From a virus (Duplodnaviria; Heunggongvirae; Uroviricota; Caudoviricetes), in the IMG/VR virus record IMGVR_UViG_2802429253_000006, positions 1 through 7,898 of that record: a DNA stretch of 7,898 bases. The stretch is one strand, 5' to 3'. The notes beneath the pieces were generated by a model that was given only the letters and a program-made list of their open reading frames with translations, searched no databases and had not been told where the DNA came from. Positions within the stretch are counted from its first letter, which is position 1. Each line of letters starts with the position of its first letter. A program made the position numbers and the translations under genes. Positions 1-7,898 of this stretch are shown here, in pieces.

Positions 1-397
1 TAAGGCAGTTACCCATTTTGAGGTATCCGCTGTCACCGGGAAAAATCATCGTACCGCCATAAAGGTTGGTAAAGTCCCAGCAAATGTTTGTCCCGTTATC
101 GTTCAGGTTAAGGCGCGCCATTGCGTTCCCTGGGCTGTCTATCCATTTTTTAAGGTATAGTTCGCAATACGCATCCTCAACACCTGCCGTCCTGTGAGTT
201 GAGCGAAGTTTTCGCCCAAATATAGCCCCGCTAGTTGGCAATACCTGCTGATACCATGCAGCAGACCAGTCATTAACGGTTTCATTTTTGCTGTCTACAT
301 ATGATTTTGTTACGTAGCTTCCTTGATCAGTTTTTAGTTTACTAACATCGAATTTTAGCGTTTTGATGTCATCAGGAATTACTGTTTTTGTAACCAT
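1..397 (-). CDS. Hypothetical protein, 5' part only (ORF runs off the left edge of the window); third gene of a minus-strand host operon
   Basis: ATG at complement 395-397, preceded by GGAG (complement of 405-408) with a 7-nt spacer. Hand translation of the minus strand is open to the window edge (MVTKTVIPDDIKTLKFDVSKLKTDQGSYVTKSYVDSKNETVNDW...). Absent from the ORF track only because it is incomplete. No family recognised. Confidence 0.5.
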   Translation of the reverse strand, partial: MVTKTVIPDDIKTLKFDVSKLKTDQGSYVTKSYVDSKNETVNDWSAAWYQQVLPTSGAIFGRKLRSTHRTAGVEDAYCELYLKKWIDSPGNAMARLNLNDNGTNICWDFTNLYGGTMIFPGDSGYLKMGNCL

Positions 398-409
398 TGT
401 CTTACTCCA

Positions 410-679
410 TTAAGCCCATGTCCTTACATGCTGATCTGTCGTAATGAAAGGCATTAAAGAAGATATGTTTTTACTGCTATCAACAATCCTCATGTTTACG
501 AAAAAACCACCGCGATCAATGCCTGTACATCTTTCGTTTTCTGGCTCCTCGTAATCGATAATGCAGCCAATAACATCAACAAGAACCCCGTTTTCTTCTT
601 CAAGACTGAACAGGCCACTGTCATATAAAATTGCGTTAAACTGTTCTCTGTTATCGAACCGTAATGTTATATCCCGCAT
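410..679 (-). CDS. Hypothetical small acidic protein (89 aa), middle gene of host operon
   Basis: ORF-track ORF. Its ATG (complement 677-679) overlaps the TAA stop of the upstream gene as TAATG, with AAGGAA 8 nt upstream, which indicates translational coupling. Only 10 nt separate its stop (410-412) from the RBS of the next gene. Confidence 0.5.
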   Translation of the reverse strand: MRDITLRFDNREQFNAILYDSGLFSLEEENGVLVDVIGCIIDYEEPENERCTGIDRGGFFVNMRIVDSSKNISSLMPFITTDQHVRTWA

Positions 680-1815
680 TATACGTATTCCTTAAGCTGC
701 GTATCTGACAATGCTCTGTTCCAGAAACGGAGATTTTTTATATGACCATTAAGGTGTCGTAATCCTGTCGTCGCTTGCCCCCCGATACGAATCACGGCAG
801 CTTCACGAATATATTTCCATACTGTTTTTGTTTCTGTGCTTATATGCTTATTTGCAAATGAGCATGTCATGCCGTCAGCCTTAACCCTGAATCCCATAAC
901 GAGATCTCTTACTCCGCATGACTCATATACACGTCGGTTAGCCCCGCCTATATCGCAATACGAATAACCGTCCTGACTGATAGTTCCAGAAGAACCAAAC
1001 CCCATAATAAATGGACCTCCGGACTGGTGATTTTCTGAATCAATGACACGCGGTGCAGCATTATGAGAAATAAACCAGTTTTTATGGACTTCCACCATGA
1101 ACGTAAAAGGCATGGTATACATATTTTTCATCAGCGGAAATTTACATAAATCTGATGCACGAGTCGCTGGCTCTGTTGTCGTTATGATGAAGGAAGTTGC
1201 ACAAGCACCGTACTCGAATTGCGGGGTGGTTACTTCTATCCAGTCACCTGTTGCAAAAGACCCCACAGCTCTGTCGGCTGCAATTTGCAGCTGCGTACCA
1301 ACCATTCCCCATTCTGGCAGACATTTCAGTGTTGCCTGAAAATATATCCACCCACTACCAGGGTCGATTTCAAAGTTTGCTGTTAATAGCTGGGCATTAC
1401 CACCCGTAATTTGTAGTTCATGAGTCTGTAATGACAAATAGGCGTCACAAAGAAAAGTGTATCCTTCCGAGTTATACCGTTCAAAACGGATACGTGCGCG
1501 AACATTGAGATCACTTCTTACCCTGAACGACGCGGTAACATACGGACCTTTACTGTACTGATCATCGCCAGTCACATCTATGCCTTTATTACCAGCAACT
1601 GTGCATATATTTCTCCCTGTTGTCGTTCCTGCTATATCGCTTCCTACCGTGAAACGTCCATATTTAAACTCAAATTCATCTGTTGATGATGTTACAGATA
1701 TACCACCGCTTTTATTCCACGCATCAGGATTAAAACTATTTACGAACATGTTTGTTCGCTGATTCTCTATCAGCAAACCATATTTTTCAAAACGAGGAAC
1801 GTTATTCCCTGCCAC
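679..1815 (-). pseudogene. 5'-truncated host gene, apparently disrupted by the prophage insertion; C-terminal LamG/concanavalin-like lectin-type domain, possibly phage tail-fibre-like
   Basis: The ORF-track start is a GTG at 1813-1815 with no Shine-Dalgarno sequence. The same frame stays open for three more codons into the Mu-like end and hits a stop at 1825-1827, so the true N-terminus is missing. The C-terminal motif ...HLNGHIKNLRFWNRALSDTQLKEYV is typical of LamG-type jelly-roll domains. Confidence 0.55.
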
Positions 1816-1820
1816 TGTAT

Positions 1821-1842
1821 TGATTCACGAGAAGTACGAAAA
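1821..1842 (+). other. attL MuA end-binding site L1
   Basis: tgattcacgagaagtacgaaaa matches the 22-bp MuA site consensus as I recall it (TGNTTCAYTNNAARYRCGAAAR) with one mismatch at position 9. It sits 5 bp inside the TG terminus. Confidence 0.7.
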
Positions 1843-1925
1843 AAACCGGGAGGATATTGGATTATTCGGGATTTGACGGGATTAGATTTGGTGGGGCTTG
1901 CAAGCCTGTAGAACAGATTTTAGCC

Positions 1926-1947
1926 GTTAAGCATTGAAACGCGAAAA
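1926..1947 (+). other. attL MuA end-binding site L2 (approximate; orientation uncertain)
   Basis: ...attgaaacgcgaaaa: the right half (AAACGCGAAAA) fits the consensus and the left half is poor. Position relative to the end (about 110-130 bp in) matches Mu L2. Confidence 0.4.
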
Positions 1948-1965
1948 TTTGTTAGAAATGGCTTT

Positions 1966-1987
1966 TGTTTCATTAAACATACGAAAA
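1966..1987 (+). other. attL MuA end-binding site L3
   Basis: tgtttcattaaacatacgaaaa matches the MuA site consensus at all but one defined position. Confidence 0.6.
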
Positions 1988-2155
1988 GCAATTGCTTCAC
2001 GCATTATTTCAATTGCAGCTTCAAAAACGCTTCAAACCCGATAACAACCAGGCTTCTGGCGAATGACGTATATCAAAAACAGCTTTTGTTGTTTCAGTAT
2101 CTTACCCTCTAGGTTACTTGAGGGGAAGTGTGTGTTTTAGCTAGGTTCCTGGTTG

Positions 2156-2746
2156 TTATACGGCTTTTTTTACATCTTGTGGATCCTGCAAAGGAGCTAC
2201 AAGACTCTCCTGTTCATTAATCCCATACTTTGACAAAATCTCTTTGCGTTTCTCTTCAGGTAATGCATCTAGCATCATCAACGTCTGGATACTTTGCTGT
2301 GAAAATCCTATAAAGCTGTAAAGTTTCTGTTCATTAAACACAAGAGGCATTAACGCCAATAGTCCACCTTTGCTTAAGAGTTTCAGTGCCTTACGTGCTT
2401 CATCTGGTTCCAGTTCTTCGATCATATTGATTAAGGTTGTAGTTAATTTGTTTATCAGCTCCGAAGAATCCTGCTGCTCATTAGCTTGAGCAGCAGTGCC
2501 AGGAATAGACAGACCTAGGTGTGCAATAACTTGCTCTCGTTCTTTGGTGGGCATAGACATCACATCGTATTCAACTGCTTTCCCCCCCTTCACACCTTCC
2601 TTTTTTCGCTTTATCCAGCCTTGAACATTTGCCCGATAGTGAACACCAGCAACAGATCCTGGCATACCATCAGCAGCCATAATTTCTTGCGGCGTACACC
2701 AGATCGACTTTTTAGTATCACCATTTTCTATAAAGTCACTTTTCAA
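2156..2746 (-). CDS. c: Mu-type repressor c (Repc), 196 aa
   Basis: The protein (MKSDFIENGDTKKSIWCTPQEIMAADGMPGSVAGVHYRANVQGW...QDPQDVKKAV) is near-identical in length and sequence to the phage Mu repressor as I recall it. The start is TTG (complement 2744-2746) with AAGGA 8 nt upstream. It is transcribed leftward toward attL. Confidence 0.9.
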   Translation of the reverse strand: MKSDFIENGDTKKSIWCTPQEIMAADGMPGSVAGVHYRANVQGWIKRKKEGVKGGKAVEYDVMSMPTKEREQVIAHLGLSIPGTAAQANEQQDSSELINKLTTTLINMIEELEPDEARKALKLLSKGGLLALMPLVFNEQKLYSFIGFSQQSIQTLMMLDALPEEKRKEILSKYGINEQESLVAPLQDPQDVKKAV

Positions 2747-2771
2747 AATTTAAATCCTTATTTTTCAATTA

Positions 2772-2800
2772 ATTATGCAAAACACACCTAACAATACCAA
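2772..2800 (-). promoter_or_regulatory. Candidate repressor promoter Pc (minus strand: -35 TTGGTA = complement of 2795-2800, 17-bp spacer, -10 CATAAT = complement of 2772-2777)
   Basis: Sigma70-like hexamers on the minus strand about 30 nt upstream of the c RBS, back to back with the Pe candidate. Confidence 0.35.
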
Positions 2801-2808
2801 AAAGCAGC

Positions 2809-2837
2809 TTTACAAAAAGCTTTTCAGTATTTATCTT
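2809..2837 (+). promoter_or_regulatory. Candidate early promoter Pe (-35 TTTACA 2809-2814, 17-bp spacer, -10 TATCTT 2832-2837)
   Basis: Sigma70-like hexamers with 17-bp spacing. The predicted start near 2843-2845 is about 1028 bp from the prophage end, matching the Pe start position in Mu as I recall it. The palindrome AAAAGCTTTT lies in the spacer. Confidence 0.45.
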
Positions 2838-2914
2838 TTTGGCAAGTAAACTAAGTTTTTACACTTAGTTAAATTGCTAACTTTATAGATTACAAAACTT
2901 AGGAGGGTTTTTAA

Positions 2915-3142
2915 ATGTGTTCCAGCGAAAAGGTCCGTGATTGGCATCGTGCTGATGTGATTGCGGGACTTAAGAAAAGAAAGCTCTCTTTATCAGCTCT
3001 TTCTCGGCAATTTGGTTATGCGCCAACGACATTAGCTAATGCGCTAGAGCGGCACTGGCCAAAGGGCGAACAGATTATTGCTAACGCCCTTGAAACTAAA
3101 CCAGAAGTCATCTGGCCTAGCCGATATCAAGCAGGTGAATAA
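2915..3142 (+). CDS. ner: Ner DNA-binding transcriptional regulator (negative regulator of early transcription), 75 aa
   Basis: The protein ([51 protein letters not shown]...) matches Mu Ner as I recall it. AGGAGG RBS at 2901-2906. The TAA stop at 3140-3142 is one nucleotide before the A start. Confidence 0.9.
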
Positions 3143-3143
3143 T

Positions 3144-5135
3144 ATGGAACTTTGGGTGTCACCGAAAGAGTGTGCGAATCTTCCAGGCTTGCCGAAAACA
3201 TCAGCTGGTGTGATTTATGTCGCTAAGAAGCAAGGATGGCAAAACCGCACTAGGGCAGGTGTCAAAGGAGGTAAGGCAATTGAATACAATGCTAACTCTT
3301 TACCTGTTGAAGCGAAAGCGGCTTTATTGCTTAGGCAAGGAGAGATTGAAACAAGCCTGGGCCGTTTTGAAATCGCCCGCCCCACGCTGGAAGCCCACGA
3401 TTATGATCGTGAGGTGCTGTGGAGCAAATGGGATAACGCCAGCGATTCCCAGCGCAGACTTGCTGAAAAATGGTTGCCTGCAGTTCAGGCCGCAGACGAA
3501 ATGCTGAACCAGGGTATTTCAACAAAAACGGCTTTTGCGACCGTTGCAGGGCATTACCAGGTCAGTGCATCCACTTTGCGTGACAAGTATTACCAGGTAC
3601 AGAAGTTTGCGAAGCCTGACTGGGCGGCTGCGCTTGTTGATGGACGTGGTGCATCCCGTCGCAACGTTCACAAAAGTGAATTTGACGAGGATGCCTGGCA
3701 GTTTCTGATTGCAGATTATCTGCGACCGGAAAAGCCCGCCTTCCGCAAATGTTATGAGCGTCTGGAACTGGCAGCCCGCGAGCATGGCTGGAGTATTCCC
3801 TCCCGTGCCACGGCCTTTCGCCGGATTCAGCAACTGGACGAGGCAATGGTTGTTGCCTGTCGTGAAGGTGAACATGCACTGATGCATCTGATACCGGCAC
3901 AGCAGCGAACTGTGGAACACCTGGACGCCATGCAGTGGATCAACGGCGACGGTTATCTGCATAACGTCTTTGTACGCTGGTTTAACGGTGATGTGATCCG
4001 TCCGAAAACATGGTTCTGGCAGGATGTGAAAACCCGAAAAATTCTGGGCTGGCGCTGCGATGTGAGCGAGAACATTGATTCAATTCGCCTCTCGTTCATG
4101 GATGTTGTGACTCGCTACGGTATCCCGGAGGATTTTCACATCACCATTGATAACACCCGTGGTGCTGCGAATAAATGGCTGACGGGAGGCGCGCCCAATC
4201 GCTACCGCTTTAAGGTAAAAGAGGACGATCCAAAAGGACTGTTTTTACTGATGGGGGCGAAAATGCACTGGACAAGCGTTGTTGCCGGTAAAGGCTGGGG
4301 CCAGGCAAAACCTGTTGAACGTGCTTTCGGTGTTGGTGGGCTTGAGGAATACGTTGATAAGCATCCGGCACTGGCTGGCGCATATACGGGGCCAAATCCG
4401 CAGGCAAAACCTGATAACTATGGCGACCGCGCTGTTGATGCAGAGCTGTTTCTGAAAACCCTTGCCGAAGGTGTGGCGATGTTCAATGCCAGAACAGGCC
4501 GTGAAACAGAAATGTGCGGGGGCAAACTCTCGTTTGATGATGTTTTCGAGCGTGAATACGCCAGAACGATTGTGCGTAAGCCAACCGAAGAACAAAAACG
4601 GATGCTGTTACTGCCTGCCGAGGCGGTGAACGTTTCACGCAAAGGCGAGTTTACGCTTAAAGTTGGCGGCTCCCTTAAAGGCGCGAAAAACGTTTATTAC
4701 AACATGGCGTTAATGAATGCCGGAGTGAAAAAAGTTGTGGTCAGGTTTGATCCACAGCAGCTACACAGCACGGTTTATTGCTACACCCTGGACGGTCGGT
4801 TTATCTGTGAAGCGGAATGTCTGGCACCAGTTGCATTTAATGATGCTGCGGCAGGCCGTGAGTATCGTCGACGCCAGAAACAACTGAAATCTGCAACTAA
4901 AGCAGCCATTAAGGCGCAGAAGCAAATGGACGCGCTGGAAGTTGCTGAACTGCTGCCGCAGATAGCCGAACCAGCAGCGCCAGAATCAAGGGTTGTTGGT
5001 ATTTTCCGGCCTTCCGGTAACACGGTGCAGGTGAAATACCAGGAACCCGATGATGAATATGAAACTGATCGTGATGAATATCTGAATCACTCGCTGGATA
5101 TTCTGGAACAGAACAGACGTAAAAAAGCCATTTAA
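3144..5135 (+). CDS. A: MuA DDE transposase, 663 aa
   Basis: The N-terminus [32 protein letters not shown]... and the C-terminus ...[10 protein letters not shown] (the Mu transposase tail recognised by ClpX) are both present. From ATG 3144 the catalytic codons fall at the canonical positions: D269 (GAC 3948-3950, in NGDGY), D336 (GAT 4149-4151, in ITIDNT) and E392 (GAA 4317-4319, in PVERAF). The ORF track's start at 3078 is an in-frame extension that overlaps ner. Confidence 0.95.
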
Positions 5136-5173
5136 TTAACGTTTAAACAAAATTTAATTACGAGGTTATTCAG

Positions 5174-6112
5174 ATGAATATTTCTGATATTCGCGCAGGA
5201 CTGCGCACGCTTGTAGAAAGCGAAAAAACAACTTATGCGCAAATCGCCCGCGAATCTGGAGTTGCCGCAGGAACGTTAAGCGCGTTCGTGAATAACAAGT
5301 ACAACGGCGATAATGAGCGTGTTGCGCAGACGCTGGAACGCTGGCTGGAGAACTATCACCGCGCCGCAGAACTGCCAGAACCCCCTCGTTTTGTGGAAAC
5401 CAGAACAGCACGTCAAATCTGGACGAGTATGCGCTTTGCCAGCCTGACTGAAAGTATTTCTGTTATCTGCGGTAATCCAGGTGTGGGAAAAACTGAAGCA
5501 GCCCGCGAATTTCGTCGCACCAATAACAATGTCTGGATGATCACCATTACCCCATCCTGTGCCAGTGTTCTGGAATGCCTGACTGAACTGGCTTATGAAC
5601 TGGGAATGAATGACGCACCGCGCCGTAAGGGGCCACTCTCCCGCGCTTTGCGACGCCGCCTTGAAGGTACGCAGGGGCTGGTCATTATCGACGAAGCTGA
5701 TCATCTTGGCGCTGAGGTTCTGGAAGAACTCCGCCTGTTACAGGAATCCGCCCGTATTGGTCTTGTTCTGATGGGGAATCACCGTGTTTATTCAAACATG
5801 ACCGGTGGTAACAGAACGGTTGAATTTGCCCGCCTGTTTTCCCGTATTGCAAAGCGGACGGCAATTAATAAAACCAAAATTGACGATGTAAAAGCCATTG
5901 CGGATGCCTGGCAAATTACCGGCGAAAACGAGCGGGAATTATTACAGCAGATTGCTCAAAAACCAGGTGCGCTTCGCATCCTGAACCACTCGCTGCGCCT
6001 TGCGGCCATGACCGCCCACGGTAAAGGTGAACGTGTTAATGAAGATTATCTGCGTCAGGCTTTCCGTGAATTAGACCTGGACGTTGATATTTCAACGCTG
6101 CTGCGTAATTAA
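5174..6112 (+). CDS. B: MuB ATP-dependent target-DNA activator (AAA+ ATPase), 312 aa
   Basis: 312 aa with Walker A GNPGVGKT and Walker B LVIIDEAD. The N-terminus MNISDIRAGLRTLVESEKTTYAQIARESGVAAGTLSAFVNNKY contains an HTH and matches Mu B as I recall it. RBS ACGAGG at 5160-5165. Confidence 0.95.
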   Translation: MNISDIRAGLRTLVESEKTTYAQIARESGVAAGTLSAFVNNKYNGDNERVAQTLERWLENYHRAAELPEPPRFVETRTARQIWTSMRFASLTESISVICGNPGVGKTEAAREFRRTNNNVWMITITPSCASVLECLTELAYELGMNDAPRRKGPLSRALRRRLEGTQGLVIIDEADHLGAEVLEELRLLQESARIGLVLMGNHRVYSNMTGGNRTVEFARLFSRIAKRTAINKTKIDDVKAIADAWQITGENERELLQQIAQKPGALRILNHSLRLAAMTAHGKGERVNEDYLRQAFRELDLDVDISTLLRN

Positions 6113-6127
6113 GAAGGAGAAGAAATT

Positions 6128-6355
6128 ATGATGGCCCGAAATATAAAAATGGCAACGGATGCGCAGAACTGGTTACAGGCGCGCGGGAGTCATGTAAATG
6201 AATCATATCTCGGCGTGGCGCGTCCGATTCTTGAAATCACTTACCCACCGGTGGAACTGGTAAAAAGCGCGGTCAGAATTATGGAGCATAAGTCCGGGGT
6301 GGCCCGTTCTGTATGGACGGCCCGTCTTAATGGTTGCCAGATTATCTGGAGATAA
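6128..6355 (+). CDS. kil: Small early protein at the position of Mu kil (75 aa); identity assigned by position only
   Basis: First ORF after B, with RBS AGGAG at 6115-6119 and an 8-nt spacer. Its size and position match Mu kil (about 74 aa). I do not recognise the sequence itself. Confidence 0.5.
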
Positions 6356-6357
6356 CG

Positions 6358-6588
6358 ATGTGTATTAAAGCTGAAAAATATATTGAATGGGTTAAACACT
6401 GTCAGTGCCACGGGGTGCCGCTGACGACATATAAATGCCCCGGATGTGGTGAACAGATTATGACGCAATGCTCACCCGAAAAGGAAATTCGGGATTCCCT
6501 GACATGTTGTCCGTGGTGCAGCGCGGTTTTCTTTAAGCAGGTAGAAGGCGCGAAGGTAAAGGTCAGCGCAATTATTCAGAATCAATAA
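6358..6588 (+). CDS. Cys-rich small protein, putative zinc ribbon (76 aa from ATG 6358)
   Basis: GGAG at 6348-6351 with a 6-nt spacer to ATG 6358. Cysteine pairs are C-x-C-H (CQCH), C-x2-C (CPGC) and CC-x2-C (CCPWC). The ORF track's start at 6334 is a TTG inside the upstream gene and is less likely. Confidence 0.6.
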   Translation: MCIKAEKYIEWVKHCQCHGVPLTTYKCPGCGEQIMTQCSPEKEIRDSLTCCPWCSAVFFKQVEGAKVKVSAIIQNQ

Positions 6589-6599
6589 GGAGAAACAAA

Positions 6600-6863
6600 A
6601 TGGCAAAAGTCATTATCGAAATCAAAAATGTGACATCTGAAGTTAAAGGGCAGCATTTACGCACCAATGTTAACGTGGACCACAGCGCAGAACTGGATGG
6701 TGATGAGTACACGCTTGCTGGTGCGATAGCGTTACTGGTTCTGGAAAAAAGCCGGGATATCGTTCGCGAGTCAGCCCATGAGGCCATTGAAATACTGAAA
6801 AATGATGGCGTCATTTCGGGTGGCAGTGTCACAGAAGCGACAGTTGAAGGAACACGTCACTGA
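6600..6863 (+). CDS. Hypothetical early-region protein, acidic (87 aa)
   Basis: AAGGAG at 6588-6593 with a 6-nt spacer to ATG 6600. Packed directly after the previous stop in the same orientation. Confidence 0.6.
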   Translation: MAKVIIEIKNVTSEVKGQHLRTNVNVDHSAELDGDEYTLAGAIALLVLEKSRDIVRESAHEAIEILKNDGVISGGSVTEATVEGTRH

Positions 6864-6877
6864 AAGGAACGCTGACA

Positions 6878-7297
6878 ATGAACACCAAAATCAGAAACGA
6901 AATTCAGGCATTAATTCGAATAAAAATGCGTAATAACAATCCAGGAGAATTACGCGAATTTATTTTCACCCGCAAAGTTTATGAGCATGGTGAAACTACT
7001 TATCTGATTACATTTGACCATTACAGCATTTGTGCGCGTTATTGTGGCGAAAACATCTCTAATGCCATCACGTTTGGCGGTGCGTTTAACGAGGATTTAT
7101 GGGAATACGTCATGGACCGCGGATACATCAGCGCGTCAGACCCGGACGCACGGGAGCAGTGGCAGAACATCTGGCGCGATTACCGGCAAATGGCGAAAGG
7201 CTGGACGCAGGGGACGTATTCTTCCCTTGCCCTGAAAGCGGTTCAGTTATCGCTGCGGCATATTCCGGCATCACTGCGTGAACCCCTGTTGTACTGA
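6878..7297 (+). CDS. Hypothetical early-region protein (139 aa)
   Basis: AAGGA at 6864-6868 with a 9-nt spacer to ATG 6878. It is the longest frame here. The overlapping alternative-frame ORFs in the track lack an RBS. Confidence 0.6.
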   Translation: MNTKIRNEIQALIRIKMRNNNPGELREFIFTRKVYEHGETTYLITFDHYSICARYCGENISNAITFGGAFNEDLWEYVMDRGYISASDPDAREQWQNIWRDYRQMAKGWTQGTYSSLALKAVQLSLRHIPASLREPLLY

Positions 7298-7309
7298 GTG
7301 GTGACCGGA

Positions 7310-7597
7310 ATGATGTGTAAGCGTAAACGCTGGTCACGCGAAGACCGGGAATTTATCGAAGCCAGTGTCTGGAAAATGACCGTCGAGGAAATGGCGAAAA
7401 AACTGAAAGTTGCCACAACCGCTCTCCGGGCACATGCCAGAAGGCACGGAATATCGTTGTGTGTTTACCGAATAAGTGAGCACGACAAATATTTGTGTCG
7501 TGAACTTTATAAAGAAGGGCTGGCTATTCATGTCATTGCCCAAAAGATGGAATTAAGCAATCGTGCTGTATCCAGCATTGTATACAGCGAATATTAA
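7310..7597 (+). CDS. Hypothetical early-region protein with helix-turn-helix-like segments (about 95 aa; start at GTG 7298, ATG 7310 or ATG 7313)
   Basis: Frame open from 7298 to the TAA at 7595-7597. ATG 7310 and 7313 are preceded by GGTGA (7300-7304). The segments MTVEEMAKKLKVATTALRAHARRHGI and LAIHVIAQKMELSNRAVSSIV look like HTH motifs. Confidence 0.55.
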   Translation: MMCKRKRWSREDREFIEASVWKMTVEEMAKKLKVATTALRAHARRHGISLCVYRISEHDKYLCRELYKEGLAIHVIAQKMELSNRAVSSIVYSEY

Positions 7598-7615
7598 TTA
7601 ACAGGAGCTTTATTT

Positions 7616-7898
7616 ATGGCTAAATCAGCAAAGCGTATTAAAAGTGCCGCAGCGACTTATGTCCCACAATCCCGCGATGCCGTGGTATGTGATATCCGCC
7701 GGATTGGGGACCTGCAACGCGAAGCAGCACGACTTGAAACGGAAATGAATGACGCTATCGCTGAAATTACTGAGAAATACGCCTCACAGATTGCGCCCCT
7801 TAAAACCAGTATCGAAACCCTTTCAAAAGGCGTTCAGGGATGGTGTGAAGCGAACCGTGACGAACTGACGAACGGCGGCAAGGTGAAGACGGCAAACC
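7616..7898 (+). CDS. gam: Gam host-nuclease inhibitor (Ku-like DNA end-binding protein), N-terminal 94 codons; continues beyond the window
   Basis: MAKSAKRIKSAAATYVPQSRDAVVCDIRRIGDLQREAARLETEMNDAIAEITEKY...GWCEANRDELTNGGKVKTAN matches Mu Gam as I recall it. AGGAG RBS at 7603-7607. Confidence 0.9.
   Translation, partial: MAKSAKRIKSAAATYVPQSRDAVVCDIRRIGDLQREAARLETEMNDAIAEITEKYASQIAPLKTSIETLSKGVQGWCEANRDELTNGGKVKTAN

What the first reader, a model, noticed from the sequence alone, without database searches (positions are those of the whole stretch)
1..1815. Disrupted host operon: LamG-like protein plus two uncharacterised proteins, possibly from another phage-like element
Three minus-strand genes are tightly linked (a TAATG stop/start overlap and a 10-nt gap), so they form an operon. 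The upstream protein ends in a LamG/concanavalin-like module (NLRFWNRALSDTQLKEYV). Such jelly-roll domains are common in phage tail-fibre and receptor-binding proteins and in secreted adhesins. I do not recognise the two downstream proteins. By eye the region looks somewhat more AT-rich than the prophage (not computed), which would fit accessory or horizontally acquired DNA.
Basis: partly seen in the sequence, partly recalled or inferred. Interest (0 to 1): 0.5.

Follow-up and report, generated by a model that had tools for sequence, protein, structure and literature searches.

The report
Prophage tail-fibre genes cut by Mu
The three genes are the receptor-binding end of the side-tail-fibre gene set of a lambda-like prophage of E. 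coli, and the first is only the back half of a gene that a Mu-like prophage split by inserting into it, which is an ordinary, already annotated situation.

Summary
Three tightly linked minus-strand reading frames lie at 1-1815, and the region is AT-rich: 42.5% GC against 47.3% for the rest of the window.

The "378-aa protein" is not a whole gene. It is codons 408-785 of a 785-aa side tail fibre gene (stf). Intact, 96-98% identical copies sit downstream of J and lom in lambda-like prophages at dusA and in the isolated phage PhiR47_1. The frame stops at 1815 because base 1 of a Mu-like prophage starts at 1816. The Mu-like part is collinear with Mu bases 1-6078 at 90.6% identity.

The retained Stf part carries a domain homologous to the capsule-binding RcGTA head spike fibre. 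Its modelled fold resembles carbohydrate-binding modules. A sub-threshold LamG-like tail follows.

Next come an 89-aa protein of unknown function (phrog_1361) and the first 132 codons of a short second fibre. In full-length copies that fibre ends in an S74 self-cleaving chaperone domain.

This three-gene order, including the stop/start overlap, recurs in three diverged phage groups. It moves as a low-GC cassette between temperate and virulent coliphages.

Verdict: a known kind of phage receptor-binding module, inactivated by a Mu insertion. Interest is low. Only the role of the small protein is open.

The parts
1..397 (-). First 132 codons of a short second tail-fibre gene (346 aa when complete), cut by the end of the contig.
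   Evidence: The 132 residues are 125/132 identical to L001:11357-12397, 122/132 to phage Tritos and 124/132 to phage ESCO3. The full-length protein matches phrog_4563 'tail fiber protein' over 1-346. It has Peptidase_S74 (PF13884) at 227-278, 49.2 bits against a cut-off of 22. That domain lies outside the window.
398..409 (-). 12-nt intergenic spacer with a GGAG ribosome-binding site 8 nt before the ATG of the second fibre gene.
   Evidence: Read directly from the sequence. The minus strand reads TAA TGGAGTAAGACA ATG. The same 12-nt spacing is present in L001.
410..679 (-). 89-aa protein of unknown function (phrog_1361). Its start codon overlaps the stf stop codon (TAATG).
   Evidence: phrog_1361, E 1.9e-30 for the L001 copy and 1e-30 for the window copy. 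No Pfam or NCBIfam family. There are 90 cluster representatives at E<=1e-3, all about 85-110 aa. In 80 of 80 diverged viral loci it follows an Stf-like gene with a 1- or 4-nt overlap.
679..1815 (-). 3' fragment of the side tail fibre gene stf (codons 408-785 plus stop). It carries the GTA-head-spike-fibre-like domain and a LamG-like C-terminal tail. It has no start codon or promoter of its own.
   Evidence: 377 of 379 positions (378 residues plus the stop) are identical to the C-terminus of the 785-aa L001 protein WP_181204598. NF048003 GTA_spike_fiber covers Stf residues 422-627, 47.9 bits against a cut-off of 36. The family profile matches PDB 6tb9 Rcc01080 at E 1.1e-11. Laminin_G_3 covers fragment residues 326-374 at E 8.5e-4, below the cut-off.
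1811..1815 (.). GCCAC, the five target bases next to the Mu-like left end. This is the presumed left copy of the 5-bp target-site duplication.
   Evidence: The uninterrupted target in PhiR47_1 reads CCCTGCCAC|GGTAATATGCC. The right junction is not on this contig, so the duplication itself is unverified.
1816..2155 (+). Left end (attL) of the Mu-like prophage. This is what truncates stf.
   Evidence: Window 1816 aligns to base 1 of phage Mu. Window 1816-7898 is collinear with Mu bases 1-6078 at 90.6% identity.
2156..2746 (-). Mu-type repressor gene c. It is transcribed towards attL, in the same direction as the stf remnant. Listed as context only.
   Evidence: 196-aa ORF. Pfam HTH_Tnp_Mu_1 is listed on the called gene. 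The matching stretch of Mu is annotated as repressor protein c.

Best explanation
What is shown:
- Window 1-1815 is the far end of the late tail operon of a lambda-like E. coli prophage. In intact relatives this prophage sits next to dusA, with the gene order H-M-L-K-I-J-lom-stf-small ORF-second fibre.
- A Mu-like transposable prophage inserted into stf between codons 407 and 409. The window holds only the 3' 378 codons of stf, the 89-aa gene and the start of the second fibre gene.
- In the intact protein, an N-terminal PF08400 domain is followed by an Ala/Ser/Thr-rich repeat region.
- The distal part of intact Stf has a domain homologous to the capsule-binding RcGTA head spike fibre, with a fold like carbohydrate-binding modules, and then a LamG-like tail.

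What is inferred:
- The PF08400 domain fixes Stf to the tail and the repeat region acts as a shaft.
- The distal head binds a surface polysaccharide such as O-antigen or capsule.
- The 89-aa protein is translationally coupled to Stf and co-varies with the Stf head. It is most likely an assembly factor or adaptor for that head.
- The short S74 fibre has no virion-anchoring domain of its own. It most likely docks on the Stf head as a second receptor-binding tier after its C-terminal chaperone cleaves itself off.
- In this strain the insertion separates the fibre head from its anchor, shaft and late promoter by a whole Mu genome. The lambda-like prophage therefore cannot make side fibres.
- At roughly 43 kb plus 37 kb, the lambda-like prophage is also too long to be packaged intact.
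For: Identity and context:
- 96-98% identical uninterrupted loci are annotated as side tail fibre downstream of J and lom, in E. coli 1517k next to dusA and an integrase, and in phage PhiR47_1.
- The window ORF equals the last 378 residues of the 785-aa protein, beginning at Val408.

Junction:
- PhiR47_1 matches the window exactly over the aligned stretch up to 1815 and continues GGTAATATGCC. The window instead continues with TGTATTGATTCAC, which is Mu base 1.
- The same junction is present in a second assembly record.

Domains:
- PF08400 at 3-132.
- NF048003 at 422-627, above its cut-off.
- Profile match to Rcc01080, E 1.1e-11. Rcc01080 binds the capsule polysaccharide (PMC7296036, PMC10218006).
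- Laminin_G_3 is sub-threshold in 16 of 22 family members.

Cassette behaviour:
- The three-gene order recurs in temperate phage Tritos, in the virulent Nonagvirus ESCO3, and in 80 of 80 loci of a diverged IMG/VR clade. The 1- or 4-nt overlap was measured in the 80 IMG/VR loci, and the annotated coordinates give a 1-nt overlap in Tritos and ESCO3. An S74 third gene was seen in the loci checked.
- Against Tritos, the Stf head is 47-49% identical, the small protein 33% and the second fibre 95%.
- Between Tritos and ESCO3, the Stf head is 95% identical but the N-terminal part only 38%.
- Low GC is confined to the cassette.

Sizes:
- PhiR47_1 is 42,981 bp and Mu is 36,717 bp.
Against: - The right Mu junction and the 5' half of stf are not on this contig. 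Exact-pattern scans of the species-representative genomes found neither junction. The 5-bp duplication, and even the presence of the other stf half in this strain, are therefore unverified.
- GCCAC matches only the central YSR of the Mu target consensus CYSRG (PMC7350765).
- No binding or assembly role was tested.
- The model of the LamG-like tail is unreliable, with pLDDT below 50 for most of residues 203-361.
- The 80 syntenic loci are closely related to one another (82-100% identical small ORF), so they count as one extra lineage, not 80.
Confidence: 0.9

Rival explanations
1. One reading: a complete three-gene host operon whose first gene encodes a stand-alone 378-aa LamG-like secreted adhesin starting at the GTG at 1815.
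For: An open frame with a GTG start is listed at 679-1815. A gene caller also called a 378-aa product on the source contig.
Against: The GTG is Val408 of a 785-aa gene in uninterrupted, 96-98% identical loci. The frame is bounded by a TGA inside the Mu-like end. No Shine-Dalgarno-like sequence precedes the GTG (AATCAATACA). In every intact locus examined the neighbours are phage tail genes.
Confidence: 0.02
2. Bases 1-1815 are host DNA carried on the left end of a packaged Mu-like virion genome, or they are part of the Mu-like phage itself, rather than a chromosomal insertion site.
For: Mu particles do carry flanking host DNA. The segment directly abuts Mu base 1.
Against: From general knowledge of Mu packaging, about 50-150 bp of host DNA is carried at the left end, not 1.8 kb. 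The window is a contig of a bacterial draft assembly, GCA_002965125.1. Mu's own fibre genes lie at its right end. The segment is contiguous with lambda-like tail genes in other genomes.
Confidence: 0.03
3. The insertion story is the same, but the cassette works differently. The Stf head (CBM-like plus LamG-like) is itself the terminal receptor-binding tip. The 89-aa protein is a Tfa-like folding chaperone that is not part of the virion. The S74 protein is an independent second fibre attached elsewhere on the tail tip, not stacked on Stf.
For: The small protein co-varies with the Stf head and not with the second fibre. The recombination boundary between this cassette and Tritos falls at the small ORF/second fibre junction: nucleotide similarity to Tritos covers only window 1-416. 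The second fibre's N-terminus stays 92-95% identical while the Stf heads differ by about 50%. That is hard to reconcile with a docking surface on the head.
Against: The S74 protein has no recognisable tail-attachment domain. It is always encoded 11-12 nt after the small ORF in the three lineages examined. Two-protein lateral fibres in which one subunit hangs on the other are known in siphophages, for example DT57C LtfA/LtfB (PMC4728585).
Confidence: 0.35

Closest known systems
Phage lambda side tail fibre locus (stf-tfa) and its homologues in lambda-like prophages
   Same: Same position at the end of the tail operon after J and lom. Same N-terminal PF08400 attachment domain in the intact allele. 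Same general role as an accessory fibre whose distal part is swapped between phages. The intact gene is annotated 'side tail fiber protein Stf' in PhiR47_1.
   Different: No Tfa-type assembly gene follows. A phrog_1361 89-aa gene and a short S74 fibre gene follow instead. The distal part is a GTA-head-spike-fibre-like lectin-type head. In this window the gene is split by a Mu-like prophage.
RcGTA head spike fibre Rcc01080 (PDB 6tb9; NCBIfam NF048003)
   Same: Sequence homology over about 245 residues: E 1.1e-11 by family profile and NF048003 above its cut-off. Rcc01080 is a beta-rich, lectin-like protein shown to bind capsular polysaccharide (PMC10218006).
   Different: Rcc01080 is a 325-aa protein with a single subunit per head spike, anchored to the capsid vertex by an N-terminal (I/L)-G repeat (PMC7296036). 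Here the domain is the distal part of a tail fibre and carries an extra LamG-like C-terminal region of about 140 residues that is not aligned to Rcc01080.
Two-protein (branched) lateral tail fibres of T5-like phages DT57C and DT571/2 (LtfA/LtfB)
   Same: A siphophage lateral fibre built from two separately encoded proteins that carry receptor-binding parts (PMC4728585). Here the second fibre carries an S74-type C-terminal chaperone domain. The BASEL survey also notes that lateral fibres of small siphoviruses may consist of one or of two or more proteins (PMC8594841).
   Different: No sequence relationship to LtfA/LtfB was tested or found. The intervening 89-aa gene has no described counterpart. 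Attachment of the second fibre to Stf is inferred here, not shown.
Phage Mu insertion mutagenesis
   Same: The Mu-type left end begins exactly at the break in the target gene. Early-region gene order is identical to Mu at 90.6% identity. Insertion into an arbitrary gene is the classical behaviour of Mu (PMC7350765).
   Different: The target is a gene of another resident prophage. The 5-bp duplication could not be checked because the right end lies on another contig.

Membership tests
Lambdoid side tail fibre (Stf) | [quoted passage not shown] | tested here: met
   Intact, 96-98% identical loci have the order J - lom - stf - small ORF - second fibre. The window itself lacks the upstream part.
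Lambdoid side tail fibre (Stf) | N-terminal 'prophage tail fibre N-terminal' domain (PF08400) | tested here: not met
   The domain is present at residues 3-132 of the intact allele, 224 bits. It is absent from the window copy, which begins at codon 408. The window holds a gene fragment, not a functional member.
Lambdoid side tail fibre (Stf) | Followed by a Tfa-type tail fibre assembly gene, as in lambda | tested here: not met
   Neither downstream protein matches a tail-fibre-assembly family. The 89-aa protein matches only phrog_1361, of unknown function.
GTA/phage head spike fibre domain (NF048003; Rcc01080) | Score above the curated cut-off and homology to Rcc01080 | tested here: met
   47.9 bits against a cut-off of 36, Stf residues 422-627. 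The family profile matches 6tb9 chain F3 at E 1.1e-11.
GTA/phage head spike fibre domain (NF048003; Rcc01080) | Polysaccharide binding | not testable with these tools
LamG / Laminin_G_3 (PF13385, concanavalin A-like) | Pfam match above the gathering score | tested here: not met
   19.9 bits against 27.6, covering only the last third of the profile (103-150 of 151). Sub-threshold matches recur in 16 of 22 family members, best E 5.4e-5.
LamG / Laminin_G_3 (PF13385, concanavalin A-like) | Jelly-roll fold of the C-terminal region | tested here: inconclusive
   The AlphaFold2 model has pLDDT below 50 over most of residues 203-361. The family profile finds no PDB LamG chain at E<=10.
Tail fibre with S74 intramolecular chaperone (PF13884) | C-terminal Peptidase_S74 domain | tested here: met
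   49.2 bits against 22 at residues 227-278 of the full-length L001 protein. Also present in the third gene of a diverged clade. The domain lies beyond the left edge of the window, which keeps only residues 1-132.
Mu-type transposable prophage insertion | Element end matching the Mu left end at the exact break in the target | tested here: met
   Window 1816 is Mu base 1. The target is identical to PhiR47_1 up to 1815 and diverges from 1816.
Mu-type transposable prophage insertion | 5-bp target-site duplication flanking both ends | not testable with these tools
   The right end is not on the 7898-bp contig. Scans for the predicted right and left junctions in genome contigs found nothing.

The most novel reading that the evidence does not exclude
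The conserved trio may be an undescribed type of two-tier lateral fibre. The trio is an Stf with a GTA-head-spike-like lectin head, a translationally coupled phrog_1361 protein of about 90 aa, and a short S74 fibre. In this reading the small protein is a new class of fibre adaptor or assembly factor that replaces Tfa. It would either join the short fibre to the Stf head or fold that head. The whole unit would be traded as a low-GC cassette between temperate and virulent coliphages.
Probability: 0.35. Interest if true: 0.4.

Novelty: already known. Interest (0 to 1): 0.2.

Why it matters
It matters little beyond correct annotation.

- The 378-aa ORF should be labelled as a truncated stf pseudogene next to a Mu-like attL, not as a LamG-like host protein.
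- The strain carries a lambda-like prophage that a Mu-like phage has probably crippled. The lambda-like prophage has lost its side fibres and its genome is now too long to package.

One open point has some value. The 89-aa phrog_1361 protein is strictly linked to one type of fibre head in several phage lineages and has no known function. Knowing its role would help people who engineer chimeric Stf fibres to retarget lambda-based particles.

Tried and rejected
1. I tried to reach the right Mu junction and the source genome. The look-up by protein showed that the window is the whole contig. No complete E. coli genome carries this junction; the best coverage of window 1-2150 was 85%.

2. Single-sequence searches of PDB sequences gave nothing useful. 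The Stf fragment had no match at E<=1, and the 89-aa protein had only three chance-level matches at E about 1.

5. The first homologue search for the 89-aa protein found only 4 fragments. A profile search and the exhaustive representative search widened the family but added no names.

6. The search for related loci with the 40-member alignment failed because it had no conserved stretch. A tighter sub-alignment worked.

7. The promoter/terminator scan of 1-3000 found 4 promoter-like sites, below the shuffle mean of 7.3. It found 5 terminator-like sites against a shuffle mean of 2.0 (sd 1.2), none of them on the minus strand between the c stop codon and attL. I draw no conclusion from it.

8. 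The Nature 2024 paper on chimeric Stf (PMC11338833) does not mention this cassette.

9. I considered and rejected three readings: a stand-alone LamG adhesin, virion-packaged host DNA, and part of the Mu-like phage. See the rival explanations.
Full report
**1. What is in the sequence**

On the minus strand of window 1-1815 there are three reading frames:
- 679-1815, listed as 378 aa with a GTG start;
- 410-679, 89 aa;
- a frame that starts at the ATG at 397-395 and runs off the left end, giving 132 codons.

The first two overlap by one base (CATTA at 677-681, which is TAATG on the coding strand). The second and third are separated by 12 nt, not 10. That spacer contains GGAG 8 nt before the ATG.

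The first protein does end in NLRFWNRALSDTQLKEYV. GC content is 42.5% for 1-1815 and 47.3% for the rest of the window. The raw observation therefore stands, with small corrections.

**2. What lies to the right**

From 1816 the window is the left end of a Mu-like prophage. Window 1816 aligns to base 1 of phage Mu. Window 1816-7898 is collinear with Mu bases 1-6078 at 90.6% identity.

The gene order is that of Mu:
- repressor c, 2156-2746, minus strand;
- ner;
- transposase A;
- B;
- kil;
- gam, cut by the right end of the contig.

**3. What the three genes are**

The query window 1-2150, which includes the Mu-like end, has matches in 726 complete-genome E. coli records. The listed best hits for 1-1819 are 96-98% identical, and the isolated phage PhiR47_1 is 96.0% identical.

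In E. coli 1517k the matching stretch lies in a prophage beside dusA and an integrase. Its gene order is tape measure (H), M, L, K, I, J, lom, then three genes:
- a 785-aa 'prophage tail fiber N-terminal domain-containing protein';
- an 89-aa hypothetical protein;
- a 346-aa 'tail fiber domain-containing protein'.

PhiR47_1 has the same order and names the first gene side tail fibre Stf.

The window's 378-aa frame matches the last 378 residues of that 785-aa protein at all but two residues (377 of 379 positions counting the stop). Its 'GTG start' is the codon of Val408.

PhiR47_1 reads ...TTATTCCCTGCCAC|GGTAATATGCCCGGAC. The window reads ...TTATTCCCTGCCAC|TGTATTGATTCACGAG. The break coincides with Mu base 1. 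Read on the stf coding strand, an in-frame TGA lies inside the Mu-like end four codons before the GTG.

The first 'protein' is therefore the 3' remnant of an stf gene split by a Mu-type insertion. It has no start codon, no ribosome-binding site and no promoter of its own.

The five bases next to the end are GCCAC. They match only the central YSR of the degenerate Mu target consensus CYSRG (PMC7350765).

**4. Limits on the junction evidence**

The window is the entire contig PTSB01000053.1 of assembly GCA_002965125.1. A second record (Logan SRR3988016) carries the same junction.

The right end of the Mu-like element and the 5' half of stf are on other contigs. Scans for both junctions in the species-representative genome collection found nothing. 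No complete E. coli genome has this junction. The 5-bp duplication therefore remains unverified.

**5. Domains of Stf**

- The intact protein has PF08400 at residues 3-132. This is the tail-attachment domain typical of lambda-like side fibres. A long Ala/Ser/Thr-rich repeat region follows.
- From about residue 346 (PLPDIWLPLNDSL) the distal part begins.
- NCBIfam NF048003 'phage head spike fiber domain' matches residues 422-627 above its cut-off.
- A profile of 22 family members matches the RcGTA head spike fibre Rcc01080 (PDB 6tb9) at E 1.1e-11 over about 245 residues.
- Rcc01080 is the flexible, beta-rich protein that binds the Rhodobacter capsule. Only its residues 2-10 are resolved in the structure (PMC7296036, PMC10218006).
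Laminin_G_3 scores 19.9 bits against a gathering score of 27.6. Similar sub-threshold matches occur in 16 of 22 relatives.
- The model of that region is unreliable, and no PDB LamG chain is found by profile.
- The 'concanavalin-like lectin' idea is reasonable for the head as a whole. LamG membership itself is not established.

**6. The two downstream genes**

The third gene is a recognisable tail fibre, phrog_4563. Full-length copies carry a Peptidase_S74 intramolecular chaperone domain at 227-278, preceded by the typical SD...K motif. The window keeps only residues 1-132.

The 89-aa protein belongs to phrog_1361, which has no known function. It matches no Pfam or NCBIfam family. An exhaustive search found only 90 cluster representatives, nearly all stand-alone proteins of 85-110 aa. 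They share invariant D3, L6, G58, N62 and W88 and usually end in RVWA. Its model is poor and its fold matches are generic.

**7. The trio is a conserved, mobile cassette**

The same order occurs in the temperate phage Tritos and in the virulent Nonagvirus ESCO3. The order is an Stf-like gene, a small ORF overlapping its stop codon, and a short S74 fibre 9-12 nt later.

It also occurs in a third lineage, in which the small protein is about 30% identical to the one here. That lineage comprises 80 IMG/VR contigs that are closely related to one another, so they count as one lineage. In all 80:
- the small ORF is preceded by a gene that matches the Stf-head profile;
- the overlap is 1 nt in 78 loci and 4 nt in 2.

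In the loci examined, the next gene carries Peptidase_S74.

Comparisons between cassettes:

| Pair | Stf N-terminal part | Stf head | Small protein | Second fibre |
|---|---|---|---|---|
| This cassette vs Tritos | 92% | 47-49% | 33% | 95% |
| Tritos vs ESCO3 | 38% | 95% | not compared | 88% |

Nucleotide similarity to Tritos covers only window 1-416, which ends just inside the 3' end of the small ORF.

Low GC is confined to the cassette in the intact locus L001:

| Region | GC % | GC3 % |
|---|---|---|
| stf 3' half | 42.6 | 34.8 |
| small ORF | 38.9 | 34.4 |
| second fibre gene | 45.1 | 42.4 |
| stf 5' half | 52.8 | not used |
| J | 56.7 | not used |
| flanking host genes | 52-56 | not used |

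The head plus small ORF thus behaves as one co-evolving unit. The second fibre is a separately exchangeable module. The whole cassette moves between unrelated phage backbones. This agrees with the BASEL survey, which describes highly variable lateral-fibre loci conserved only at the 5' end of the first gene and built from one, two or more proteins (PMC8594841).

**8. How it most likely works (inference)**

In an intact phage, Stf is anchored by PF08400. It extends through the repeat shaft and presents a lectin-like head that binds a surface polysaccharide.

The small protein is made in step with Stf through translational coupling, and it co-varies with the head. It is most likely an assembly factor or adaptor for that head.

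The S74 fibre has no anchoring domain. It probably docks on the head or the small protein after self-cleavage, giving a two-tier fibre comparable in principle to LtfA/LtfB of DT57C (PMC4728585).

The main alternative is that the head is itself the tip, the small protein is a non-virion chaperone, and the S74 fibre attaches elsewhere. This alternative is supported by the near-identity of the second fibre's N-terminus across very different heads. I give it about one chance in three.

**9. Consequence in this strain (inference)**

The insertion separates the fibre head, the small ORF and the second fibre from the late promoter, the anchor and the shaft by a whole Mu genome. That genome is oriented so that lambda-like late transcription would have to cross it antisense to the Mu-like genes transcribed on the plus strand of the window.

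The lambda-like prophage therefore cannot make these side fibres. At about 43 kb plus about 37 kb it should exceed its packaging capacity (sizes).

The Mu c gene points towards attL, and the simple scan found no terminator-like site between them on that strand. Read-through into the remnant is possible but untested.

**10. Verdict**

The finding is real but ordinary. It is a known, already annotated prophage side-tail-fibre cassette interrupted by a classical Mu-type insertion.

- the linkage;
- the disruption;
- the phage origin;
- the fibre or lectin character;
- the AT-richness.

- the 'host operon';
- the completeness of the first gene.

The LamG label is unproven. The only open question is the function of the phrog_1361 protein.

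Noticed in passing
window 1816-7898: The Mu-like prophage is collinear with Mu at 90.6% identity overall. Its first ~330 bases are only about 81% identical to Mu, while the first 176 bases are 91% identical to Shigella phage SfMu. The closest complete-genome relative (E. coli STEC346) reaches only 95.1%. It appears to be a distinct Mu-family variant.
   Followed up: partly
window 1 and window 7898 (both contig ends): The window is the whole 7898-bp contig. It breaks inside the second fibre gene on the left and inside the Mu gam gene on the right. Both are repeated phage sequences, so the strain may carry further copies of each, that is, other lambda-like prophages and possibly a second Mu-like element.
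   Followed up: no
window 3078-3143 / 3144-5135: The mechanical ORF list gives the transposase a TTG start at 3078 (685 aa), overlapping the end of ner. The gene call on the source contig gives 663 aa, starting at about 3144. The longer form is probably an ORF-listing artefact.
   Followed up: no
NZ_CM128543.1 3490827-3493673 (hit H10): In another E. coli genome the same stf cassette is interrupted by an IS3-family element. This fibre locus has therefore been hit by mobile elements more than once.
   Followed up: no
L003 (phage Tritos) 5357-9060 and L004 (phage ESCO3) 2158-5600: A temperate lambda-like phage and a virulent Nonagvirus share the Stf head at 95% identity and the second fibre at 88%. 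Their Stf N-terminal parts are only 38% identical. This is a clear case of cassette exchange between lifestyles.
   Followed up: partly
protein P0005: A 585-aa protein from a Logan contig is 99% identical to the whole 378-aa Stf fragment but carries a Pfam major-capsid-protein-E match (PF03864) in its other part. This may be another rearrangement or an assembly chimera.
   Followed up: no
protein P0003: A 64-aa fragment shares the first 37 residues of the 89-aa protein apart from one substitution. One source names it 'CP4-44 prophage; predicted disrupted hemin or colicin receptor'. The name looks like a mis-transferred annotation on a cassette remnant.
   Followed up: no
L001 12679-15036 (intact Stf residues ~110-345): The shaft is built from near-perfect repeats such as KTSETNAK(S/A)SETAAKNSQ. 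Partial Stf proteins of many different lengths (569-660 aa) appear in draft assemblies. This repeat region probably breaks many assemblies.
   Followed up: no

What the first reader, a model, noticed from the sequence alone, without database searches (positions are those of the whole stretch)
2747..2914. Back-to-back Pc/Pe switch region with a perfect AAAAGCTTTT palindrome and a CTTTT repeat cluster
The 168-bp c-ner intergenic region has divergent sigma70-like promoters: Pe candidate (-35 TTTACA 2809-2814, -10 TATCTT 2832-2837) and Pc candidate on the minus strand (-35 at 2795-2800, -10 at 2772-2777). There are several CTTT(T) motifs in both orientations, a 10-bp palindrome inside the Pe spacer, and an IHF-like site at 2764-2776. 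This fits the Mu lysis-lysogeny switch, where repressor-bound operators overlap Pe and double as the transposition enhancer bound by the MuA N-terminal domain. The exact operator layout could differ from Mu and set the immunity specificity.
Basis: partly seen in the sequence, partly recalled or inferred. Interest (0 to 1): 0.45.

Follow-up and report, generated by a model that had tools for sequence, protein, structure and literature searches.

The report
Phage Mu-type operator and enhancer region
This is the well-studied lysis/lysogeny control region of a phage Mu-like prophage in E. coli, about 95% identical to Mu across its functional sites, so it is ordinary and most likely has Mu's own immunity.

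Summary
The window holds the left end of a Mu-like prophage, about 90% identical to Mu, with its left end at 1816. The region 2747-2914 is the homologue of Mu's c-ner control region. The CTTTTYNR cluster is non-random, but two of its five motifs (operator O1, 2708-2746) lie outside the interval, in the first codons of c. The palindrome alone and the IHF-like match alone are within chance. The proposed leftward Pc (2772-2800) lies in a hypervariable 27-bp patch and occurs in only 2 of 14 loci. Mu's own second annotated promoter maps to 2879-2917, right of Pe, so "back-to-back" is not supported. The repressor DNA-binding domain, Ner and the transposase N-terminus are nearly identical to Mu's and unlike D108's, so a new immunity specificity is unlikely. 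Verdict: already known, low interest.

The parts
1816..1860 (+). Left end of the Mu-like prophage (TGTATTGATTCAC...). It fixes the distance of the control region from the end at about 0.9-1.1 kb.
   Evidence: Alignment with Mu bases 1-345 begins at window 1816. E. coli matches to the Mu part begin at 1811-1816.
2156..2746 (-). c repressor gene, 196 aa, TTG start. The DNA-binding domain (residues 13-80) is nearly invariant.
   Evidence: ORF. 91% aa identity to Mu c. Pfam HTH_Tnp_Mu_1, E=2e-52.
2706..2754 (.). O1 homologue. Motifs: CTTTTTAG 2708-2715, degenerate ATTTTCTA 2723-2730, and CTTTTCAA 2739-2746. The last one is c codons 1-3, including the TTG start.
   Evidence: Motif scan. Flanking motifs vary in 0-1 columns across 14 loci, while the middle segment varies in 9 of 18. 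Mu has motifs at 891, 906 and 922.
2755..2759 (-). c ribosome-binding site (AAGGA on the minus strand).
   Evidence: Homologous to the RBS annotated at Mu 938..942. Sequence read.
2763..2775 (+). IHF-site homologue TTTCAATTAATTA. Mu has TATCAACGCGTTA, a perfect WATCAANNNNTTR.
   Evidence: One-mismatch match. Aligned with the Mu site. TCAA is invariant, and 6 of 13 columns vary.
2770..2796 (.). Hypervariable 27-bp patch between the IHF core and O2, at -74 to -48 relative to the Pe start. Its length is conserved but its sequence is not.
   Evidence: 21 of 27 columns vary. 16 of 27 positions differ from Mu, against 38 of 197 at c third-codon positions, p=3e-5. It is typically about 4-8 times more divergent per site than the rest, and higher in nearly all pairs.
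2772..2800 (-). It is lineage-specific and probably not the conserved repressor promoter.
   Evidence: Found in the window and in STEC346 only, 2 of 14 loci. Absent from Mu.
2797..2842 (.). O2 homologue: four repressor motifs in two-fold symmetry about 2819/2820. They are CCAAAAAG 2797-2804, ACAAAAAG 2812-2819, CTTTTCAG 2820-2827 and CTTTTTGG 2835-2842. Together they cover the Pe -35, spacer and -10.
   Evidence: (I11, I3). Conserved with Mu 981-1026. CTTTTCAGTA is invariant in 14 loci.
2809..2844 (+). Early promoter Pe: -35 TTTACA 2809-2814, -10 TATCTT 2832-2837, predicted start at A 2844 (homologue of Mu 1028).
   Evidence: The Mu promoter feature 991..1028 maps here with an offset of 1816. 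Both hexamers are invariant in 14 loci. PMC3820752 reports 5'-RACE for Mu Pe.
2815..2824 (.). AAAAGCTTTT palindrome. It is the two inner O2 motifs abutting and contains a HindIII site.
   Evidence: Conserved in Mu. 2 of 10 columns vary; some relatives have AAAAGACTTTT or AAAAGGCTTTT instead.
2845..2874 (.). Ner operator homologue: AGTAAACTAAGT, spacer TTTTAC, ACTTAGTTAAAT. These are two 12-bp inverted repeats 6 bp apart, beginning at +2 of Pe.
   Evidence: Inverted repeat I1, 2839-2856 with 2863-2880. 26 of 30 columns invariant. The assignment to Ner is from my recollection of Tolias & DuBow 1986.
2879..2917 (-). Homologue of Mu's second annotated promoter (Mu 1063..1101), taken to be the repressor promoter PcM reading leftward across the Ner operator, Pe and O2. 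It matches the sigma-70 consensus poorly.
   Evidence: GenBank feature. 38 of 40 columns in 2875-2914 are invariant. The direction and the name are inferred.
2915..3142 (+). ner gene (75 aa). Its RBS is AGGAGG at 2901-2906.
   Evidence: 97% identity to Mu Ner. Pfam HTH_35. RBS homologous to Mu 1085..1090.
3144..5135 (+). MuA transposase (663 aa). Its N-terminal domain is homologous to the repressor DNA-binding domain.
   Evidence: Pfam DDE_2, HTH_Tnp_Mu_1, HTH_Tnp_Mu_2 and Mu-transpos_C. First 57 aa identical to MuA. 41% identity to c residues 15-78.

Best explanation
The interval is the right-hand two thirds of a phage Mu-type operator/enhancer. The proposed mechanism below is taken from Mu by homology; no binding or transcription was measured here.

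1. Repressor c binds CTTTTYNR motifs grouped as O1 (2708-2746, inside its own first codons) and O2 (2797-2842).
2. O2 is a two-fold symmetric set of four motifs lying over the -35, spacer and -10 of Pe, so bound repressor shuts off ner-A-B transcription.
3. An IHF-type bend site (2763-2775) in the roughly 50-bp O1-O2 spacer brings the two clusters together.
4. After induction, Pe fires from about 2844. Ner then binds the inverted repeat at 2845-2874, just downstream, and damps both Pe and the leftward repressor promoter. That promoter, as in Mu, most likely lies to the right of Pe (about 2879-2917), so the two transcripts overlap rather than diverge back-to-back.
5. The same O1-IHF-O2 unit serves as the transposition enhancer, bound by the N-terminal domain of MuA, a paralogue of the repressor DNA-binding domain. 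Repressor and transposase therefore compete for it.

Immunity specificity is predicted to be that of Mu.
For: - The c-ner-A region is 90% identical to Mu, and 2795-2914 is 95% identical.
- The Mu left end lies at 1816.
- Mu's GenBank features for Pe, the second promoter and the RBSs map onto the window with a constant offset of 1816.
- The CTTTTYNR cluster is non-random.
- In 14 Mu-type loci the variable columns are: Pe hexamers 0 of 12, CTTTTCAGTA 0 of 10, the O1 outer motifs 0-1, the Ner operator 4 of 30, and the 40 bp before ner 2 of 40. The intervening patch has 21 of 27.
- The intergenic region right of the patch is more conserved than c third-codon positions: 6 of 118 against 38 of 197, p=3e-4.
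- c residues 13-80 are nearly invariant, Ner is 97% identical and MuA residues 1-57 are 100% identical to Mu.
- c and MuA share the HTH_Tnp_Mu_1 domain.
- Literature: the enhancer overlaps O1-O3 and consists of two MuA-binding clusters separated by an IHF site (PMC3145075). The Pe start and hexamer scores are in PMC3820752. Overlapping pC/pE promoters are described as the usual configuration in these phages, Mu included (PMC9936078).
Against: - Nothing here measures binding or transcription. All function is carried over by homology.
- The IHF core has an A-to-T change, and close relatives have 1-2 mismatches. IHF dependence could be weaker.
- The middle O1 motif of Mu is degenerate here.
- The placement of PcM rests on an ambiguously worded GenBank feature and on my recollection of Krause & Higgins 1986. 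The primary papers were not available.
- That stretch has no sigma-70 match of 8/12 or better.
- PMC3820752 simply calls PcM and Pe 'divergent'.
Confidence: 0.9

Rival explanations
1. One reading: truly back-to-back promoters, with the repressor promoter at TTGGTA-17-CATAAT (2800..2772) starting near 2765. This gives a roughly 20-nt leader that still contains the c RBS. The -35 overlaps the leftmost O2 motif, allowing autoregulation, and the -10 overlaps the IHF core.
For: It is a 9/12 consensus match with a 17-bp spacer, one of only two such hits in 2600-3000. The geometry relative to the RBS at 2755-2759 and the TTG at 2746 is workable. More than one repressor promoter has been reported for Mu (Goosen 1984, as cited in PMC9936078 and PMC3820752).
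Against: It is present in 2 of 14 loci only. Its -10 lies in the hypervariable patch, and Mu has ATTAAC there. About 0.8 such hits are expected by chance in a region of this size and composition. The invariant sequence that would mark a conserved promoter lies right of Pe instead.
Confidence: 0.1
2. A Mu-like switch with altered operator layout that confers a new immunity specificity, heteroimmune to Mu as D108 is.
For: Differences from Mu: a 27-bp replaced patch, an O1-O2 spacer 1 bp shorter, a degenerate middle O1 motif, a T45I change in the repressor DNA-binding domain, and 9% overall divergence of c.
Against: The five exact CTTTTYNR motifs (two in O1, three in O2) and their spacing are kept. 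Repressor residues 13-80 differ from Mu at only 3 positions. The changes fall in the spacer, not in the motifs. The truly heteroimmune D108 has 29% identical c, 53% identical Ner and an unrelated operator sequence (PMC4406740).
Confidence: 0.05
3. An A+T-rich intergenic spacer whose motifs are chance products of its composition.
For: The palindrome, bare CTTTT and the one-mismatch IHF match are each within or near chance.
Against: The CTTTTYNR clustering beats composition-matched shuffles, 4 of 2000. Conservation is far above synonymous-site levels. The region is homologous to an experimentally dissected region of Mu.
Confidence: 0.01

Closest known systems
Phage Mu operator / transpositional enhancer (O1-IHF-O2-O3 with Pe, PcM and the Ner operator; Mu bases about 890-1100, AF083977)
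   Same: Same position between c and ner, about 1 kb from the left end. Identical Pe hexamers and spacer length. The same four-motif O2 dyad with the AAAAGCTTTT centre. The same outer O1 motifs. The same Ner inverted repeat. An identical 40 bp before ner. About 95% identity over 2795-2914.
   Different: IHF core TTTCAA instead of TATCAA. The middle O1 motif is lost (ATTTTCTA against CTTTTCTA). 16 of 27 bases are changed in the patch at 2770-2796. The O1-O2 spacer is 1 bp shorter. There are two changes in the left Ner half-site. A promoter-like TTGGTA-17-CATAAT is present here. The Mu clade's TTGAAA-18-AATAAT inside O1 is absent.
D108 / SfMu immunity region
   Same: Same gene order (c leftward, ner-A-B rightward) and the same kind of c/Ner switch next to a Mu-type left end (PMC4406740).
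   Different: No detectable DNA similarity in the control region. c is 29% and Ner 53% identical to the window's proteins. D108 has no CTTTTYNR cluster.
Lambda OR (PR/PRM with cI and Cro)
   Same: A repressor and a small second regulator act on one compact region between divergently oriented genes. Operators overlap the lytic promoter.
   Different: Lambda's promoters really are back-to-back. In Mu-type phages the repressor promoter appears to lie beyond the lytic start, so the transcripts overlap. The Mu operator also works as a transposition enhancer and needs an IHF bend. This comparison is from general knowledge and was not tested here.

Membership tests
Mu-type operator/enhancer | Lies between a leftward Mu-type repressor gene (HTH_Tnp_Mu_1) and a rightward ner-A-B operon, about 1 kb from a Mu left end | tested here: met
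   ORFs. Pfam. Left end at 1816. Homology to Mu.
Mu-type operator/enhancer | Two clusters of the repressor consensus CTTTTPyNPu (O1 and O2) | tested here: met
   Five exact motifs in 135 bp; 0 of 1000 whole-window shuffles and 4 of 2000 local shuffles reach this. Aligned with the Mu motifs. The consensus itself is from my recollection of Krause & Higgins 1986.
Mu-type operator/enhancer | IHF consensus site in the O1-O2 spacer | tested here: inconclusive
   TTTCAATTAATTA has one mismatch at the homologous position. Matches of this quality are at chance frequency. The Mu clade has a perfect site.
Mu-type operator/enhancer | Early promoter Pe buried in O2 | tested here: met
   TTTACA-17-TATCTT is identical to Mu and invariant in 14 loci. 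It maps to the Mu feature 991..1028.
Mu-type operator/enhancer | Ner operator (two 12-bp inverted repeats, 6-bp spacer) just downstream of the Pe start | tested here: met
   Inverted repeat I1. 26 of 30 columns invariant.
Mu-type operator/enhancer | Repressor promoter PcM to the right of Pe, overlapping O3 | tested here: inconclusive
   The sequence homologous to the Mu feature 1063..1101 is invariant. It has no good consensus match, and its direction and name could not be verified.
Mu-type operator/enhancer | Transposase carries an N-terminal domain paralogous to the repressor DNA-binding domain, which binds the same sites | tested here: met
   Both proteins hit HTH_Tnp_Mu_1. 41% identity between them. 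MuA residues 1-57 identical to Mu. Binding itself was not tested.
Mu-type operator/enhancer | Physical binding of repressor, IHF, Ner and MuA, and mapped transcription starts | not testable with these tools
   Needs footprinting and 5'-end mapping.
D108-type immunity region | D108-like c and Ner proteins and D108 operator sequence | tested here: not met
   29% and 53% protein identity. No DNA match.
Back-to-back divergent promoter pair (lambda PR/PRM type) | A conserved leftward promoter upstream of, and not overlapping, the rightward transcript | tested here: not met
   The candidate at 2800..2772 occurs in 2 of 14 loci and is absent from Mu.

The most novel reading that the evidence does not exclude
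The 27-bp patch between the IHF core and O2 (2770-2796, at -74 to -48 of Pe) is a true hotspot of diversification in Mu-type prophages. It would tune the switch without changing immunity. It could do so by altering the upstream (UP-element / alpha-CTD) region of Pe and the quality of the IHF site. Or, in this sublineage, it could create a second, IHF-occluded, repressor-autoregulated c promoter (TTGGTA-17-CATAAT) with a short leader.
Probability: 0.12. Interest if true: 0.3.

Novelty: already known. Interest (0 to 1): 0.1.

Why it matters
It matters little beyond annotation. It identifies the prophage as Mu-immunity type, places Pe, O1/O2, the IHF site and the Ner operator in this allele, and corrects the placement of the repressor promoter. 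The one mildly useful by-product is a natural-variation map of the Mu operator. It shows which bases are invariant (motifs, Pe, the Ner operator, the stretch before ner) and that a 27-bp spacer of fixed length is free or even driven to vary. That map could guide mutational studies of Pe activation and enhancer geometry.

Tried and rejected
- An exact-match scan of GTDB genomes with the 42-bp patch sequence, and a c-protein scan of the same collection, both found nothing. The exact source strain was not identified.
- IMG/VR and metagenome scans added only c loci of 90% identity or more from the same two clades, so no deeper phylogenetic footprint was possible.
- The primary Mu operator papers were not in the library: Krause & Higgins 1986, van Rijn 1988, Krause 1983, the Harshey review and EMBO J papers. 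Several text searches gave only secondary statements. The exact O1-O3 and PcM coordinates for Mu therefore rest on the GenBank features and my memory.
- A one-mismatch search for CTTTTYNR is uninformative (144 hits), so O3 could not be delimited by motif.
- An Rfam scan of the window found nothing.
- I considered and rejected a new immunity specificity and a chance A+T-rich spacer (see rival explanations).

Full report
**What the window is**

The window carries the left end of a Mu-like prophage.
- The stretch 2119-3200 is 90.3% identical to phage Mu (AF083977) across c, ner and the start of A.
- The Mu left-end sequence TGTATTGATTCAC begins at window 1816.
- The genes are c at 2156-2746 (minus strand), ner at 2915-3142, A at 3144-5135 and B at 5174-6112.
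- Pfam confirms a Mu-type repressor (HTH_Tnp_Mu_1), Ner (HTH_35) and a complete Mu transposase.
- Right of a 1-bp indel near 2754/2755, Mu coordinate equals window coordinate minus 1816.

**Checking the observation**

- The consensus scan finds exactly two promoter-like sites in 2600-3000. They are TTTACA-17-TATCTT on the plus strand and TTGGTA-17-CATAAT on the minus strand. Shuffles give 0.8.
- CTTTTYNR is the repressor consensus as I recall it from Krause & Higgins 1986. It occurs 8 times in the window, which equals chance. But five copies fall within 135 bp. No whole-window shuffle out of 1000 reaches that, and only 4 of 2000 composition-matched local shuffles do.
- The 10-bp palindrome on its own is not unusual; 40% of shuffles of the region contain one.
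- A one-mismatch IHF match is not unusual either: 8 found against 10.4 expected.

**Anatomy, by alignment with Mu and 12 other Mu-type loci**

Reading from left to right:
- *O1.* It consists of CTTTTTAG at 2708, a degenerate ATTTTCTA at 2723 and CTTTTCAA at 2739. It lies inside the first 13 codons of c. The last motif is the TTG-AAA-AGT start of c itself. Older Mu records started c at an ATG 66 bp further in, which is why O1 used to look intergenic.
- *IHF site.* The window has TTTCAATTAATTA at 2763-2775, where Mu has a perfect TATCAACGCGTTA.
- *Variable patch.* At 2770-2796, 21 of 27 columns vary.
- *O2.* At 2797-2842, four motifs are arranged with exact two-fold symmetry about 2819/2820. The palindrome is simply the two inner motifs abutting. 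O2 covers the Pe -35, spacer and -10.
- *Pe.* Its hexamers are invariant in all 14 loci. They match the published description of Mu Pe: 5/6 and 4/6 matches, with the start at an A mapped by 5'-RACE (PMC3820752). The homologous A is window 2844.
- *Ner operator.* AGTAAACTAAGT, spacer TTTTAC, ACTTAGTTAAAT at 2845-2874 (I1).
- *The last 40 bp before ner.* Only 2 of 40 columns vary.

Right of the patch, the intergenic region differs from Mu at 6 of 118 positions. The third-codon positions of c differ at 38 of 197 (p=3e-4). The region is therefore under strong constraint.

**Where the repressor promoter is**

- It exists only in the window and its closest relative STEC346, 2 of 14 loci. Mu has ATTAAC at that place, and the scan finds nothing there in Mu.
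- The Mu GenBank record annotates a second promoter at 1063..1101, 'part of Ner binding site'. That is window 2879-2917, in the invariant stretch right of Pe.
- This agrees with my recollection that PcM overlaps O3, to the right of O2.
- It also agrees with a secondary statement that overlapping pC/pE promoters are the usual configuration in these phages, Mu included (PMC9936078).
- I could not read the primary papers. That stretch is a poor consensus match, so this point stays inferred. PMC3820752 simply calls the two promoters divergent.
- The 'back-to-back' label is therefore not supported, but it is not formally excluded for this sublineage.

**Immunity and enhancer**

- Repressor residues 13-80 differ from Mu at three positions. 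One of them, T45I, is shared only with STEC346.
- Ner is 97% identical to Mu's. MuA residues 1-57 are identical.
- c residues 15-78 and the MuA N-terminus are 41% identical and share one Pfam domain. This is the basis for repressor and transposase using the same sites.
- A review states that the enhancer overlaps O1-O3 and consists of two MuA-binding clusters separated by the IHF site (PMC3145075).
Its c is 29% identical and its Ner 53% identical, and its control-region sequence is unrelated (PMC4406740).
- The window is therefore Mu-immunity type. The differences from Mu lie in spacers, not in recognition motifs.

**The one unexplained feature**

- The 27-bp patch differs from Mu at 16 of 27 positions, against 19% at synonymous-type sites (p=3e-5).
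- In nearly all pairwise comparisons it is more divergent per site than the other 204 columns, typically about 4-8 times, even between close relatives. It contains no indels.
- It spans -74 to -48 of Pe.
- It may be a recombination scar, an unconstrained spacer of fixed length, or a tuning element. I could not decide between these.

**Verdict**

This is a correctly spotted but already well-known element: the Mu operator/enhancer in a slightly diverged allele.

Noticed in passing
window 1-1815, junction at 1815/1816: The DNA left of the Mu end is E. coli lambdoid-prophage side-tail-fibre sequence. It is 97-98% identical to many E. coli chromosomes and to phage PhiR47_1, and is uninterrupted through position 1815 in those relatives. 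The Mu-like prophage is therefore inserted inside the tail-fibre gene (ORF 679-1815, minus strand, truncated at its 5' end) of another prophage. The host is E. coli.
   Followed up: partly
window 2770-2796: A hypervariable 27-bp patch of conserved length between the IHF core and O2. It is more divergent per site than its surroundings in nearly all pairwise comparisons of 14 loci, typically about 4-8 times, and exceeds synonymous-site divergence.
   Followed up: partly
L001 (Mu) 900-929, equivalent to window 2717-2746: The Mu-clade sequences carry a strong leftward promoter-like site, TTGAAA-18-(A/G)A(T/C)AAT (9-10 of 12), inside O1 and c codons 1-10. It would start downstream of the TTG start codon. 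It is absent from the window clade, where the -10 reads TGGTGA.
   Followed up: no
window 2739-2746: The rightmost O1 repressor motif, CTTTTCAA, is the reverse complement of the first codons of c (TTG AAA AG), so the repressor's own start codon lies in its operator. c residues 4-12 are the variable part of the protein and coincide with the variable middle of O1.
   Followed up: partly
L020 (metagenome contig OEPF01000002), aligned to window 2690-2822: This contig matches Mu exactly up to the AAGCTT (HindIII) site in the palindrome and then switches to unrelated sequence. That is what a cloned Mu c-to-HindIII fragment in an engineered strain or vector would look like.
   Followed up: no
window 2611-2613 (c codon 45): The repressor DNA-binding domain carries Ile45 where Mu and most relatives have Thr. 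The change is shared only with E. coli STEC346.
   Followed up: no
window 3078-5135: The mechanical ORF list starts the transposase ORF at a TTG at 3078, overlapping ner. Homology with MuA puts the real start at the ATG at 3144 (MELWVSPKE), giving 663 aa.
   Followed up: yes

Follow-up and report, generated by a model that had tools for sequence, protein, structure and literature searches.

The kil–gp9 block between B and gam of a Mu-like prophage: orthologues of Mu early genes, probably directed at the host

The window (the whole stretch of DNA analyzed, 7,898 nucleotides) contains a prophage left end of Mu-like type. The Mu end sequence TGTATTGATTCAC is found at position 1816, and is followed by the genes c, ner, A and B, in this order; the Pfam Mu DNA-binding domain is recognised in c (E 2e-52), and HTH_35 in ner (E 1.5e-27). 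From position 1816 to 7898 the window aligns to Mu at 71–100% identity. Five co-directional ORFs reside on the + strand between B and gam (Table 1). By sequence and position they are the orthologues of Mu kil/gp5, gp6 (E5), gp7 (E6), gp8 (E7) and gp9 (E8), and are named accordingly here. The corresponding blocks of Mu (Mup05-Mup09, NC_000929/AF083977) and D108 match that of the window in gene order, sizes, spacing, and in being flanked by B and gam. The initial annotation had not recognised kil among the five ORFs; the first ORF is kil itself, its product being 97–99% identical to Mu and D108 Kil.

Table 1. Features of the early region of the Mu-like prophage, with coordinates in the window
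Feature	Coordinates	Strand	Remarks
Promoter-like site, where Mu has its early promoter Pe	2809..2837	+	Lies between c and ner; presumed to drive the ner-A-B-kil...gam transcript
B (MuB AAA+ target-DNA activator)	5174..6112	+	Upstream anchor, context; 312 aa; 90% identity to the B proteins of Mu and D108
kil (Mu gp5), host-killing and cell-rounding protein	6128..6355	+	75 aa; 74 aa if the second ATG (6131) is used, as in the Mu annotation
gp6 (E5), Cys-rich, zinc-ribbon-like	6358..6588	+	76 aa from ATG; ORF extendable to TTG at 6334
gp7 (E6), Gnarl2 homologue	6600..6863	+	87 aa, acidic (pI 5.1), soluble; hypervariable slot
gp8 (E7), orphan protein	6878..7297	+	139 aa; present or absent between loci
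gp9 (E8), basic, two tandem HTH domains (predicted)	7310..7597	+	95 aa as NCBI annotates; 99 aa from the alternative GTG start at 7298 (RefSeq Mu start position)
gam (Mu gp10, host nuclease inhibitor)	7616..7898	+	5' part, gene cut by the contig end; downstream anchor, context

The ORFs are tightly packed. Gaps measure 15 nt between B and kil, 2 nt between kil and gp6, 11 nt between gp6 and gp7, 14 nt between gp7 and gp8, 12 nt between gp8 and gp9 (none if the GTG start of gp9 is used), and 18 nt between gp9 and gam. Purine-rich motifs resembling Shine-Dalgarno sequences (GAAGGAG, GGAG, AAGGAG, AAAGGA) are found 5–10 nt 5' of the starts, the one ahead of gp9 being weak (GGA). The arrangement first described for this interval, five small co-directional ORFs running from B to gam with Shine-Dalgarno-like motifs and gaps of 2–15 nt, is confirmed by these data. 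The part of gam included in the window (first 94 codons) is 83% identical to Mu gam at the nucleotide level, with a dN/dS of 0.11, and is syntenic with its Mu and D108 counterparts.

The promoter-like site lying between c and ner is the sole sigma-70-like match found on the + strand from 2700 to 7898, and the Pe region is 93–97% identical to that of Mu. No promoter-like site was found on the + strand inside the block (positions 5900–7898 scanned), and the search for terminator-like sites on the same strand returned only a weak 5-bp hairpin inside gp6, none being convincing. The numbers of internal promoter-like and terminator-like sites do not exceed the shuffled expectation. The Mu Pe transcript runs from ner to C (PMC3820752), and the layout of the window is consistent with a single operon transcribed from Pe. 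No credible RNA element was detected in the whole window by Rfam searches at permissive thresholds.

All five ORFs are under purifying selection, median dN/dS values ranging from 0.07 to 0.36 across Mu-type loci. When the window is compared to Mu, dN/dS is 0.18 for gp6, 0.25 for gp7, 0.18 for gp8 and 0.13 for gp9, at a substantial dS for gp7 (0.85) and gp8 (0.71). End to end, the block is 88% identical to Mu at the nucleotide level, with gene order unchanged. Amino acid identity to Mu is 97% for Kil, 96% for gp6, 71% for gp7, 81% for gp8 and 90% for gp9; to D108, it is 99, 89, 26, 82 and 89%, respectively. Exact copies of all five proteins are found in NCBI records of Escherichia sp. MOD1-EC6162. 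Each ORF is found on many independent contigs, and public records label all of them as hypothetical proteins. None of the five contains a transmembrane-like segment. PADLOC, Pfam and NCBIfam searches of the five proteins gave nothing above the curated cut-offs, and weak HTH and zinc-ribbon matches only, which support no more than general fold classes. Nothing significant emerged when each protein was searched singly against the sequences of solved structures (PDB), or when profiles of gp8, gp9 and the gp7 family were searched against the same set.

Variation of the block was monitored in 80 Mu-like loci, including 41 close loci used for presence counts. Among the latter, kil is found in all 41, the gp7 family and gp9 in 40 each, gp8 in 35, and gp6 in 23. 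Judged from these comparisons of sequences, kil and gp9 are conserved anchors, with three variable slots between them. One is filled by gp6, by an alternative His-rich ORF of 70 aa, or by nothing; the next houses the hypervariable gp7 family; the last is either occupied by gp8 or empty. Mosaic breakpoints fall near gene boundaries. Nucleotide identities indicate that the window block is a recombinant as well: kil and gp6 are 99–100% identical to Mu, whereas gp7 and gp8 are about 99% identical to the IMG/VR locus L009 and only 71–85% to Mu, and derive from another lineage. A third type is seen in B, which is 100% identical to that of the IMG/VR loci L004-L011 and 90% to that of Mu.

Kil is a basic protein (pI 10.2), identical to Mu Kil at 73 and to D108 Kil at 74 of 75 residues; the gene is 99.5% identical to Mu kil at the nucleotide level, and the protein matches phrog_2743 (E 4e-43). 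Homologues are 53% identical in the Klebsiella/Raoultella group, and about 30–35% identical in the group in which B is about 50% identical. According to the account of Waggoner 1989 given in PMC3961180, expression of Mu Kil makes cells spherical. The Kil proteins of lambda and of the Rac prophage, which inhibit FtsZ, share with Mu Kil the gene name, and are likewise small, prophage-encoded and toxic upon expression. However, they act on FtsZ to induce filamentation and not the formation of spheres, and Mu Kil is reported to have no significant sequence similarity to either (PMC3961180). Since the phenotype differs and the sequences are reportedly unrelated, Mup05 and phrog_2743 appear to have been labelled "Kil protein for bacterial septation inhibition" by mis-transfer.

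gp6 matches phrog_3786, a family of unknown function, and features two CxxC knuckles about 20 residues apart (C27-P-G-C30 and C51-P-W-C54). The presence of a Cys-rich protein, noted at the outset, holds true upon closer inspection: Cys27, Cys51 and Cys54 are invariant among gp6 homologues, Cys30 is conserved in six of seven clusters and replaced by Tyr in the other, and the CPxC...CPxC pattern is kept in a homologue 27% identical. Below cut-off, gp6 matches Zn_ribbon_ACC (15 bits), an FmdB-type model (17.9 bits) and the ECs_2282 zinc-ribbon model in local Pfam and NCBIfam searches, and all gp6 homologues carry the precomputed assignment PF26833.1.

gp7 aligns to Mu gp7 (NP_050611.1) over the full length and with no gaps, 62 of 87 residues being identical, and matches phrog_10252 (E 4e-39). 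The exact allele of the window is found on 130 contigs. Three allele clusters, 24–47% identical, occupy this slot, and the median pairwise identity of gp7 among close loci is 39%, vs. 79–87% for the neighbouring genes; the family is by far the fastest-diverging of the block. That the alleles are unrelated cassettes was considered and rejected, because profile-profile comparison supports remote homology of the clusters (hhalign probability 92%, E 6.7e-7), and the termini are common to the alleles.

Mu gp7 has been described as the accessory gene gnarl2/orf63 (Silas et al., Nat Commun 2025, PMC12373910; accession given in the supplement). When Gnarl2 is expressed by itself, the O-antigen bands are shifted down, and the sensitivity of wild E. 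coli to T5 rises 10^5-10^6-fold. It was the Mu allele that gave this phenotype, in the strains ECOR1 and ECOR22, and the effect is a sensitisation to a different phage under heterologous expression; AP-MS gave no clear partner for Gnarl2 (PMC12373910). Gnarl3 binds GalU. The window gp7 shares with Gnarl2 length, the MAKVIIEIKN start, the terminal His and the slot, yet differs at 29% of residues. As the family diverges fast, target or host specificity of the window protein may differ from that of the tested allele. At least two more allele clusters, the D108-type and a third type, extend the family beyond Gnarl2 (24–47% identity).

gp8 matches phrog_3690, a family of unknown function. Homologues form 23 clusters only, are at least 70% identical, and all reside in Mu-like prophages of Enterobacterales. 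Scanning 1.8 billion representatives in full with HMMER added one more relative (P0065, 113 aa, 33% identical), along with spurious matches to repeat proteins. The sole match at 41% identity (P0023) is apparently a frameshifted copy of gp8. The gene is absent from 6 of the 41 close loci. The homologue set is too shallow for structure prediction: the AlphaFold model, built on an alignment of 11 sequences, had a pLDDT of 42 and was unusable, and gp8 was therefore left out of the fold search.

gp9 matches phrog_323 (E 6e-27), a family computationally labelled "transcriptional regulator, D5-like", and is 47–51% identical to its homologues in the Klebsiella/Raoultella group. The AlphaFold model (pLDDT 80.5) features helices at residues 10-19/25-32/36-45 and 57-68/73-79/84-93, which form two three-helix bundles. 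gp9 is accordingly predicted to be a bipartite HTH protein, and the HTH-like protein earlier suspected in the block is borne out by the model. The best fold matches in the PDB are the bipartite DNA-binding domain of Tc3 transposase, the DNA-binding domain of AraC and Cbp1, all weak (E >0.08); IstA and the plasmid HTH protein ArdK are also among these weak matches. In BFVD, gp9 matches small phage HTH or GcrA-like proteins, mostly unnamed, with E values from 4e-5 to 1e-2.

The block is the kil-gp6-gp7-gp8-gp9 part of the Muvirus semi-essential (SE) early region, and its products most probably act on the host and not in transposition (we put the probability at about 0.8). The assignment to the SE region made in the initial annotation stands, the block being the promoter-proximal part of it and, by the Mu literature, not needed for transposition. 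That the region serves interaction with the host is supported in part: cells infected with MuBam regain viability when the SE region is deleted (PMC3325207). Accessory genes turn over here as well. The five small soluble proteins would be made from the Pe early transcript along with Ner, A and B. Kil would kill the host and turn rods into spheres, possibly by blocking the cell-elongation machinery. The window gp7 may act as Gnarl2 does, lowering the O-antigen bands and sensitising cells to T5, and may bind an enzyme of host envelope biosynthesis, by analogy with Gnarl3 and GalU. Mu adsorbs to LPS, and the benefit of gp7 is therefore likely to be the remodelling of the phage's own receptor surface. 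Such remodelling would exclude superinfecting phage, or prevent the progeny from adsorbing to cell debris, and the fast divergence of gp7 would mirror how diverse the O-antigen and LPS pathways of hosts are. gp6, as a putative C4 zinc ribbon, and the orphan gp8 may be further exchangeable host-directed accessory proteins, while gp9, with two predicted HTH domains and conserved, is probably a regulatory DNA-binding protein.

Host takeover and anti-defence had been proposed together for this interval. The former is in line with the host-directed effects of Kil and Gnarl2. As for the latter, neither the literature searched nor PADLOC, Pfam, NCBIfam and PDB searches showed that any of these proteins inhibits restriction-modification, CRISPR or abortive-infection systems. 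It is unlikely, and rather strongly so, that the block is an anti-defence island of the acr-aca type, in which gp6, gp7 and gp8 would inhibit restriction-modification, CRISPR-Cas or abortive infection, and gp9 would be an Aca-like repressor. The architecture, in which a conserved small HTH gene comes after small genes that vary, resembles that of acr-aca loci, ArdK is among the fold matches of gp9, and the gnarl2 slot was picked by an algorithm built to find counter-defence accessory regions (PMC12373910 preprint). Yet acr-aca operons have a promoter/operator of their own, whereas the genes of the window sit within a long early operon, with gaps of 2–18 nt and no + strand promoter-like site. 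As no space is left for a promoter or operator, autoregulation by gp9 in the manner of Aca proteins was judged unlikely. Moreover, gnarl2, the one gene tested, affects the O-antigen barrier and not an intracellular system. In the paper on AcrIE9, where Mu served as test phage only, an E. coli I-F CRISPR system provided with a targeting spacer reduced Mu plaquing about 100-fold (PMC12248084), and genes of Mu itself therefore do not fully block the I-F system. No defence or inhibitor match was found in Pfam, PHROGs, NCBIfam, PADLOC or the PDB, which counts as weak evidence because none of these libraries is dedicated to anti-defence.

Some of the genes, gp9 and gp6 especially, might help Mu transposition, replication or early/middle transcription, and not target the host; this too is unlikely. 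Mu-like prophages from several enterobacterial genera keep both kil and gp9 while the slots vary, and among the best structural analogues of gp9 are transposase domains of the bipartite DNA-binding type (Tc3, IstA), but these fold matches are weak and are what any paired HTH domains would give. Many relatives that are otherwise intact lack gp6 and gp8, which does not fit a core role. The arm function, which we take to lie to the right of gam on the classical Mu map, would fall outside the kil–gp9 block. The SE region has been assigned both replication-stimulating (arm) and immunity-control (cim) phenotypes (PMC4553209), and the GenBank Mu record equates cim with kil; against a core role, SE-deleted Mu still gave 100% lysogen recovery in wild-type cells (PMC3325207). 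gp9, being conserved across genera, could nonetheless serve phage DNA transactions and not host control. It is highly improbable that any of the ORFs are chance frames or decaying remnants in a defective prophage. The annotation reads "hypothetical protein" throughout, gp8 has no relatives outside a narrow clade, and the contig, a short one, covers no more of the prophage than its left end. However, all five ORFs run the full length of their Mu counterparts and are colinear with them, dN/dS is well below 1 for each at substantial dS (given above for gp7 and gp8), and each ORF recurs on many independent contigs, a support that minus-strand ORFs lack.

A block of host-directed early genes, the reading preferred here, is ordinary for Mu and already known, two of the five genes having published host-directed effects; the window itself is unremarkable, another mosaic Mu-like prophage. 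The interval had been put forward as uncharacterised biology. This does not fully hold, since all five genes have long been annotated in Mu (E5-E8 in the older naming) and gp7 is the published gnarl2; it is true of gp6, gp8 and gp9, which have no assigned function. Similarly, near-identity to characterised Mu proteins with unrelated functions had been named as an outcome contrary to a host-directed role: the five are Mu orthologues, but the two that are characterised are host-directed. A search for newer literature on Mu kil, gp6, gp8 and gp9 added the gnarl2 papers only. Even in a textbook phage such as Mu, three of these five early genes are without an assigned function. As kil and gp9 belong to the conserved core, they should show a phenotype in any Mu-like phage; gp6, gp7 and gp8 are exchangeable cassettes, and their effects should vary from one host strain to another. 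Of the allele clusters of gp7, which number at least three, one has been tested, and natural gp7 variants could reveal the binding target of Gnarl2, and whether Gnarl2 protects the LPS receptor surface of Mu.

Tentatively, the kil–gp9 interval may be a general cassette-exchange site of enterobacterial Mu-like phages, in which every occupant is a small protein that inhibits, on its own, a different host protein of the envelope or of immunity. This is a possibility to which we give about one chance in four. If so, the three gp7 clusters would match different O-antigen/LPS enzymes, and act as enzyme-free "seroconversion" factors tracking serotype; gp6, the 70-aa His-rich gene and gp8 would be new inhibitors with new targets, and the conserved gp9 would set the dosage of the cassette products.

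Phages D3112 and DMS3 are Mu-like, and carry the genes of Gp05 and Aqs1, respectively, in their early regions. Both are small Pseudomonas phage proteins which disable PilB, needed for type IV pilus assembly, and so inactivate the receptor (PMC11436027). No sequence relationship was found, and the analogy, which serves as the working model for gp7 and LPS, is one of function: Gp05 and Aqs1 act on type IV pili, whereas gp7 would act on LPS, in each case the surface to which the phage itself adsorbs.

The five ORFs between B and gam are the known kil-gp9 part of the Mu semi-essential early region (see table). The DNA of the block is 88% identical to that of Mu over its full length with the same gene order, and both the Mu and D108 records feature the matching genes kil (Mup05), gp6 (E5), gp7 (E6), gp8 (E7) and gp9 (E8), followed by gam. 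In PHROGs, kil falls in phrog_2743 (Kil) and gp9 in phrog_323 ('transcriptional regulator, D5-like'); gp6 (phrog_3786), gp7 (phrog_10252) and gp8 (phrog_3690) belong to function-unknown families. dN/dS ratios indicate that the five ORFs are real genes: values against Mu are 0.18 for gp6, 0.25 for gp7, 0.18 for gp8 and 0.13 for gp9, at dS of 0.09-0.85, and medians across pairs of Mu-type loci range from 0.07 to 0.36. kil is 99.5% identical to its Mu counterpart at the nucleotide level. No transmembrane-like segments were found in any of the five proteins; Kil and gp9 are basic, gp7 is acidic.

Layout of the block, presence of its genes in the 41 Mu-like loci having both a close B and gam, and protein identity of the window genes to Mu and D108
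Gene	Position	Strand	Place	Loci	Median pairwise identity	Identity to Mu	Identity to D108
B	5174-6112	+	upstream flank
kil	6128-6355	+	ORF 1	41/41	87%	97%	99%
gp6	6358-6588	+	ORF 2	23/41	79%	96%	89%
gp7 (family)	6600-6863	+	ORF 3	40/41	39%	71%	26%
gp8	6878-7297	+	ORF 4	35/41	83%	81%	82%
gp9	7310-7597 (alternative GTG start 7298)	+	ORF 5	40/41	87%	90%	89%
gam	from 7616	+	downstream flank

The number, size and spacing of the ORFs reported in the initial annotation are borne out by their coordinates, by gaps of 15, 2, 11, 14, 12 and 18 nt from B to gam, and by SD-like purine-rich motifs at all five starts, weak before gp9; the Cys-rich and HTH-like proteins it had singled out are gp6 and gp9, both correctly described. 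The start of gp9 is ambiguous (7298-7312). RefSeq Mu uses an ATG right after the gp8 stop, yielding 99 aa, and the window has GTG at this codon; the 95-aa version from the downstream ATG is the choice of GenBank Mu and of the NCBI annotation of the MOD1-EC6162 contig. The sole plus-strand promoter-like site in 2700-7898 maps at 2809-2837, between c and ner, at the position of the Mu early promoter Pe. The sole plus-strand terminator-like element in the same interval is a weak hairpin within gp6 (6511-6526; a 5-bp stem, then TTTTCTTT), probably due to chance, because such sites are no commoner than expected from shuffled sequences. No match was obtained in an Rfam search of the window for RNA elements. 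The arrangement is consistent with the block being part of a single operon.

For each of the five proteins an identical entry exists at NCBI under Escherichia sp. MOD1-EC6162. At 1816 begins the sequence typical of the Mu left end (TGTATTGATTCAC...); downstream come the c repressor, encoded on the minus strand (Mu DNA-binding domain, E 2e-52), and then ner, A and B, and alignment to phage Mu covers the entire 1816-7898 interval. Bases 1-1815 match intact genes annotated 'prophage tail fiber' in many E. coli genomes at 97-98% identity, and on the minus strand ORF 679-1815 breaks off at the 1815/1816 junction. The sequence therefore indicates that the Mu-like element inserted by transposition into a tail-fibre gene belonging to a different resident prophage. 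A small ORF (410-679) lies downstream of the cut gene. MOD1-EC6162 encodes another gp7-family protein (WP_105281903.1), from the same 90% cluster, on a separate, much larger contig (173,208 bases); the strain may carry a second Mu-like prophage.

Variation was monitored in Mu-like loci gathered from IMG/VR (80) and from reference genomes (11), with B as unbiased anchor. Where B identity is about 77-78%, as in prophages of Klebsiella, Raoultella and Pluralibacter, kil (53%) and gp9 (47-51%) are kept, and either adjoin or have unrelated small genes between them; gp6 and gp7 are absent from these loci, and gp8 is represented by a distant relative in one locus only. Kil-like proteins persist where B identity is about 50%, and a gp7-like protein was found in a distant group with B about 52% identical. 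Depending on the locus, the gp6 slot is filled by the zinc-ribbon gene or by an unrelated 70-aa ORF with a His-rich motif (HVGNHHHAEN), or is vacant. The alternative ORF is found in locus L004 (5188-5400) as in L005, L006, L029 and L062; L007 has a vacant slot and lacks gp8 too. The gp7 slot is occupied by three allele clusters, D108-type (18 loci), Mu/Gnarl2-type (14) and a third type (8), 24-47% identical to each other. All begin with MAKVI(I/F)E and end in His, and profile comparison identifies them as remote homologues over their full length (probability 92%, E 6.7e-7).

On sequence comparison the window block is a recombinant. kil and gp6 are 99-100% identical to Mu, gp7 and gp8 only 71-85%; the latter are about 99% identical to those of L009, an IMG/VR locus lacking gp6 and carrying another kil allele. 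The mosaic is sharp beyond the block too. Over about 900 bases the central part of A (3691-4600) does not differ from Mu (100% identity), and identity falls to 71-79% at the 5' end of B (5191-5400); the window B is 100% identical to that of a different set of IMG/VR prophages.

Of the four cysteines in the gp6 knuckles (CPGC...CPWC), three are invariant and the other occurs in 6/7 clusters, including a 27%-identical homologue. Matches to curated zinc-ribbon models are below cut-offs; gp6 homologues carry the precomputed annotation PF26833.1. One homologue cluster (P0056; 74 members, Salmonella) has Tyr for the second knuckle cysteine (CPKY vs. CPxC), an unusual feature at a structural zinc site. 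The 23 homologue clusters of gp8, an orphan family, come exclusively from Mu-like prophages of enterobacteria, and one of them is an apparently frameshifted copy; an exhaustive scan for relatives added one more protein (P0065), 33% identical. L042 has a distantly related gp8 protein (2855-3148; 105 aa, 31% identity, similar to P0065) between B and kil, outside the gp7-gp9 interval, and the family therefore moves between slots. The AlphaFold model of gp8 is unusable (pLDDT 42); that of gp9 (pLDDT 80.5) predicts two three-helix HTH domains, the C-terminal one being the most conserved. Bipartite DNA-binding domains (Tc3 transposase, AraC, Cbp1) are its nearest matches among solved folds, all of them weak; among viral models gp9 resembles many small unnamed HTH proteins and also some GcrA-like proteins. 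In one lineage (L052 and L064) a 160-aa homologue has the N-terminal HTH tandemly duplicated, featuring three HTH units vs. two.

The semi-essential region includes 14 ORFs, mostly without assigned function, and its deletion restores host viability after infection by replication-defective Mu (PMC3325207); a comparative study describes it as poorly conserved and encoding small uncharacterised proteins (PMC8705779). Expression of Mu kil gives rise to spherical cells; lambda and Rac Kil, which have no sequence kinship with Mu Kil, block FtsZ (PMC3961180) and in contrast cause filaments. The label 'Kil protein for bacterial septation inhibition' (NC_000929 Mup05, phrog_2743) appears mis-transferred from lambda/Rac Kil, because Mu Kil is unrelated and its phenotype differs. 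Mu gp7 (NP_050611.1; NC_000929 4784..5047) corresponds to orf63 of Silas et al., named 'gnarl2' and picked from a hypervariable accessory region; Gnarl2 expressed alone shifts the O-antigen bands of ECOR1 and ECOR22 downwards, increases T5 infection 10^5-10^6-fold, and is conditionally lethal in some hosts (PMC12373910). AP-MS revealed no clear Gnarl2 partner, while Gnarl3 binds GalU (PMC12373910). No functional work on Mu gp6, gp8 or gp9 was found in the literature. The suggestion that the region hosts uncharacterised biology holds for these three proteins, which lack assigned function; it does not for the block at large, made up of genes already known, gp7 with a recently published host-surface phenotype. 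Interest remains in gp6, gp8, gp9 and the hypervariable gp7 family.

The host-interaction role also proposed initially is partly supported, by the gp7/Gnarl2 surface phenotype and the cell rounding published for Mu Kil. An acr-aca-like reading of the block is unlikely, since it failed the promoter/operator test: gaps are 2-18 nt, and the block has no plus-strand promoter-like site. gp9 or gp6 may alternatively serve Mu's own DNA transactions.

LPS is the receptor of Mu. For kil and gp7 we favor a mechanism of receptor protection, suggested by the Mu phenotypes, the nature of this receptor, the Gnarl3-GalU precedent and analogy with other phages. Kil would block cell elongation, and gp7 would bind a host envelope-biosynthesis protein, changing O-antigen or LPS; the benefit would be protection of Mu's own receptor surface. 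The model for gp7 would be the receptor-builder inactivators D3112 Gp05 and DMS3 Aqs1, which disable the host protein building the receptor of those phages (PMC11436027).

Follow-up and report, generated by a model that had tools for sequence, protein, structure and literature searches.

Gene 6 of a Mu-type prophage encodes a predicted zinc-ribbon protein of a large single-gene family

Small zinc proteins of phages and prophages

Several cysteine-rich phage proteins of 60–75 aa, namely Mu Com, P2 Ogr/P4 Delta and Lar/RalR, exert their effects by binding to RNA, to RNA polymerase or to restriction complexes. Two of them contain zinc fingers: Com activates the translation of mom in Mu, and Ogr the late genes of P2. 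These proteins illustrate how a protein of the size of Mu gp6 can work, but they have no detectable homology to it. No Pfam match to models of the Com, Ogr/Delta or DksA/TraR type was found for the gp6 sequence studied here. Kinship with Lar/RalR (TIGR03655) was considered and rejected. The model gave weak matches in eight of 80 members of the gp6 family (best E-value 0.0012, below the cut-off of 39.6 bits), and the hhalign comparison with RalR of E. coli K-12 yielded a probability of 26.7% over 15 columns, which correspond to a single knuckle.

YnfU, a putative zinc-binding protein encoded in the Qin cryptic prophage of E. coli K-12 (NF038384/PF23499), is also small and contains a ribbon core of the type CPxC...CPHC. 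Comparison of YnfU with the gp6 family by means of hhalign resulted in a probability of 92.6% and an E-value of 4.6e-7 over 37 columns that comprise the ribbon core only. The YnfU model produced sub-threshold matches in 24 of the 80 family members, the best of which reached 25.1 bits compared to an NCBI cut-off of 36; the gp6 studied here gave no match at E ≤ 0.1. Furthermore, YnfU consists of 56 aa, contains neither the N-terminal helix nor the P-P-x-G-E-x-W-D-S signature of the gp6 family, and is encoded in the late/lysis region of Qin, unlike gp6 with its early-operon gene. Judged from these comparisons, YnfU would be a distant relative of gp6 at most and not a fellow family member.

YdaE from the Rac prophage resembles gp6 in being a tiny zinc-binding protein that is encoded right after an early-operon kil gene of the host-killing or division-inhibiting type, to which it is probably coupled. 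In Rac of E. coli K-12 (locus L051, 6839–7230), kilR is followed by ydaE with a 1-nt overlap, and ydaE is annotated as a 'zinc-binding protein' of 56 aa. Kinship of YdaE with gp6 was rejected on the basis of an hhalign probability of 0.1% and a differing cysteine pattern (CxxxxC...CxxxC). Nor do the two Kil proteins, Kil of Mu and KilR of Rac, fall into the same Pfam family. The likeness of the kilR–ydaE and kil–gene 6 pairs may represent a convergent pairing or a coincidence.

At the level of the fold, and only there, gp6 resembles a number of stand-alone C4 zinc ribbons: LysW (the alpha-aminoadipate carrier protein), MasE, the delta subunit of sarcosine oxidase, ZitP, the N-terminal domain of NrdR, and RNA polymerase subunit P/Rpo12. 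RBR/IBR domains were listed beside MasE, the sarcosine oxidase delta subunit, ZitP and NrdR in the comparison with gp6. LysW and the other stand-alone ribbons displayed no significant sequence or Foldseek similarity to gp6. Compared to LysW-type ribbons, gp6 possesses an extra N-terminal helix and a fifth strand, and lacks both the acidic carrier tail and the metabolic context.

The closest described system is gene 6 of phage Mu itself. Mu is one of the best-studied phages, yet gene 6 lies in its 'semi-essential early' region, where most genes have no assigned function (PMC3820752; see also PMC4553209). The gene is already catalogued in PF26833 and PHROG 3786, in a family that is named after it. 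Both entries are without an assigned function, as is the whole family; membership therefore tells what gp6 is, not what it does. A literature search for the function of gp6, E5, Mup06, PF26833 or YnfU returned nothing.

Gene 6 in the left end of a Mu-type prophage

The stretch of DNA that was analysed, referred to as the window, comprises 7,898 nucleotides (positions 1 to 7,898 of the IMG/VR record IMGVR_UViG_2802429253_000006). According to the list of open reading frames and family scans, it contains the left end of a Mu-type transposable prophage. The gene order c-ner-A-B-kil-6-7-8-9 agrees with the records of Mu, D108 and SfMu. The individual features are:

2156–2746, minus strand: c, repressor ORF of 196 aa (ORF list)
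2915–3142: ner (ORF list, family scans)
between ner and B: transposase gene A (ORF list, family scans)
5174–6112: B (MuB; PF09077, E-value 3e-33)
6128–6355, plus strand: kil, 75 aa (PHROG 2743 'Kil protein', E-value 4e-43; annotated as kil in Mu and D108)
6348–6351, plus strand: Shine-Dalgarno motif GGAG of gene 6, six bases 5' of the ATG and within the 3' end of kil (read directly)
6358–6588, plus strand: gene 6, ortholog of gp6 (E5), 76 aa plus TAA (identity to Mu and D108, PHROG 3786)
6600–6863: homolog of gene 7 (family scans), with homologs of genes 8 and 9 downstream

The product of gene 6 is 96% identical to Mu Mup06 (NP_050610, formerly E5) over 76 of 76 residues (tblastn E-value 2e-43) and 93% identical to that of D108 gene 6. 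It matches PHROG 3786 over residues 1–76 with an E-value of 9.3e-40. PF26833 ('Phage_Mu_gp6') is a precomputed label on close homologs, among them the 95% identical P0001, so that the placement of the window protein in this Pfam family rests on the labels of its homologs and not on a direct model score. Length (76 aa), start codon and the site between kil and gene 7 are shared with Mu gp6 and D108 gene 6, and three conservative substitutions (K63E, A69V, V72I) separate the window protein from Mu gp6. With virtual certainty, the ORF at 6358–6588 corresponds to gene 6 of a Mu-type prophage, whose product gp6 was formerly called E5, and is therefore already known. In this respect the finding re-identifies a catalogued gene, which the original prediction had not recognised, and is real but ordinary; the point of interest is the target of a widespread family of small zinc ribbons.

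The ORF is intact and extends from ATG 6358–6360 to TAA 6586–6588; it encodes the 76 residues MCIKAEKYIEWVKHCQCHGVPLTTYKCPGCGEQIMTQCSPEKEIRDSLTCCPWCSAVFFKQVEGAKVKVSAIIQNQ. The stop codon of kil (TAA, 6353–6355) ends two bases ahead of the ATG. A TTG at 6334 is in frame but lies within the coding sequence of kil, and no Shine-Dalgarno motif was found in the 20 bases preceding it. In the Mu reference annotation, Mup06 begins at the equivalent ATG and likewise comprises 76 aa. Of 25 Mu-clade loci on viral contigs, 24 share the GGAG-N6-ATG junction CTGGAGATAACGATG unchanged, and the remaining one differs by a single base in the spacer. Because the Mup06 annotation agrees, the junction is conserved and the TTG has no Shine-Dalgarno motif, translation most likely begins at ATG 6358; this is the start that the original prediction had preferred to TTG 6334 on account of the GGAG spacing. 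As only 2 nt separate the kil stop codon from the ATG, translation of gene 6 is probably coupled to that of kil.

The annotation of bacterial genomes leaves room for the view that the ORF is a chance occurrence or an untranslated region. Among the 12 complete E. coli genomes that match best, 10 have no RefSeq feature over it; in E. coli W (locus L046, 1501–1731) it coincides with a 231-bp unannotated gap across which the locus tags jump from RS01600 to RS01590. However, the ORF is intact in E. coli W and in 24 of the 25 Mu-clade viral-contig loci, a good Shine-Dalgarno motif precedes it, and AlphaFold2 predicts a confident fold for its product. The four-cysteine signature is kept across 526 homologous clusters, with homologs detectable down to about 25% identity. 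When the copies from the window, Mu, D108 and SfMu were compared, pN/pS values, which derive from few substitutions, were 0.16–0.57 in the frame of gene 6 versus 0.57–1.8 in the two other frames, and were below 1 in the gene 6 frame only. This conservation pattern is far beyond chance. By sequence criteria it effectively refutes the reading as a non-gene, which we regard as having a negligible probability. The original prediction of a real cysteine-rich mini-protein in an early operon is thus borne out by the conserved family, the intact ORF and the four-cysteine signature, and gene 6 follows directly after B and kil as in Mu and D108.

A megablast search with positions 5900–7000 of the window against phage records identified phage Mu with 88.8% identity over the whole query, and D108 and Mu_3F6 with 95–97% identity across its first ~710 bases. 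Features annotated beneath the match are B, kil and three hypothetical genes. The D108/Mu_3F6 match (window 5900 to about 6610) ends where gene 6 ends (~6600–6615), and from gene 7 onward the window aligns with Mu-type phages only (88.8% overall). This pattern suggests a mosaic junction at the boundary of genes 6 and 7, which may be a recombination breakpoint.

Further observations concern the remainder of the window. The mechanically derived transposase ORF of 685 aa starts at TTG 3078 (3078–5135) and runs over into ner; a start at ATG 3144 (MELWVSPKE...), just downstream of the ner stop codon at 3142, gives 663 aa, as in Mu A. At position 1816 begins the left end of the Mu type, TGTATTGATTCAC... 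(1816–1850), which agrees with the attL terminus of Mu. Positions 1–1819 show 96–98% identity to the tail-fibre genes of another E. coli prophage, one of the lambdoid type. Where uninterrupted, this tail-fibre gene has 2,358 bp, and the window retains only its 3' 1,137 bp (ORF 679–1815, minus strand). The Mu-like element has therefore inserted into the tail-fibre gene of a resident prophage and disrupted it. No RNA family was detected anywhere in the window by Rfam. A terminator-like hairpin at 6511–6526 within the gene 6 coding sequence (one versus 1.0 in shuffled sequence) and four promoter-like sites on the minus strand (four versus 1.8 ± 1.2 in shuffled sequence) were attributed to chance, and two minus-strand ORFs that overlap gene 6 (6241–6468 and 6472–6606) were dismissed as mechanical and without support.

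Conserved cysteines and predicted fold

The nine cysteines of gp6 occupy residues 2, 15, 17, 27, 30, 38, 50, 51 and 54. Direct reading of the sequence gave the motifs C15-x-C17-H18, C27-P-G-C30 and C50-C51-P-W-C54, in agreement with the arrangement CxCH, CxxC and CCxxC noted originally. The structural elements of the protein are encoded as follows:

6364–6408, plus strand: N-terminal alpha-helix, residues 3–17, with conserved Y8, an aromatic residue at 11 and hydrophobic residues at 12 and 15 (AlphaFold2, column conservation)
6436–6447, plus strand: first zinc knuckle C27-P28-G29-C30, in the turn between strands 22–26 and 33–37 (conservation, model)
6472–6498, plus strand: signature loop and strand, S-P-E-K-E-I-R-D-S in the window (column conservation)
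6508–6519, plus strand: second zinc knuckle C51-P52-W53-C54, in the turn between strands 44–50 and 57–63 (conservation, model)

In an alignment of orthologs and distant homologs from Chi-like, Pseudomonas and Serratia phages, only C27, C30, C51 and C54 are conserved. Among 142 representatives, the degree of conservation is 91% for C27, 98% for C30 and 100% for both C51 and C54; the prolines P28 and P52 are found in 99% and 94%, respectively. The four ligands follow the spacing C27-x2-C30, 20 intervening residues, C51-x2-C54, and are invariant in 10 distinct variants of the Mu clade, where C50 likewise never varies.

The other five cysteines behave differently. Most relatives contain four or five cysteines, and only one of the 142 others contains nine. 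In the relatives, the columns of C15, C17, C38 and C50 are mostly occupied by L/A/V, A, A and T/S, respectively. In SfMu-type orthologs, H14, C15, C17 and H18 are replaced by R, V, N/R/S and N, and within the Mu clade C2 and C38 are exchanged for S in other variants. Because H14, C15, C17 and H18 are replaced in the SfMu-type orthologs, the CxCH motif is, as far as the alignments tell, peculiar to certain lineages and does not constitute a conserved metal site. It is strongly supported that all five additional cysteines are lineage-specific replacements at positions where relatives contain small or hydrophobic residues.

A second metal site or a redox-active cysteine cluster in gp6 of the Mu lineage, with ligands from C2, H14, C15, C17, H18, C38 and C50 besides the C4 ribbon, would account for the fact that nine cysteines and two histidines in 76 residues make this protein an outlier, and the invariance of C50 within the Mu clade fits such a role. 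However, H14, C15, C17 and H18 are lost in the SfMu-type orthologs, C2 and C38 are replaced by S elsewhere, the corresponding columns of the family hold packing residues and not ligands, and C15 and C17 point to opposite faces of the helix in the AlphaFold2 model. A second site is therefore improbable, be it metal-binding or redox-active. In contrast, gp6 is very probably a single C4 zinc ribbon, in which C27, C30, C51 and C54 hold one predicted structural zinc. The original proposal of one or two zinc sites is accordingly narrowed to one, since only these four cysteines are conserved family-wide.

The AlphaFold2 model of gp6 has a pLDDT of 91.5. In addition to the helix, it contains five strands (residues 22–26, 33–37, 44–50, 57–63 and 66–72), and the two knuckles fall between strands 1/2 and 3/4, that is, into beta-hairpin turns. 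The model strongly supports a predicted fold in which the N-terminal helix is packed on a five-stranded zinc ribbon. The structure prediction that had been proposed as a check thus resulted in a confident fold with both CxxC knuckles at hairpin turns, and the assignment as a zinc-ribbon-type protein fits both the conservation of the C4 knuckles and the predicted topology. A Foldseek search of the PDB gave no significant structural match. When the family profile was compared with PDB sequences, only generic, non-significant zinc-finger matches were found (best E-value 0.0077). All sub-threshold Pfam and NCBIfam matches across the 80 family members are to zinc-ribbon families. The predicted fold class of gp6 is clear, without a relative of known function.

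Apart from the ligands, the 142 representatives share Y8, G19, an aromatic residue ([YF]) at position 25, T36 and F59-K60, as well as the loop consensus P39-P40-x-G42-[ED]43-x-W45-D46-[ST]47. The window protein conforms to this signature save for S39 instead of P, K42 instead of G and R45 instead of W. Column 45 contains W in 73% and an aromatic residue in 94% of the representatives, and D46 is present in 91%. R45 (CGG, 6490–6492) occurs in the window, in Mu and in the prophage of E. coli W and is confined to the lineage of Mu proper; D108, SfMu and all other variants of the Mu clade contain W45. A single base change accounts for the W45R exchange, which affects one of the best-conserved positions outside the ligands.

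Some copies of the gene look degraded. In P0005, which represents a Salmonella cluster of 74 members, the zinc ligand C30 is replaced by Y (CPKYKEQ), and the copy in locus L033 (3556–3784) is truncated at 42 aa by a disruption of the frame.

Distribution of the family and candidate roles

An exhaustive profile search over 1.84 billion representatives identified 526 clusters (50% identity) of the gp6 family at E ≤ 1e-3 and 201 clusters at E ≤ 1e-10. The members are mostly stand-alone proteins of 70–95 aa. They occur in Mu, D108, SfMu and Mu-like phages of Yersinia; in distant Mu-like phages the gene follows DUF3164 or a 106-aa gene of unknown function. In a lambdoid Salmonella prophage (L037), the gp6-like gene belongs to the early-left operon, in which KilR and a Gam-like gene lie upstream of it, and it overlaps the end of a 779-aa YdfE-type gene; an integrase gene lies downstream and an HSDR_N protein is encoded nearby. 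Chi-like Salmonella phages (Chi gp72), Pseudomonas Casjensviridae and KPP25-type phages, and a Serratia phage contain the gene among small early genes; in one of these cases (L045) it is found near a cytosine (DNA) methylase and RdgC. A plasmid-like contig of roughly 100 kb carries it between a Toprim primase and ParA. Among complete E. coli genomes gp6 is rare (37 of 5,426). A scan of genome contigs returned no more than two matches, both short and partial and both in Opitutales MAGs; they are no guide to the taxonomic spread.

An all-versus-all comparison of the ORFs within 3.5 kb in 11 representative loci revealed no neighbour family that is shared across phage types. Of 22 long members seen, ten were scanned, and no Pfam domain was found outside the gp6 module. 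None of the 22 resembles the genes upstream of stand-alone members, and consequently they provide no Rosetta-stone link. In four of the long proteins (P0052, P0070, P0096 and P0097; 242–357 aa), the gp6 domain is fused to an N-terminal region with HAEALEMN-like repeats, which matches no Pfam family and is unlike the upstream neighbours of stand-alone members. Because there is no recurring neighbour and no informative fusion, gene 6 appears from these comparisons to behave as a mobile, self-sufficient single-gene module of early regions. The family is large and travels alone between unrelated mobile elements, without an obligatory partner gene.

The explanation that we prefer combines these findings. 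Gene 6 belongs to the transcription unit of the early region, in which it comes right behind A and B, the genes for transposition, and kil, the gene for host killing. Its product is most likely translated from ATG 6358, probably coupled to kil, and very probably folds as a helix plus zinc ribbon around a single structural zinc. It would act stoichiometrically, by binding and without catalysis, because it is tiny, contains no catalytic motif, has no partner gene and is mobile as a single gene; binding is also suggested by the fact that the conserved non-ligand residues are packing or surface-loop residues. According to this model, gp6 is a non-essential accessory protein that would bind, and thus modulate, a macromolecule of the host or of a competitor in early lytic development. 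In unrelated elements the gene keeps turning up next to genes for transposition, recombination, replication and DNA modification; the most likely target would therefore be a macromolecule involved in DNA transactions or defence. Taken as a whole, the explanation of gp6 as Mu gene 6, a zinc ribbon and a stoichiometric accessory binder is moderately probable; that the bound partner is a host macromolecule is a tentative proposal. Binding and inhibition of host proteins had been suggested in the original prediction; the analyses pointed to no particular target.

In a narrower form of the binder model, gp6 would serve in anti-defence or against competitors by neutralising a bacterial immune or exclusion protein. 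Such a role would explain why gene 6 hops between early regions of unrelated phages, and it is in line with the patchy spread as a single gene in Mu-likes, lambdoid prophages, Chi-like and Pseudomonas phages and the plasmid-like element. The gene is always found among early accessory genes, such as those for Gam, KilR and HSDR_N in L037 and for the DNA methylase and RdgC in L045, and the exchange W45R at a normally conserved aromatic position of the Mu lineage could reflect an arms race. However, the window gp6 has no match in PADLOC-DB, where relatives give only noise at E > 0.01; PHROGs and NCBIfam contain no anti-defence annotation for gp6, with nothing above threshold in NCBIfam; the Lar/RalR restriction-alleviation family is unrelated; there is no recurrent link with a particular defence or anti-defence gene; and support from the literature was not found. 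We consider the anti-defence role unlikely. Alternatively, gp6 might be a regulator that tunes early/middle expression or transposition by binding RNA or DNA, as zinc ribbons are common nucleic-acid-binding modules. Weak sub-threshold matches to the 'Zn-ribbon RNA-binding protein' PRK14890 (10 of 80 members), the HVO_2753 family, NrdR, Brz ribbons and archaeal ribosomal zinc-ribbon proteins point in this direction, as do the conserved K60 and basic residues at positions 14 and 16 and the adjoining DNA transposition and replication genes. In contrast, the net charge is only about +2, significant matches to DNA- or RNA-binding families, including Com, Ogr/Delta and DksA/TraR in Pfam, were not obtained, and the gene is present in phages whose regulatory circuits are unrelated, which speaks against a target in cis that is specific to one phage. 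A regulatory function is thus quite improbable.

The gene arrangement in Mu would also be compatible with gp6 being a modulator, antidote or chaperone of Kil, given that the 2-nt gap suggests translational coupling, the adjacency of kil and gene 6 is invariant in the Mu clade, and the Rac prophage contains the analogous pair kilR–ydaE. However, tight packing is usual in phage operons, YdaE is not homologous to gp6, and no neighbour of the gene recurs. In distant Mu-likes, Chi-like phages, Pseudomonas phages and the plasmid-like element, gp6 homologs are present but Kil homologs are not. We therefore regard a partnership with Kil as very improbable.

The gp6 family, with at least 526 clusters at 50% identity, might represent a class of single-gene factors for host takeover or anti-defence that is widely mobile and has gone unrecognised; we regard this more far-reaching reading as doubtful. 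If true, the conserved helix and the P-P-x-G-E-x-W-D-S loop would provide the surface by which gp6 docks to a single bacterial target that is itself conserved, such as a protein of DNA repair, replication or immunity; the presence of the gene in early regions of transposable, lambdoid, Chi-like and Pseudomonas phages and of the plasmid-like element would be explained; and W45R would be an arms-race substitution. Finding a host target would establish a new family of small-protein effectors. The description of gp6 as a C4 ribbon with one predicted zinc site and a distinct signature shared by the family yields a compact, testable object: 76 residues, four ligand cysteines and one conserved loop.

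A minor observation concerns the lambdoid Salmonella prophage L037. The 779-aa protein encoded at 4669–7008 comprises YdfE_N and YdfE_C, and its C-terminal part resembles, by eye, single-strand-annealing recombinases. The gene presumably occupies the place where recE/recT are located in Rac.
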